A stretch of 64,000 nt of DNA from Gemmatimonadales bacterium (GCA_039794085.1 JBDIWC010000001.1:1-64000), one strand, 5' to 3'; shown: positions 1-64,000, counted from the first letter of the stretch. Notes: generated from the sequence alone by a model not told the origin. Numbers and translations: made by a program.

Positions 1-180
1 TCTCTTCCCTCACTCCTCGAACGAAGGCACGAACCTCTCTCTCACTCCTCACTTCTCTTCCCTCACTCCTCGAACGAAGGCACGAACCTCTCTCTCACTC
101 CTCACTTCTCTTCCCTCACTCCTCGAACGAAGGCACGAACCTCTCTCTCACTCCTCACTTCTCTTCCCTCACTCCTCGAA
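1..180. repeat. 53-bp perfect tandem repeat, 3 full copies plus a 21-bp partial; may continue beyond the window edge
   Basis: Unit TCTCTTCCCTCACTCCTCGAACGAAGGCACGAACCTCTCTCTCACTCCTCACT at 1-53, 54-106 and 107-159, partial at 160-180. No spacers. Confidence 0.95.
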
Positions 181-2844
181 TGGCCCCTCCTCTTCCCGCG
201 CGCGAATCACGGAGTCGAGCAGGGGTACCACCAGGGCGGTCCATCCCGTCTGGTGACTCGCCCCCAGTCCCTGCCCCGTCTCCGCGTGGAAGTACTCATG
301 AAACAGGGCCAGGTCCCGGAAGGCGGGATCGGTGGCATACCGGGCATCGCCGCCATGGCAGGGCCGGTGGCCCTCGGGATCGGCGCACACGAGCCGAGCC
401 AGACGCCGGCTCAACTCCCGGGATACCTCCTGCAGGGTGACCCGGCGTCCGGAGCCCGTGGGGCACTCGACTGTGAACGAGTCGCCGAAGAATCGGTGGT
501 ACCGTTCCAGAGCCTCGATGAGGAGGAAGTTGAGCGGAAACCAGACCGGCCCCCTCCAGTTCGAATTGCCTCCGAAGATACCCAGGGTCGACTCCCCGGG
601 TAGATACTCGACCCGATGCACCTCGCCTTCGACGTGCAACTCATACGGATGGGCCTCGTGGTATCGCGAGAGGGAACGGATTCCGAAGGGCGAGAGGAAC
701 TCGGATTCATCGAGAAGGTAGCCCAGCACCCGGGTGAGACGCTCGGGAGTGGGAAGCGCCAGGAGCCGCATACCGCATTTCGCCGGATCCGGGGCACAGA
801 GAGACACGTGCTCGGCGAGGTCCGGACGGTACGCCAGGAACCACTCCATGCGCCGACGGAAGTCGGGAAGCGCGTCCAGCACCTCCTGGTCGAGAATCTC
901 GCAGGCGATAAGTGGAATCAGTCCCACCAGCGAGCGGATGCGCAGAGCGGTCGTCTGGTCGTCCACGTGGAGCTGGTCGTAGTAGAACCCGTCTCCCTCA
1001 TCCCACAGTCCATGCCCACCCACTCGATTCATCGCCTCGGCGATCGCGATGAAGTGCTCGAAGAACTTGGTGGCCATGTCCTCGTAGGCGGGATCCTCCC
1101 GGGCGAGTTCCAACGCCATGCTGAGCATCGTCGCGCAGTAGAACGCCATCCACGCCGTCCCATCCGCCTGCTCGAGATGCCCCCCCGTGGGGAGGGCGCG
1201 GCTGCGATCGAACACTCCGATATTGTCGAGCCCCAGGAAGCCCCCGCTGAACAGGTGGTTCCCCTCATGATCCTTGCGGTTGACCCACCAGGTGAAGTTG
1301 AGGAGCAGCTTCTGGAAGGCACGGGCGAGAAAGACGTGATCCCGCTTGCCCCGTGCGCCGGTCATCTTGTACACCCGCCAGCAGGCCCAGGCATGGACCG
1401 GGGGGTTCACATCGCCGAGGGCAAACTCGTAGGCGGGAATCTGCCCGTTGGGGTGCATATACCATTCGCGGAGGAGGAGCAGCAACTGTCCCTTGGCAAA
1501 CTCCGGGTCGAGCCGCGCGAAGGGCACCGTGTGAAAGGCGAGGTCCCAGGCGGCATACCAGGGGAATTCCCACCCGTCGGGCATCGAGATGATGTCACGG
1601 TTATTGAGGTGCCGCCAGTCATGGTTCCGGCCCGTGCGCCTCGTCTCGGGGGGAGGTGGTTGTGCCGGGTCCCCCGCCAGCCACTGGGGCACGTCGTAGT
1701 AGTAGAACTTCCGGGTCCAGAGGAGCCCGGCGCGGGCCTGGCGCATCACACGGGCCTCGTCGGGCGTGGTTCCGCCGGGCAGAAGCGAGGCGTGAAACCG
1801 GTCCGCTTCCCGCGCCCGCTGGCGCATCACCTGCGCAAATCCCTTCCAAGGCCGCTCCGGGGACGCGAGAACCGCCTCGGCGCAGAGCCGGAGTTCCACC
1901 ACGCCCGACTCCCCCGCCTCCAGATCGAGCCGGTAGACCCAGGCCGCCTTGGTCCCGGTTTCCTCCGGGTTCACGGCGGAGGTGTCACCTTCCACGAGGA
2001 ACCGGTGGAAGGCATCCTTGACCCAGGGGGTGCGGTTCGGGACGCCGAAGCACCGGTCGGTATTGGTCTCGTTGTCGGTGAAGAGGGCCGTCGGAGTTCC
2101 GGCTGTCCCGGAGCGAGCGAGCCAGAGGTAACGCCCGAGCGTGGAGTGGTCCGCCCGGATCCGGTCGGGTCCGGTTCGGCGCAGTGTGGGACGGGGCGGG
2201 AACCCCTCGCCCGTGCGTCCCCACGACCAGGTGTTGCGGAACCAGAGGGTCGGGGCCACGGTACAGGGGGCCCGGCGATCGCCCCGGTTCGTGACCGTCA
2301 CCCGCATGAGCAGATCCTCCGGATTCCCCTTGGCGTAGTCCACCCGCACGTCGAAGTACCATCCCCCCTCGAAGACACCGGTGTCGGTAACTTCATACTC
2401 GGGATCCTCGCGCCTGCGCCGGGCATTCTCCGCCACCAGGTCCGCGTAGGGAAACGCCGCCTGGGGATACTTGTAGAGGGCGGAGAGCCAGGAGCCGGTG
2501 GGCGTTCCATCGAGGTGGTAGTACAACTCCTTCACATCCTCACCATGATTTCCCTCCGGCCCGGTCAGGCCGAAAAATCGCTCCTTCAGGATCGGATCGT
2601 GCCCGTTCCAGAGCGCCAGGGCCAGAGCCATGCGACACTGCTGGTCGCAGACACCGAGGAGTCCGTCCTCCCCCCAGCGGTACGCCCGGCTCCGGGCCTG
2701 GTCATGGGGAAAGGCGCCCCACACCGTGCCCTCGGCGGAGTAGTCCTCCCGCACGGTACTCCATTGCCGGTCGGCGAGATAGGGACCCCAGAGGCGCCAG
2801 GGCTCGGCGGAGGCGAGACGGTGATGTTCAGCGGTTCGGCTCAT
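169..2844 (-). CDS. MGH1-like / GH63 glycoside hydrolase (glucosidase), about 891 aa
   Basis: Motifs WGPYLADRQWSTVREDYS, GNHGEDVKE, WEFPWYAAWDLAFH, GNSNWRGPVW, FHEYFH..G.GLGASHQTGWT. Start taken at MSRTAEH (ATG 2844). Confidence 0.9.
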   Translation of the reverse strand: MSRTAEHHRLASAEPWRLWGPYLADRQWSTVREDYSAEGTVWGAFPHDQARSRAYRWGEDGLLGVCDQQCRMALALALWNGHDPILKERFFGLTGPEGNHGEDVKELYYHLDGTPTGSWLSALYKYPQAAFPYADLVAENARRRREDPEYEVTDTGVFEGGWYFDVRVDYAKGNPEDLLMRVTVTNRGDRRAPCTVAPTLWFRNTWSWGRTGEGFPPRPTLRRTGPDRIRADHSTLGRYLWLARSGTAGTPTALFTDNETNTDRCFGVPNRTPWVKDAFHRFLVEGDTSAVNPEETGTKAAWVYRLDLEAGESGVVELRLCAEAVLASPERPWKGFAQVMRQRAREADRFHASLLPGGTTPDEARVMRQARAGLLWTRKFYYYDVPQWLAGDPAQPPPPETRRTGRNHDWRHLNNRDIISMPDGWEFPWYAAWDLAFHTVPFARLDPEFAKGQLLLLLREWYMHPNGQIPAYEFALGDVNPPVHAWACWRVYKMTGARGKRDHVFLARAFQKLLLNFTWWVNRKDHEGNHLFSGGFLGLDNIGVFDRSRALPTGGHLEQADGTAWMAFYCATMLSMALELAREDPAYEDMATKFFEHFIAIAEAMNRVGGHGLWDEGDGFYYDQLHVDDQTTALRIRSLVGLIPLIACEILDQEVLDALPDFRRRMEWFLAYRPDLAEHVSLCAPDPAKCGMRLLALPTPERLTRVLGYLLDESEFLSPFGIRSLSRYHEAHPYELHVEGEVHRVEYLPGESTLGIFGGNSNWRGPVWFPLNFLLIEALERYHRFFGDSFTVECPTGSGRRVTLQEVSRELSRRLARLVCADPEGHRPCHGGDARYATDPAFRDLALFHEYFHAETGQGLGASHQTGWTALVVPLLDSVIRAREEEGPFEE

Positions 2845-3017
2845 CAGATTCCATGGTGGACGGGTGCGAGCAGTGATTCCTTCCCCCTCAACGCCGTGGG
2901 GGGCGCCGCTGGTTCCGGCCGACGAACGATGGGTCTTCCCCCCGCACCTTGCCCGCACAGGCATTTCCGTCAAACTTGTGGGGGATCACTCGTCACCCGA
3001 CCACCCGGGGAGAACTC

Positions 3018-3281
3018 GTGCCGGAACCGCTCGCCGAGGCCGTCATCCGCGCTGCCGCAATCTACCTCGGAGCGGGGCTCGTCTTTGCCATCCCCTTCGC
3101 GTGGCGCTGGGCGGGGCGTCTCGATCCGGTGGCCCGGGAGGGAACCGGGGGCTTCCGGATCCTGCTGGTCCCTGGGGGAGTCCTCCTGTGGCCCTGGCTG
3201 GCGGTGCGGCTGCTCCAGCCGGGGCCACACCCTCCGGAGGAACGGAATGCGCATCGCCGCATGCGGGACGGCGTCCGGTGA
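3018..3281 (+). CDS. small membrane protein, 87 aa, first gene of operon
   Basis: GTG start after GGGGAG. Two hydrophobic segments (YLGAGLVFAIPF; FRILLVPGGVLLWPWL). GTGA overlap with the next gene. Confidence 0.75.
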   Translation: MPEPLAEAVIRAAAIYLGAGLVFAIPFAWRWAGRLDPVAREGTGGFRILLVPGGVLLWPWLAVRLLQPGPHPPEERNAHRRMRDGVR

Positions 3282-3505
3282 TACGCTCCCTGCGGACTGC
3301 GCACCGGTGGGTCATGCCTCTGATCGCCCTCCTCGTGGCCGCCGTTCTGGTCGCTGCCCTTGCCCGGCCGCGCGGCCCGGTGATCGTGTCGACCCCGCCT
3401 CTGGATCAGGCGCCGGCCGTCGCAGAGCATGATCATGAGGTTGCGCCTGCGGGACTCGACTCGAGCACGGATTCAGAGGATTCCCTCGTGCCGGTGTCCC
3501 GATGA
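3278..3505 (+). CDS. small membrane-anchored protein, 75 aa
   Basis: MIRSLRTAHR followed by a hydrophobic helix. Overlaps both neighbours by 4 nt. Confidence 0.65.
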   Translation: MIRSLRTAHRWVMPLIALLVAAVLVAALARPRGPVIVSTPPLDQAPAVAEHDHEVAPAGLDSSTDSEDSLVPVSR

Positions 3506-4539
3506 GCGTTCGCTATCAGGCGGTCGGGTGGAACCCCCAGAAGCGTAAGATCGATCTCGTCGCCGCGACCAGCGTTGGTCTCTTCCTGGTGGTCTTCGGG
3601 GCCGTGACCCGGTGGCGGTCTCCGGCCATGAGCCTGGAGATCGTGCTCATCCGTGGACTCGCCACGGCGGCGTATCTTCTTCTGCACGTCATTCTCCTGA
3701 TCGGTCCCTTGACCCGGCTCGACCGTCGCTTCCTTCCGCTGCTCTACAACCGCCGCCATCTCGGCGTGATGGCCTTCGTGCTGGGGCTCAGTCACGCCAT
3801 CCTGGCCACGCTGCAGTATCATGCCGGCGGCAATGCACCGTTACTGGTCAGCCTCCTGAGCGCCAACCGGTCGCTGGGCACTCTCTCGAGCTTTCCATTC
3901 GAGCTGCTGGGCATCGCGGCTCTCGGGATCCTCGCCCTTCTGGCCGTCACCAGCCACGATTTCTGGCTTTCCATTCTGAGTCCCCCCGTCTGGAAACGGC
4001 TCCACATGCTGGTCTACCTCGCCTGGGGGCTCCTGGTGGCCCATGTGGCGCTCGGGACTCTCCAGGCGGAAGGGGATCCCCTCCTCGCCCTCGGGGTGGT
4101 GGCCGGGGCCGCCTCGGTGATCGGGGCTCACCTGGTGGCGGGGTGGAGGGAACGCCGGGGCGACCAGATGCTGCCGGCGGATGACGACGGGTGGGTGGAT
4201 GCCGGGCCCGCCGGGACGATACCGGAATCCCGGGCCCGCGTGGTGATGGTGGCAGGTGAACGCGTCGCCATCTTCCGGCATCAGAACCGATTGAGTGGGG
4301 TTTCCAACGTTTGTCGGCACCAGAACGGGCCTCTCGGCGAGGGGCGGATCATCGATGGGTGCATCACCTGCCCCTGGCACGGGTATCAATACTATCCCGA
4401 TTCCGGGAGTTCACCACCTCCTTTCACCGACACCATTCCCACCTTCTCGTTGCGCATCCGGGACGGGAGGGTGGAGGTTCATTCGCGCCCGCACCCACCC
4501 GGTACCCGAATCGACCCGGTCCCGCTTCATGACACCTGA
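3502..4539 (+). CDS. ferric reductase-like (MsrQ/YedZ-type) transmembrane domain fused to a C-terminal Rieske [2Fe-2S] domain
   Basis: RRHLG, WKRLHMLVY and further His in TM helices. Rieske motifs CRHQNGPL and CPWHG. Confidence 0.88.
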   Translation: MSVRYQAVGWNPQKRKIDLVAATSVGLFLVVFGAVTRWRSPAMSLEIVLIRGLATAAYLLLHVILLIGPLTRLDRRFLPLLYNRRHLGVMAFVLGLSHAILATLQYHAGGNAPLLVSLLSANRSLGTLSSFPFELLGIAALGILALLAVTSHDFWLSILSPPVWKRLHMLVYLAWGLLVAHVALGTLQAEGDPLLALGVVAGAASVIGAHLVAGWRERRGDQMLPADDDGWVDAGPAGTIPESRARVVMVAGERVAIFRHQNRLSGVSNVCRHQNGPLGEGRIIDGCITCPWHGYQYYPDSGSSPPPFTDTIPTFSLRIRDGRVEVHSRPHPPGTRIDPVPLHDT

Positions 4540-5305
4540 TTCCCCTCCCCCCATGGCTCCCGACGATTTCTTCGTCGGACACCACCCCAGAGCCCCGGAC
4601 AGTCTGCGCCGATGGCTCCGGCGGCTCACCGCACTCCTTCTCACCGGAGTGATCGTCACGGCGTGGGCCGTGGCCAGGAGCCAGTCCCGCCAGCCCGATA
4701 CGGTGTACGCCGACGGGGAGCCGGAGGCGTGGGATGGTCGACTCCGGGAACATCCCTACCCGATGCTGGTGACAGAGAGCCCGGGGGGCGCCGTGTCACA
4801 CGTTCACCTCTCCGCTCCGGGAAAGTTCGGGGCCCAAGACCTGGCCCGAAGCCGGGATGGCAAATACGTGTCGCTCCGGGGAGTGCGGATCGCCCGGGGA
4901 AACCAAACCATGGCCGAACTCGTTCCAGGGTCGATCGTTTCCGGCTCCGCGCCCCTCAGCGCCGACCGTCCGGTCCCGGCGGTGGAGAAGTTGGGCCGCC
5001 GGACTCTCACCGGAGAGGTTGTGGACTCGAAGTGCTTCCTCGGCGCCATGAATCCGGGTATTTTGCAGACCCACCGGGGTTGCGCCATTCGATGCCTGAA
5101 TGGCGGCATCCTCCCCCTGTTCGTGGTACGAGGTCCTGGAGAGTCAGAATGGGAACTGATTCTGCTGGACCCGGACGGCGCCCCGGTGACAGCCGACATC
5201 TTCGCGCTGGCGGGCCTCCAGGTGCGCCTGACGGGTCAGGTGCAGCGGGAAGACGACCTGTTCTTCTTCAAGGTGGATCCTACGACCTACGAGATCGCCC
5301 GGTGA
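4529..5305 (+). CDS. membrane-anchored hypothetical protein with a Cys/His motif
   Basis: One N-terminal TM helix. Motif GEVVDSKC...HRGCAIRCLNGG.P. Overlaps the upstream gene by 11 nt. Confidence 0.8.
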   Translation: MTPDSPPPMAPDDFFVGHHPRAPDSLRRWLRRLTALLLTGVIVTAWAVARSQSRQPDTVYADGEPEAWDGRLREHPYPMLVTESPGGAVSHVHLSAPGKFGAQDLARSRDGKYVSLRGVRIARGNQTMAELVPGSIVSGSAPLSADRPVPAVEKLGRRTLTGEVVDSKCFLGAMNPGILQTHRGCAIRCLNGGILPLFVVRGPGESEWELILLDPDGAPVTADIFALAGLQVRLTGQVQREDDLFFFKVDPTTYEIAR

Positions 5306-6123
5306 CCGGCGCCCCCGACCCGCGGCGCCCCACCCCGATTCCCCCGGGTACGCTCGACTACCCCGGGAGCCCGGAGTCCCTGCCCACCGAGGAGATTGCC
5401 GCCGGCCGGTATCTCCTCCGGTTTGCGCGCACCGCCGCGGAGCTGGACCGCCTCCTGCGGCTCCGTTTCGAGGTGTTCAACCTCGAGCTCGGCGAAGGGC
5501 TCGACAGCGCCTATGCCACCGGGCGGGACGAGGATGAACTCGACATCCATTTTCATCACCTGATGATCGAGAGCCGGGAGACGGGGGAGGTGGTCGGGAC
5601 CTACCGGATGCAGACGGTGGAAATGGCGGAACGGCTGGGCGGGTTTTACTCCGCCGGAGAATTCGACCTCTCCGGAATTCCCGCCGAGGCCATGGCGCAG
5701 TCGGTCGAGATCGGCCGGGCCTGCGTGGCCAGGCCGCATCGGAATGGGAGAGTTCTCCATCTCCTCTGGCGCGGGTTGGCCACGTACCTCTCCTGGAACC
5801 GGAAGAGCCATCTGTTCGGGTGTTGTTCCCTCACCAGCCAGGATCCCGCAGTGGGGGAATCGGCGTACCGGTTTCTGCAGGGCAAGGGGCTGGAGCACGA
5901 CCGCATTCGCACCACCCCCTTGCCGGGCCTTGGTTGTGAGGTCGCCGAGGGGACCCCACTCCCCGAGCCTCACATTCCGGCTCTGTTTCAGTCCTATCTC
6001 TCCCTGGGCGCCAAGATTTGCGGTCCTCCCGCCATCGACCGCCTCTTCAAGACGATTGATTTCCTGGTGGTCCTGAACGCGGACGAGTTGGACCCGCGCG
6101 TATTCCGGACCTTCTTCCGATGA
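5302..6123 (+). CDS. GNAT-fold N-acyltransferase, OlsB / ornithine-acyl-ACP transferase-like
   Basis: RLRFEVFNLELGEG, D.DELD, VVGTYR, GFYSAGEF, EIGRACV..HRNG, YL.LGAKICGPPAID..F.TIDF. Confidence 0.85.
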   Translation: MTGAPDPRRPTPIPPGTLDYPGSPESLPTEEIAAGRYLLRFARTAAELDRLLRLRFEVFNLELGEGLDSAYATGRDEDELDIHFHHLMIESRETGEVVGTYRMQTVEMAERLGGFYSAGEFDLSGIPAEAMAQSVEIGRACVARPHRNGRVLHLLWRGLATYLSWNRKSHLFGCCSLTSQDPAVGESAYRFLQGKGLEHDRIRTTPLPGLGCEVAEGTPLPEPHIPALFQSYLSLGAKICGPPAIDRLFKTIDFLVVLNADELDPRVFRTFFR

Positions 6124-6986
6124 CGGCGCGGACCGGTTGGGTGACGGAATCCGAGGAATTCCACGGTGGGGACGCCGTGCGGGCCTCGGCGCGGTCGGCT
6201 AACCGGTCCCTGAGCTGCCAGCTCCGACTCCTGGGACGGAGCATGGGGATCGTGGCTTGGACCGCAGGGCTTTTCGTGATCGGGACGGTGGGGCTGCTCC
6301 CCTTGCTCTGGTCGGCGCGACGGAGCCTCGGCTGGCGCACCTGGTTCGTCCACCTCTGGGCGCGGGGAATGTGCGCGCTGCTCGGCATCGAACGCCGGGT
6401 GGAGGGTCCGGCCCCCCGACCACCCTTCTTTCTGGTCAGCAACCATCTCTCCTACGTCGACATTCTGGTCCTCGCCGCTTCGGTTCGCGGGGTGTTCGTG
6501 TCCAAGAGCGAGGTGCGGCGCTGGCCCGCGATCGGCACCATGGCCACCATCTTCGGCACCATCTACCTGGACCGGACCCGGACGCGGGATGCGGTGAGGG
6601 TGCTGGAGACGTTCGACCGCGTCGTGGGCGCCGGAACGGGGGTGGTGGTCTTTCCCGAAGGAACGAGCACGGCGGGAGACCGGGTCGGCCCGTTTCACGC
6701 CGCGCTCCTCGAATGGGCGGCTCGTCGTGACTTTCCGGTTCACACCGTGGCCCTCCGCTACGAGACAGCACCGCCCGATCCCCCGGCGCACGAGGCCATC
6801 TGCTGGTGGGGCGACATGACCTTCCTCCCTCATCTGGCCCGGTTGTGCACCCTGCGCCGGAGCCGGGCCACGGTCCGGTTTGCCCCCGAAGCGATCCGCC
6901 GGCCGGATCGCCGGGCCCTGGCGGACGAAGCGCGCTCGGCGGTGCTCGCCCGCTTCCGCCCGGTCGTAACTCCGGAGCTGCTGTGA
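6120..6986 (+). CDS. lysophospholipid acyltransferase (PlsC/OlsA family)
   Basis: NHLSYVD (HX4D) and FPEGT motifs. Start may instead be 6243. Confidence 0.88.
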   Translation: MTARTGWVTESEEFHGGDAVRASARSANRSLSCQLRLLGRSMGIVAWTAGLFVIGTVGLLPLLWSARRSLGWRTWFVHLWARGMCALLGIERRVEGPAPRPPFFLVSNHLSYVDILVLAASVRGVFVSKSEVRRWPAIGTMATIFGTIYLDRTRTRDAVRVLETFDRVVGAGTGVVVFPEGTSTAGDRVGPFHAALLEWAARRDFPVHTVALRYETAPPDPPAHEAICWWGDMTFLPHLARLCTLRRSRATVRFAPEAIRRPDRRALADEARSAVLARFRPVVTPELL

Positions 6987-7498
6987 CGGATCGGTCCTGG
7001 CCCGCGCTCGATGGCAACCTGTGTTTCTTGCGTCAGGGAATCTCCCTGCTCGATCAGCTCGGCGATGCCACGTACGCCTCCGCGGTGGGCCGCCACTCTC
7101 CGGTCGGCGCCCAGTACCGCCATGTGCTGGAGCACTATCAGTGCCTTCTCACGGGGCTCGACGACGGGTGTGTCGATTATGATGCCCGGGCGCGGGATCC
7201 CCTGATCGAGCGGGACCGGGGCCATGCCCTGCGGACCACCCGCGATTTGCTGCAGGCGATCGCCTCGCTGCCCCCGGACCCGGACCTCTCCCTCGAGGTG
7301 CGGATGGACTGCGGAGGGGGCGGGGCCTGTCCCGAATGGTCTCGCTCCTCGCTCGGCCGGGAACTGCAGTTCCTCGCGAGTCACACGGTGCATCACTACG
7401 CCCTCATCGCCCTCCTGCTCGAGGCGCAGGGCGAGGAAGTCCCCGCCGATCTCGGAGTGGCCCCCTCGACGCTGGCCCACCAGCGCGCCGGGCGGTGA
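6983..7498 (+). CDS. DinB-family protein
   Basis: GAQYRHVLEHY, DYDAR.RD, RELQFLASHTVHHYALI (His triad). GTGA overlap. Confidence 0.8.
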   Translation: MTDRSWPALDGNLCFLRQGISLLDQLGDATYASAVGRHSPVGAQYRHVLEHYQCLLTGLDDGCVDYDARARDPLIERDRGHALRTTRDLLQAIASLPPDPDLSLEVRMDCGGGGACPEWSRSSLGRELQFLASHTVHHYALIALLLEAQGEEVPADLGVAPSTLAHQRAGR

Positions 7499-8220
7499 TG
7501 TGCACGCTGAGCTGGGTCCGCCTCTCGCCCGCACAATACACCGCCTTCTTCAACCGCGACGAGCAGCGTTCCCGGTCCCCCGGCCATCCCCCTCGCCTCG
7601 GGGTCACCCGCGGAATCCCGTGGATCGCACCCATCGATGGCGAGGCGGGAGGAACCTGGATCGGCGTGAACGGCCACGGCGTCACGCTGGCGCTGCTCAA
7701 CCGATATGCGGATGCTCCTCATGAGATCCCGGGTTCTCCGGTCAGCCGGGGGTTGCTGGTGCGCGATCTGCTCGACACCCCCAACCCCGAGACTCTGGAC
7801 CGTCGCCTCGCCGCGGCATCCCTCCAATCCTATCTCCCATTCACCCTCGTTCTGTTGGCCCCGGAGCACCCGGCGCGCGTCCACGAGTGGGATGGCACCA
7901 CCCTCGTCACCAACGCCGTGCCCGGGAGTGGACTGCTGCGCACCAGTTCCGGCGCGGACCAGACGGGGGCGGAGCAGAACCGGCACCGCCTCTTCGAGGC
8001 TCTTTCTCCCACTCCGGACACTCTGGCGGAGGTGCACCGCAGCCACGATCCGTCCCCCGGCGCCCTCTCGGTGTGCATGCATCGGTCCGACGCGATGACG
8101 GTCAGCTTCGCCCGAGTGGATGTCACCCCGGGTGAGGTGGTCATGCGGTACGCCCCCGGTCCCCCCTGTACCACCCCGGTGACGGAAGGACTCACCCTCG
8201 CCCGGCTGCCCGCAACATGA
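7498..8220 (+). CDS. NRDE / TANGO2-family Ntn-hydrolase-fold protein
   Basis: N-terminal MCT, NRDE motif, GGTWIGVN, SRGLLV, PFTL. TGATG overlap. Confidence 0.9.
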   Translation: MCTLSWVRLSPAQYTAFFNRDEQRSRSPGHPPRLGVTRGIPWIAPIDGEAGGTWIGVNGHGVTLALLNRYADAPHEIPGSPVSRGLLVRDLLDTPNPETLDRRLAAASLQSYLPFTLVLLAPEHPARVHEWDGTTLVTNAVPGSGLLRTSSGADQTGAEQNRHRLFEALSPTPDTLAEVHRSHDPSPGALSVCMHRSDAMTVSFARVDVTPGEVVMRYAPGPPCTTPVTEGLTLARLPAT

Positions 8221-10838
8221 CCGAGGCTCTCGACCCGAACGACCGCTCCCCCCGGCGTCTCTCACCGTGGATGGTCCTCGCAGCCCTCTATCTGCTCGTG
8301 CTCGGCGCTTCCCACGTGGCACGGCGGCTCGACCCGTGGGAGCCCCTACCCGCCCCGGATGAGCGCTCCATTTCCCTCCGGACCGTGTCGGGAGACCGGG
8401 AGCGGACCGGGAGCACCATCCGTTTCGTGTGGCGCGAGTCGGGAAACCCCGAGGGTCCGGTCGTCATCCTCCTCCACGGGAGTCCCGGCAGCAACAACGA
8501 GGTCAAGGATCTGGGTGCCTACCTGGAACCCCGCTACCGGGTGATCTCCCCCGACCTCCCGGGGTTCGGCGCCTCATCCCACCGCATTCCCGATTACTCC
8601 TTCCGGGCCCACGCCCGGTATCTGCTCCAGCTCCTCGACTCCCTGCGGATCCCCGACGCCCACTGGGTCGGCTTCAGCATGGGAGGAGGGGTCATCCTGA
8701 GTGCGGCGGATCTGGCCCCGGATCGCATCCGGTCGTTGGTCCTGCTCTCGGCCCTCGGTACCCAGGAGTTCGAGCTGCTGGGCGACTACTGGCTGAACCA
8801 CGCCATCCATGGGTTGCAGTTGGCCGGCCTCTGGCTCCTCCGCGAGGCGGTGCCGCACTTCGGAGCGTGGGATCCCTCCTTTCTCGGGGTGGCCTACGCC
8901 CGCAACTTCTACGACTCCGACCAGCGCCCCCTCCGCCGCATCCTGCAGGAGTACCAGGGCCCCGCCTTCATCATCCAGGGAAAGCGAGACGACCTGGTGC
9001 CGAAGGAGGCGGCCCTCGAGAGTCACCGGCTGTTGCCCCAGAGCGAACTGCTCATGCTCGAGGGCAATCACTTCATGACCTTCCAGCGTCCCGGGGATCT
9101 GGCTCCGCCTCTCCTCTCCTTCCTCGCGCGGGTCGATGGCGGCGTTGCACCCACCCGGGCCTCCGCCCCGGCGGAACGGGTCGCGGCAGCGAACGCCCCC
9201 TTCACCCGCGCGATGATTCCGCGGGCAACCGGTCTCGCCCTGAGCGTTCTTCTCCTGCTCCTGGCCGCCGCCACCCTGGTGAGCGAGGATCTGACCTGCA
9301 TTGGCGCCGGCCTCCTGGTGGCACGGGGCACCGTGGCCTTCCTTCCCGCCACGATCGCGTGCATCATCGGCATCGTCGTGGGAGACCTCCTCCTCTTCGC
9401 GGCGGGTCGCTTCCTCGGGCGGCCGGCCCTCCCCCATCCCCCGCTCTCCTGGATCGTGAAGCCGGCGGATGTGCGCCGCGCCTCCGAGTGGTTCGCCCGC
9501 CGGGGGCCCTGGCTCGTCCTCGCCACCCGCTTTCTTCCGGGTACCCGGCTCCCCACCTATGTGGCGGCAGGCATCCTGCGGACCCGAGCCCTGACCTTTG
9601 CCGGGGTCTTCCTCCTGGCGGCCGTTCTCTGGACCCCGGCGCTGGTCGGGCTCGCCGCCGTGTTCGGAAACCAGGTCGGTCACCTGCTCCAGACCTATCG
9701 CACGTTTGCAGGAGAGGCCCTCCTGATCCTCGGGGTGGTTCTCTTCGCCCTCCTCCGGATCGGCATCCCGCTCTGTTCGTTCCGGGGCCGGCGCCTGCTC
9801 CTCTCCCGCTGGTACCGGATCACCCGCTGGGAATTCTGGCCCCGCACTGTTCTCTACGCCCCCATCGCATTCTACATTCTCTGGCTGGCCCTGCGGCACC
9901 GCGGGTTGCTGCTCCTCACCGCCGTGAACCCCGGAATGCCGGGGGGCGGTTTCGTGGGAGAGCGGAAGCATGAGATCCTCCAGCGGCTGGCCGGAGCGGG
10001 AGACGCGGTTCCCCCCTGGTGCCTGTTGCCCCGGGACCCGGCGGCGGCACTCGACGCGATCCGCGCCTTTCAGGCCGAGCACCAGCTCGCATTCCCCCTG
10101 GTGCTCAAGCCGAACATTGGCGAACGGGGTGCCGGGGTCCAGATCATCCACTCCCCGGCCGAGGCCGAGGAGTATCTGAAGGAAGCCAACGGAGAGGTCC
10201 TGGCCCAGGCCTTCGTCGAGGGAATCGAGTTCGGCGTGTTCTGGTATCGCTACCCCCACGAGGCGGAGGGACGGATCTTCAGCATCACCGAGAAGCACTT
10301 CCCCGCCGTGACCGGCGATGGAACCCGCACCCTCGAGGCGCTGATTCTCAACGATCCCCGCGCGGTGATGATGGCTCCCACCTATCTGGCGCGCCACGCA
10401 GCACAACTGGATACAATCCCCGCCGCGGGAGCCGTCGTCCCCCTGGTCGAGATCGGGACCCATTCCCGGGGGGCCGTGTTCCGCGATGGTACCGCCCTGC
10501 GGACCCGGGAACTGGAGGCGGAGATCAATCGGCTGAGCCGCACCTTCGACGGTTTCTACTTCGGGCGCTTCGACCTTCGGGTCCCCTCGGTCGAGGATTT
10601 CCAGGCGGGACGGAACCTCCGGATCATCGAGCTCAACGGGGCCACCGCCGAGGCGACCAGCATCTACGATCCGGCCCATCGGGTCTGGACCGCCTGGAGG
10701 ACCCTCGCCACCCAGTGGCGCATCCTGTTCGAGATCGCTGCGGCCAACCGGGCGGCGGGAACGGCCCCGGCCACGGCCCGGGAGATGAGAGAGCTCTTCC
10801 GCGCCCATCGCGAGGCCCAACGGGGGCACGTCACTTGA
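8217..10838 (+). CDS. triple fusion: alpha/beta hydrolase + DedA/VTT membrane domain + ATP-grasp domain
   Basis: Hydrolase: HGSPG, DLPGFG, GFSMGG nucleophile elbow. DedA: SEDLTCIGAG, GDLLLF..GR, RFLPGTR. ATP-grasp: FPLVLKPNIGERGAGV, FGRFDLR, IIELNG. Confidence 0.85.
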   Translation: MTEALDPNDRSPRRLSPWMVLAALYLLVLGASHVARRLDPWEPLPAPDERSISLRTVSGDRERTGSTIRFVWRESGNPEGPVVILLHGSPGSNNEVKDLGAYLEPRYRVISPDLPGFGASSHRIPDYSFRAHARYLLQLLDSLRIPDAHWVGFSMGGGVILSAADLAPDRIRSLVLLSALGTQEFELLGDYWLNHAIHGLQLAGLWLLREAVPHFGAWDPSFLGVAYARNFYDSDQRPLRRILQEYQGPAFIIQGKRDDLVPKEAALESHRLLPQSELLMLEGNHFMTFQRPGDLAPPLLSFLARVDGGVAPTRASAPAERVAAANAPFTRAMIPRATGLALSVLLLLLAAATLVSEDLTCIGAGLLVARGTVAFLPATIACIIGIVVGDLLLFAAGRFLGRPALPHPPLSWIVKPADVRRASEWFARRGPWLVLATRFLPGTRLPTYVAAGILRTRALTFAGVFLLAAVLWTPALVGLAAVFGNQVGHLLQTYRTFAGEALLILGVVLFALLRIGIPLCSFRGRRLLLSRWYRITRWEFWPRTVLYAPIAFYILWLALRHRGLLLLTAVNPGMPGGGFVGERKHEILQRLAGAGDAVPPWCLLPRDPAAALDAIRAFQAEHQLAFPLVLKPNIGERGAGVQIIHSPAEAEEYLKEANGEVLAQAFVEGIEFGVFWYRYPHEAEGRIFSITEKHFPAVTGDGTRTLEALILNDPRAVMMAPTYLARHAAQLDTIPAAGAVVPLVEIGTHSRGAVFRDGTALRTRELEAEINRLSRTFDGFYFGRFDLRVPSVEDFQAGRNLRIIELNGATAEATSIYDPAHRVWTAWRTLATQWRILFEIAAANRAAGTAPATAREMRELFRAHREAQRGHVT

Positions 10839-10869
10839 AGTTCGAAGTGGGAAGTGGGAAGTTTGAAGG
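10835..10869 (+). repeat. heptamer array (NNGAAGT)x5 starting at the stop codon
   Basis: TTGAAGT TCGAAGT GGGAAGT GGGAAGT TTGAAGG. Confidence 0.85.
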
Positions 10870-11028
10870 AGGGGGCGTTCGCGAACGTCCGGTACGAGAC
10901 GGGGAGTCATCCCGAGTGAAGCGAGGGATCTGAGACCGCCGCCGGTGCACTTCCCGTCGTCCAGTGTGGGATCCATTGATCTGCAACGACCGAATCAACA
11001 CAGGACGCCAGGGTGGATGTGCAGGGGC

Positions 11029-11063
11029 CTTTCAGACTTCACACTTCCAACTTCGAACTTCCT
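11029..11063 (-). repeat. heptamer array (ACTTCNN), inverted relative to the arrays at 10835 and 12152
   Basis: CTTTCAG ACTTCAC ACTTCCA ACTTCGA ACTTCCT, immediately before ATG 11064. Confidence 0.8.
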
Positions 11064-12176
11064 ATGAGCTGGCACGATCTTGGCGCGGTCAACGAACTCG
11101 CCACCACTCCGCTCCGGAAGGTCCTGGTGGGCCGGACCCGGCTCGCCATCACCCACCACGCGGGTGAGTTCGGCGTCCTGTCCGGCGTCTGCAATCACGT
11201 CGGGGGCCCCCTCGGCGACGGACGCCTCGACGGGGAATACGTGGTGTGTCCCTGGCATCACTGGAAGTACCACTGCCGCACCGGACTGGGGGAACCGGGA
11301 TTCGAAGCCGACGCCGTCCCGAGCTACACGACCCGGATCGACGGTGGTCACCTCTGGGTCGATCTCGCCTCCGCCACTCCCCGGAGCAAGGCCCCGCACG
11401 CCCCACACCCCCTGGCCCGTCCGGTGGTTCGCGCCGACGGTCCGATCCGGGTGGCGGGCATCTCGACCACGGGGCTCGACCCGGCGTGGCCCCGGGTGTC
11501 GACCTCCGAGTTCCTCCTGGAGCACGCCCTGGCCCACGCTCAATCCGCCCTGGGGGTGGAGAGCTCGCTCCTCCGGCTCTCGGAATTGAAGTTCAGACAC
11601 TGTGAGGGATACTACTCCACCTCCGCGCGGGCCTGCACCTGGCCCTGTTCGATCACCCAGATGGACCCCAGCGACCAGATGGACCAGGTCTACGAGGCGG
11701 TGGTCCACTGGGCAGATGTGGTTCTCGTCGCCACCCCCATTCGCTGGGGAGCGCCGAGTTCCCTCTACTTCCGGATGGCCGAGCGGATGAACTGCATCCA
11801 GAACCAGATCACCCTGCGGGACAAGGTCCTGATCCAGCGCAAGGCGGCGGGGTTCATCATCACCGGGGGCCAGGACAACGTGCAGGGGGTGGCGGGTCAG
11901 ATGATGACCTTCTTCGGCGAACTCGGCTTTCACCTGCCCCAGTTTCCATTCATCGCGCATTCACGGGGATGGACGGCGGAGGACATGGAACGGAACGTGA
12001 CCCAGGTGCGGGAAAGCCGGGACCTGCGGCGGGGCGCCGAAGAGCTGGCGGAGCGGGCGGTGACCCTGGCGGCGACCCTTCTGGAGCATGGAGACGCCGA
12101 TCATGTGTGCCGCGGGGGACGGAAGGCGCAGCGGCTGGACACGGAAAGTTTGAGAAGTTCGAAGTTCGAAGTTTGA
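11064..12176 (+). CDS. Rieske [2Fe-2S] domain fused to an NAD(P)H-dependent FMN reductase / iron-sulfur flavoprotein-like domain
   Basis: CNHVGGPL...CPWH. Flavodoxin-like part with CEGYYS...ACTWPC, ADVVLVATPIRWG, GFIITGGQD. Confidence 0.85.
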   Translation: MSWHDLGAVNELATTPLRKVLVGRTRLAITHHAGEFGVLSGVCNHVGGPLGDGRLDGEYVVCPWHHWKYHCRTGLGEPGFEADAVPSYTTRIDGGHLWVDLASATPRSKAPHAPHPLARPVVRADGPIRVAGISTTGLDPAWPRVSTSEFLLEHALAHAQSALGVESSLLRLSELKFRHCEGYYSTSARACTWPCSITQMDPSDQMDQVYEAVVHWADVVLVATPIRWGAPSSLYFRMAERMNCIQNQITLRDKVLIQRKAAGFIITGGQDNVQGVAGQMMTFFGELGFHLPQFPFIAHSRGWTAEDMERNVTQVRESRDLRRGAEELAERAVTLAATLLEHGDADHVCRGGRKAQRLDTESLRSSKFEV

Positions 12177-12186
12177 AGTTCGAAGG
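12152..12186 (+). repeat. heptamer array (NNGAAGT) overlapping the stop codon of the Rieske-flavoprotein gene
   Basis: GAGAAGT TCGAAGT TCGAAGT TTGAAGT TCGAAGG. Confidence 0.85.
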
Positions 12187-12216
12187 AGATCTGGAAAGTC
12201 TTGAAAATTCAGACCT

Positions 12217-13590
12217 CTACGGCTTCCAAACGAGCTGCCCGTCGATGTCCTCCGGCATCGGCTCGCCCAGCCACTCCAGCATCGCGGGGAAGAGGTCCAC
12301 CGATCGCATCGTGGCCTCCGGCAGTGGCCGGTTGGCCCAGATCGGGATCTGCATGTGGGAGCGCAGGAAGCTCCCGTGTCCTGCCCGATGCTCCGGCACT
12401 TCGAACCGCCGCCGGAAGTCATGCCCCTCGGCCGCGGCCAGCACCACATCCCCGGTGCGCGGGGAGTCGAAGAGCGACAGCAGCTGGACCGCGGCATCGG
12501 GATAGGGACCGTCCCACGTGGTGGCGAGCCATTCCGCCACCGAGGCCTCCCGGGCCTCCCCCACCTGCAGCGGATCGCCGGTGAGGGGCTCATAGTGGAC
12601 GGTCCCGTTCCGGCGGAAGAGCCGCGCCTCCTCCCGTCCGTCATCTCCCCCCACGATTCGTAGCGCCCCGGGGGTGTCGTCGGGGCCCGCCAGGAAGGCC
12701 ACGCTCGGCTCCGCGGCGAGGGCCCCCACCAGATCGTCCGCATGTCCGAACATGGCGCGGATCCGCAGAGCCGACAGCGGAAACCTCCCGGGTCGCGTTT
12801 CATTGGGCCGGGCATAGAGCATGGCCGAGGCGTTCCCCGCCACCGTCACCGCCACGGCGGGGCTCCGTTCCCACAACACCGGATGGGCGAGGGCGCGAAC
12901 GCCGCGATCACGGAACCAGCAGGCCAGATCCATGTGGGTGTGCATCGGTGCCGCCCCATGATCGCTCACCAGGAGCACCAGGGTCTCCTCCAGCGTCCCG
13001 GACGCCGCCATGCGATCCACGACCGACCCGATCACGCGATCCACCCCGGCAAGGGCCGCCCGGACCCGCGGATGGTCCGGGCCGCACTGGTGAGTGTAGC
13101 CGTCCACCGCGGGAAACTGGGCAAAGAGGAACCGCCAGGGCCGGTCCACCAGATCCAGCAGGTGTCGGCCCACCACGTCATCGGAGGGCTGATGCCATTG
13201 GAGATAGTGCCCCATGGCGCCCCAGAACTTGCGGCTCCGCCGGGAGGGATCGCGCTCGGGGCTCAGCCCCCGCGCGATCGGCGTGAACAACCCGTAGCTC
13301 TCCGGCACCAGCTGGAAGAGGGTGCGTACCTCCGGCGTGATGTCCCCATCCAGGAGCCCGGCCTGCACCCCGCAGTAACTCCGCACCGCGTGCCGGTCCC
13401 GCCACCAGCGGCCGGCGTAGTGGGACCGGTCCATCCACCGGATCGACGGAATGTTGGCTCGGCCCGGGAGACACCCGGTCAGAAAGGGGAGATAGGCCAC
13501 GCTGGTGGTGGACGGGAACGCCGTGATTCCCCGCCGGCGCGTGTCGATAGAGGTGAGACGAGCCAGATGAGGCAGGTGCCCTTCGGTCAG
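12217..13590 (-). CDS. alkaline phosphatase superfamily protein (nucleotide pyrophosphatase/phosphodiesterase-like)
   Basis: LLVDGLRPD, FPSTT (Thr nucleophile), DGYTH, SDHG, GHGS. GTG start after AAGGA. Confidence 0.85.
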   Translation of the reverse strand: MTEGHLPHLARLTSIDTRRRGITAFPSTTSVAYLPFLTGCLPGRANIPSIRWMDRSHYAGRWWRDRHAVRSYCGVQAGLLDGDITPEVRTLFQLVPESYGLFTPIARGLSPERDPSRRSRKFWGAMGHYLQWHQPSDDVVGRHLLDLVDRPWRFLFAQFPAVDGYTHQCGPDHPRVRAALAGVDRVIGSVVDRMAASGTLEETLVLLVSDHGAAPMHTHMDLACWFRDRGVRALAHPVLWERSPAVAVTVAGNASAMLYARPNETRPGRFPLSALRIRAMFGHADDLVGALAAEPSVAFLAGPDDTPGALRIVGGDDGREEARLFRRNGTVHYEPLTGDPLQVGEAREASVAEWLATTWDGPYPDAAVQLLSLFDSPRTGDVVLAAAEGHDFRRRFEVPEHRAGHGSFLRSHMQIPIWANRPLPEATMRSVDLFPAMLEWLGEPMPEDIDGQLVWKP

Positions 13591-13740
13591 CCACTGCTCG
13601 GCGAGGTCGGGACGCAGTCCATCCACCAGAAGGAGCAAGACGCGACGCACGAATGTCCTTCGCCACGGAGTGAGGGGGGACAGGACCGGCAGTCGGGAAA
13701 GGTAAGCCACCCCGCGGACAAATCCCACCCGTCCCGGGCC

Positions 13741-14028
13741 GTGACCAGGTGTTGTCAGGACGCCCGCTCCCGCGGCAAGCCGGTGATCATCCCGGAGAGC
13801 GTCCCGATCCAGACCTTCGACATGCAGGATCCCCAGACCCGGAGCACCTGGTTTGCCCCCTACTTTTCCCTGATCAATGCCGACATAAAGGGGTTCTGCC
13901 ACTCGAACCGGAACTATACGACGATTCCCGTCTGGCAGGACTGGGGCGACCTCCGGATCGAGCAGTCGGTGCTGGCGCCGATGTGGGCGGCGGAGCTGGC
14001 CCGTCCGCAGTACCGGCATCTCCAGTGA
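13741..14028 (+). pseudogene. probable C-terminal remnant of a GH26-like glycoside hydrolase
   Basis: KPVIIPES, WFAPYFSLI, IKGF, WQDWGDLRI resemble the C-terminal barrel of GH26 enzymes. No N-terminal half is present. Confidence 0.45.
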
Positions 14029-14078
14029 GGATCCCCTGAGGCTGGTGCCGGTAGGCCGCGATCCGGCCGGGAGCGTTC

Positions 14079-14186
14079 AACCACGAACGAGCACGAAATG
14101 GACACACGGTGACTCTCGAAGGAGGCGTGCGTCGGTCGAGCCTGGGGTGGCCTCCACTTTCGTGTGTTTTCGTGTCTTTCGTGGTT
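14079..14186. repeat. imperfect inverted repeat with CACGAA / TTCGTG arms
   Basis: AACCACGAACGAGCACGAAA ... TTTCGTGTGTTTTCGTGTCTTTCGTGGTT. Confidence 0.7.
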
Positions 14187-14220
14187 CCCGTCCGCGCGGG
14201 TGGCCACCCCTGGAGGACAA

Positions 14221-15465
14221 TCAGGGCTCGAAGAGAACCAGTTCCTCCCGGGCCACATGTTCGAGGCAGGCGGAGTATGCGGCGAACTGTTCATCCGAGG
14301 TGCTGCCTGGAATCACCGCCCGCAGCTCCGGGTCATGGAAGAGTTGCAGCGCGGTCCGCTCGCCGGTGGCGAGGGCAAAGAAGCGGCGGGACCATCCGGG
14401 AAAGGTGAGCACCCGGTCGGGCACGGCCCAGTCGGGAATGGGGAGATCGCCCGAGGCGGGATCCTCATCGAGGTGGCGCCAGTCGAACCAGCGCATCCGC
14501 CGAGGCCGCATGTGGGCCAGAAGCGATCCATGCACTGGATACCGCAGCGGCCGCCGACCGGCCAGGGTGACGAAGCAGCGGTGCCGCGCCATGCGACCAT
14601 GGAGCAGCTCGGCCACCTCGGCGCGTTCGCTCTCGGGGAGACCCGCCACCAGGTCCCGCCCCTCCGGCGTGGTGAGATAATGTTCGGGCTGATAGGCCGC
14701 CGTGTCGGCGAAGCGTTCGAGACGGAGCCCGGCGTCGGCCAGCAGCTGGCGCAGCTCCGGCACCGTGAAGCTCCGCTCGTAGACGTGCATCAGCAGATCG
14801 GCGATCCCCGTGTCCCGGGCCCAGGTCACTTCCTCCCACTCCCCCGCCTGAAAGGGATGCCGGGGAGGGAGGGCGGCGATCAGCGTCCTCGCACGGGCCA
14901 CCCGCTCCGGCTCCCCGCGCCCCTCACCGAGCCGGTCCATCAATCGCCGGAGGAGGAGGACCGCGTGACGCCCGTAGGTGCCGTACACCATGAGCGACAT
15001 CCCCCCGGTGGGGGCGAGATGGCGAGCCAGGGCCCGAAGACCTTGCACCGGATCGGGGAGATGCTGGATTACCCCGCTCGACACGACGAGGTCGAAGGGC
15101 TCCCCCGGCTCCAGGTCCTCCAGCCGGGTTTCCCGCAGGTCCAGGTTCCCCTCGACCCCGGCGCCCCGCGCGCGCGCGGCGGCCTCAGCGAGTGCCGCCG
15201 CACTCACGTCGATGCCGGTGACGTGCACCTCGGGGAACTCCTGCGCCAGGCGCACCGCGATCTCCCCGGTGCCGCACCCCGCATCCAGGATGCGCAGTCC
15301 GGCCAGGCTCAGCCGGTCGGGCCACAGCACGGAGCGCGTGTAGTGCAGATCGGCCAGGAGTGGTTCCCGCGTCGCTTCCAGCGGAGGAAAGGGATGCCGG
15401 GTGTAGAACTCCCGGACGGCGTCGGGAATGGCGGTGGTGTCGGGGGGATCTGGTGTCGCGTGCAT
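14221..15465 (-). CDS. class I SAM-dependent methyltransferase
   Basis: ILDAGCGTG, GIDVS, FDLVVSSGVIQH, LMVYG..GR. ATG after AAGGA. Confidence 0.88.
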   Translation of the reverse strand: MHATPDPPDTTAIPDAVREFYTRHPFPPLEATREPLLADLHYTRSVLWPDRLSLAGLRILDAGCGTGEIAVRLAQEFPEVHVTGIDVSAAALAEAAARARGAGVEGNLDLRETRLEDLEPGEPFDLVVSSGVIQHLPDPVQGLRALARHLAPTGGMSLMVYGTYGRHAVLLLRRLMDRLGEGRGEPERVARARTLIAALPPRHPFQAGEWEEVTWARDTGIADLLMHVYERSFTVPELRQLLADAGLRLERFADTAAYQPEHYLTTPEGRDLVAGLPESERAEVAELLHGRMARHRCFVTLAGRRPLRYPVHGSLLAHMRPRRMRWFDWRHLDEDPASGDLPIPDWAVPDRVLTFPGWSRRFFALATGERTALQLFHDPELRAVIPGSTSDEQFAAYSACLEHVAREELVLFEP

Positions 15466-15698
15466 GAAGTCCTTTCGGCCGCCCACCGGCAGGCGGCCCC
15501 AATATAGGGAATCGGCGACCATTTGACGAGACGACCAGGCCCGTCGTTCCGCCCTCGTGTAGTGGGACGACGAACCGGAGGTTCCCCTGCACATCCGCGT
15601 CTCCCGTGAAACGGATCGCCCCGCTTGTGCGTACAGGAAGAACGCCAACACACGATCGGCCCCCTCTCCCTCACCCGGCACACCGAGGACCACATCCC

Positions 15699-18305
15699 AT
15701 GGCCCTGCCCCGTTCCCTGATTTTCCTGAGCGCTTGCTCGTATCTTCTTGCCGCCTGCGCCACCGGTTCGGCCACTCCTCCGGCAGGAACCCCCGCGCCC
15801 GTCCGGGCTCCCGGCAACCAACCCGTCCCCCAGGATCCGGCGCCCGGGGGCCAGACGCCCGCGCAACGTCCCGGGGCCACCCCCTCCGGTCCTCGGCCCT
15901 ACGGTCAGATCATCACGAAGGAGGCTACCAGCGACTCCGGCCTCTTCCTCGTTCACGCGGTGGGCTCCAAGCACTACTTCGAGGTTCCCGATTCCCTCTT
16001 CGGGCGGGATCTCTTCCTCGTCACCCGCATCGCGGGTGTTCCCCCCGGTTTTCCCGGATTTACGCCGGCCGGGGTGTCCGCCAACGAGCAGGTGCTTCGG
16101 TTCGAACGCCAGGGTGACCGCGTTCTCCTCCGCCGGCAGACCTTCGGTGCTGTGGCCGATACCTCCCTTCCGATCTTCAGCAGTGTGGTCCAGAACAACC
16201 TGCCGCAGGTATTGGCCAGCTTCCCGATCCAGGCCTTCAGCCGGGACAGTCACGCGGTGGTCCTCGACGTCACCGACTTCTTTCAGGGCGACACTCCCGC
16301 GATCAGCGGGCTCGGAGCGGCCCAGCGACGCCAGTACCAGGTGCGCCGACTCGACCCGGCCCGCAGCTTCATTTCCCGGGTCCGGAGCTACCCGCGGAAC
16401 GTGGAGGTGCGGCATGTGACCACCTTCGATGCCGGGGCCCCGCCGGCCAACGCCGAAACCGCGACGATTTCCCTGGAGATGTCGCAGTCGCTGATCCTCC
16501 TCCCGCGGGACCCGATGCGACCCCGTTACCAGGACCCCCGGGTGGGCTACTTCGGTGTCACGCGGGTCAACTACGGGCTCGACGAACAGAAGGCGGCCAC
16601 CCAGAGCTTTATTCGCCGGTGGCGCCTGGAGCCCAAGGATCCCGCCGCCTACGCCCGGGGCGAACTGGTCGAGCCGGTCACACCAATTGTCTACTACATC
16701 GACCCGGCCACCCCGGCCCGATGGCGGCCCTACGTGAGGCAGGGAATCGAGGATTGGCAACAGGCGTTCGAGACCGCCGGATTCCGGAACGCAATCCTGG
16801 CGAAGGATCCGCCCTCCCAGGCGGAGGACCCCGACTGGGATCCGGAGGACATCCGCCACTCGGTGGTGCGGTGGGCGGCGAGCCTCACCCGGAATGCCCA
16901 GGGACCCAGCACCTCCGACCCCCGGACGGGGGAGATCATCGAGAGCGACATCGTCTGGTACCACAACCACATGCGCTCCTACCGCAACCGTCTCCTGATC
17001 GAGACCGGTGCCGCCAACCCTGTGGCCCGGACCCTCGACATCCCCGAGTCCCTGATGGGCGAGGCGATGCGCCAGGTCATCGCCCACGAGATCGGCCATG
17101 CCCTGGGCCTCCCCCACAACATGGTGGCCGGCTCCGCCTATCCCACCGATTCCCTCCGCTCGCCCGCCTTTGCCCGGCGGATGGGAGTGTCCCCCTCGAT
17201 CATGGACTACGCCCGCCAGAACTACATCGCGCAACCCGGCGATGGCCTGGAGCCGACCGACTTCATCCGGAAGATCGGCCCCTACGACCACTACGCGATC
17301 AACTGGGGATACCGCCACCTCCCGAACACCACGCCCGAATCCGAGCGGGCCACGTTGCACCGGTGGATCGTGGAGAAGGCCGACGACCCGATGTACCGCT
17401 ACCTCCCGCAGAACGTGAACTACGATCCCCGGGCCCAGACCGAGGACATGGGAGACGACCCCGTCACGGCAAGCACCTACGCGGTGGCCAATCTCCAGCG
17501 CGTGACCCCGCGCCTGGTCGAGTGGACTACCGCTCCGGGCGAGGACTACGACGACCTGGCCGAGCTGTACGGGGAACTTATCGGGCAGTGGTCCCGCTAC
17601 ATGGGTCACGTGGTCACGGTGGTCGGAGGAGTCCACACCGTCCTCAAGACCGCCGACCAGAACGGAGCGGTCTATACCACCGTGCCCCGGGCCCGCCAGA
17701 AAGCGGCCCTCGGGTTCCTGGCCCGGGAGGTGTTCGAGACCCCGGCCTGGCTCGCCCCCCGCGAGATCCTCGACCGGATCGGATCCCCCGGGTCGGCTCC
17801 CCGCCTCGAGCGGGCGCAGGCGGGAATTCTGGGCAACCTGCTCGACGCCCGACGCCTGATGCGACTCGGCGAGCGGGAGGCGATGGACCCCGAGGCCGCC
17901 TGGCCCCTCGCCGACTATCTCAGCGACCTCCAGCGAGGAGTCTGGGGAGACGTGGGATCGGGCCGGTCCGTCGATGCCAATCGCCGGGCGCTGCAGCGGG
18001 TCTGGATCGACCGGATGGAATCGTTGCTCACGACGGAACCGGCGGGCAACCCGTTTCAGGGCCCGGCGCCGAACCTGGGGTTGTCGGACATCCGGCCCCT
18101 GGTACGGGCCCAGTTGCGCGCCGTGCGGGGCCTGGCGCAGCAGGGCGCGGGCCGCGCCGGCACTCCGGTCATGCGCGCGCATCTGGCCGATGTGGTGGTG
18201 CGGATCGATGCCGCACTCGATCCGACCCCCCGCCCCGCGCCCCCCCGCCCGACCCCGCAGGGACCGGGTGGGAATGATCCGGACCATCAGCCGATGGAAG
18301 GGTAG
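15699..18305 (+). CDS. secreted lipoprotein zinc metalloprotease (DUF5117/DUF5118/Met-zincin type)
   Basis: Lipobox LLAAC. HEIGHALGLPHN, SIMDY Met-turn, DPRTGEIIESDI. Confidence 0.9.
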   Translation: MALPRSLIFLSACSYLLAACATGSATPPAGTPAPVRAPGNQPVPQDPAPGGQTPAQRPGATPSGPRPYGQIITKEATSDSGLFLVHAVGSKHYFEVPDSLFGRDLFLVTRIAGVPPGFPGFTPAGVSANEQVLRFERQGDRVLLRRQTFGAVADTSLPIFSSVVQNNLPQVLASFPIQAFSRDSHAVVLDVTDFFQGDTPAISGLGAAQRRQYQVRRLDPARSFISRVRSYPRNVEVRHVTTFDAGAPPANAETATISLEMSQSLILLPRDPMRPRYQDPRVGYFGVTRVNYGLDEQKAATQSFIRRWRLEPKDPAAYARGELVEPVTPIVYYIDPATPARWRPYVRQGIEDWQQAFETAGFRNAILAKDPPSQAEDPDWDPEDIRHSVVRWAASLTRNAQGPSTSDPRTGEIIESDIVWYHNHMRSYRNRLLIETGAANPVARTLDIPESLMGEAMRQVIAHEIGHALGLPHNMVAGSAYPTDSLRSPAFARRMGVSPSIMDYARQNYIAQPGDGLEPTDFIRKIGPYDHYAINWGYRHLPNTTPESERATLHRWIVEKADDPMYRYLPQNVNYDPRAQTEDMGDDPVTASTYAVANLQRVTPRLVEWTTAPGEDYDDLAELYGELIGQWSRYMGHVVTVVGGVHTVLKTADQNGAVYTTVPRARQKAALGFLAREVFETPAWLAPREILDRIGSPGSAPRLERAQAGILGNLLDARRLMRLGEREAMDPEAAWPLADYLSDLQRGVWGDVGSGRSVDANRRALQRVWIDRMESLLTTEPAGNPFQGPAPNLGLSDIRPLVRAQLRAVRGLAQQGAGRAGTPVMRAHLADVVVRIDAALDPTPRPAPPRPTPQGPGGNDPDHQPMEG

Positions 18306-18377
18306 GCGGCAGGCGATAGGCTGCAGGCGGCAGGCGGTAGGCGGTAGGCGACAGGCGGTAGGCGGTAGGCGGTAGGG
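18301..18377 (+). repeat. heptamer array (GGTAGGC-type)x11 starting at the stop codon
   Basis: GGTAGGC GGCAGGC GATAGGC TGCAGGC GGCAGGC GGTAGGC GGTAGGC GACAGGC GGTAGGC GGTAGGC GGTAGGG. Confidence 0.9.
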
Positions 18378-18494
18378 CGGATGTCCTATGTCCTAAGCCG
18401 GCAGAGCCGGAACCACAGAGGCACCTCGGGGTTTCGCGTGGGTTTTCTTCGGCATGGGTTCCGGTCCTGCCCGAGTACCTCTCCACAGCCCCAG

Positions 18495-18606
18495 AGCCAA
18501 TCACAAGAAGCACAAAAGGCACAGAAACCTCTCTCGCCCCTGGTGGGCCCCCATGCGCACCGAGGTGTGCCTCTTGTGACTTCTGTGCTTTTTGTGGCCA
18601 TCCCCC
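18495..18606. repeat. hairpin with 9-bp-period CACAA/TTGTG arms; short relative of the elements at 40429 and 54142
   Basis: CACAAGAAG CACAAAAGG CACAG ... TTGTGAC TTCTGTGC TTTTTGTGGCCATCCCC. Confidence 0.75.
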
Positions 18607-19178
18607 TCGCACGGCGCGGCCGTGGCGATCGACGTGTCTGACGGGGGGGGGGGGTCCGGAGTTGCCCAAAAGATTGTTGCCGTTTTGTGTTCAATCTTGT
18701 CCGTAAGAGACGATTAGGTCCTATGTCCTATGTTTTGGGGTGTTGGGTGTTTGGGGCAGTAGGCGGGAGGCGGTGGGCGGTTGGGAGTGGGGGCGCGCAA
18801 TCCTTCGAGGAGAGAGGGAAGAGGAGTGAGGAGTGAGAACCACCGTTCTTCACTCACGCTCCAACATCGGTATCCGGACGACGGGAAGGCCACCGGCGGC
18901 GATCACAGATCGCCCCACGTGCCCAGGGCATGCTCCTCGCTTGCTCGGGATGACCCCGAGCATTGACCGGCTCTCTGGTCCTTCAGGATCTGTCGCCGCA
19001 GGCGCCGAGCCGGGGCTTCAGCCCCGGACGACCGCGGAATCACTTCGGGATTCTCCGAGCGAGAAGAGAGAGAAGAGAGGAGTGAGAGCGCTCTCTCTCT
19101 CCTCACTCCTCTCCACTCACTCCTCACGCCCCGAGATAACCCGTTGACTGACAATGTGTTGCGTGGTGTTGCGGGGAA

Positions 19179-19252
19179 TAGCTGGGGGCGGATTCGAACC
19201 GCCGACCCCGGCATTATGAGTGCCGTGCTCTAACCACCTGAGCTACCCAGCC
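19179..19252 (-). tRNA. tRNA-Met (CAT), probably elongator; CCA not encoded
   Basis: GGCTGGG/CCCAGCT acceptor stem, TAGCTCAG D-arm, CGGCA-CTCATAA-TGCCG anticodon arm, GGTTCGAATCC T-arm. Ile2 is not excluded. Confidence 0.93.
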
Positions 19253-19288
19253 TTGGCCGGGGCATTCTACCGACACCCGGGGGCCGGG

Positions 19289-19492
19289 TCAAGGGTGGGG
19301 CGAGAGATCGGTGACCCGAATCTCCTGCCACACCCGCTCCCCGTCTCCCGTGGCGAACCAGCTCCGACCGGCCCAGAGAAAGGGATCCCCCCACTCCTCC
19401 TCCAGATATCCGTGCAGGAGGATGGGCTTGAAATTCCCCGCGATACCCCAGTGCAGCCAGCCGACCACCGGAACTCGACCAATGCGGGACAT
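19289..19492 (-). CDS. small Trp/Gly-rich hypothetical protein, 67 aa (or a gene fragment)
   Basis: GGAGGT RBS 5 nt before ATG. MSRIGRVPVVGWLHWG... Confidence 0.4.
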   Translation of the reverse strand: MSRIGRVPVVGWLHWGIAGNFKPILLHGYLEEEWGDPFLWAGRSWFATGDGERVWQEIRVTDLSPHP

Positions 19493-19587
19493 CGGACACC
19501 TCCCGGGCAGCGAGAAGACAGACCCCACCCTACTGTACGCGGGAAGGGCCCCGAGAGATTCGTTCAGCTCTGGCCGAGTCGTCCCGC

Positions 19588-20097
19588 TTACATGTTCCCT
19601 TCGTCCGCGCTCGGGCCATAGGTCGACGGAACCGGCACTCCCGTCAGCCGAAGGTAGACGCTCAACTGCCCCCGGTGATGAATCAGATGGTTCATCACGA
19701 AGCTCCGGATCACGGCCACCCTCGGCATCGTGAAGAAGACCTCGCCCCCGTTCTTGAGACTCCAATTGACCATGAAGTCGGCATCGGATGTCCCCGTGAT
19801 TGCCTCCCGCGCCGAACGGACCGAGGCATCGAATCCGGCAAGGAGATCGGCAACGGTGGTGAATCCGGGACTCTGGTACGGTTCCCCTCCTGGCGGATTC
19901 ATGTCGAGTTCGGTGCCGGTGAGGGTCGGGGCAACCCACATGGGAACCTCTCCGATGTGAGCGGCCAACTGGCCCATCGACATCGACTTCTCGTGCGGTT
20001 TCCAGTCCTTCTGTCCCTCGGGCACCCGCTCCAGCATGGTCCGGGTAGTCTGCATCTCATGATCGAACTCGGGCACGAGGGCCTGCGCGATGGACAT
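19588..20097 (-). CDS. DinB-family protein
   Basis: EFDHEMQTTR, WKPHEKSMSMGQLAAHI, NHLIHHRGQLSVYLR, PSTYGPSAD. GGAG RBS. Confidence 0.92.
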   Translation of the reverse strand: MSIAQALVPEFDHEMQTTRTMLERVPEGQKDWKPHEKSMSMGQLAAHIGEVPMWVAPTLTGTELDMNPPGGEPYQSPGFTTVADLLAGFDASVRSAREAITGTSDADFMVNWSLKNGGEVFFTMPRVAVIRSFVMNHLIHHRGQLSVYLRLTGVPVPSTYGPSADEGNM

Positions 20098-20405
20098 GGC
20101 GTTCTCCAGGTGGGGGGAATGGTGACGGGAGACGGACACGTGATCCCTACGGACGGCGCGAGACGGAGTTTCGTCCCTCCCCTCCCTCCCCCACAACATG
20201 GAACCACGAAAGACACGAAAGGCGCCCCGAAACCCTCCCGTCCTGGAAGAGTGTCGTCTTCGAGGTGATGGCCAGTCAGTCGATTGGCCCGCCGACCTCC
20301 GCTCACGAGATCGCCACGGGCCCTGCGGGCCCTCGCGATGACGACCCTTACCGCCTATCGCCTGTAGTTACCACCTGGGACACGGGCGACGGTGGCGCGT
20401 CGCCC

Positions 20406-20426
20406 CTATTCCCTATTCCCTACTCC

Positions 20427-20433
<7 letters not shown>
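20406..20433 (-). repeat. heptamer array (GGAATAG)x4 whose first TAG is the ftsB stop
   Basis: Minus strand: GGAATAG GGAGTAG GGAATAG GGAATAG. Confidence 0.85.
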
Positions 20434-22745
<2,312 letters not shown>

Positions 22746-22749
<4 letters not shown>

Positions 22750-23717
22750 GCGAAGTGGTCGAATCCGCGTTCGGGCAGCGCCGTGTCGCCGGTGACACGC
22801 ACCCGGCCCTGCTCGGTGGTCGCGACACCGATGCGGGTGAGGGTGACCCCGGTATCCGCCAGGCATCGGGTGGCCCGGTCCTCTTCCCCTCCCGCCGGGA
22901 GAGTCACCAGAAGCTCATAGTCCTCGCCCCCCGTCAGGGCCATCTGGATCGGGGAGATACCCAGCCGACGAGCCACGGGAGCCACTCCGGGATGCACCGG
23001 CACGGCGTCGGGGTCGAGGATAATTCCAACGCCAGAGGCCGCGGCGAGGTGCCCGAGGTCCCCCAGAGTTCCGTCGCTGACGTCGATCATCGCGGTGGCG
23101 CCGTGGGCCGCGAGCCAGCGACCGGCGGCGAGCCGGGGTGTCGGCGCGGCGAAGGCGGGGCGTACATCGGGCGCGGGATCGATCCCGGCCAGGAAGGACA
23201 CCAGGGCGGCCCGAGCTCCCCCCAGGGAACCCGTCACCCACACCTCCTCCCCCGGGGAGGCTCCCGAGCGGAGAACGGGCCGCTCCGCCCATCCCAACAC
23301 CGTCACCGAGACAACCCACTCACTCCCCCGGGTGAGATCCCCTCCCAGAACCGCCGTCTTCACATCCTCCACCGCCTGGCCGACCCCGGACATCAGGAGC
23401 ACGGCCGACTCCGGAGTGGCCTCCCGGGGGACCACCAGCGCGACCACCACCCCGGCCGGCGCGGCTCCCATCGCGGCGAGATCACTCAGGGCCGCAGCCG
23501 TGGCGCGATATCCCGCCTCCTCCAGAGAGATCCACCCGGTCCGCCAGTGTACCCCTTCGACCGACGCGTCGGTGCTGACCAGGAGTTGCCCCGGTCCGGG
23601 GGGAACCACGGCGCTGTCGTCCCCGAGGGAACGGGCGCGGGATCCGAGCCGCCCGATGATCCGCCGGATGAGATCGAACTCGGCGCCCGGACCGAAGGCG
23701 AGGTGGGAGTCGGTCAT
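22746..23717 (-). CDS. thiL: thiamine-phosphate kinase
   Basis: EFDLI, GDDSA, LSDLAAMGA.P, GGDL, IDVSDG, GGEDYELL. Confidence 0.95.
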
Positions 23718-25309
23718 GGTCCGGCCGGCGAGGGAAGTTCGTGAAGGATGGGCGGCACGGCGGGCGGCGGGTCGCGACGAAGGAGGTCCCAGGCTCGCCA
23801 CAGGTCGGGGAGGGCGGCGAGGACGTCCATCGGCCGCAGGGTGCGGCGAGTGAACCGTCGTGCGGCGATGTCCGCCGCGGAGCCCAGCACCTGGGCGCCG
23901 AGGGCGGCGGCGGTCGAGGCCTCCATCCCCCGGGCCAGGAGGGATCCGATGATTCCGCTCAGCACGTCCCCGCTCCCCCCCGTGGCGAGGCCCGGATTCC
24001 CCGCAGCAACAGTACGTGAGGCCACTCCCGTCCGGGCCACCACGGTGGGGACTCCCTTGAGCAGCACGGTCGCTCCCGCCAGCTCCGCCGCCCGGGCCGC
24101 CGCCACCCATGGGTCGACCGAGAGCCCGTGGGCCAGATCGGGGAAAAGCGTCCGGAACTCCCCGGCGTGGGGCGTCAGCACGACCGGCCGCCCGGTTCCT
24201 GCCCGGCGGAGCTCCGCCACCCTCCCCTGCGCGGCTACGAGCCCATCGGCATCGACGACCACGGACCGGGCATGAGCAAGCACCGCAGCCACGAGGTGCC
24301 ACTCCGCCCCATCCCGTTCGCGGCCGAGACCCGGGCCCAGCACCACGGCATCGGCTCGGGCGATTCGTTCCGCGATGCCGGGGGCCAGGGGGGTCGCCCC
24401 GTCGCGGGGTGGCTCGCAGGAAAAGACCTGGAGATCGGGCTCTGCCGCAGCCAGGTCCGCGGCCACCTCCGGGGGGACGACGAGACTGACGAGCCCCGCT
24501 CCCGCACCGTAGGCGGCGCGACCGGCGAGGCGCACCGCCCCCGAGAGACCGGGGGCGCCGCCGACGACCACCACCCGGCCGCGGGTCCCCTTGTGGGCCG
24601 AGGCGGGGAGGGGAGGAAGGAGTGCGAGGGCATCCCGGTCGGTGAAGAGGACCGGCCACTCGGGGTTTGGAGGAGGGAGACCGATATCAAGGACGACCAC
24701 AGTCCCGACGTCGTCGCGGGCCAGGAGGTGACCGCGCCGGTAGCCGCCGAAGGTGATGGTCAGGTCGGCGCGGAGGGGACCCCGGCTGACCCCGTCGAGC
24801 AGGTCGAGGCCGGTGGGTCCGTCGATCGCGACCAGGGGGAGGGAAAGATCGGCGAGGCGGGAGACCATCGCGGCCACGTCACCGCGAAGCTCCCCCCGTG
24901 CCCCGGTACCGAGGAGGGCATCGACCAGGAGGCCAACCGCGGGCCATGGGCCGTCAGGGGAAACGACACGCACCCCCTCGTCGATGGCACGGGAGGCGGC
25001 GTGTTCCGCCAGAGGAGAGCGAGGGCCGGGGCAGGAGGCCACCCAGACCGGAATACCGAGACGATGGAGGGCGCGGGCCAGGACCCAGCCATCTCCCCCG
25101 TTGTTGCCCGTCCCGGCCGCGACCAGAACGCCGCGACGGCAGTCGGCGCCACGCCGGGCGCAGAGGACGGAAACCGCCCCCCGCCCCGCCGCGTCCATGA
25201 GGGTCGCGGTGGAGATGCCCGCCTGTTCCGCGACCTGGTCCCATCGCCGGGCGTCGGCCGGCGCGAGGACGGGTGGGGAGAGGCGGTGCGCCGACGCGCG
25301 CGACACCAC
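23714..25309 (-). CDS. nnr: bifunctional NAD(P)H-hydrate epimerase/dehydratase
   Basis: GTGNNGGDG, DALLGTG, AHKGTRG, GPGLG, DADG, TPHAGEF, LATGGSGDVLSG. Confidence 0.93.
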   Translation of the reverse strand: MVSRASAHRLSPPVLAPADARRWDQVAEQAGISTATLMDAAGRGAVSVLCARRGADCRRGVLVAAGTGNNGGDGWVLARALHRLGIPVWVASCPGPRSPLAEHAASRAIDEGVRVVSPDGPWPAVGLLVDALLGTGARGELRGDVAAMVSRLADLSLPLVAIDGPTGLDLLDGVSRGPLRADLTITFGGYRRGHLLARDDVGTVVVLDIGLPPPNPEWPVLFTDRDALALLPPLPASAHKGTRGRVVVVGGAPGLSGAVRLAGRAAYGAGAGLVSLVVPPEVAADLAAAEPDLQVFSCEPPRDGATPLAPGIAERIARADAVVLGPGLGRERDGAEWHLVAAVLAHARSVVVDADGLVAAQGRVAELRRAGTGRPVVLTPHAGEFRTLFPDLAHGLSVDPWVAAARAAELAGATVLLKGVPTVVARTGVASRTVAAGNPGLATGGSGDVLSGIIGSLLARGMEASTAAALGAQVLGSAADIAARRFTRRTLRPMDVLAALPDLWRAWDLLRRDPPPAVPPILHELPSPAGP

Positions 25310-25336
25310 GATCTCGAGGCTCCGTCCCCGGGGAGA

Positions 25337-25534
25337 CTACTTGAAGCTCTGCCCGATCGCGCGCCCGAAGGAGATCTCCCCGTTGTCGATGCGGAGATTG
25401 AAACCGCAGTCGGGGTGGGTGCAGACCCACGCCTTGTAGGTGATCGGCGCTCCGTCCCGCCCATAATCGCTGAGGGGGATCAGGATGCCGTTCGAACACT
25501 TCTGGCACGCGGGCCAGTCACGACCTTCGGTCAT
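25337..25534 (-). CDS. small zinc-ribbon-like protein, 65 aa
   Basis: CQKC...CTHPDC. GGAGGA RBS. ATGA overlap with the upstream gene. Confidence 0.8.
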   Translation of the reverse strand: MTEGRDWPACQKCSNGILIPLSDYGRDGAPITYKAWVCTHPDCGFNLRIDNGEISFGRAIGQSFK

Positions 25535-25953
25535 GTTTCCTCCGGTGGAGTAGACGCCTCGCGGCGGGGCGGCGGAACACATCGCCACGCATAGGAGGCG
25601 GAAAACGCGTTCTCGAAATCGAACACGTCGTGGAAATCTTCCTCGCGATCCTCCGGCTCCGCGGAGAGGAGCCGGACGTCAACGAGCGTGAATACGATCC
25701 TGCCGATGTCCCGCGTGGAGCGAATGCCCCAATGTTCCAGCACGGTGCGGGCCATCAATCCGTACTGGTCCAGCGCCAGATCCCGGCAGGCCAGAGCCAG
25801 CTCTGCGCCGCTCACATGGCGCCGGGCGGGAAGGCGCGTCTGAAGATACTCGATGCCGCCCAGCACGAAGAGATAGGCGCGCTCGTGATACGCCCCGCCC
25901 ACGGCCCGGATGCGGGCCAGCAGATCGGAGGCGAGGGCCAACTCGGCCGGCAC
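25531..25953 (-). CDS. Minf_1886-like conserved hypothetical protein
   Basis: AYLFVL, RHVSGAEL, YGLMARTVLEHWGI.ST.DIG.IVF.LV, DF..VFDF. Confidence 0.8.
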   Translation of the reverse strand: MPAELALASDLLARIRAVGGAYHERAYLFVLGGIEYLQTRLPARRHVSGAELALACRDLALDQYGLMARTVLEHWGIRSTRDIGRIVFTLVDVRLLSAEPEDREEDFHDVFDFENAFSASYAWRCVPPPRREASTPPEET

Positions 25954-25973
25954 GAGAGGGTCCGTCCGGGCGG

Positions 25974-27236
25974 TCAGGCCGCCACTCCCTGCCCGTAGAG
26001 CGGGTGGGCGGCGGCCAGGCCCTCCACCTCGCGGCGCACGGCGGCGATCGTGACATCGTCCTGGCGGGTCAGCACCCGGTCGATGAAGTCGGCGATCCGC
26101 TGCATGGCGTTGGGTCCCATGCCCCGGGTGGTGAGAGCGGGCGTGCCGAGCCGAATGCCGCTCGTGACAAACGGACTCTCGGGGTCGTCGGGGATGGTGT
26201 TCTTGTTGACGGTGATTCCGGCCCGGCCCAGGAGGGCCTCGGCGACCTTGCCGGTCAATCCCTTCGGGCGGAGGTCCACCAGCATCAGATGGGTGTCCGT
26301 CCCGCCGGACACCACCGGGAGGCCTCGCTCCATCAGCCCCGCGGCCAGAACCCGGGCATTCTCGACCACGGCCCGGCCATAGGCCCGGAAATCCTCCCGC
26401 ATCGCCTCACCCAGAGCCACCGCCTTGGCGGCGATCACGTGTTCCAGTGGCCCTCCCTGCCCTCCGGGGAACACCGAACGATCCACGGCCCGCGCATGCT
26501 CGGCGGTGCAGAGGATCATCCCCCCGCGCGGGCCCCGAAGGGTCTTGTGGGTGGTGGTGGTCACCAGCGCCGCATGCGGAACAGGGGAGGGATAGACGCC
26601 CGCCGCCACCAGCCCGGCGAAGTGTGCCATGTCCACGAGAAGGAGCGCCCCCACCTCGTCCGCGATGGCGCGGAACCCGGCGAAGTCGATGATCCGGGCG
26701 TAGGCGCTCCCCCCGGCGATGATCAGGCCGGGGCGGTGCGACCGGGCCAGGTCCCGGACCTGGTCCAGGTCGATGCGGCCGGTGGCGGGATCCACCCCGT
26801 ACTGGGCGGCGTCCCACAACTGGCCGCTGTGATTCACGCTCGCGCCGTGGGTCAGGTGCCCTCCGTGCGGCAGGGACATCCCGAGCAGGCGGCCGCCGGG
26901 CGGGAGCACGGCGAGATAGGACAGCAGGTTGGCGGAGGCCCCGGAGTGGGGCTGTACATTGGCGTGGTCGGCTCCGAACAGAGCCTTGGCCCGATCGATG
27001 GCGAGTTGCTCGATCTGGTCGACCACCTCGCATCCCCCGTAGTACCTCTTTCCGGGGTACCCTTCGGCGTACTTGTTGGTGAGGGTGGTGCCCATCGCCT
27101 CGAGTACGGCTCGCGAGGCGAAGTTTTCGCTGGCGATCAGCTCCAGGCCCTCCTGCTGCCGGGCCGTTTCCCGGTCGATCAGGGCGGCCACGACCGGATC
27201 TCCGGCGGCGAGCGATGCGTCGTGCATCCGGGTCAT
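25974..27236 (-). CDS. glyA: serine hydroxymethyltransferase
   Basis: [46 protein letters not shown]. Confidence 0.99.
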
Positions 27237-27676
27237 GTCGTCTCCGGTTCGATCTGGGCGATGCGCCGACTGTGCCGTCCGCCGGCAAAGGGTGTCGCCA
27301 ACCACGCCTTCAGGATGGCCACCGCGTCCTCCTCCTCCACGAACCGGGAGGGGAGAACCAGGATATTGCTGTCGTTGTGTTCCCGGGACAGCACCGCGAT
27401 CTCCTCACTCCATGTGACGGCCGCCCGCACCCCGGGATGCCGGTTGGCTGCGTAGGACATTCCGAGCCCGGTTCCGCAGATCAGGATGCCGCGCGCCGCC
27501 GAGCCCCGGGACACCTTCTCGGCCACGGCATGGGCAAACCCGGCGTAGTCGCTCGACTCCGCCGAGGCCGCCCCCACATCATCGGCCGCATACCCCAGAG
27601 CGGCCAGCTCCTCCTTGAGCCGGGCCTTCAGGGCAAACCCCGCGTGATCCGCGCCGATCGGAATGGTCTCAGTCAT
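27233..27676 (-). CDS. rpiB: ribose-5-phosphate isomerase B
   Basis: [31 protein letters not shown]. Confidence 0.97.
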
Positions 27677-27726
27677 GCCGCAAATCTAGCACAGTCCCCG
27701 ACCAGGTGAGAGCGTTCTCCACCCCC

Positions 27727-28797
27727 TCAGCGCTGCCCGCCCACCCAGAGACTCGACAGGCCCACCACCGACGCTATCCGGTCCTCCGCCACGCGATCGG
27801 CGGCCTCGAACGAGGGGATTCCCTCGGAGTGTGCCTTGGCAAAGATCTTCCGTACCGTGTCGTAGATCTCCTGGGCCTTCCGCTTGGCCCGCTCCTGGGG
27901 CCACCCCTCCAGCTCCCCATACACATTGATCAGCCCTCCCCCGTTGATCACGTAGTCCGGGGCGTAGAGCATTCCCTTCTTTTCCAGGTCCCGTCCGTGC
28001 CGCTGTTCGGCAAGCTGGTTGTTGGCGCAGCCCGCGATGATTTCCACCTTGAGACGGCCCAGCGTGTCATCGTTCACCGTGGCACCGAGGGCACAGGGGG
28101 CATAGATGTCGCCGGGCTGATCGTAGATGACGTCGGGGACGACGGCGGTGGCCCCGAACTCAGTGACCACCCGCTTCACCTTCTCGCTGTCGAGATCGGT
28201 CACCACAAGCTTCGCCCCTTCGCTATGCAGGTGTCCCGAGAGATAGTAGGCGACCTTCCCGCATCCCTGCACCAGCACGGTGCGCCCGGCCAGACCGTCG
28301 CTACCCCACCGTTCCTTGGCGGCCGCCTTCATCCCCATGTAGACACCATAGCCCGTCACCGGCGACGGGTCGCCGCTCAGACCCTGAAGGCCCGCCACGT
28401 GCCGTGTCTCCCGGCGCACGAACTCCATGTCCACGGGACTCGTCCCAACGTCCTCGGCGGTGATGTACCGGCCCCCCAGGGTCTCGACGAACCTGCCGTG
28501 GGCCCGGAATATCGCCTCCCGATCGCGGCGCTTGTTGTCGCCCAGGATCACGGCCTTGCCGCCCCCGAGGTTCAAGCCGGCCACCGAGGCCTTGTAGGTC
28601 ATCCCCCGGGCGAGCCGGAGGGCATCGGTCACCGCCTCGGCCGTGGAGGCATACGACCAGAACCGGGTGCCGCCCAGGGCCGGGCCCAGTGTCGTGTCGT
28701 GCACCGCGATGATGCCACAGTAGCCGCAGGAGGGTTCATGGCAGAAGACGAGCTGCTCGTGGCCCAGGGATTTGATGTCGTCGAAGAGATCGGTCAT
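27727..28797 (-). CDS. Glu/Leu/Phe/Val dehydrogenase (leucine dehydrogenase-like)
   Basis: HDTTLGPALGGTR, GMTYK, GGGKAV, YITAEDVGT, GCANNQL, APDYVIN.GG. Confidence 0.95.
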   Translation of the reverse strand: MTDLFDDIKSLGHEQLVFCHEPSCGYCGIIAVHDTTLGPALGGTRFWSYASTAEAVTDALRLARGMTYKASVAGLNLGGGKAVILGDNKRRDREAIFRAHGRFVETLGGRYITAEDVGTSPVDMEFVRRETRHVAGLQGLSGDPSPVTGYGVYMGMKAAAKERWGSDGLAGRTVLVQGCGKVAYYLSGHLHSEGAKLVVTDLDSEKVKRVVTEFGATAVVPDVIYDQPGDIYAPCALGATVNDDTLGRLKVEIIAGCANNQLAEQRHGRDLEKKGMLYAPDYVINGGGLINVYGELEGWPQERAKRKAQEIYDTVRKIFAKAHSEGIPSFEAADRVAEDRIASVVGLSSLWVGGQR

Positions 28798-28825
28798 GGT
28801 GTCGGGTGTCTACCTGTGAGCGGGG

Positions 28826-29680
28826 TCAGGTGGTCGAGGCGTAGTCGTAGAACCCGCGACCGCTCTTCCGGCCGAGGTGTCCGGCGGCCACCATGCGCCG
28901 GAGCAGGGGACAGGGACGATACTTGTCGTCGCCGAGTCCGTGGTGCATGACATTCAGAATGGCGAGGCAGACATCGAGCCCGATGAAGTCGGCCAGGGCG
29001 AGAGGCCCCATCGGATGGGCCATGCCGAGCTTCATCACGGTGTCGATGGCCTCCGGGGCGGCCACCTGTTCCATCACGCAGAAGATCGCCTCGTTGATCA
29101 TCGGCATGAGAATCCGGTTGGCCACGAACCCGGGGTAATCGTTGACCTCCACCGGGGTCTTGCCGAGGGCGGTGGCGATGTCGCTCACGGCGCGGGTGGT
29201 GGCATCGCTCGTGGCATGGCCCCGGATCACCTCCACCAGCTTCATGACGGGAACCGGGTTCATGAAATGCATCCCGATCACGGACTCGGGGCGCCCGGTG
29301 TCGGCGGCGATTTCAGTGATGGAGATGGAGGAGGTGTTGCTGGCGAGGATCGTGCCGGGAGCGCACACCCGGTCGAGGGTCTGGAAAATGGATCTCTTGA
29401 CCGCACGGTCCTCACTCGCCGCCTCGACCACGAGGGTGGCGTCGCTCGCCGCCGCGAGATCGGTGGCGGGGATAATCCGGGCCAGGGTCGCGGCGGCCGC
29501 CTCGGCATCCAGGGTCCCCTTCGTGACCTGCCGGTCGAGATTCCTGCGAATCGTGGCGAGGCCGCGCTCCACCGCGGCGCTCTCCACATCGATCAGGGTC
29601 ACTCTCCACCCGTGCTGGGCCAGGACGTGGGCGATCCCGTTTCCCATGGTGCCCGCGCCGATCACCGCCGCGTGTGTCAT
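28826..29680 (-). CDS. hbd: 3-hydroxybutyryl-CoA dehydrogenase
   Basis: [49 protein letters not shown]. Confidence 0.95.
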
Positions 29681-30564
29681 GCGTCCCGCTCCTTCGTGTG
29701 GGTCAGAGTGCGCGCCGCGAACCAGAGGGTTCCCGACAGGGCGAGGGTCGCGAGCAGACCCCCTTCCGGACCGAAGCCGCCCCCGGTGAGCCACCGCGGC
29801 GCGCCGACAACATAATCGAGCCCCGGCATCGGCAACGGAAGACCGCTCACCGGGGCGCCCAACGCGGAGAGGGAGAGATTCCATCCCAGGTGCGCGCCGG
29901 TGGCGGTCCAGAGTCCGCCGGGCAGGAAGAACACCACCCCGAGCAGCACACCCGCCAGGCCGATGTTCAGGGCCCCGAGCCACCCTATCCCTGGATTGGC
30001 TGCGTGCCCCGTGGCGAAGAGGACGGCGAGCGCCACGATCGCCCCGGGGCGGCCGAACGCCCGTCCGCACACGGCCAGGGGAAGCCCCCGGAAGATCAGC
30101 TCCTCCGCGAGAGCGGCCGGCAGGAGCGCCCCGGCGGTCTGGACCGTGACCGCCCCCCATGCCCCCGCGGTCTCGCCGTCGAGCTGCCACGATGCCCCCC
30201 CCGCCGGCACCGCCAGCATCATCGCCGCGCCGGCGGGAATCGCCCCCCACAGAACGCCCCGGCCGAAGCCGCGGATCCCGGTCGTCATCGGGGCCAGTCC
30301 CAGGGACACGGAGGGAAGCCCGAGGGCCCGGATCCCGATGACCCAGGTCGCGATCCCGAAGGCCGTCACCAGCAGGACACCCTGCGCCAGAACCGCCCCG
30401 GCGGCGGGACGGGTGGCCAGGAGCGCGGGATTGACCTGGGGCAGCAGCCGCACGAATCCTGCGAGAAGGGCAACGGCGAGCCCTCCGCCGAGCAGCAGGT
30501 AAACGACCGTCCACCCGACCGCCTTCCCCCGACCGAGTTGAACGCCGACGCCCGGCTGGCTCAC
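29677..30564 (-). CDS. CPBP/CAAX-family intramembrane glutamic endopeptidase
   Basis: Multiple TM helices. EELIFRG, F...[14 protein letters not shown]. Start uncertain. Confidence 0.88.
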
Positions 30565-30682
30565 ACCCCACACCGCCGCGCGGACCGCCGAAATCGTCCC
30601 TTCGTGTCTTCGCGTCTTCGTGTGGGCTGCTGTCGAAGCCCCCGGAGCGCCAGGGGGGCGGCGTTCCCGAGGAACCGGGTCA

Positions 30683-31870
30683 TCAGAGAGCTTCGACGGC
30701 GAGGGCCACCGCGTTCCCCCCCCCGAGACAGAGGGTGGCCAGACCGGTGCCAACCCCGCGGTTCCGCATCGCATAGAGGAGGGTGGTCAGTAGCCGGGCG
30801 CCGCTGGCCCCGATCGGGTGACCGAGGGCCACCGCGCCCCCGTGCACATTGACCCGGTCCCAGTCCCAGCCGAGAGCCCGGCCGTCGGCCAGGGCCTGGA
30901 CGGCGAAGGCCTCGTTCGCTTCAATGAGCTGATAGTCCCCGATGGTGGTCCCGGCCTTGGCCATCAGGTTCCGCACCGCCATGATCGGGGCAAAGAAGAG
31001 ATCCTTCGGCTCCCCACCTCCGGTGGCGTAGTGTGTCACCCGGGCCAGGGGGGCCAAGCCATGGGCCTTGGCAAAGGCGAGTGAGGCCACCACCGTGGCG
31101 CTCGCCCCGTCGTTCAAACCGGGTGCGTTCCCCGCCGTCACCGATCCCGCCTTGTCGAACACCGGCTTGAGCCGGGCCAGGGCCTCGAGGGAGGTGTCCT
31201 CCCGCGGACCCTCGTCGGTGTCCACCGTGACCGACCCCTTGCGACCGGGGACCTCCACCGGAGCGATCTCCGCGACGAACTTCCCCCCCTTGATGGCGGC
31301 CACCGCCTTCTGGTGGCTCTTGAGGGCGAACTGGTCCTGGTCCTCGCGGCTCACCCCGGCCTTGCTGGCAGTGTACTCGGCGTACGCTCCCATGTGGACG
31401 TTGCCGAAGGAGTCCCAGAGCCCGTCGTGGATCATCCCGTCCACCACGGTCTGATTGCCCGCCTTGATCCCGTTCCGGTAGCCGTAGAGATAGTGCGGCG
31501 ACCCCGACATGACCTCCTGGCCGCCGGCCACGACGCACTGGGCGTCGCCCGAGCGGATCGCCTGGGCCGCGAGCATCACCGCCTTGAGCCCGGACCCGCA
31601 CACCTTGTTGATGGTGAGCGCGGGAATGACACCATTCAATCCGGCGTGGATCATCGCCTGCCGCGCCGGGGCCTGGCCCCATCCGCCCTGCAGCACCTGT
31701 CCCATGATCACTTCGTCGATCGCCGCGGCGTCGACCCCGGCCCGGGCCACGGACTCGCGGATCACGTGCGCTCCGAGCTGGGGAGGGGAGAGAGTGGAGA
31801 GCCCCCCGAGGTAGCGACCGATCGGAGTGCGGCAGGCGGAGAGGATGACGGCGGTGGTCTGGTCTGACAT
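30683..31870 (-). CDS. acetyl-CoA C-acetyltransferase (thiolase)
   Basis: NKVCGSG, NEAFA, GHPIGASG, CLGGG. Confidence 0.97.
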   Translation of the reverse strand: MSDQTTAVILSACRTPIGRYLGGLSTLSPPQLGAHVIRESVARAGVDAAAIDEVIMGQVLQGGWGQAPARQAMIHAGLNGVIPALTINKVCGSGLKAVMLAAQAIRSGDAQCVVAGGQEVMSGSPHYLYGYRNGIKAGNQTVVDGMIHDGLWDSFGNVHMGAYAEYTASKAGVSREDQDQFALKSHQKAVAAIKGGKFVAEIAPVEVPGRKGSVTVDTDEGPREDTSLEALARLKPVFDKAGSVTAGNAPGLNDGASATVVASLAFAKAHGLAPLARVTHYATGGGEPKDLFFAPIMAVRNLMAKAGTTIGDYQLIEANEAFAVQALADGRALGWDWDRVNVHGGAVALGHPIGASGARLLTTLLYAMRNRGVGTGLATLCLGGGNAVALAVEAL

Positions 31871-31982
31871 GCGTTCCATCCGGATCAAGACAGTGTGCGA
31901 GGATGCACGAATCTGGCGACGGCGGAATATATCACTCCGTCGCGACGCAGGCAGATATCGGACCTCCGACCCTTTCGATCCC

Positions 31983-33920
31983 CTATGCGGGCAGGGACCG
32001 GGAGCGGATCTCGGCCTGGATCCGCTCGAGGAACCGGTCCACCGGGATCACCTCCTGCTTGGCCCCGGCGCCGCGGGCCCGAAGCGCAAGGGTGCCCGCG
32101 TCGGCCTCGCGCTGCCCGATGATGGCCATGTAGGGCACCTTCTGCATCTCGGCCTCCCGGATCCGGTAGTTCAGGGTGTCGCTCCCGGCGTCGAGGCGCG
32201 CGCGAATCCCCGCCGCGGTGAGCCGTGCGGTGACGGTGCGGGCCGCGTCGGCCTGGGCGTCGCTGATCGGGAGGACCCGGACCTGTTCGGGGGCGAGCCA
32301 CACGGGGAACGCACCGGCGAAATGTTCGATCAGGGTGCCGATGAACCGCTCCAGGGTCCCGTAGATGGCGCGATGAATCATCACCGGCCGATGGGGCTGG
32401 TTGTCGGCGCCGGTGTACTCGAGCTCAAAGCGCTCGGGAAGCTGGAAATCGAGCTGGATCGTCGGTCCCTGCCAGAGGCGGCCGATCGCATCCTGGAACT
32501 TGATGTCGATCTTGGGCCCGTAGAAGGCTCCTCCCCCCGCGTCGATCCGGAACGGGATTCCCTTGGCGGTCAGAACCTGCTGCAGCATCGCCTCGGCCCG
32601 GTCCCAGGTCGCGTCGTCCCCGAGGCGCTCCTCCGGCCGGGTGGACACCTCGAAATCGAGCACGAAGCCGAACGCCGAGCGCACCAGGCGATCGACCTGA
32701 TCGAGGCAGAGCCCGATCTCCTGCTCGATCTGATCGAAGGTGCAGAAGATGTGGGCGTCGTCCATGCAGAGTCCCCGCACCCGCAGCAACCCGTGCAGCA
32801 CTCCGGACCGTTCGTTCCGGTAGACGTTGGCCACCTCGGACACCCGGACCGGGAGATCGCGGTAGCTGCGCGTGCGGTTCCGGTAGATGAGGCAGTGCAT
32901 CGGGCAGTTCATCGGCTTGACGCGATACCGCACCTCCTCGCTCTCCTCGTGCCCTGCCCCCATGGCGGGATACTGGTTCGCGGCATAGAGCGGGAGATGG
33001 CCGGAGATCCGGAACAGCTCCTCGCGGGTCACGTTCGGGGTGTAGACCAGGTCGTATCCCGAGGCGAGGTTGTCATCCTCGACCGCGCGCGACAGCACCC
33101 ATTTGATGAGGGCCCCCTTGGGATGCCAGAACACGAGCCCCGGGCCGACGATCTCCTGGATCGAGAACAGATCGAGCTGCTTGCCGAGGACCCGGTGGTC
33201 CCGCTTCTTCGCCTCCTCGAGCCGGTGGAGGTGCTCGGCGAGATCCTCCTTGCGGAAGAAGGCGGTGCCGTAGATGCGTTGCAGCATCTGCCGTTTTTCG
33301 TCTCCCCGCCAGTAGGCGCCCGCGCTGGTGAGCAGGCGGAAGTGACGGAGACGGCCGGTGCTCGGAATGTGGGGCCCCCGGCAGAGATCGACGAAGGGCC
33401 CGTCGGTGTAGAGGGAGATGGTCTCGTCGTCGCCCAGTTCCGTGATGCGCTCGAGCTTGAGCGCGTCGTCCGCAAAACGGCGGTTGGCGGTGTCCCGGTC
33501 CACCTCCTCCCGCACGAAGGGGTGGTCCGCCGCCACCACGGCGTGCATCGCCTCCTCGATCCGCTCGAGATCCTCGGGCGTGAAGGGCCGGGGCACCTCG
33601 AAGTCGTAGTAGAAGCCCTCGTCGATGGCGGGGCCGAACCCGATTCCGGCCTCGGGAAAGAGGGACCGCACCGCCGTGGCCAGCACGTGGGCCGCGGAGT
33701 GCCGGAGCACCGGGAGCGCGTCGGCATCGCGCTCGGTCAGGATGGCAACCGACACCCCGTCCCTCAGCGGACGGCTCAGATCCTGCACCGCTCCATTGAC
33801 CCGCATCGCCAGGGCGGCCCGGGCCAGTCCCGGTCCGATGGCGGTCGCGAGATCGTGTCCCGTGGCGCCGTCCGGCAGCTCGCGCACGCTCCCATCCGGG
33901 AGGGTCACGTGAACGCTCAT
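31983..33920 (-). CDS. thrS: threonine--tRNA ligase
   Basis: TGS domain, RHSAAH, DLCRGPH, RDHR.LG, KPMNCP.H, QLDF.LPERF, MIHRA. Confidence 0.99.
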   Translation of the reverse strand: MSVHVTLPDGSVRELPDGATGHDLATAIGPGLARAALAMRVNGAVQDLSRPLRDGVSVAILTERDADALPVLRHSAAHVLATAVRSLFPEAGIGFGPAIDEGFYYDFEVPRPFTPEDLERIEEAMHAVVAADHPFVREEVDRDTANRRFADDALKLERITELGDDETISLYTDGPFVDLCRGPHIPSTGRLRHFRLLTSAGAYWRGDEKRQMLQRIYGTAFFRKEDLAEHLHRLEEAKKRDHRVLGKQLDLFSIQEIVGPGLVFWHPKGALIKWVLSRAVEDDNLASGYDLVYTPNVTREELFRISGHLPLYAANQYPAMGAGHEESEEVRYRVKPMNCPMHCLIYRNRTRSYRDLPVRVSEVANVYRNERSGVLHGLLRVRGLCMDDAHIFCTFDQIEQEIGLCLDQVDRLVRSAFGFVLDFEVSTRPEERLGDDATWDRAEAMLQQVLTAKGIPFRIDAGGGAFYGPKIDIKFQDAIGRLWQGPTIQLDFQLPERFELEYTGADNQPHRPVMIHRAIYGTLERFIGTLIEHFAGAFPVWLAPEQVRVLPISDAQADAARTVTARLTAAGIRARLDAGSDTLNYRIREAEMQKVPYMAIIGQREADAGTLALRARGAGAKQEVIPVDRFLERIQAEIRSRSLPA

Positions 33921-34069
33921 TCGGCACCCCCCTCGGAGACGATGGCCACCACCGGCTCGGCGCGGGTAAGGTGAACAAAATAGAGACCCAGGCCGGTCAG
34001 AACGAGGACCGCGAACAGCAGCCAGCGCCAGATCGGGAACGAGGTCGGGGATACGAGAGGAGTCGTCAT
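33917..34069 (-). CDS. 50-aa single-pass membrane protein (absent from the ORF track)
   Basis: MTTPLVSPTSFPIWRWLLFAVLVLTGLGLYFVHLTRAEPVVAIVSEGGAE*. Stop overlaps the thrS start (ATGA). Confidence 0.6.
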   Translation of the reverse strand: MTTPLVSPTSFPIWRWLLFAVLVLTGLGLYFVHLTRAEPVVAIVSEGGAE

Positions 34070-34137
34070 GTCCATCCGGAGAATACGAGAAGACGGTGCG
34101 CGTGCGAAGCGCTGTGCTGCGGTATTAACTTAATGCG

Positions 34138-34575
34138 ATGCGCACGATCCGTGACGAACGCCGCCGGCACCGTCCCCGCGACCCCCTTCTCCTCAAGGCC
34201 ACGATCGGCCTGGGTCTCGGTTTTCTCGGGGGATTCTTCCTGGGGGAACTCCTCGGGCAGGTCACCGGGGAGCGCGTCCGTCGTCTGGCGCGGGCAGGCC
34301 GCGCCCGGTCGGGGTCCACTCCCGATCCGATCCGGGCGATCCGCGAGGTTCTCGGGTCGGACCCCGTGCTCGGAGCCGCGGACCTGGAGGTCCGCCGGGT
34401 CGGATCCCGGGGGGTGGAGATCCATGGCTGGGTCGATCGCCGTCAGGATCGGGCCCGGCTGCATCGTCTGGCCACGGGCGCCGCACCGGACCGGACCGTG
34501 GTCAACGCCGTGCGGGTGCATGGCGAGGATGATATCGAGCCCCCCACCCTCACGACCTCCTCGCAGCCGGCGTGA
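34138..34575 (+). CDS. BON-domain membrane protein
   Basis: N-terminal TM helix, then a BON-like pattern (L..DPVL...LEV...VEIHGWV...VVNAVRV). GTGA overlap with valS. Confidence 0.75.
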   Translation: MRTIRDERRRHRPRDPLLLKATIGLGLGFLGGFFLGELLGQVTGERVRRLARAGRARSGSTPDPIRAIREVLGSDPVLGAADLEVRRVGSRGVEIHGWVDRRQDRARLHRLATGAAPDRTVVNAVRVHGEDDIEPPTLTTSSQPA

Positions 34576-37256
34576 CCGCCCCCCTCGATCCCGCCTACGA
34601 TCCTCGCGGCCTGGAGACCTCCCTCTACCGCCAGTGGGAGGCCCAGGGCGCATTTCAACCCTCCGGCCGGGGCGATCCCTACGTCATCGCCATGCCGCCG
34701 CCCAATGTGACGGCCCACCTTCACATGGGGCATGGGCTCAACCACGCCATCCAGGATGCCCTCATCCGCTGCGCCCGCATGCGGGGACGGGACACCCTCT
34801 GGCTTCCCGGAACCGACCACGCCGGCATCGCCACCCAGAACGTTGTTGAGCGCCAGCTTGCCGCGGAAGGGACCAGCCGGTTCGATCTCGGGCGCGAGGC
34901 CTTCGAGGCGCGGGTTCGAGCCTATGTCGGGGCCACCGAGGCCACCATCCTGGGGCAGCTCCGCGCGGTCGGAGCCAGTGCCGACTGGACCCGGACCTAT
35001 TTCACCCTCGAGGACCGGATGTCCCGGGCGGTGCGCGAGGTCTTTGTCCGTCTGCACGAGAAGGGGCTCATCTATCGCGGGAAGTACATCATCAACTGGT
35101 GCCCCCGATGCCTCACGGCCCTGTCCAACGAGGAGGCGGAAAAGGAGGAGGTCCGGGGATCGATCTGGCGCCTGCGGTATCCGCTGGCCGACGGGAGCGG
35201 ATTCCTGGTGGTGGCCACCACCCGCCCGGAGACGATGCTCGGCGACACCGGCGTCGCGGTCCATCCCGAGGATGAGCGCTACGCGGCGATGGTGGGCCGG
35301 GAGGTCCGTCTCCCCCTCACCGGCCGAGTGGTGCCGGTGGTGGCCGATGCCGCCATCGACCGGGAGTTCGGCACCGGGGTGGTGAAGATGACCCCGGCCC
35401 ACGATCCTCTCGACTTCGAGATCGCCGGACGCCACGGGCTTCCCGCGCTCGATATCCTGACCCCCGAGGCCCGGCTCACCGACGACGTCCCGGAGCCGTT
35501 CCGCGGGCTCGACCGGTTCGCGGCCCGGACCGCGGTCATCGCCGCGCTGGAAGCGGAGGGACTCGTGGAGAAGGTGGAGCCGCACACCCATGCGGTGGGG
35601 CACTGTTACCGCTGCCACACCATCGTGGAGCCGCGGCTCTCGGATCAATGGTTCGTCCGGATGGCCCCCCTGGCCGCTCCGGCCCTCCAGGCCCACCGGT
35701 CGGGCCGGCTCCGGTTCGTGCCCGCCCGGCGTGGCGACGAGTATGCCCAGTGGATGGAAGGGATCCGGGACTGGTGCATCTCCCGCCAGCTCTGGTGGGG
35801 TCACCGGATTCCGGTGTTCTACTGCGAAAACCCGGAGTGCGGACGCCCCAACGTCTCCCGAACCGACCTGACCCACTGTCCCTCCTGCCAGGGGCCGGTG
35901 CGGCAGGACGAGGATGTGCTCGACACCTGGTTCTCCTCCTGGCTGGTTCCCTTCAGCGGACTGGGGTGGCCCGACTCCACGCCCGATCTGGCACGCTACT
36001 ATCCGGGTCATGTCCTGGTCACCGCGCCCGAGATTCTCTTCTTCTGGGTGGCGCGCATGGTGATGGCGGGCCTCGAATTCATGGGCGACCTCCCCTTCAC
36101 CACCGTCTACCTCCACGGCACGGTGCGGGACACCCAGCACCGGAAGATGTCCAAGTCCCTGGGCAACGGAATCGATCCGCTCGACGTCGTGGATCAGTAC
36201 GGGGCGGATGCCCTTCGCTTCACCGTGCTCTCGGGGACCGCGGTGGGCACCGACCTCATCCTCGATCCCGGTGATCTCGAGGCGTCCTTCGCGGCCGGCC
36301 GGAACTTCGCCAACAAGCTCTGGAACCTCGGCCGGTTCCTGCTGGGCCATCTCGACGGTCCGGTGCGTCCCCTGGCCGGGTCCGACCCCGCGGTGATCCG
36401 TCGGGATGAGCTGCGACTCGCGGATCGATGGATCATCGCCCGGTGTGACGAGATGGTGCGGGAGGTGACGGTCGCCTTCGACCGGTTCCGGCTCAACGAT
36501 GCCGCCGCCGCCGTCTACCGGTTCGTCTGGAGCGATCTGGCCGACTGGTACATCGAGCAGATCAAGCCCCGGCTGCACGGTGATCTGCCGGGTGGCGATG
36601 TGGCCCGCGCGGTGGCGACCCGGACCTTCGACGTGGCCCTTCGGCTGCTGCATCCGGTGATGCCGTTCATCACGGAGACGCTCTGGACCCGCCTGCCGGG
36701 ACACCCCCCGGGGGCATCGATCATCCGGGCCCCCTGGCCCTGTCCCGATGAACGGGCCCTCGATTCCGAGGCCCAGGAGCACTTTCGCCTGGTGCAGGAG
36801 GCGGTGGGGGCCATCCGCGCGATCCGGGCGGAGTATGGGGTGCAGCCGGGTCAGCAGGTGCGGGCCGTCATCGCCAGCAGCCACCCCCGCTCCCGGGACG
36901 TGCTGAGCCGGGAACAGGACACCATCAGGCGACTCGCCCGGGTGTCCGAGCTCCAGGTGGGCCCCGACGCTCCCGAGGCCGGTGGGGCCGGGACGGCTGT
37001 CCTCTCCGACGGATCGGCGATCCTCGTTCCTCTCGGGGATCTCATCGACCTGAAGCGGGAGTGCGCCCGGCTCCGTTCCGAAATCGAACGCATCGAGGAG
37101 CTCGTGGCCCGCCAGGAACAGAAACTCGGCAACACCGCCTTTGTCACCCGGGCCCCGGCGGACGTGGTGACGCGGGAGCGGGAGAAGCTCGCTTCGTGGC
37201 AGGAGCAGGTCTCCGTTTTGCGGGACAAGCGGGAGCGACTCGCCTGCCCCGATTGA
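34572..37256 (+). CDS. valS: valine--tRNA ligase
   Basis: PPPNVT..LHMGH, GTDHAGIATQ, DWCISRQLWWGH, KMSKS, C-terminal coiled coil. Confidence 0.99.
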   Translation: MTAPLDPAYDPRGLETSLYRQWEAQGAFQPSGRGDPYVIAMPPPNVTAHLHMGHGLNHAIQDALIRCARMRGRDTLWLPGTDHAGIATQNVVERQLAAEGTSRFDLGREAFEARVRAYVGATEATILGQLRAVGASADWTRTYFTLEDRMSRAVREVFVRLHEKGLIYRGKYIINWCPRCLTALSNEEAEKEEVRGSIWRLRYPLADGSGFLVVATTRPETMLGDTGVAVHPEDERYAAMVGREVRLPLTGRVVPVVADAAIDREFGTGVVKMTPAHDPLDFEIAGRHGLPALDILTPEARLTDDVPEPFRGLDRFAARTAVIAALEAEGLVEKVEPHTHAVGHCYRCHTIVEPRLSDQWFVRMAPLAAPALQAHRSGRLRFVPARRGDEYAQWMEGIRDWCISRQLWWGHRIPVFYCENPECGRPNVSRTDLTHCPSCQGPVRQDEDVLDTWFSSWLVPFSGLGWPDSTPDLARYYPGHVLVTAPEILFFWVARMVMAGLEFMGDLPFTTVYLHGTVRDTQHRKMSKSLGNGIDPLDVVDQYGADALRFTVLSGTAVGTDLILDPGDLEASFAAGRNFANKLWNLGRFLLGHLDGPVRPLAGSDPAVIRRDELRLADRWIIARCDEMVREVTVAFDRFRLNDAAAAVYRFVWSDLADWYIEQIKPRLHGDLPGGDVARAVATRTFDVALRLLHPVMPFITETLWTRLPGHPPGASIIRAPWPCPDERALDSEAQEHFRLVQEAVGAIRAIRAEYGVQPGQQVRAVIASSHPRSRDVLSREQDTIRRLARVSELQVGPDAPEAGGAGTAVLSDGSAILVPLGDLIDLKRECARLRSEIERIEELVARQEQKLGNTAFVTRAPADVVTREREKLASWQEQVSVLRDKRERLACPD

Positions 37257-38500
37257 CCGGCGCGATCCTCGCCACCCTCTTCCTGGCCGGGTGCGCGCGC
37301 ATCGAGCCCCCTCCCGGCGGCCCGCCGGATTTCACCGCGCCCCTTCTCCTCGCCACCCGTCCCGACTCGATGGTGGTCGAGGCCGACTTCGAAGGGGAGG
37401 TCGAATTTCAGTTCGACGAGACCGTCTCGGAAGGATCGAGTCCCAATTTCGGACTCGGGACCGGAGACCTCGAGAAGCTGATCCTCCTCTCGCCGGTTCG
37501 GGAGAGGGATGAGGTGCCGCGGGTACGCTGGCGCCGGAGCCGGATCACCGTCAAGCCCCGCGACGGATGGCGACCCGAAACCACCTACCGGATCGAGCTG
37601 CTGGCCGGAGTGAACGACCTCCGCAACAACCGGTCCCGTCAGCCGGCGGTCGTGACCTTCACGACGGGAGGCGAAACCCCGGGGACCATCTTCCAGGGAA
37701 CCGTGATCAACTGGACCACCTCCCGGCCGGTACCCCAGGCCCTGGTCGAGGCCATGCTGCTCCCCGATTCACTGATCTACCGGGGTTTGGCCGATTCCGT
37801 CGGCGACTTCACCCTCGGTCCTCTTCCGGGTGGTACCTGGCTGGTCCGGGGCGTCATCGACGAAAACCGGAACCGGCGGTTCGATGGCCGGGAACTCTTC
37901 GACACGGTCCGGACGGAAACCGCAACGGGCGCGGGCCAAGTGGAAGACCTCGGGGAGCTCTGGGCCTTTCGTCACGACTCGCTCGGCCCCATTCTACAAA
38001 CGGTCACCATGCGGGACACCCTGTCGATCCTCCTCACGTTTTCCCAATTGCTCGCCCCCGAGCAGGAGATTCCGCTCGACTCGGTGCTGGTGCAGCAGGT
38101 GAGCGACTCGACCCTCCTGGCCGTCGAGGCCATTCTCTCCCCGAGCCGGTACGACAGCCTGTACCGTCTCCCTGTCACTCCCGCGCCCCCCGACTCGGCC
38201 GCCGCCGCGGACACCGCGGGCCCGATCCCGCTCCGGGCCCCCCAGCCCCGTCCCCCGTCACCACTTGATCCCCGGACCAGCCGGCCCCGGCTCGACGACA
38301 AGCTGGTGCTCCGCCTCACCACCCGGCTGCAACCAGGCGAGAGGTACATCGTGGACATCGGCGGCGTCCGCAATCCCAACGGCGCATCGGGACGCGGGCG
38401 CGCGGCGCTGGTCATGCCCGCCACCGCTCCGGTGGACACCACCGGCGCCCGCCCCGACTCCCTTGCCGCCCGGCCCGACTCCGGCGGGACACGACGGTGA
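37253..38500 (+). CDS. lipoprotein with bacterial Ig-like (Big_5-type) domains
   Basis: TTG start overlapping the valS stop. Lipobox LAGC followed by PPGGPPD..P. Beta-rich. Confidence 0.82.
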   Translation: MTGAILATLFLAGCARIEPPPGGPPDFTAPLLLATRPDSMVVEADFEGEVEFQFDETVSEGSSPNFGLGTGDLEKLILLSPVRERDEVPRVRWRRSRITVKPRDGWRPETTYRIELLAGVNDLRNNRSRQPAVVTFTTGGETPGTIFQGTVINWTTSRPVPQALVEAMLLPDSLIYRGLADSVGDFTLGPLPGGTWLVRGVIDENRNRRFDGRELFDTVRTETATGAGQVEDLGELWAFRHDSLGPILQTVTMRDTLSILLTFSQLLAPEQEIPLDSVLVQQVSDSTLLAVEAILSPSRYDSLYRLPVTPAPPDSAAAADTAGPIPLRAPQPRPPSPLDPRTSRPRLDDKLVLRLTTRLQPGERYIVDIGGVRNPNGASGRGRAALVMPATAPVDTTGARPDSLAARPDSGGTRR

Positions 38501-39855
38501 GCGACTCCCGCCGCCAGCTCCCCTCCGTGGATCGGATCCTGCAGGAGGCCTCCGAGCACCCCCGCTTACGCACGGCACCACGTCCGCATCTGGTGAGGGA
38601 GATCAGGGCGCTCCTGTCCGACCTCCGCGCGCGGCGGAGTCCCTTCCCCGAGGACTGGGCGGACACCGTGGCCGATCGGATGGAAACCGAACGGCGTCCT
38701 TCGCTCCACGCCGTGATCAACGCCACGGGGGTGGTGCTGCACACCAACCTGGGCCGTGCTCCCCTGGCGGAGGAGGCCGTCGCCGCCCTGGTTGAGGTGG
38801 CCCGGAGCTACAGCACGCTGGAGTACGATGTAGCCACCGGTACCCGGGGCAGCCGTCACGACCATGCCGCCCCCGTTCTGGCCCGATTGACCGGAGGTGA
38901 GGAGGCGCTGATCGTCAACAACGCCGCCGGTGCCCTGGTGCTTGCTCTGAACGAGGTGGCCGCAGGACGTGAGGTGATCATCTCGCGGGGGGAACTCATC
39001 GAGATCGGAGGGGCGTTCCGGATTCCGGACATTCTGGAGCGCAGTGGAGCACGGCTTCGGGAGGTCGGCACCACAAACCGCACCCATCTCGAAGACTACG
39101 CGCAGGCCATCGGCCCGGACACCGGGGCCCTGCTGATCGTGCACCGTTCCAACTTTGCCCAGACCGGATTCACGGCCACGCCGTCCCCCACCGACCTGGC
39201 CGCCCTCGGACGAGCGCACGGTTTTCCCGTGCTGTATGATGTGGGCAGCGGACTCCTCGCCGACCTGACCGAGTTCGGGATCCGGGATGAACCGCGAATC
39301 CAGGATGCCATCCGAACGGGGGTCGATCTCGTTCTCTTCAGTGGGGACAAGCTGCTCGGCGGCCCGCAGGCCGGATGTCTCGCCGGACGACGCGACCTGA
39401 TCCGCAACGCCCGCCGCAATCCCCTGGCCCGGGCCCTGCGGGCGGACAAGTTCACCCTGGCTGCCCTGGAGGCGACCCTGGCTCTCTACCGCGATCCCGA
39501 TACCGCCCTCTCCCGGGTTCCGGTCCTGCGCATGCTGACCCGGTCCCCGGCCAGCCTGCGCGCAGCCGCCCTGCACCTCCGGGATCTGACTCCCCCGGAA
39601 TTCCACCCGATTCTGACGGAAGGTACCTCGGCGGTGGGGGGAGGAGCCCTTCCCGACCAGGACCTTCCCACCACGCTGCTCTCTCTGGATCCCGGGCCTC
39701 TGGGCGCGGACGGCCTCGCTCTCCGGCTTCGATTGGGAGATCCCTGCCTCGTCACCCGGGTCGGCTCGGGCCGGGTTCTCCTCGATCCCCGGACCCTCGA
39801 CGAGACCGATCCCGCCCTGGTGGCCCGGGCCTTGCTGACAGCATCACAATCATGA
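38497..39855 (+). CDS. selA: L-seryl-tRNA(Sec) selenium transferase
   Basis: VINATGVVLHTNLGRAP, NNAAGA, SRGELIEIGG.FRIPD, EVGTTNRT, FSGDKLLGGPQ. Confidence 0.95.
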   Translation: MSDSRRQLPSVDRILQEASEHPRLRTAPRPHLVREIRALLSDLRARRSPFPEDWADTVADRMETERRPSLHAVINATGVVLHTNLGRAPLAEEAVAALVEVARSYSTLEYDVATGTRGSRHDHAAPVLARLTGGEEALIVNNAAGALVLALNEVAAGREVIISRGELIEIGGAFRIPDILERSGARLREVGTTNRTHLEDYAQAIGPDTGALLIVHRSNFAQTGFTATPSPTDLAALGRAHGFPVLYDVGSGLLADLTEFGIRDEPRIQDAIRTGVDLVLFSGDKLLGGPQAGCLAGRRDLIRNARRNPLARALRADKFTLAALEATLALYRDPDTALSRVPVLRMLTRSPASLRAAALHLRDLTPPEFHPILTEGTSAVGGGALPDQDLPTTLLSLDPGPLGADGLALRLRLGDPCLVTRVGSGRVLLDPRTLDETDPALVARALLTASQS

Positions 39856-40418
39856 CCTCTCTCACTCCTGCTGTGTTCCTCGACCGCGACAACACCGTGC
39901 TCCGGGACCCGGGTTTCATGAGAGACCCCGATCGGGTCGCCCTCATGCCGGGCGCGGGGGCGGCGATTCGCCGGCTCAACGAGGCCGGTCTTCCCGTGAT
40001 CATCGTCACCAACCAGAGCGGAATGGCTCGCGGAATCGTGACCCCCGCGGAATACGCCGCCGTGACGGACCGGATGCATGCCCTCCTGGCCCGGGACAAC
40101 GCGACGCTCACCGGGGTGTACCACTGCCCGCATCTCCCCGAATTGAGCGGAGAGTGCGAATGCCGGAAGCCGGGAACGCTTCTCTACCGGCACGCGGCCC
40201 GGGAGCACCATCTCGACCTCGAGCGGAGCTGGTACGTGGGAGACCGGCTCACCGACGTGCTCGCCGCCACGACCCTGGGAGGACACGGCATTCTGCTCGC
40301 CAGCGGGACCATCGCCGATGACGATGCCCGGGATCGCGGGTACGCCGTGGTGGACGATCTGGCCGGTGTCGCGGCACGCGTGCTGGCGGAGAGCGCCCGG
40401 TCCGTCTCCCTGATCTGA
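39852..40418 (+). CDS. gmhB: D-glycero-D-manno-heptose 1,7-bisphosphate phosphatase-like HAD hydrolase
   Basis: AVFLDRD, VTNQSG, CPH...CECRKP, VGDR.TD. Confidence 0.88.
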   Translation: MTSLTPAVFLDRDNTVLRDPGFMRDPDRVALMPGAGAAIRRLNEAGLPVIIVTNQSGMARGIVTPAEYAAVTDRMHALLARDNATLTGVYHCPHLPELSGECECRKPGTLLYRHAAREHHLDLERSWYVGDRLTDVLAATTLGGHGILLASGTIADDDARDRGYAVVDDLAGVAARVLAESARSVSLI

Positions 40419-40428
40419 AAAAAGAACG

Positions 40429-40745
40429 GCTCCTCAGGCTTCGGCATGGGTCCATGTTCAGCCGGAGCGCCTCTCCTCACCCGGGGAGCCAACCACAAAA
40501 AGCACAAAGGGCACAAACCTGCAACCTGAGCACCGGGGCCTCACCTCCCCCCCGGAAGAAACCACGGATGACACCCGATGACGCAGAGGGAAGTGAGTTC
40601 TGCCCAGACTGCTCCCAAGTCGAGTCAGCGTGGGGGGCGACTCACCCTCCGCGGGATCTCGTGTTTCTTGTGCCTTTGTGCCTCTTGTGGCCATTCCCCC
40701 GCCCGCCGGGCCGCCGGAGCCCCTCGGCTCACTCCAAAATCCACC
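40429..40745 (+). mobile_element. dispersed non-coding element (MITE/REP-like), copy 1
   Basis: Colinear with the reverse complement of 54142-54520 over its whole length. Internal CACAAA/TTGTG inverted arms. Confidence 0.75.
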
Positions 40746-41019
40746 CCCAAGAAGGCCGAAGAGCCCCGGGAAATGGTTGGTTGAAGTTCCCCTCACCCAC
40801 CCTCACCCACACAAAACCCGGATGAGCCAAAAGAACGAGTCCATCGCGGGCGTATGAGCGCGAACGGGTCCGAAACAGAGAGAAATGGAACGGGCGATTC
40901 GCAAGAGAGGGTTCCGGTTCCACCGCGCGCTTTGCGGGGAGACCGACCCGAGCCGGGATGGTGGGGCCCGTTCGTTAGTTGTGTGGTGCCCGTGGTGCCG
41001 GGAGCGGGGTCTGAAGCGA

Positions 41020-41622
41020 TCAGCGCCGCTCGGCGAGGGTCTGAATCCGCCGAAAGTGCCTTTCATCGTGAACGGTCAGCACGGCGAAGCAGTCTCCCAG
41101 ATTCAATCGGACAAGTCGTGACGCGGGAGACGTGACTCGCGTACGATCCCAATCCACCGATTCCGCATCGCCCATCAGTCGCTCGGTGGACTCGAGCGCG
41201 GTGAGATAGCGTTCGAGAACGGTGGGAACCACGCTCTGATCCACCCGGAAGGCCTTCGGTGCCGGCAACCGCCGGGCCCCTTGCAGTGCGTGGACCATCA
41301 GTCCTCCCATCCAGGTCGATCGCCAGGGCGTGTCACCGTGACCGGGAGGTGGGGCCCGACTCAGGACCCGTCGCACCCGATCCGCGTAGAGCTGATGAGT
41401 CACCACGAGATGTTGCAGGACCTGATTCACAGACCATCCCCCGTCGGACGGACTCGTCTCTCGCCGACTCGCACTCAGGGTGTCCCGGTAGGAGATGGCC
41501 TGCTCCCGCAGGGCGTCGATGGCCTCGTGCAGTGCGACATGGAGTGCCTCCTGCGGCACGGGATGCACCAGCCGCTGGCGGAAGAAACCAATTTCGGGAA
41601 GGGGGGGCGGACGAGGGGACAT
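41020..41622 (-). CDS. DinB-family protein
   Basis: WSVNQVLQHL, SP...LVRLNLGD, HDERHF. Confidence 0.8.
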   Translation of the reverse strand: MSPRPPPLPEIGFFRQRLVHPVPQEALHVALHEAIDALREQAISYRDTLSASRRETSPSDGGWSVNQVLQHLVVTHQLYADRVRRVLSRAPPPGHGDTPWRSTWMGGLMVHALQGARRLPAPKAFRVDQSVVPTVLERYLTALESTERLMGDAESVDWDRTRVTSPASRLVRLNLGDCFAVLTVHDERHFRRIQTLAERR

Positions 41623-41713
41623 GGTGAGGGGAAAGATAAAGACAAGGACGGAGGATGCAGGACAGAGGACATAGCTCCCCTCGGTGCCCCCGCTCGGTTA
41701 CGTTTCTCCCCCT

Positions 41714-42322
41714 ATGCCTGGATATCGCGTGGCGGTCTGTGTGTCGGGGCGCGGGAGCAATCTCGCGGCCCTGATCGACGGGCTCCGGGGAACGGACGCC
41801 GGTGTGGTTCTGGCGCTGTCCAACCGGTCCGATGCCGCGGCCCTGGCGGTGGCGGAGGCCCACGCCATCCCGACCCACGTCTTCACCGACTCGGCCGATT
41901 CCGGAGAGTGGTTGCGGACGCTGGAAACCCGGCGGATCGACCTCGTGGCCCTGGCCGGCTATCTGAAGGTGGTGCCTCCGGACGTGACCGAGGCGTGGGC
42001 CGGCCGGATGATCAACATCCATCCCTCGCTCCTTCCCGCCCATGGTGGTGCTGGAATGTACGGGATGCGCGTGCACCGGGCCGTGCTTGCCGCCGGCGAT
42101 CCGGTGAGCGGGGCGACCGTCCACCTGGTGACCCGGGAGTACGACCAGGGTCCGGTCCTCGGGCAGGAGCGTGTCCCCGTCCTGCCCGACGACACTCCGG
42201 AGGCCCTCGCGGCCCGGGTGCTCGCCGTCGAACATCCCCTCCTGGTCGCCGCGGTCCGCGCGGCAGCCCGGGCCGGCCGTCCCGTTCCCTTCACGACGTC
42301 TCCCGTTCCCTCCTCCCCCTGA
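41714..42322 (+). CDS. purN: phosphoribosylglycinamide formyltransferase
   Basis: [36 protein letters not shown]...YD.GP. Confidence 0.97.
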
Positions 42323-42335
42323 GTCCGGACCCGCC

Positions 42336-43865
42336 ATGCCTCGTGCGTTGATTTCCGTCAGTGACAAACGCGGGATCGTGGATTTTGCCCGGGGGCTGGT
42401 GGCTCTGGGGTGGGATCTGGTGTCCACCGGGGGGACGGCGGCCACGCTCCGGAAGGCCGGGCTTCCGGTCACGTCGGTGGACACCATCACCGGGTTTCCG
42501 GAAATCCTGGACGGCCGGGTCAAGACCCTGCACCCCGCCATCCACGCCGGCCTCCTGGCGTGCGTCGACAACCCGAATCATGTCCAGACCCTCGCCGATC
42601 ACGGACTGCTTCTGTTCGACCTCGTGGCCGTCAATCTCTATCCGTTCCAGGCCACCGTGGCCAACCCCTCCGTTACGTTCGAGAACGCCATCGAGAACAT
42701 CGATGTGGGCGGTCCAACGATGCTGCGCGCGGCGGCCAAGAACCACGCGCGCGTGGTGCCGGTGGTCAACCCGATTGACTATCCCCGCATCCTCGAGATG
42801 CTTCGGGAGGGGGGTATCCCGCCGGAGTGCCGCCGCGAGCTCGCCGCCAAGGTTTTCACTCATGTCGCCGACTACGACGCGGCGATCGCGCGGTACCTGA
42901 CCGTGCATGAGGACGGACTTCCGAGCCGGATCAACCTCTCCATCGAGCGGAAGCAGACCCTCCGGTACGGCGAAAACCCCACCCAGCGCGCGGCCCTCTA
43001 CGTGACCGAGGAGCCCCGGGGATTCGGGGACATGCGCCAGCTCCACGGCAAGGAGCTCTCGTTCAACAATCTGCTCGACATGGACGCCGCCGTGCAGGTA
43101 CTGACGGCCTGGCCCCACACGCCCGCCTGCGTCATCATCAAGCACACCACACCCTGCGGCGTGGCCACCGGCCGCACGGCCCTGGAGGCCCTCACCCGGG
43201 CCCGGGAGACCGACCCGGTCTCCTCATTCGGATCGGTGATCGGCCTCAACACCGCCGTGGACCGGCCGGTCGCCGAGGCCCTGGACGACCTTTTCGTGGA
43301 GGTCGTGGTGGCCCCCTCGGTCAGCGGAGAGGCGCGCGAGGTCTTCCGGCGAAAGAAGAACCTGCGGGTGGTTGAGGTGCCGGTGGCCACCGTGCCCGGG
43401 ACACTCGATTGGAAGCGGGTCCGGGGAGGGTTCCTCATCCAGGACCGGTTCGTCGTCGATCCGAGCGAAGAGGGGTGGAAGGTGGTGACGACCCGCATGC
43501 CAACCCCCGAAGAGTGGGAGGACCTCCGGTTCGCCTGGGCCGCCGTGGCGGGGGTGAAGTCCAACGCCATCCTGCTGGCGCGCCAGCAACGAGCCATCGG
43601 AATAGGGGCCGGTCAAATGAGCCGCGTCGATGCCACCTTCCTGGCGGTCCACAAGGCTCGGGAGGCCAAGCACCCTCTCGCCGGAGCCGTGCTGGCCTCC
43701 GACGCCTTCTTCCCCTTCCCGGACGGGGTCGAGGTCGCCGCGGAAGCCGGGATCGCGGCCTGCATCCAACCGGGGGGCTCCATTCGCGACGCCGACGTGA
43801 TCGCCGCGGCGGACCGCCTCGGGATGGCCATGGTGTGCACCGGCGTCCGCCAGTTCCGTCATTAG
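42336..43865 (+). CDS. purH: bifunctional AICAR transformylase / IMP cyclohydrolase
   Basis: [43 protein letters not shown]. Confidence 0.99.
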
Positions 43866-43896
43866 ACCACGTGACGACATCTTTCGAAACGAGCCC

Positions 43897-46179
43897 ATGA
43901 CCACGCCTCTCGCAGACCAGGCCCCGGACCTCCGCGGCTCCCCCCCCTATGGATGGGCCGCCGCCGTCAGCGTCGCCATTCTGGCGCTCTACGTCGTGAC
44001 CCTCGGGCCGACCACCGCCTTCTGGGACACGCCGGAGTACATCGCGGCCGCCAAGGTCCTGGGCATCCCCCACCCCCCGGGGAACCCTCTCTTCGTCGTT
44101 CTGGCACACGTGTTCGGGCTGCTTCCCCTCGCGGCGTCCTATGCCGAGCGGATCAACCTTTTCGCTGCCGTCACCAGCAGCCTGGCCGCAGGGCTCTGGT
44201 TTCTGGTCGCCGAGCGGTGGCTGAGGAGCATCGTGCCGTGGCGGGGAGCCCGGCTGGCGGCGTCCTTCGCGGGCATTCTCGTCGGGGCCACCGCCTGGAC
44301 GGTCTGGAACCAGTCGACGGTGAACGAGAAGGTCTACACCGTGTCCCTCCTCTCCATCGCGCTGGTGATGTGGTTGGCGGTCCACTGGGCCGATGACCGG
44401 TCCGGGAGCCATCGGGACCGGTGGCTCGTCATGATTGGATACGTGATCACGCTGTCGTCCACCAATCACATGATGGGAGTTCTGGTGGCCCCCGCCGTGG
44501 CCCTCTACGTCCTCTGGACCGATTGGCGCGAGGCGTTCCGACCCTGGGTTCTCCTCCTGGGCTGGACGACCCTGGTGGCGGTGACCGGCGTCTGGACCGG
44601 GGCGGTATCGGGCGACACCGTCGGCATCGCGGCGGTGGTGGTGTCCCTCGGCCTCCTCGTCTGGGCGGTGTCGAAGGATCCCCGGAGCTGGATGCCATGG
44701 CTCGTCGTCCTGGCGGTGGTGGTGGGCGTCTCCCTCAACTACATCTTCCTCCCCCTGCGCGCCGGCCAGTTCCCGGCGATCAATGAGGGGGAACCCACCA
44801 CCTGGAACGCCCTGCTCGACGTGCTCAACCGCGCCCAGTACGGCAAACCCTCGGTCATGCTGCGGCAGGCCGACCTCGTGGGCCAATTCGCCAACTACTG
44901 GCAATACTGGACCTGGCAATTCGCGCGCGACTGGCCGGCACTCTCCCGCCTCGCCACCGCGGTCTTCACGCTGCTCGGCGTGGGCGGTCTCCTGGCCCTG
45001 ATCAAGAGGGACCGGCGGGCGGGGTTTGCGGCTCTCGTCCTGTTCGGGACGTTGTCCGTCCTGCTCGTGTTTTACCTGAACTTCAAATACGGGTTCTCGA
45101 TGTTTCCCGACCGGCCCTCGCTCCCCCGCGAGGTCCGCGAGCGCGACTACTTCTTCGTGGCCTCGTTCGCCTTCTTCGGGACCCTGCTGGCCTTGGGCTT
45201 CGGCGCGGTCATCCGATGGCTCGCCGAGGCGATCGGCGATGGGTTGGGGAAGACGGCCGCACAGGCGTGGCCCCTCGCGACACCGGTGCTTCTCCTGGCC
45301 TTCATCCCGCTGGCCGGCAACCGGCTCACCGCGAGCCGGGCGCACGAAACGACCCCGCGTGACTTTGCCGTCGACCTGCTGGAGTCGGTGGAGCCCTACG
45401 GTATTCTCATCACCGCAGGCGACAACGACACCTTCCCGCTCTGGTTTGCCCAGGAGGTGCTCGGCGTGCGGCGGGACGTGACGCTGGCCAACCTCTCGCT
45501 CATGAACACCGAGTGGCATCTGAAACAGATCAGCCGCCGGCAGACGCCCCCGTTCGACAGTGCCTCCGCCGCCGGCATCTGGCAGGAGATGGCCGATCAG
45601 ATCGGTCCCCCTCCGCCCCGGCCGGCGCTCGACCTGCCGGAGGACGAGATCGACAGCCTCCCGGAGGTGATGCGGGCACCGGACGGAACCAACGGGTTGC
45701 GCTTCGGCGACATCACCCTGCGATTCGCGAGCGACATTCTCATGCGAGCCGATCTCGCCACGATCTTCCTGATCCGCGACAACCTCTCCACCCGGCCGAT
45801 CTTCTTTGCCTGGAGTGCAGCGGGCTACCCCGATGAAACCCTGGGGCTCACGCCGTACCTGGTGACCCACGGGCTGGTCCGGAAGCTGAATCCCACGCCC
45901 ATCGTGGGCGACAGCACCGTGGTGATGAGCCCCGGCCTCGGATGGGTGGATGTGGAACGGAGCCGGAAGCTCCTCTTCGAGACCTATCACTGGGAAAGCG
46001 CCGCGCGGGACCGACCCCGCGGCTGGGTGGACCAGCCCTCCCGGTCGATCCTCTCCCTCTACTCCGTGGTCTATGGGGGCCTGGCCGACACCTTCGCCAT
46101 GCTGGGCGACAGCACCGCCTCGGCCCGTGCCGATTCGATCGGATCCGCAGTCCAGCGCGGTCTCGCACCGCGCCGCTGA
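43897..46179 (+). CDS. DUF2723 (TMEM260-like) polytopic membrane protein, putative GT-C glycosyltransferase
   Basis: FWDTPEY, LGIPHPPGNP, E.YT, RERDYFF, GDNDTFPLW. Many TM helices. Confidence 0.88.
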   Translation: MTTPLADQAPDLRGSPPYGWAAAVSVAILALYVVTLGPTTAFWDTPEYIAAAKVLGIPHPPGNPLFVVLAHVFGLLPLAASYAERINLFAAVTSSLAAGLWFLVAERWLRSIVPWRGARLAASFAGILVGATAWTVWNQSTVNEKVYTVSLLSIALVMWLAVHWADDRSGSHRDRWLVMIGYVITLSSTNHMMGVLVAPAVALYVLWTDWREAFRPWVLLLGWTTLVAVTGVWTGAVSGDTVGIAAVVVSLGLLVWAVSKDPRSWMPWLVVLAVVVGVSLNYIFLPLRAGQFPAINEGEPTTWNALLDVLNRAQYGKPSVMLRQADLVGQFANYWQYWTWQFARDWPALSRLATAVFTLLGVGGLLALIKRDRRAGFAALVLFGTLSVLLVFYLNFKYGFSMFPDRPSLPREVRERDYFFVASFAFFGTLLALGFGAVIRWLAEAIGDGLGKTAAQAWPLATPVLLLAFIPLAGNRLTASRAHETTPRDFAVDLLESVEPYGILITAGDNDTFPLWFAQEVLGVRRDVTLANLSLMNTEWHLKQISRRQTPPFDSASAAGIWQEMADQIGPPPPRPALDLPEDEIDSLPEVMRAPDGTNGLRFGDITLRFASDILMRADLATIFLIRDNLSTRPIFFAWSAAGYPDETLGLTPYLVTHGLVRKLNPTPIVGDSTVVMSPGLGWVDVERSRKLLFETYHWESAARDRPRGWVDQPSRSILSLYSVVYGGLADTFAMLGDSTASARADSIGSAVQRGLAPRR

Positions 46180-46297
46180 GGCGCTCCGTCCGAACCTTCA
46201 GTTACTCCCCCCTTCGTCCGATAATCCCTGAACCGGAGGCCTTCGCCTCCGGTTGCCCGCTGTGCACGTCCACCCCGAGGATCATCGACAGGGTCCC

Positions 46298-46621
46298 ATG
46301 CAACACCTCCCCCTCGTCCTCGCTCAACCCGACATGGTCCTTGCCCGGCCGGTGCCGAATCCCAGCCAGCCGGATGGATTTCCCCTCTGCGGGGCGGGCA
46401 CCGTCCTCACGCCGGGACTGATCGGCCAGCTCAGTTCGAGGGGGGTGGGCATGGTGTCGGTCGAAGGGCACCCGGTGACCCTGCCGGGGGAACCCACCAT
46501 CGAGGATCTGCTGGAGGCCCTCGATCGCCGATTTGCCCGTTCGGCTCAGGATCCCCGAATGGCCATGCTTCGGCGGTTGTTCCGACAGCGGCTGAGCCGG
46601 GCGCATGAGGCGATCCCATGA
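46298..46621 (+). CDS. small hypothetical protein resembling the N-terminal module of HD-GYP proteins
   Basis: MVLARPV....G.PL...GTVLT...I..L...GV..V.VEG. ATGA overlap with the HDOD gene. Confidence 0.7.
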   Translation: MQHLPLVLAQPDMVLARPVPNPSQPDGFPLCGAGTVLTPGLIGQLSSRGVGMVSVEGHPVTLPGEPTIEDLLEALDRRFARSAQDPRMAMLRRLFRQRLSRAHEAIP

Positions 46622-47478
46622 CTGCTTCCACCCCCGAGGTCGGCGGGATATTCCGCACAGCCGAAACACTCCCCACCCTTCCCGGTGTCGTCCGGCGGCT
46701 CACGTTGATGGCGGACACCGGAACGGCCACGACCGAGGAAATGGCCCGGGTCGTGAACACCGACCAGGTGCTGGCCGGCAAGGTTCTCAAGCTTGTCAAC
46801 TCGGCCCTCTTCGGCTTTTCGGGACGCATTGCCACTGTTTCGGGAGCCATCATCCTGCTTGGCGTCAACGTGGTCAAGAGCCTCGCCGTCAGCAGTGCCG
46901 TGTTCGAGATCATGGAGAAGCATGTGCTCGGTCTCTGGACCCACTCCATGGGCGTGGCCGCGGCCGCCAATGTGCTGGCCACACGGCTGCGCCTCCCCGA
47001 TGTGGAGGAGATTGCCACCGCCGGCCTGCTCCACGACATCGGCAAGGTGGTGGTCAAGCTCACCTATCCCAAGGAAACCGAACGGCTGGATGGTCTCGCG
47101 GAGTCGGGGGGAATCACCATGGTCGAGGCGGAGCGCCAGCATCTGGGTGTGGACCACGCCGAAATCGGAGGACGGGTGGCGAAACATTGGCGGCTACCCG
47201 ACCGTCTGGTCGAGCCCATCGCCTTTCACCATGATGTGGCCCATTCCGTCGCCCACCGGCAGCGCACGGCCGTGATCCATGTGGCGGACATCCTGATTCG
47301 CGGCTCGGCGTTCGACGGCACCGTCCGGACGACGGTGCCCACCCTCGATCCTGCGGCCTGGGAATCCTTGGATCTGAACGAGGCTCTCCTGGAGACCGTG
47401 ATCGAGGAAATGGAAGAGCGGTTGGTGGATGTGACGAGCTTCTCCCTTGACATGCAGTCGGGACATGGCCGGTCGTAG
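46618..47478 (+). CDS. HDOD-domain protein
   Basis: LPTLP, D..LAGKVLKLVNS..FG, W.HS, AGLLHDIGK, DHAEIG...W.LP, HH. Confidence 0.93.
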   Translation: MTASTPEVGGIFRTAETLPTLPGVVRRLTLMADTGTATTEEMARVVNTDQVLAGKVLKLVNSALFGFSGRIATVSGAIILLGVNVVKSLAVSSAVFEIMEKHVLGLWTHSMGVAAAANVLATRLRLPDVEEIATAGLLHDIGKVVVKLTYPKETERLDGLAESGGITMVEAERQHLGVDHAEIGGRVAKHWRLPDRLVEPIAFHHDVAHSVAHRQRTAVIHVADILIRGSAFDGTVRTTVPTLDPAAWESLDLNEALLETVIEEMEERLVDVTSFSLDMQSGHGRS

Positions 47479-48442
47479 AATCGCCCTCCTGTGCCGGGAC
47501 GCGGAGCTGGCCGAGCACCTGGCCATCCGGCTCCAGAGCCGGGGAGACCACGTCATTCGGCTTACCGAAGGCTCCCAGATGCTCGGCATCATGTTTGCCG
47601 ATCCCCCGAGCCTCATGCTGATGGACCTGTCTCGTCCCGATACCGGCAGCGACACCCTGCTCCGCGACCTCCGGGATGACAGCTATTTCAGCGCCATCCC
47701 GATCATCGGGCTGGTCGAGGGGACGGCCCTGGAGGCCACGCAGTGGGGCTCCATGCCGATCGACGACTTTGTCACCCTGCCGATCCACTACCCGGAACTG
47801 TTCAGCCGACTCGACCTGGCCGGGACACGCATTGCCCGGGTGTTCGACAACAACCCGCTGACCCGCCTCCCCGGGAATACGTCCATCCAGCGAGCCATCG
47901 AGCAGTCCCTGGGCACGGATGTCGCGATTGCCTACCTCGACATCGACCGGTTCAAGCCCTTCAACGACCACTACGGATTCGACCGGGGTGACGAAATCCT
48001 CCGCATGCTGGCGCGGATCCTCTCCAACGCGGTGAAGGAGGGATCACCCGGCGGATTCGTCGGTCACATCGGAGGGGATGACTTCGTCTTCATCGTCCCT
48101 CTCGATCGGATGGAAGCCACCTGTGAAACAATCATCGCCCGGTTCACCCTGGTCGTGACCGACTGTTTCCCCGCCGAGGACAGGGCACGAGGCCATTACG
48201 TGGCCAGGGACCGCCAGCGGCGCACCCGGCCCATTCCCTTCCCCTCGCTGTCCATCGGTGTGGTCCAGGCCAACCATCCTTCCGCATGCCATGCGGCGGA
48301 GCTCATCGGGATCGCCACGGCGATGAAGAACATCGCCAAGCGCTCGGCGGGAAGCAGTCACGTCGTGGACCGCCGCACCACCCTCGGGGCCGCCGTCCCT
48401 GAGCCACTCGCCCCGGCTCTGGCACCCGGAGCCCGGCGGTGA
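47465..48442 (+). CDS. receiver-like domain + GGDEF (GGDDF) diguanylate cyclase
   Basis: PSLMLMD receiver core. NPLTRLPGN, YLDIDRFKPFNDHYGF..GD, HIGGDDF. Confidence 0.9.
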   Translation: MAGRRIALLCRDAELAEHLAIRLQSRGDHVIRLTEGSQMLGIMFADPPSLMLMDLSRPDTGSDTLLRDLRDDSYFSAIPIIGLVEGTALEATQWGSMPIDDFVTLPIHYPELFSRLDLAGTRIARVFDNNPLTRLPGNTSIQRAIEQSLGTDVAIAYLDIDRFKPFNDHYGFDRGDEILRMLARILSNAVKEGSPGGFVGHIGGDDFVFIVPLDRMEATCETIIARFTLVVTDCFPAEDRARGHYVARDRQRRTRPIPFPSLSIGVVQANHPSACHAAELIGIATAMKNIAKRSAGSSHVVDRRTTLGAAVPEPLAPALAPGARR

Positions 48443-48489
48443 TATGCTCCCCAAGAGTACTCAGTCCCCCTCTCAGCCCCGGAGGCTCC

Positions 48490-48900
48490 ATGCTGACCCT
48501 CGGATTCGAACTCGAACTTCCCACCGACCAGAGTGACGCGATCACCCAGGTGACCTCGGCGCTCCAGGCCGAGGGATTCGGGGTCGTGTCGCGCATCGAC
48601 ATGCACACGACATTTCGAGAGAAGCTGAACGTCGACTTTCGCCCCTACACCATCCTGGGCGTGTGCCAACCCTCCCTCGCCCATCGCGCCCTCCAGCACG
48701 AACCCGGCATCGGATTGATGCTCCCCTGCAATGTCACCGTCGAGGCCGCTCCATCCGGTGGCACCCGCGTCCGGATCGCGAATCCCGACGGCGTCATGAC
48801 CGTGGGCGACTACCATGTGGACCCGGAACTCCGCGCCATCGCCGCGGAGGCCCGTACCCGCCTCGAACGGGTCATGGACTCGCTCGACGGCACAACCTGA
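48490..48900 (+). CDS. DUF302 family protein
   Basis: GFGVVSRID, Y.ILGVC.P, IGLMLPCNV.V. GGAGG RBS. Confidence 0.9.
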   Translation: MLTLGFELELPTDQSDAITQVTSALQAEGFGVVSRIDMHTTFREKLNVDFRPYTILGVCQPSLAHRALQHEPGIGLMLPCNVTVEAAPSGGTRVRIANPDGVMTVGDYHVDPELRAIAAEARTRLERVMDSLDGTT

Positions 48901-49027
48901 GCCCCTTCCCCCATCACCATCACCCGCGCCGTTCCCATTGGGGCGGCGCGGTGCTCATGGGCTCCTTCCGGGCATCCCGGATCTGTGATCCCGTTAGCTT
49001 TCCCCCATGTCGCCCCGCACCCCGCGC

Positions 49028-49918
49028 ATGAGCCCACCGCCACTTCCCCCAGCCCTGCTCCCCATCGGAATCGTCGGGATCGGCCGCGCCGGCGCCCTCT
49101 TCGCCCGGGCCCTGGCACACGCCGGCATGCCCGTTCACGTCTGGACCCGGCACCCCGAGCACCTCCCGGCCGACCTGGCCGAGCGGAGTGAGCGGGACCT
49201 GGGAGCGCTTGCACGCCGGAGCCGCACCGTGATCATCGCCGTGACCGACCGGGCCATCGTCGAGGTGACCACCGCCGCGGGGGCCCTCGTGGAGGACACC
49301 ACGCGCCGGGCCTGGGTACACCTGAGCGGGGCCCTCGGTGCCGGAATCCTGGCCCCCGTCGTGCCCACCGGCGATATTGTCGCGGCGATGCACCCCCTGC
49401 AGACCATCGCCCCCGATGCCGACCCCCGCCTCTTCCAAGGGGCCCTCGCGGCCATCGATGCACCCGATGACACGGGCCTGGCCCTCGCCTCCACACTCGC
49501 GCTCCACCTCGGAATGCACCCGGTCCCCGTGCCCGCGGCCGCCCGCCCCGGCTATCATGCGGCGGGGGCCCTGGCCTCCGGAGGACTCACGACGGTGCTG
49601 GTCACTGCACGTGAGGTTCTCCAGGAAGCCGGACTTCCCCGTGGGGAGATCCGCGAAGGATTGCGCGCCATCGCCACCACCGCCCTCGAGGCGGCGCTCG
49701 CGGACGATCCTGACCAGGGGTGGACCGGACCGGTGGTCCGGGGTGATGCCTCCACCCTGCGAGCCCAGCTCGAGGCCCTCGACCGCTTCCCCCCGGACGT
49801 CGGGGACCTGTTCCGGGCCCTGATGCGCACCCTGCTCGCCCGGCTCGATCGGCATCCCACCCTCCCGGCCACTCCTCGCGATGCGGTCAGGGCGATGCTG
49901 ACAGAGTCCCGCCGATGA
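49028..49918 (+). CDS. Rossmann-like + DUF2520 protein (PanG-type ketopantoate reductase candidate)
   Basis: GIGRAG, H.SGA, HPLQT, YHAA, TGPVVRGD. Overlaps panC. Confidence 0.85.
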   Translation: MSPPPLPPALLPIGIVGIGRAGALFARALAHAGMPVHVWTRHPEHLPADLAERSERDLGALARRSRTVIIAVTDRAIVEVTTAAGALVEDTTRRAWVHLSGALGAGILAPVVPTGDIVAAMHPLQTIAPDADPRLFQGALAAIDAPDDTGLALASTLALHLGMHPVPVPAAARPGYHAAGALASGGLTTVLVTAREVLQEAGLPRGEIREGLRAIATTALEAALADDPDQGWTGPVVRGDASTLRAQLEALDRFPPDVGDLFRALMRTLLARLDRHPTLPATPRDAVRAMLTESRR

Positions 49919-50757
49919 TCCGCGTCACCGCCCTCACCGACCTCACCCGGACCCTGACGGAGATGCGCTCGCGCGGCCTCCCGATCGGCCTGGTCCCGAC
50001 CATGGGAGCCCTGCACGCCGGCCACGCCGCCCTGATCGAGGCGGCGCGGGACGCGGGCGACACCCCCGTGGTCAGCGTGTTTGTGAACCCCACCCAGTTC
50101 GGCCCGGGAGAGGATTTTGAGCGCTACCCCCGAACCCCGGAGGAGGACGCCGCCCTCGCTCGGGACGCCGGAGCCCAGGTGGTCTGGTCGCCCCCGGCCG
50201 AGTCGATCTACCCTTCGGGAGAAGCCACGCGGGTGCAGGTGGGCCCCCTCGCGGAGATCCTGGAGGGCGCCTGTCGCCCGGGGCACTTCGACGGGGTCGC
50301 CACTGTGGTGGTAAAGCTGCTGATTGCTACGAGACCGGACCGCCTCTACCTGGGCGAGAAGGATTATCAGCAGACGGTGGTGCTCCGCCAGGTGGTGCGC
50401 GACCTCCTCCTTCCCGTGTCCCTCGTGGTGGTTCCCACGGTGAGGGATCCCGATGGCCTCGCACTCAGCAGCCGCAACCGATTCCTCTCTCCCTCCGATC
50501 GCGCTGATGCCCTCCGGATTCCGGAGGCCCTGGCACGGGCGGACGAGCTGGTGAAGGAGGGCGAACGGTGCCCGCAGGTCATCGAGCGGGTGATGCAGAC
50601 CGTCCTGGAGGGCGGCGCATCACTTCGGACCGAGTACGTCGTGGTGCGGGACGAATCGCTCGAGCCGGTGGACACCGTCACCGGACCGGTGCGCGCTCTG
50701 ATCGCCGCGCGGGTCGGGAGCACCCGTCTCATCGACAACCTTTTGCTGGTTCCATGA
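49915..50757 (+). CDS. panC: pantoate--beta-alanine ligase
   Basis: VPTMGALHAGH, FVNPTQF, RPGHFDGV, GEKDYQQ, LALSSRN, RLIDN. Confidence 0.98.
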   Translation: MIRVTALTDLTRTLTEMRSRGLPIGLVPTMGALHAGHAALIEAARDAGDTPVVSVFVNPTQFGPGEDFERYPRTPEEDAALARDAGAQVVWSPPAESIYPSGEATRVQVGPLAEILEGACRPGHFDGVATVVVKLLIATRPDRLYLGEKDYQQTVVLRQVVRDLLLPVSLVVVPTVRDPDGLALSSRNRFLSPSDRADALRIPEALARADELVKEGERCPQVIERVMQTVLEGGASLRTEYVVVRDESLEPVDTVTGPVRALIAARVGSTRLIDNLLLVP

Positions 50758-51620
50758 GGGCACCCCTGACCGCCGAGACACTCCGCCAGGCGGCGGGGGG
50801 AGGGGGTCCTCCCCTCGTGATGGTGACCGCCTACGACGTCATGAGTGCGCGCCTCGCCGAGGCCGCGGGCGTGGACCTGATTCTGGTGGGGGACTCGGCG
50901 GGGATGGTCATGCTGGGATACGAGAACACCAGCGCCGTCACCATGGAGGAGATGCTCCTCTTCTGCCGGGCCGTGGCCCGCGGCGCCACGAACACCATGC
51001 TCATCGGGGATCTCCCCGCCCACAGCTACGAATCGGGAGACACCCTGGCGGTGGCCAACGCGGAGCGACTGGTGCGCGAGTCGGGGATGCACGCCGTCAA
51101 GCTGGAGGGCGCCGGGCCGATGATTCCCCGAGTCCGCGCGGTCACCGCCGCCGGCATTCCGGTCATGGGACACCTGGGGCTCCTGCCGCAGTCGGTGCAC
51201 ACGCCGGGGGGATATCGGGCGCAGGCCCGCACCGCCTCCGAGGCCCAGGCCCTTCTCGACGATGCGCAGGCGCTGGAGGAGGCGGGGGCCGTGGCCGTCG
51301 TGCTGGAGGCGATCCCTCCCGAGGTGGCGGCGGCCGTCACCGAGCTCCTCACCGTCCCCACGATCGGCATCGGGGCCGGGTCCCGGACCGATGGGCAGGT
51401 ACTGGTCTGGCACGATCTCCTGGGGATCACCCCTCCCCCGCATCCCCGCTTCGTCCGGCAGTATGCCGACCTCGCCTCCGAGATCACCGACGCCCTCTCC
51501 CGCTACGCCACCGACGTCCGGACCCGCGCCTTTCCCACCGCGGAGCACGAGTATGGAATGGCGGCAGCGGAGAAGGATACTTTTGAGCGGATGGTCCGAG
51601 GGCGGGGGCAGCCCGACTGA
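50754..51620 (+). CDS. panB: 3-methyl-2-oxobutanoate hydroxymethyltransferase
   Basis: TAYD, LVGDS, VKLEG, GHLGL.PQS, IGIGAG..DGQVLV..D.LG. Confidence 0.98.
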   Translation: MRAPLTAETLRQAAGGGGPPLVMVTAYDVMSARLAEAAGVDLILVGDSAGMVMLGYENTSAVTMEEMLLFCRAVARGATNTMLIGDLPAHSYESGDTLAVANAERLVRESGMHAVKLEGAGPMIPRVRAVTAAGIPVMGHLGLLPQSVHTPGGYRAQARTASEAQALLDDAQALEEAGAVAVVLEAIPPEVAAAVTELLTVPTIGIGAGSRTDGQVLVWHDLLGITPPPHPRFVRQYADLASEITDALSRYATDVRTRAFPTAEHEYGMAAAEKDTFERMVRGRGQPD

Positions 51621-51683
51621 GTAACGGGGTTGGCTGGTGGTGTTTTCTCGTTAGATCTTGGTCAACGGGACGGGCGGCACGAG

Positions 51684-51989
51684 CTATGTGAGTTCTTCCG
51701 GTATCTCGAACATCCGCTCCGCGCGGAAGACGGTGAGGATTCGCACCTCATCCTGCCCGGCGATGTATTGGTAGACTACCCGGTAGCTGCGCCATATCAC
51801 CTCGCGGATGTCGCCCCGATCGAGTTCAGGAACCATCCGGCCCATCTCCGGAAACTGGCGGAGGCGTCCGGTCGCCGCGATCAACGCCCGTACTGTCAGC
51901 CAGGCATAGTGCTCAGAATCTTGAGCGATGTAGGCGAAGATCGCCCCGAGATCGTCCCCCGCCTGAGGCGTCCAGCGGACGCGGGTCAC
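51684..51989 (-). CDS. RelE/ParE-family toxin
   Basis: V.WT..A..DL..I..YIA.DS, L..FP.MGR.VPE, IRE....YRVVY. Confidence 0.9.
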   Translation of the reverse strand: MTRVRWTPQAGDDLGAIFAYIAQDSEHYAWLTVRALIAATGRLRQFPEMGRMVPELDRGDIREVIWRSYRVVYQYIAGQDEVRILTVFRAERMFEIPEELT

Positions 51990-52171
51990 GGGGTGAAGCG
52001 TTTGACGATATCATCATGGGGAATGAGCTTACCCGCCTCGGCCTGGGCAATGCCCCGCTCAACCTTGGCCACAAAGACAAGGCGTTCGATCGCATCCTCC
52101 ATGGTCGCGTTGGCCGGAAGGCCGTCTACAGCGTCGAGGATTCGCTGCTTGAGGGGAGCAGTGCCGGTCAT
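51986..52171 (-). CDS. putative antitoxin, 61 aa
   Basis: LP..AT.ED..ERL..V.KVERG..Q..AG..IPH. GTGA overlap with the toxin. GAGG RBS. Confidence 0.82.
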   Translation of the reverse strand: MTGTAPLKQRILDAVDGLPANATMEDAIERLVFVAKVERGIAQAEAGKLIPHDDIVKRFTP

Positions 52172-52303
52172 AGTCGCCTCACAGGCAAAAGTACGTTGCT
52201 TCAAATAAGCCAGGTTGGGGGTGGTCGGCAACTCGACTGGAATGACCCACGTGGAGTAGAGTAGCGGTATCGGTTCGGAGGGCATGGCGGAACACGCTGG
52301 CGG

Positions 52304-53376
52304 TCAGCGGCTCGGCAACTCGAAGACCAGTACCGATGCCTCGCCCCGCGGCGCCATGTACAATCTCCGCCGCTCCGAGTCGACCGCGAAGTACCCGGTA
52401 TTGGGCAGGTCCGGGAAGGTCACCCGGCGGCGAACCGAACCATCGCTCGCGCGCAGCACGAGGAGGAGCCCGTCCTCCTCGTCGGCGGTGTTCAGCAGCA
52501 GCCACAGGTCGTCCCCCACCACTTCGGCATCGGTGACGTACTGAAGCGGATGGATGCGGGACGGGTCCTGTTCCTCGAGGTCGCGCGGAGGAACGTCTCG
52601 CGAGCCGCCCGCAGCACGGGCTCGTCCAGGGTGCGCGTCCAGAGAAGGTTGCCAACGGTGTCGTACCGGCGCACCTGGGGTTCGGCGAGGAACGTCAGAT
52701 AGAGGGAGTGGTCCGGGGCCCAGGCGAGCTCGGCCCGATTCCGAAAGGCATCCGGGACGCGGCCGTCCCGGATCTCGGACTTGAGCGCCGCAAAGTCCCA
52801 GGACGCGACCGGGGGAACGTTCGGCTCGCCGAAGGTCCTCACGCGGGCCCCCGCCGCATCGACCACAGCAATCATCGCATTCTCGAAGCCCTCGATTGAC
52901 GCTGCGACCACGCCGTCGCTCCGGAAGTCGCGCCCGGCACCGAGTCCTGGAGCGTCCACCCGGTAGCTCCGCCCCAGCACACCGGCGCTGTCGAAAACCT
53001 GCACCCGATTGCTTGTGGCGTCGAGCACCCACACCGAGTCGCCGCTGGCTTCGACGACGTACGGCATCTCGAACTCGCCGGGGCCCGACCCTTCGCGGCC
53101 GATCGTCCGGCGAACCGCACCGTCGGGACCGACCACCAGCACGTGCTTGAAGCCGTAATCCGCGATGTGGACATCCCCGTGCGGCGAAAGGGCCAGGTCG
53201 TACACGCCGCCGATGAGTTCGGACCCGGTGGCAACCAGGGTATCCATGGGGACGAGCGCCAGAGACTCGACGGCACTCGATGGGCGGGCATCCATGCAAC
53301 CGGCCATCGTGGTGACGGTCACAAACACAACCCCGGCCGATCGGATCTGAATTCCCAAGCGCGGTCTAACGCACAT
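52304..53376 (-). pseudogene. 6-bladed beta-propeller (NHL/TolB-like) lipoprotein, frameshifted near 52585
   Basis: IGREGSGPGEF..P motif. The frame of ORF 52492-53469 is protein-like to ...ARETFL. The C-terminus (LEEQDPSRIHPLQYVTD...FELPSR) lies in the frame of ORF 52304-53299. Confidence 0.75.
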
Positions 53377-53675
53377 TGTCACCTTTCCCCTGGGAGACCG
53401 GAATCCTGCTGTCCGGACGGGAGGTTTCTCTCGTGAGGGTTTCTCAAACCTATCGCCTGGGAGGTTCATCAGGCAACCACCCTGGCCTCGGGCGCGACTC
53501 CCTCCAGGTCGCCTTTGAGAAAGGGCTCCCCATGCCCCAATGGCTGCATGCCTGTGGTCGCCGCTGGTCCGTCACGTCACCGTTGCCGGGCGGCAGGGCG
53601 CCCTCCAAGGAAACAGAGCGGATGCCAAGCGGGTGATGCAGCGGCGCCCAGGTGGCTCGCCGACTTTGTGAAATC

Positions 53676-53707
53676 TTTCACAAACACACGAAGCAAGACC
53701 TGACCCC
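53676..53707 (+). repeat. TTTCACAA-N10-CAAGACCTGACCCC motif, copy 1
   Basis: Same 8-mer, 14-mer and spacing at 54536-54567. The 8-mer is the right arm of the palindrome TTTGTGAAA-TC-TTTCACAAA. Confidence 0.8.
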
Positions 53708-53784
53708 ATGCCCGATCGTGCCCACCAAGCCAGGGTCGAGATCCCGCCGTACCCGGTCCCCGCCACCGCGTGTCGGCGCCGGTC

Positions 53785-54024
53785 TCAGCCGACGATCGCC
53801 AACGGCTTCAGCCGGGCGATTTTCGCAGCGTCGTCGGACCGCAGGGCATGCCACAGATCCCGATCCTGCTGCAACCCGAGCCAGAAGTCCGCACTCCTGC
53901 CGGTCACGCGCGCGAGCCGCAGGGCCGTGTCGGGTGTGACGCTCCGCTTCCCGTTGATGACCTCGAGGAGCATCTCGCCCGGATGCGTCGGAGGGCGGTG
54001 CGTGGGCAAGCGCCGCTGCACCAA
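53785..54024 (-). pseudogene. higA: HigA-family antitoxin with an internal deletion of the HTH
   Basis: PTHPGEMLLE joins directly to VINGKRSVTPDTALRLAR...SADFWLGLQ. The helices normally between them are missing. Confidence 0.8.
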
Positions 54025-54040
54025 GCCCCGTTCGGTTCCT

Positions 54041-54142
54041 TTAGTGATAGTCTGTGACTTCGACGTCGTCGGCATGGCCGTTCTCCCACCGGAAACAGAC
54101 CCGGTACTGGTCGTTGATGCGAATACTGGACTGCCCGGCCCG
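54041..54142 (-). pseudogene. higB: HigB (plasmid maintenance killer) toxin, 3' remnant
   Basis: RAGQSSIRINDQYRVCFRWENGHADDVEVTDYH* is the typical HigB C-terminus. The 5' part is replaced by the repeat element. Confidence 0.85.
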
Positions 54143-54520
54143 GTGGATTTCGGAGTGAGCTGAGGGGCTCCGGTGGCCAGGCGGACGGGGGAATGGCCAC
54201 AAGAGGCACAAAAGGCACAAGAACCACGAGTCCCGCGGAGGGTGGCTCGCGGTCGGGAAGGGGGCGGAACCACCGATGACGCAGATGACACCAAGCCGCC
54301 CGCCCCCCCCTCGCTGACTCGACTCGGGCCCGGTCTGGGCAGGATTCACTTCACTCTGCGTCATCGGTGTCATCCGTGGTTTCTTCCGGGGGGGGGGGGA
54401 GGTGAGGCCCCGGTGCTCAGGTTGACGGTTTTGTTCCTTTTGTGCTTTTTGTGGTTTGCCTTTTGGGGTGAGGGGAGGCGCTCGGGGCTGAACATGGACC
54501 CATGGCCAGGCCTGAAGAGC
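54142..54520 (-). mobile_element. dispersed non-coding element (MITE/REP-like), copy 2, abutting truncated higB
   Basis: Reverse complement matches 40429-40745, with an extra internal GTCATC arm and a G12 tract. Confidence 0.75.
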
Positions 54521-54535
54521 CTGACATATTTCACA

Positions 54536-54567
54536 TTTCACAATCGCGGAAAACAAGACCTGACCCC
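54536..54567 (+). repeat. TTTCACAA-N10-CAAGACCTGACCCC motif, copy 2
   Basis: Direct repeat of 53676-53707. Confidence 0.8.
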
Positions 54568-54636
54568 GGCGGTGCGACCCCGGCGGTGCCGCAGACCCGG
54601 TGGCGTTTCGGCCCGCGCCCCCCTACGATTATGCCG

Positions 54637-54725
54637 GGAGCGGTGGCAGAGGCCGGTCGATTGCGCCCGACTTGAAATCGGGTAGGCCCGCGAGGGTCTC
54701 GTGGGTTCGAATCCCACCCGCTCCG
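54637..54725 (+). tRNA. tRNA-Ser (TGA)
   Basis: GGAGCGG/CCGCTCC acceptor stem, G discriminator, CCCGA-CTTGAAA-TCGGG anticodon arm, long variable arm, GGTTCGAATCC. Confidence 0.95.
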
Positions 54726-54819
54726 TTTTTTTTGCCCTACCAGGCCCCCCCACCCGCTTCCCCCCTGGCATGTTCCTGGCTCTTACCTGACTGAAACCTC
54801 TACAGTCCGGGATGGCCAA

Positions 54820-55290
54820 TTGTCGCATTCTTGTACAGATCGAACGATCAACAGTACCCGCCCGGCCTCGCGGTCACTCGGACCTCTCCTGGCCGTGGCG
54901 CTTCCCCTCCTGTCGGGCGCCTGCGGAGCGACCACCGCACCCTCGGACAGCCTCCCGCTCGGAGCGGTGGCGATTACCCCGTCGCGCACTTATTCCGAAT
55001 GGTTTGCCAAGACGGAAGCCTGCTCCGGGAGAACTGGCAATTTATCAACAATTCAATTCTTTGTCGTACCAGGGGTTACAGCATTTTCCACAGACGCCGG
55101 AAACAAAGCAGGAATGTGGATAAAGGAGGGTGACCGGAGCAACATCGTGCTCGCAGGAGCATTCCAGGATCATGAAATGGTGGTTCGGCATGAAATGCTC
55201 CATGCCCTCATCGGGGCGGCGGGACACCCGCAGGGGATGTTCGAAGGCGCGTGCCGTTTGACCTGGGAAACGTGGAACACCACGGGATGA
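54820..55290 (+). CDS. small putative lipoprotein with an HEXXH motif
   Basis: Hydrophobic signal with LSGAC. VVRHEMLHAL...GH. More AT-rich than the flanks. Start uncertain. Confidence 0.7.
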   Translation: MSHSCTDRTINSTRPASRSLGPLLAVALPLLSGACGATTAPSDSLPLGAVAITPSRTYSEWFAKTEACSGRTGNLSTIQFFVVPGVTAFSTDAGNKAGMWIKEGDRSNIVLAGAFQDHEMVVRHEMLHALIGAAGHPQGMFEGACRLTWETWNTTG

Positions 55291-55350
55291 TGAATTGGCG
55301 CAACAACGTGCATTCTTGCTACACCATCAATTCAGCGAGGTGAGGAACCA

Positions 55351-55548
55351 ATGCGCCTGCGAGACAACATCGTGTTGCTGACACGCAACAAGCAGAACGT
55401 CCGGATTCTGGTCCGCAGGGGCGCCACCGAGGGAAGTTCGTACCGGGACTTTCTCAAGCGAATCCGCATCGGGGATCCTGGAGAATCCGGGCCGCCCGGT
55501 CCGGCGTCCCCCCCCTCGGAGGCAGGAATCACTCGACACGAGTGGTAA
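55351..55548 (+). CDS. small hypothetical protein, 65 aa
   Basis: GAGGTGAGGA RBS before ATG. Fills the gap before tRNA-Ser(GCT). Confidence 0.5.
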   Translation: MRLRDNIVLLTRNKQNVRILVRRGATEGSSYRDFLKRIRIGDPGESGPPGPASPPSEAGITRHEW

Positions 55549-55592
55549 GGGTTGCCCCGAACGCCCGGTGCGGACACTTTTCCCCCCCGCAT

Positions 55593-55682
55593 GGAGCGGT
55601 GGCCGAGAGGCTTAAGGCACCGGTTTGCTAAACCGACATAGGGGGTCAACCTCTATCGAGGGTTCGAATCCCTCCCGCTCCG
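55593..55682 (+). tRNA. tRNA-Ser (GCT)
   Basis: GGAGCGG/CCGCTCC acceptor stem, CGGT-TTGCTAA-ACCG anticodon arm, long variable arm, GGTTCGAATCC. Confidence 0.93.
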
Positions 55683-55760
55683 CTTGAGGTCCGGGTCCGG
55701 GGCGCCGCGTTGCGCGGTGTTCCCGGTCCGGCACCCTCTCCCTCATCACCCAGAAACGCC

Positions 55761-57179
55761 ATGATTCGCGTCCGTTTTGCTCCCTCGCCCACCGGATATC
55801 TTCATGTCGGCGGCGCCCGCACCGCGTTGTACAACTGGCTCTTCGCCCGGAAAATGGGGGGAGTCCTGGTGCTGCGAATCGAGGACACCGACCGGGACCG
55901 GAGTTCCGAGGAGCACATCCGCGCCATCGTGGACGGCATGACCTGGCTCGGGATCTCCTGGGACGAGGGGCCCACCTTCCAGGGCGCCCAGGGGGACCAG
56001 CACCGGGCCGACGCGATGCGCCTGCTCGAGGCGGGTCGCGCCTATCGGTGTTTCTGCACTCCCGCCCAGCTCGAGGCCGATCGGGCCGCCGCCACCGCCG
56101 AGGGAGGAGACGCCTTCCGGTACAGCGGTCGCTGCCGCACTCTCCCCGCCGACCAGGCCGAGACGAGGGTTGCGGCCGGTTCGCCGTACACCGTTCGTCT
56201 CCTCATGCCGCGGGAGGAGCTGGCCTGGGACGATGCGGTTCACGGACGGATCTCCTTTCAGGGCGGCGACCTCGATGACTTCGTGATCCTCCGGACCGAT
56301 GGATCTCCCATCTACAACCTGGCTGTCGTGTCCGACGACATCGCCATGAACATCACCCACGTCATCCGGGGCGACGACCACATCTCCAACACGCCCAAGC
56401 AGATCGCCATTTACCGGGGCCTGGGACGCACCCCCCCGGTCTTTGCGCACGTGCCGATGATCCACGGGACGGATGGCCGCAAGCTCTCGAAGCGGCACGG
56501 CGCCACCGCCGTGGGAGACTACCGGGACCAGGGCATCCTGCCGGAGGCCTTGCGCAACTTCCTCCTCCTCCTGGGCTGGTCCAGCGGCGACGACACCGAG
56601 CTGTTCACCGAGGAGGAGATGATCGCCCGATTCTCCCTCGAGGGAATCCAGCGCAAGGCGGCTGTTTTCGACCCCACCAAGCTCGAGTGGATGAACGGGC
56701 AGTATCTGACCTCGCGGAGCGCCGAGGACCTCGAGCCGATCACCCGGCGGGAACTGGCCCGGCTCGGCGTGGACCCCGGCCCCCGCGACCTGCTCCCCCT
56801 CATTGGTGCCGTGCAGGGGCGCGCCCGAACGACTCTCCAGCTGGCCGAGCGGGTGGCCCTCCGGCTCGATCCGGGCCGGGCCATTCCGGACGAGAAAGTC
56901 GAGGCCCTGCGCCGAAAGCTCGGCCCCGCCTGGACCGGGCATGTCCAGAGCGCCCTCGACATCCTGGAGTCGATCCCCGAGGCCGAATGGCAGGCGCCGC
57001 TTCTGTTGGAGCGCCTGACCGCCCTGGCGGAAGAGAAACGGGTGAAGCTGGGCGACATCATGCAGCCCATCCGCGCGATTCTCACCGGAACCACGGTCTC
57101 GGAGCCGGTGAACGAGCTTCTCGTGGTCATCGGGCGGGATGCGTCTCTGCGCCACCTCCGGAGGTCACTCGCCTCGTGA
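55761..57179 (+). CDS. gltX: glutamate--tRNA ligase
   Basis: RVRFAPSPTGYLHVGG, LRIEDTD, HVIRGDDH.SNT, KLSKRHG. Confidence 0.98.
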   Translation: MIRVRFAPSPTGYLHVGGARTALYNWLFARKMGGVLVLRIEDTDRDRSSEEHIRAIVDGMTWLGISWDEGPTFQGAQGDQHRADAMRLLEAGRAYRCFCTPAQLEADRAAATAEGGDAFRYSGRCRTLPADQAETRVAAGSPYTVRLLMPREELAWDDAVHGRISFQGGDLDDFVILRTDGSPIYNLAVVSDDIAMNITHVIRGDDHISNTPKQIAIYRGLGRTPPVFAHVPMIHGTDGRKLSKRHGATAVGDYRDQGILPEALRNFLLLLGWSSGDDTELFTEEEMIARFSLEGIQRKAAVFDPTKLEWMNGQYLTSRSAEDLEPITRRELARLGVDPGPRDLLPLIGAVQGRARTTLQLAERVALRLDPGRAIPDEKVEALRRKLGPAWTGHVQSALDILESIPEAEWQAPLLLERLTALAEEKRVKLGDIMQPIRAILTGTTVSEPVNELLVVIGRDASLRHLRRSLAS

Positions 57180-57192
57180 TCCGCGGGGGAGG

Positions 57193-57636
57193 CTACATCA
57201 CCAGGGACTGGTCGAACCGCCAGGCCTGATCCAGAAACCGATCGAGCAACCCCTGGTCGATGAAGGCGTCGAGAGCCTCGCGCGTCGCCTCGGCGTTCAT
57301 TCCCCAGATGGTGGCGCGGCGGAAGGGACCCTCGAAGGCCACCTGCAGATAGGAGCGCTCCTCGCGGCTCCACACCAGGGGAAGTATCCCGGCAAAGTAC
57401 TGGGACACCGCGTTGGCCCCGGGCCCCCCCACGGCGATGGTCGGACTCCGGTGGTAGTCCTCCCGTTGCATGTACCAGGCGTCCTGGACCACCAGGGCCC
57501 GGCGATAGTGATGACCCCCGCCTCGGGTGTCGATCACCTGCCGCAGGTGGTAGGCCAGCGGCTCGTCCTTCAGCTCCGCCGACAGGCTCGCGCCCACCAC
57601 CACCAGCACCGTTTCCACCGGATCGATCAGTCTCAT
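57193..57636 (-). CDS. conserved hypothetical protein
   Basis: 147-aa ORF with globular composition (PTIAVGGPGANA). ATGA overlap with the upstream gene. Confidence 0.8.
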   Translation of the reverse strand: MRLIDPVETVLVVVGASLSAELKDEPLAYHLRQVIDTRGGGHHYRRALVVQDAWYMQREDYHRSPTIAVGGPGANAVSQYFAGILPLVWSREERSYLQVAFEGPFRRATIWGMNAEATREALDAFIDQGLLDRFLDQAWRFDQSLVM

Positions 57637-58529
57637 GGCCTCCGACTCAGGGAATCGTTCGGGTTGAGGCGGCTGTTCCTCTCGAATTCCCGCTGTCGTT
57701 CCCGTTCCAGACGGAGGAGCCGGACCTGCTCCTTGAACTCGGCGAGGGTCACGGCCCGACGGGCTGCGTAGGCCAGGTCAGCCCGCATCGCGTTGAATCG
57801 GCGGGCGTTCACCAGGTCGAACTGCCCTGCCGGGATGTCCAGCAGCGCCAGGAGGAAGGTCGGGATCTTGATCGGCCCCAGATAGAGGAACTGCTGGTCG
57901 AGGCCGACCTTGCCCACCCCGAGCTCCGTGGTCCAGGCCGGAAGGGCCGTGGCACGGGCATTCGCGAGGACCGAATCGAGGTAGGCCTGCACGAGGGCCG
58001 TCACGGCGCTGTCGACCAGCTCCGCGTGGGACCCCGAGAGCCGCTGGGCCAGGTCCCGCGGCGCCACCGGCAGGGGGTCGATCCACAACGGTCCCTCCCC
58101 GCGGGCCGGGCGGAGTCCCCCCGTCACCGCGCGGGGCCCCGGTGTTGCGATCACCGAATCCGGAGCCACCGGAGCCCGGCCCGTGGCCTGAGCGCGCTCC
58201 GTGATGGACACCCGCGGAGCGCGGAGCGCGGGCAACGGAAGGCGATCCGAGCGCCCCACCCCCGCTCGCGGCGGTGAGGGCTGGACGGCCCCTTCCGTCC
58301 CGCGCGACGGGGAGGAACCGATCGGTGGCAGGGTCACCTCGCGTCTCTCCCTCGGCAGGGGCAGGAGCAGGACGTTCCGGAGTTCTCGATTCCGAGCGGG
58401 AGGAGGCAGGTGTCCCTCGATGCGCACCAGCAGCAGGAGCCCGTGCAGACCGACACTGAGCAGGAGGGCCCATCGAGGCCACCGGGATGCGCGGAGACCA
58501 CCCCGTCCCCCGTCAGACCAGCGTCCCAT
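57633..58529 (-). CDS. membrane-anchored hypothetical protein
   Basis: TonB-like anchor S...H (LLSVGLHGLLLL), Pro-rich linker. Fits between its neighbours in an operon. Confidence 0.72.
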   Translation of the reverse strand: MGRWSDGGRGGLRASRWPRWALLLSVGLHGLLLLVRIEGHLPPPARNRELRNVLLLPLPRERREVTLPPIGSSPSRGTEGAVQPSPPRAGVGRSDRLPLPALRAPRVSITERAQATGRAPVAPDSVIATPGPRAVTGGLRPARGEGPLWIDPLPVAPRDLAQRLSGSHAELVDSAVTALVQAYLDSVLANARATALPAWTTELGVGKVGLDQQFLYLGPIKIPTFLLALLDIPAGQFDLVNARRFNAMRADLAYAARRAVTLAEFKEQVRLLRLERERQREFERNSRLNPNDSLSRRP

Positions 58530-59706
58530 GGGCAACTCCCGCCATCGAGCGCGCGACCCGCCCCAACCGACCGGCCGCGTCGGCGAGACGCGGGCCATCC
58601 ACGGTCAGAGCTATCCGAAAATAGCCCTCGCCACCCGGCCCGAATGCCGCCCCCGGGAGGACCACCACCCCCTGCTCCAGAAGGGCCCGGCGCGCAAAAG
58701 GTTCCGATGCCACTCCGGCGGGCAGCGGGACCCAGAGGTACATCGCCGCCCGCGGGGTGTCGAGAACGAACCCGTCCGACCGGAGCGCGGCCAGAGCGGC
58801 ATCCCGCCGACGCCGCAGGATTTCCCGCACCGGGGCCACCAGTTCCTCCGACCGATCGAGCGCCACGGCGGCGGCGGCCTGCAGGGCGGGAAATGGCCCG
58901 GTGTCGACGTAGGTCTTGACCGCGGTCAATGCGGCCACCAGTTCCCGGTTTCCCGTGGCCCAGCCGAGACGCCATCCGGTCATCGAGTAGGACTTGGAGA
59001 GGGAGAAGAACTCGATCGCCACATCGCGGGCCCCGGGGATCTCCAGGATCGAGGGAGCCACATATCCGTCGAAGGTCAGCTCGCAATAGGCGTTGTCGTA
59101 CGCCAGGACGATGCCGTGGTCCCGGCAGAGGGCGACGGTCCGCTCCAGGTAGTCCCGCGGAGCCACGGCCGCCGTGGGATTGTTCGGATAGTTCAGGAAG
59201 ACCAGGCGGGTTCGGGCCAGCACATCCGGGGGAAGGCGGTCAAGGTGAACCAGATAGTCGTCCTCCCGCCGAAGCGGCACCCGGAACGGTTCCCCGCCGG
59301 CCAGGAGCGTTCCCCCCAGATAGGCCTGGTACCCCGGTTCGGGAATGATTGCCACGTCGCCCGGGTTCAGAACGGCGAGGGGGAGATGCGCGATCCCCTC
59401 CTTGCTGCCGAGAAGGAGGGCCACCTCGGAGACGGGATCCACCGTCACCTGGAAGCGCCGTGCCATGAAGCGGCCGATCGCCTCCCGAAATTCGCGGAGA
59501 CCGAGCTGGAATCCGTACTTGCTCCGGGCGGGGTCGAGCACCGCCTCCCGCAAGGCCTCCACTACCGGCGGCGGAGGAGGCGTGTCGTTGTCTCCCGCTC
59601 CGAGATCGATCAGATCCACTCCGTCGGCCCGGAGCCGGCGCGTGAGGGCCGGGACGTCCGCCAGGGGATACCCGGGAAGCTGCCTGAGGCGATCGCTGGG
59701 TGTCAT
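58513..59706 (-). CDS. class I/II PLP aminotransferase (LL-diaminopimelate aminotransferase-like)
   Basis: GSKEG, NYPNNPT, DNAY, SLSKSYSMTGWRLG, GEGYFRIAL. Confidence 0.92.
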   Translation of the reverse strand: MTPSDRLRQLPGYPLADVPALTRRLRADGVDLIDLGAGDNDTPPPPPVVEALREAVLDPARSKYGFQLGLREFREAIGRFMARRFQVTVDPVSEVALLLGSKEGIAHLPLAVLNPGDVAIIPEPGYQAYLGGTLLAGGEPFRVPLRREDDYLVHLDRLPPDVLARTRLVFLNYPNNPTAAVAPRDYLERTVALCRDHGIVLAYDNAYCELTFDGYVAPSILEIPGARDVAIEFFSLSKSYSMTGWRLGWATGNRELVAALTAVKTYVDTGPFPALQAAAAVALDRSEELVAPVREILRRRRDAALAALRSDGFVLDTPRAAMYLWVPLPAGVASEPFARRALLEQGVVVLPGAAFGPGGEGYFRIALTVDGPRLADAAGRLGRVARSMAGVAHGTLV

Positions 59707-60332
59707 GCTTCCACTCCGATCACGGGGTTCCGGAGGACGCCCACACCGGGAATCTCCACCTCCACCACATCACCCACCGCGAGTGGTGCGGTGCCGGCGG
59801 GCGTTCCCGTCAGAAGCAGGTCCCCTGGTTCGAGGGTCATGATCGCGCTCACCCAGGAGAGAAGGAAAGGGATGGAAAACACCATATCGGTCGCGGGGGC
59901 CCGTTGCCGCTCCTCGCCGTTCACCCGGCAGATCACGATCAGGTCCCGCCAGGAGAGTCCTGTTGCCACCGCCGGTCCGACCGGACAAAAGGTGTCGAAC
60001 CCCTTGGCACGGCCCCACTGCGATTCCGCTCTCTGGAGGTCCCGCGCGGTCACGTCATTGGCACAGAGGAATCCGCCGATCCCCGCCTCGGCTTCCGGCT
60101 CGGTGGCACGCCGGAGGGTCCGCCCGATGGCCACAGCGATCTCCGCCTCATACTCCACCCGGCTCGAGGCCGCCGGGAGCATAATCGGATCACCGGGGCC
60201 GATGAGGGCGCTCGGAGGCTTGAGGAACAGCATCGGTGTCGAGGGCACTTCGTTTCCGAGTTCCCGCGCATGTTCCCGGTAGTTCCGTCCGACACAGACG
60301 ATTTTCGACGGCCTCTGGTACAGCGGTCCCAT
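59703..60332 (-). CDS. fumarylacetoacetate hydrolase family protein
   Basis: KIVCVGRNY..H, FLKP, EAE, NDVTARDLQ, KGFDTF.P, TGTP.G. Confidence 0.95.
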   Translation of the reverse strand: MGPLYQRPSKIVCVGRNYREHARELGNEVPSTPMLFLKPPSALIGPGDPIMLPAASSRVEYEAEIAVAIGRTLRRATEPEAEAGIGGFLCANDVTARDLQRAESQWGRAKGFDTFCPVGPAVATGLSWRDLIVICRVNGEERQRAPATDMVFSIPFLLSWVSAIMTLEPGDLLLTGTPAGTAPLAVGDVVEVEIPGVGVLRNPVIGVEA

Positions 60333-60397
60333 GGGACTCCTCGTCGGGGGTGCGCAGGAGGTACAGGTGAGGAATAATAGCGGGACCGGACGGCGGA

Positions 60398-62902
60398 TCA
60401 GCGAAGAGCGCCCACTCCATGCCGCGCAAAGAAGTCCTCGCAGGCGGTTCGAATCGTCGGCCAGGTGCCGGACAACCGGGTGGCCCGGGGAAGGCCGTCG
60501 AGGAGGAGGGGGCCGTAGCGGCGATTGAGAACCCGGGAGTCAAGGAGCAGCACCACGCCGACGTCCCGGGTGCTGCGGATCAGCCGTCCGAATCCCTGCT
60601 TCAGCTTGAGCGCGGCATGCGGCAGCAGGTAGCCGAAGAATCCATCCTCCCCCTGCTCGGCCAGGCGCTCCAGGCGGGCCGCGGTCATCGGCTCGCTCGG
60701 CACCTTGAAGGGAAGTTTGGTGAGCACCAGCCCCCGGAGGGCGCGACCCGGGACGTCGACGCCTTCCCAGAACGAATCGGTGCCCAGGAGCACGGCATGC
60801 CCGCTCTCCCGGAATCGGCGAAGGAGCTGGTCCCGCTGGCCCTCGCCCTGAACCAGGAGGGGCCAGACCATGCCCGTTGCCCCGCGCAAGGCGCGCGCCG
60901 CGCGGCGGAGCGCCGCATGGCTGGTGAAGAGCACAAACAGCCCGCCGTCGCTCGCGGCGGCCAGGTCCCGGACCACCTGAACGATCGCCGCGTCGTGCCC
61001 CGCCTCATCCTCTCGCGGATCGGGGATGTCCGAGGGAATCCCGAACAGGCACTGGTTGGGATAGTCGAAGGGGGAGGGGAGGATCTCCCGGACGGTCACC
61101 GGGCTCGGCGTGGTGTGCAACCCGATCCGCGACTCCAGAAAGGTGAAATCGCCGCCGGCCGCGAGGGTGGCGCTGGTCAGGGTCACGGTCCGCACCCGGT
61201 CGAAGAGGAGCTCGCGCAGGACCGGAGCCAGATCGAGCGGGACCGCATGCAATCCGACCGCCTGCCCCCGGGCGCCGGCCCGTTCGATCCAGCGGACGGT
61301 CGGTTCCTCGTTCGCGGCGGGGCGCAGCGTTTTCGTGATCGCATCGGCGGAGGCCTCCAGGCGCCGGACCACGGCGCGCACCTCGGCCAGGAGGCTGGCG
61401 CGGCGATCGGTCGACTCGGCGTGGGACAGGCGATCGGTGATCACCTCCGCGGCGGCCCGCATCCGGCTGAGTGACCCCGTGAGGGTCTGAATGTCATCCC
61501 CCAGTCCCTCACTCCAGATCGGCTCGCGTTCGAAGTCGGCATCCACCCGGCGGGGGCCCCCGCCACTCTCGAGCAGATCGTGCAGCCGGCGGAAGATCGC
61601 CTCGCCGGTGCTGCGGACGAGTCCCAGGGCCGGCATCATGTCCTCGTGAATGACGTCGAGGCCGCTTCGGCCGGCGGTGTCCTTGCCGAGCATCACCTCC
61701 TGGGCCAGGGCGGGCAGGAGCCCGCGCCCGTTGCGGTCGAACCGGGCCAACAGGCGCTGCAGCCCCGCGCTCGTGACCCGGGCCCCGAGATGGGAGGCCG
61801 CCACGTCCTCGAGATGATGGGCCTCATCGAGAATCAACCGTTGGTAGGGGGGGAGTACCGCGGCCTCCTCCCAGTTGTCCTGGGCGGCGCGCACCGCGAG
61901 ATCCGCCGCGAGCAGGTGGTGGTTCACCACCACCACGTCGGCATCGGCGGCGCGGCGGCGGGCGCGGAACAGGAAACAGCGATCGAAGTGGGTGCAGGTC
62001 ATGCGCGGGCAGAGATCCGACTCCGCGCTCACCTCGTCCCACACCTCGCCCGAGGGGGGGGTGGGCAGATCGCCCAGGGTCCCGTCGTTGCTGCGGGCGG
62101 CCCAGGCGGCCAGGGCCAGCACCTCCTCCACCTTCTCCGGTTCGAGGAGCGAGCGCTGCACCGTCACGGCCTGGTCGAGGCGGGCCAGACAGAGATAGTT
62201 CCTCCACCCCTTGAGCAGCGCGAAGGTCGGGGTGTGATCGGCGTCACCCAGCGCATCCCGGAGGAGCGGCAGGTCCTTCCCCACCAGCTGTTCCTGCAGG
62301 TTGATCGTGTTGGTGCTGACGACGGTGCGCTCCCGGTTGGCCCGGGCCCAGGCGAGGGCCGGCACCAGGTAGGCGAAGGACTTGCCCACCCCCGTGCCCG
62401 CCTCCAGCAGGACGATCCCCCCGTCGTTGTACGCGTCGGTGATGTGGGCGGCCATGTCGCGCTGGCTCTGGCGGTCCTCGTGGAAACCGAGTCTCCGGGC
62501 CACCGGCCCTTCGGCGCCAAGGCGGGCGATGATGTCGAAGGGATCGAGCCGGGTCTCGGGAATCTGGCGCGGCACCTCTACCACGACGTACAGCTGGTCC
62601 ACCGCGTTGTTCACGATGGCGAAGCCCACTCCGCCGTCGTGAAGCCGACTCGCCACGGCCAGGTCCGCGGGAGAGGGATCGAGGCGGCCACCCGGATGAT
62701 TGTGCACCAGGATCTCCCCGCGCCGGGCGATGCCGGGAAGGGCCAGGACCGAGGCGGCCGTCCCCCGGGCCACCACCCGGCCCTCGGTGAGCCGACCGTC
62801 CGGTCCGACCGAGGCCACGAAGCACACCTCCCGACCGCCGGCCCGCGCGATCTCCCCCGCCATGGTCCGGCGCAGATCCGGAGCGATCCTCTCGATCGAC
62901 AC
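60398..62902 (-). CDS. DinG-family helicase with an N-terminal JAB (RadC-like) domain
   Basis: GREV...HNHPGG...PSPAD. EAGTGVGKS, NYLC and further Cys (Fe-S), DEAH, TSAT, FWEGVD, QGFGRLIR. Confidence 0.92.
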   Translation of the reverse strand: MSIERIAPDLRRTMAGEIARAGGREVCFVASVGPDGRLTEGRVVARGTAASVLALPGIARRGEILVHNHPGGRLDPSPADLAVASRLHDGGVGFAIVNNAVDQLYVVVEVPRQIPETRLDPFDIIARLGAEGPVARRLGFHEDRQSQRDMAAHITDAYNDGGIVLLEAGTGVGKSFAYLVPALAWARANRERTVVSTNTINLQEQLVGKDLPLLRDALGDADHTPTFALLKGWRNYLCLARLDQAVTVQRSLLEPEKVEEVLALAAWAARSNDGTLGDLPTPPSGEVWDEVSAESDLCPRMTCTHFDRCFLFRARRRAADADVVVVNHHLLAADLAVRAAQDNWEEAAVLPPYQRLILDEAHHLEDVAASHLGARVTSAGLQRLLARFDRNGRGLLPALAQEVMLGKDTAGRSGLDVIHEDMMPALGLVRSTGEAIFRRLHDLLESGGGPRRVDADFEREPIWSEGLGDDIQTLTGSLSRMRAAAEVITDRLSHAESTDRRASLLAEVRAVVRRLEASADAITKTLRPAANEEPTVRWIERAGARGQAVGLHAVPLDLAPVLRELLFDRVRTVTLTSATLAAGGDFTFLESRIGLHTTPSPVTVREILPSPFDYPNQCLFGIPSDIPDPREDEAGHDAAIVQVVRDLAAASDGGLFVLFTSHAALRRAARALRGATGMVWPLLVQGEGQRDQLLRRFRESGHAVLLGTDSFWEGVDVPGRALRGLVLTKLPFKVPSEPMTAARLERLAEQGEDGFFGYLLPHAALKLKQGFGRLIRSTRDVGVVLLLDSRVLNRRYGPLLLDGLPRATRLSGTWPTIRTACEDFFARHGVGALR

Positions 62903-62905
62903 GGG

Positions 62906-64000
62906 TCAGGTCTTCAATTCCCGCTTCTTGGCGGCCGGGAAGAGGACGTTGTTGAGGATCAGGCGGTATCCGGGCGAGTGGGGGTGCATGCTCAGGTCCG
63001 TCGGGGCGTCGCCGATCTGATGCTGGGGGTCTTCGGGATCGTGCCCGCCGAGGAAGGTCCAGGTGCCCTCCCCTCGGGTGCCGTGGATGTACTTGGCCCA
63101 GTCGGTACCCGGCTCCTCGCCCAGCACGATGACACCGGGTTTCAGCGTGCGCCGGGTGAAAGAGGTGGTCAGGCCGTAAAAATCGGGGATAACGTCCCGA
63201 TGATTCTGCACCAGCATGGCCGCCACGGGATCGATCTTGGCCGAGAAATCGAAGAGGCGGAAGCTGCCGAGGGGCTGCCGGCCGGAGGCGGCATTGACCT
63301 GATGGCCGTCGATGTCCGAAAAAACCGCCGTGGAGGGACTCAGCTCGAGCCGGGCCCCCTGGAACGCCAGGCCACGATCCCACCGCATCCGGGCGGATGC
63401 GGCCGGATCCATCGGCGTGTTGTCGGCGAAGCTGGCGGCGATGTCGGTGTTCTCGCTCGCCAGCGCCAGATCGAGAGTCTCGGTGGCGGTGCACATGGCG
63501 AAGAGAAATCCGCCGCGTTCCACATGGGATCGAATCCCCTGGGCCACGGCCCGCTTCGCCGCCGGCACATGAGGAAAGCCGAGTTCGGCGGCGGTCCGCC
63601 GGTTCCGGTCCACCATCTCCACCAGCCAGGGAGCCCCCGCGTAGTTGATGAAGAATTTCGAGTACTGCCCGGTGAAGTCCTCATGGTGGAGGTGAAGCCA
63701 GTCGAAGTCGCTCAACCCTCCGCGGACGACCTCGGGATCCCACACCTTGGCGAACTCGATCCCGGCGTATTGCAGGGCCATGGTGACGGCATCGTCCCAG
63801 GGGGCCGCATTGGGCGGGGCATAGACCGCCACGCGTGGAGGCTGCTCGAGAGGAATCGCGTCCATGTTGGATTGCTGGATCTCGGCCCGGATCTGGAGGA
63901 GCCGTCCCTCGTCCACCGGCTCGGACGACACCCCGGACAGCACGGCATCCCGTCCGGTCAGGGTGTCGGCGGGCAGAAGGAAGGAGCCGCCTCGATAATT
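62906..64000 (-). CDS. conserved hypothetical protein of an FCB-type family often labelled 'asparagine synthetase B'; 5' end outside the window
   Basis: Frame is open to the edge (NYRGGSF...). WDDAVT, DWLHLHHEDFTGQY.KF, GGFLFAMC, GGHDPED, GYRLILNNVLFP. Confidence 0.8.
   Translation of the reverse strand, partial: NYRGGSFLLPADTLTGRDAVLSGVSSEPVDEGRLLQIRAEIQQSNMDAIPLEQPPRVAVYAPPNAAPWDDAVTMALQYAGIEFAKVWDPEVVRGGLSDFDWLHLHHEDFTGQYSKFFINYAGAPWLVEMVDRNRRTAAELGFPHVPAAKRAVAQGIRSHVERGGFLFAMCTATETLDLALASENTDIAASFADNTPMDPAASARMRWDRGLAFQGARLELSPSTAVFSDIDGHQVNAASGRQPLGSFRLFDFSAKIDPVAAMLVQNHRDVIPDFYGLTTSFTRRTLKPGVIVLGEEPGTDWAKYIHGTRGEGTWTFLGGHDPEDPQHQIGDAPTDLSMHPHSPGYRLILNNVLFPAAKKRELKT

Follow-up and report, generated by a model that had tools for sequence, protein, structure and literature searches.

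Which pathway is encoded by nine consecutive genes that join ornithine-lipid-type acyltransferases to a heme/Rieske membrane protein? The window analyzed here is a 64,000-nt stretch from a Gemmatimonadales bacterium (GCA_039794085.1 JBDIWC010000001.1:1-64000), in which the genes, named g1 to g9, occupy positions 3018..10838 on the + strand (Table 1). A first-pass annotation had proposed that they synthesize, modify, and flip an aminolipid or lipopeptide. On balance, we consider it probable that the operon extends an ornithine-type lipid at its free carboxyl, flips it, trims it outside, and keeps it reduced through g1–g4. No published description of the g1–g9 system was found in the literature covered, from which most subscription papers and supplements were missing.

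Table 1. Genes of the operon and the accessory gene g10
Gene	Coordinates	Strand	Description
g1	3018..3281	+	87 aa, two predicted membrane helices; putative redox-tier subunit
g2	3278..3505	+	75 aa, one membrane helix
g3	3502..4539	+	MsrQ/YedZ-type heme membrane domain (6 helices) and C-terminal Rieske [2Fe-2S] ferredoxin
g4	4529..5305	+	N-terminal membrane anchor and two OB-type barrels; alternative start ATG 4553
g5	5302..6123	+	OlsB-like amino-acid N-acyltransferase (GNAT, PF13444)
g6	6120..6986	+	OlsA/PlsC-like O-acyltransferase (PF01553), H109-x4-D114
g7	6983..7498	+	DinB-family protein, His triad H47 H134 H138
g8	7498..8220	+	Divergent TANGO2/NRDE Ntn-fold protein, Cys2, N-R-D-E motif
g9	8217..10838	+	873 aa; membrane anchor, alpha/beta hydrolase, DedA/VTT, and ATP-grasp
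g10	11064..12176	+	Rieske and NADPH-dependent FMN reductase; putative accessory

Layout of the operon

All nine ORFs are intact and in frame, with no internal stops and GC3 values of 0.74–0.85, and successive genes overlap by 4, 4, 11, 4, 4, 4, 1, and 4 nt. As read from the sequence, the nine-gene operon is real, and the domains originally assigned to g3 and g5–g9 are upheld by Pfam matches. Seven of the eight overlapping junctions first described stand, and the 11-nt one between g3 and g4 hinges on the start chosen for g4. It requires ATG 4529; ATG 4553, which instead gives a 13-nt gap, is favored by the family consensus start, a 250-aa database entry, and a crude gene caller. The g1/g2 overlap requires GTG 3278 as the start of g2, where the crude caller picked ATG 3314; position 3278 is supported because homologues begin M-I-R-x-L-R. 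Genome-wide, 887 of 2682 co-directional neighbors (33%) overlap, the longest runs being 7 by crude gene calls. Because overlaps are this frequent, we rejected their number as proof of translational coupling. A run of 7–8 overlaps is at the top of this genome's range and is weak evidence alone, whereas conservation is strong evidence. No promoter or terminator signal exceeded those of shuffled sequences.

Candidate lipid-synthesis genes

In g5 and g6, a PF13444 N-acyltransferase adjoins a PlsC-type acyltransferase with a motif, H109-x4-D114, that we take to be the acyltransferase HxxxxD, as in OlsB/OlsA pairs. The two genes likely make an amino-acid membrane lipid of the ornithine type, as judged from their sequences, and g5 is the sole match of its profile in the genome. 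Both fall short of the curated families, g5 scoring 114.8 bits against a 350-bit cut-off for OlsB and g6 123.5 against 300 for OlsA, which counts against our reading. The N-acyltransferase also varies in form, from OlsB plus PlsC here to a fused OlsF-type protein in Vibrio aquimaris and Photobacterium.

The last gene, g9, has a confidently predicted structure (pLDDT 94.9) and Pfam matches to Abhydrolase, VTT, and, weakly, RimK-like ATP-grasp. Its hydrolase (S154, D258, H285) is predicted to be periplasmic, and the ATP-grasp domain (530–873) cytoplasmic. Between them, the DedA/VTT domain (about 337–520; 59.1 bits, cut-off 33.9) keeps the E-D, G-D, and R-x-x-P-G elements of the DedA re-entrant motifs. 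In the ATP-grasp domain, K631, D786, E805, and N807 are invariant in 37/37 sequences; presumably K631 is the ATP-binding Lys, and D786 and E805-x-N807 bind metal. The nearest relatives of this domain, by profile (E 6e-10 to 3e-7) and by fold, are CphA2, CphA1, and GshF. The earlier idea that the lipid is extended with a second residue is thus consistent with an ATP-grasp of this peptide-extending kind. The hydrolase recurs elsewhere, fused or free-standing, adjoining g4 or the ATP-grasp gene.

A quite unlikely alternative is that the operon makes a small molecule for release (an N-acyl dipeptide surfactant, signal, or metal chelator). The lipid would then do no more than carry this cargo, which the hydrolase would free in the periplasm, and g3–g4 would reduce the bound metal. 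This alternative would fit the predicted outside location of the hydrolase, the placement of g3 in the ferric-reductase domain superfamily, and the Cys3-His site of g4. It would also fit the frequent absence of g6, which lies near g4 in 18/80 loci overall and 5/37 well-flanked ones; this absence makes a single-chain product possible and counts against the reading that we prefer. Against a released molecule, the recurrent neighbors that could be named include neither a TonB receptor nor a metal ABC transporter, and the sole constant transporter is DedA, for which the best named match is the lipid flippase UptA, below the UptA equivalog cut-off. Separately, one ABC ATPase cluster occurs in 11/90 loci.

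The g7 and g8 proteins

The DinB_2 match of g7 is marginal (25 bits, cut-off 24.8), its His triad is conserved in 44/44 sequences, and no relative was found in the PDB. The g8 protein matches Pfam TANGO2 (42.4 bits, cut-off 22.6) and has the family features, with C2, N19, R20, D21, and E22 in 39/39 sequences and a Cys/His cluster (H180, H183, C193, H195, C224) in most members. The match covers only positions 19–126 of the 257-position profile, short of a full-length, high-scoring one, and the E-value against the human TANGO2 chain is 0.47. In 15 system-positive genomes, g8-type proteins match TANGO2 at E 1e-6 to 5e-15; stronger matches occur in 13 other genomes (11 at E 1e-65 or better), all of which lack the system. 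We therefore rejected g8 as a canonical TANGO2/HtpA orthologue and regard it as a divergent subfamily.

These data bear on a very improbable scenario in which g8 is an HtpA-like heme chaperone, g7–g9 mature the heme protein g3, and the link to lipid is incidental. According to the accessible text of PMC10470608, HtpA is a heme-binding protein that assists in making cytochrome c, and g3 is predicted to be heme-dependent. However, g8 retains the Cys2/Asn/Asp set that is proposed to be catalytic (PMC13044924, accessible part), it is found without g3 in Vibrio, Photobacterium, and G187, and the heme role is itself disputed (PMC12782551, likewise in part). Nor would a chaperone explain the ATP-grasp or the association with OlsB.

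The redox tier

By Pfam, g3 combines Ferric_reduct and Rieske domains, the latter predicted to be cytoplasmic. Across 54 sequences, R84, R85, H86, H98, H107, H152, H168, and H181 are invariant in the membrane domain, as are C271, H273, C290, and H293 in the Rieske domain. The YedZ signature, as given in the accessible text of PMC3591440, has Arg at the position of the first heme His, together with three conserved His; placed by spacing against that description, R84, H98, H168, and H181 of g3 correspond. Scored against curated MsrQ, g3 reaches 28.8 bits (cut-off 130), and no molybdoenzyme MsrP is adjacent. PF00174 (MsrP) genes lie away from the operon, on contigs C5 and C12, and since the genome has a separate MsrP with an adjoining MsrQ-like gene, g3 is not the housekeeping MsrQ.

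The g4 protein contains invariant D166, K168, C169, H182, C185, and C189, and its predicted structure has a pLDDT of 91.7. Its topology fits the positive-inside rule in 63/71 members, and the Cys3-His site is predicted to be a metal or thiol site on the periplasmic side. This likely location of g4, like that of the hydrolase, had been overlooked, leaving the first account incomplete. Fold searches returned generic OB matches only (Foldseek TM ~0.2, best Z 7.8), from which no function follows, and a weak Pfam match to DUF5818 was seen in 9/67 members (best E 2e-4). None of the 23 pattern matches checked on viral contigs is a g4 relative. Natural g3–g4 fusions occur in 7 loci and in 6 of the best 150 database matches, and an MsrQ-Rieske protein with a Cys3-His OB partner recurs in 1,354 clusters at E 1e-30 or better.

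For g1, no Pfam family matched; the gene adjoins g4 in 36/37 well-flanked loci, and W58, P59, E75, and H79 are conserved. The g2 family (F0), present in 57/90 loci, is unrelated to g4 by profile comparison. Its members range from 35 to 181 aa, mostly near 160 (12 sampled), and most carry a further ~110-aa domain, so that g2 is a short form. The long forms look DM13-like, an identity that was dropped after no Pfam match was found in the eight proteins tested. Downstream, g10 is a possible cytoplasmic electron donor to g3; it is found in 5/80 g4 loci, immediately downstream of g4 in four of these five.

Nested co-occurrence of the genes

Genome counts cover 555 genomes of three phyla (201 of the bacterium's own phylum, 241 Acidobacteriota, and 113 of the phylum of genome G229). 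The genes fall into three tiers with nested presence: 53/55 genomes with g4 also have the ATP-grasp, and 53/54 ATP-grasp genomes of the own phylum and Acidobacteriota have an OlsB/OlsF-type acyltransferase. In the own phylum, ATP-grasp and g4 each occur in 22 genomes, 21 of them shared, and the 30 OlsB-like genomes include all 23 with either gene. In Acidobacteriota, all 22 g4 genomes are within the 32 with ATP-grasp, 31 of which are among the 52 with OlsB/F-like enzymes; in the phylum of G229, the two genes occur in 11 genomes each and together in 10. Independent assortment predicts 2.4, 2.9, and 1.1 shared genomes, respectively. Since the sampled genomes include kin and are non-independent, Fisher values overstate the co-occurrence. 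In a second set, anchored on g4, 76/80 genomes have the ATP-grasp, which is in the locus in 35 and elsewhere in 41 of the other 45; in the near-complete G091 and G151, the two genes are on different contigs. Engelhardtia mirabilis Pla133 likewise carries the two halves apart from each other.

The two halves, whose rarity together would have undone the original proposal, thus co-occur far above base rates, and the ATP-grasp is accompanied by an OlsB/OlsF-type enzyme in nearly every case. The nine genes are, however, no fixed unit, as their exact order recurs in only 8/90 loci and either half can stand alone. Single-contig G187 has g5–g9 without g3/g4, and two Rhizobium plasmid loci carry g1–g4 without g5–g9 in oxidative-stress islands. 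These lone halves count against our reading, and so do several other observations. No OlsB/F match was found in the genome of G447, which has the ATP-grasp, or in the 19 kb of a Salinivibrio cassette; 12/65 ATP-grasp genomes lack g4, making the redox tier dispensable; 4/41 searched g4 genomes, with incomplete assemblies, gave no ATP-grasp match; and those Atlas clusters that lie closest to g4 come mostly from Pseudomonadota, a phylum outside the genome counts. Tree distances agree within each half (rho 0.41–0.51) and, also against our reading, less across them (g4–ATP-grasp 0.19, g4–g5 −0.05, g4–g7 0.08, g3–ATP-grasp 0.34).

This weak cross-module agreement and the lone g5–g9 of G187 would suit two independent envelope-stress modules that share a regulon or island, an explanation that we regard as unlikely. 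In it, g5–g9 tailor an aminolipid, and g1–g4, an MsrPQ-like conduit, repair oxidized periplasmic proteins or scavenge hypochlorite, never touching lipid. The Rhizobium plasmids lend it support: SDR-g1-g2-g3-g4 are surrounded by sigma/NrsF, chlorite dismutase family, YHS, DsbD, DUF1223, GST, and peroxiredoxin genes. So do an NrsF-like gene and an ECF sigma gene flanking g1 in G471, as SigF/NrsF governs a hypochlorite response according to the accessible text of PMC4436054. On the other hand, g4 hardly ever occurs without the ATP-grasp even when unlinked, and the 45 commonest neighbor clusters, as far as these can be named, include no MsrP-type gene. Thiol-redox neighbors, moreover, track the ATP-grasp half, being present in 15/20 loci with it and 5/17 without it, in a comparison of loci that has no genome-wide background. 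Recurrent partners also include DoxX, YHS, SDR, and ECF sigma genes, none of which had been remarked upon. In the genomes sampled, the near-absence of the predicted electron conduit without the presumed extending enzyme points to an undescribed lipid-modifying pathway.

A proposed pathway

The steps of the extended-lipid pathway that we favor would build on the gene set, its domains and intact catalytic motifs, the nested co-occurrence, and the g3–g4 fusions. First, g5 would N-acylate an amino acid using acyl-ACP, and g6 would add a second chain. The cytoplasmic ATP-grasp would then phosphorylate the head-group carboxylate and form an amide with a second amino acid or amine, a step proposed because its nearest solved relatives act so on peptide C termini. 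The DedA domain would flip the product outward, where the anchored Ser-Asp-His hydrolase might work on it as a deacylase or transacylase. Two further steps are the weakest of the mechanism: g8 might cut the amide for recycling, with g7 serving as either a thiol transferase or a helper that depends on metal, and electrons from a cytoplasmic donor (g10 or SDR) might pass through the Rieske center and the MsrQ-type heme and so reach the Cys3-His site in g4.

A more specific version, which we consider rather doubtful, is that the added residue bears sulfur (cysteine, methionine, or a relative) and that the lipid is a membrane-anchored periplasmic redox buffer. The GshF-like ligase would build on the aminolipid and DedA would flip it; hypochlorite would oxidize the product or DinB conjugate electrophiles to it, the Ntn amidase and hydrolase would clear it, and the Rieske–heme–Cys3-His conduit would re-reduce it. 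If true, such a lipid would parallel glutathione or mycothiol and would be found in about one-tenth of genomes of three little-cultured phyla. Irrespective of the residue, the nested pattern makes it a testable claim that a novel kind of transmembrane electron conduit may depend on a lipid product. The g8 protein would place an Ntn-fold, TANGO2-clan member in an acyl-amide pathway, although its distance precludes direct conclusions about human TANGO2.

Comparison with known systems

The redox tier resembles MsrPQ (YedYZ) in the YedZ signature of g3, and differs from it in the extra Rieske domain, the invariant H86, H107, and H152, and a Cys3-His OB partner in place of a molybdoenzyme. The pairing of g7 and g8 resembles, by analogy only, that of mycothiol S-transferase, a DinB-type transferase, with the amidase Mca. 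MprF/LpiA with AcvB forms a synthase-flippase with a hydrolase outside, a layout that g9 resembles, again by analogy. With TANGO2/HtpA, g8 shares the Pfam match, Cys2, and the NRDE motif; HtpA adjoins a metal transporter (PMC10470608, accessible text).

The ATP-grasp shares a G-D-G insertion with the CphA1 G domain/CphA2 and GshF/GshAB. It differs in its low similarity (about 20% identity, TM-score 0.37–0.55), in an N-terminal part made of helices with a W-E-F-W-P motif, and in usually being fused to or adjoining DedA. It scores 31 bits against an 850-bit cut-off for cyanophycin synthetase and has no Mur-ligase or glutamate-cysteine ligase domains.

Like OlsB/OlsA, the operon pairs a GNAT N-acyltransferase with a PlsC-type O-acyltransferase just after it, a pair for which OlsF-type fusions substitute in gammaproteobacterial loci, although g5 and g6 are under the curated cut-offs. 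Known tailoring of ornithine lipids by OlsC, D, E, and G comprises hydroxylation, methylation, and taurine transfer, and the accessible text of a 2026 review (PMC12971839) names no ATP-grasp, DedA, DinB, Ntn protein, or redox conduit among the Ols systems. As a precedent for the chemistry proposed here, an alpha/beta hydrolase, OlsI, acts as an aminolipid O-acyltransferase (PMC12493201, in the part available). The closest products are cerilipin (tauro-ornithine lipid) and flavolipin (serine-glycine lipid), in which an aminolipid is amide-linked through its free carboxyl. This comparison is by chemistry only, as no gene is assigned to head-group extension, including ATP-dependent taurine transfer to ornithine lipid, likewise a precedent, in that same portion of the review. 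We did not accept the ATP-grasp as the cerilipin synthase, since only a divergent plasmid subfamily was seen in Komagataeibacter (34–36% identity, without the domain's W12 and H220, adjoining an iron-redox enzyme and a methyltransferase), a weak lead. For a reaction class without known genes, the ATP-grasp family would nonetheless be a direct candidate for the extension of aminolipid head groups.

Nine tightly packed genes encode putative redox and lipid enzymes

All nine ORFs were intact at the positions given in the first-pass annotation, and its domain assignments were confirmed: two small membrane proteins (g1 and g2), a ferric-reductase-Rieske fusion (g3), a Cys/His protein (g4), an OlsB-like GNAT (g5), an OlsA/PlsC-like acyltransferase (g6), DinB (g7), NRDE (g8), and a hydrolase-DedA-ATP-grasp fusion (g9). 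The overlaps of 4, 4, 11, 4, 4, 4, 1, and 4 nt were as claimed, except that the 11-nt one is start-dependent and disappears with g4 starting at ATG 4553, the start favored by the family consensus and a 250-aa database entry. Because overlaps are common genome-wide (887/2682 co-directional pairs in the source genome, in runs of up to 7, using a crude gene caller), tight packing is suggestive only. The 19-nt motif between g9 and g10 (Rieske + FMN reductase) has 64 copies on 40 contigs (≤2 mismatches) and looks like a dispersed repeat family. MGH1-like glucosidase genes lie within 10 kb of g4 in 13/80 loci, often alongside a glycogen-debranching gene.

Features flanking the operon in the window, and loci (L) from sampled genomes (G)
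Location	Strand	Feature
window 169-2844	-	MGH1-like glucosidase, divergent from g1
window 10838-10856	+	19-nt motif
window 11042	-	19-nt motif, inverted copy
window 12217-13779	-	type I phosphodiesterase/nucleotide pyrophosphatase, convergent on g10
window 21994-22914	-	second PlsC-type acyltransferase
L206:9865-13498 (G399)		IS21-type element between g1 and g3; g4 split in two
L020:10815-12361 (G019)		g7, g8, and hydrolase frameshifted (assembly error or decay)
L197:8301-14023		gammaproteobacterial cassette
L202:7243-13103		gammaproteobacterial cassette, with YHS
L194:7079-10011		divergent ATP-grasp, iron-containing redox enzyme (heme-oxygenase-like), methyltransferase
L198:6930-10788		as L194

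The g5 and g6 proteins score well below the curated cut-offs for OlsB and OlsA. In g9, a membrane anchor is followed by a Ser-Asp-His hydrolase, a DedA domain, and an ATP-grasp with a confident predicted fold (pLDDT 94.9), whose K631, D786, E805, and N807 are kept in 37/37 sequences. Among 90 loci, the ATP-grasp is part of the triple fusion in 18, fused to DedA only in 18, and alone in 9. Profile and fold comparisons place it closest to CphA2, CphA1, and GshF, enzymes of a type that adds an amino acid onto the terminal carboxyl of a peptide. We consider a released acyl-dipeptide an improbable alternative product. Of the 17 ATP-grasp metagenome loci of at least 12 kb (from 80), 16 encode DedA, with g8 in 11, g7 in 10, g4 in 9, g5 in 8, and g6 in 4.

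The g3 protein combines six helices bearing the YedZ signature (taken from PMC3591440) with a Rieske domain resembling dioxygenase ferredoxins. Its neighbor g4 is made up of an anchor and two OB barrels and has C169, H182, C185, and C189 as invariant residues; fold searches with g4 indicated no function. The two form a single ORF in seven sampled loci, and six fusions occur among the top 150 library matches (three including the whole g3 part), one fusion cluster having seven full-length members from three sources. Considering that basic residues precede the anchor helix in 63/71 g4 proteins and 17/20 hydrolases with a clear anchor, the soluble domains of both are predicted to be periplasmic. 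With a deduced crossing count, the DedA topology described in 10.1101/2020.12.18.423352 would allow the hydrolase to lie outside and the ligase inside. Near g1, a Rieske domain fused to an FMN glutamate-synthase-like domain is a candidate further electron donor (L032, L039, L045, L058, L092, and L094).

Cys2 and the N-R-D-E set, proposed to be catalytic in TANGO2 (PMC13044924), are present in 39/39 g8 sequences. Across 201 genomes, 15 weak matches to the TANGO2 Pfam profile came from genomes that carry the system, and 13 stronger matches from genomes that lack it. Since weak matches track the system and stronger ones fall outside it, g8 is, by sequence, a divergent subfamily apart from canonical TANGO2. 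Heme delivery, with g3 as the recipient, is a most improbable role for the system.

The genes co-occur, also when unlinked

Within 61 relatives, g4 and the ATP-grasp occur in the same 11. Counting in each phylum a centre genome that is positive by construction, the ATP-grasp, g4, and both were found in 22, 22, and 21 of 201 genomes of the source genome's own phylum and in 11, 11, and 10 of 113 from the phylum of genome G229; of 241 Acidobacteriota, 32 have the ATP-grasp and 22 have g4, every g4 genome being among the 32. An OlsB/F-like gene is present in 30/201 genomes of the source genome's phylum, covering all 23 with ATP-grasp or g4, and in 52/241 Acidobacteriota, covering 31/32 with ATP-grasp.

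GTDB gave 595 g4 matches, and the labels of the 80 best span Gemmatimonadota, Acidobacteriota, Verrucomicrobiota, Planctomycetota, Myxococcota, Rhodothermia, Calditrichia, KSB1, Eisenbacteria, Leptonemataceae, and others. An ATP-grasp gene sits no more than 10 kb from g4 in 35 of these 80, and 41 of the remaining 45 have one at another place in the genome (4, and 37/41 in a separate search). The 37 g4 loci flanked on each side by 8 kb or more contain g1 (36), g3 (37), g5 (15), g6 (5), g7 (20), g8 (18), DedA (19), and ATP-grasp (20). The window's order (ignoring g2) was seen in 8/90 loci. Presence is thus nested, g4 within ATP-grasp within N-acyltransferase, a pattern inflated by kin; from it we infer a pathway whose later steps would require an earlier product.

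Other findings argue against a single pathway. Five Rhizobium replicons carry g3-g4, with no ATP-grasp match in a plasmid search; two of these loci adjoin sigma/NrsF, chlorite dismutase family, YHS, DsbD, DUF1223, and GST genes. The Atlas clusters closest to g4 are mostly from Pseudomonadota, the co-occurrence figures coming from other phyla. Single-contig G187 has g5-g9 and neither g3 nor g4 (one of the searches behind this lacked a positive control), and no N-acyltransferase is visible in G447 and a Salinivibrio locus. Tree-distance correlations are 0.41-0.51 within the redox (g1-g4) and lipid (g5-g9) halves and -0.05 to 0.34 between them. Two independent stress modules would fit these observations; set beside the retention of unlinked genes, we judge this explanation unlikely.

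Recurrent partners in the 80 g4 loci are DoxX (21), YHS (21), SDR (24, immediately before g1 in 14), ECF sigma (19), MsrAB (7), and DUF1223 (7). Thiol-redox markers occur in 15/20 well-flanked loci with ATP-grasp versus 5/17 without. A GMC oxidoreductase, aquaporin, glyoxalase-like, and gluconolactonase block lies near g1-g4 in L036, L042, L052, L062, L063, and L092. In Vibrio aquimaris and Photobacterium, a cassette encodes DedA, ATP-grasp, DinB, NRDE, (YHS), DoxX, and an OlsF-type (fused N-/O-acyltransferase) enzyme, with g4 absent from both replicons; DoxX and YHS may substitute for g1-g4 here. They are not obligatory, since the source genome has no YHS match and only weak DoxX matches elsewhere. 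The available text of PMC12186959 does not name the genes adjoining the second OlsF of V. cholerae and is neutral for this reading. The divergent ATP-grasp subfamily (L194 and L198), hosted by Komagataeibacter and Variovorax (OlsB present in the latter), may serve a separate pathway.

A putative pathway for tailoring an ornithine-type lipid

On balance, we favor a pathway in which the ATP-grasp would extend the head group of an ornithine-type lipid, DedA would flip the product, the hydrolase would trim or transacylate it outside, g8 would recycle it, and g1-g4 would supply reduction. For the hydrolase step, OlsI is the cited precedent (PMC12493201); for the reduction, MsrQ hands electrons to a periplasmic partner (PMC5676040). 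Within this pathway, a sulfur-bearing head group is a tentative idea, suggested by the GshF-like ligase, DinB, Cys amidase, thiol-redox neighbors, and dedicated reductant supply. Mycothiol S-transferase and Mca offer a possible parallel.

Related steps in known aminolipids include an ATP-dependent taurine transfer, whose gene is not known, and flavolipin formation from a glycine lipid, whose serine-adding enzyme is not named, in the available text of PMC12971839. The OlsBA-like core is already known, and a literature search of largely open-access main texts found no published description of the tailoring and redox tiers. This analysis itself tested the nesting of the three tiers, the retention of unlinked genes, the fusion of g3 with g4, predicted sidedness, discordant trees, stand-alone Rhizobium form, and split of g8 from canonical TANGO2. 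We conclude that the system is real and conserved, and probably an undescribed variation on aminolipid synthesis with tailoring.
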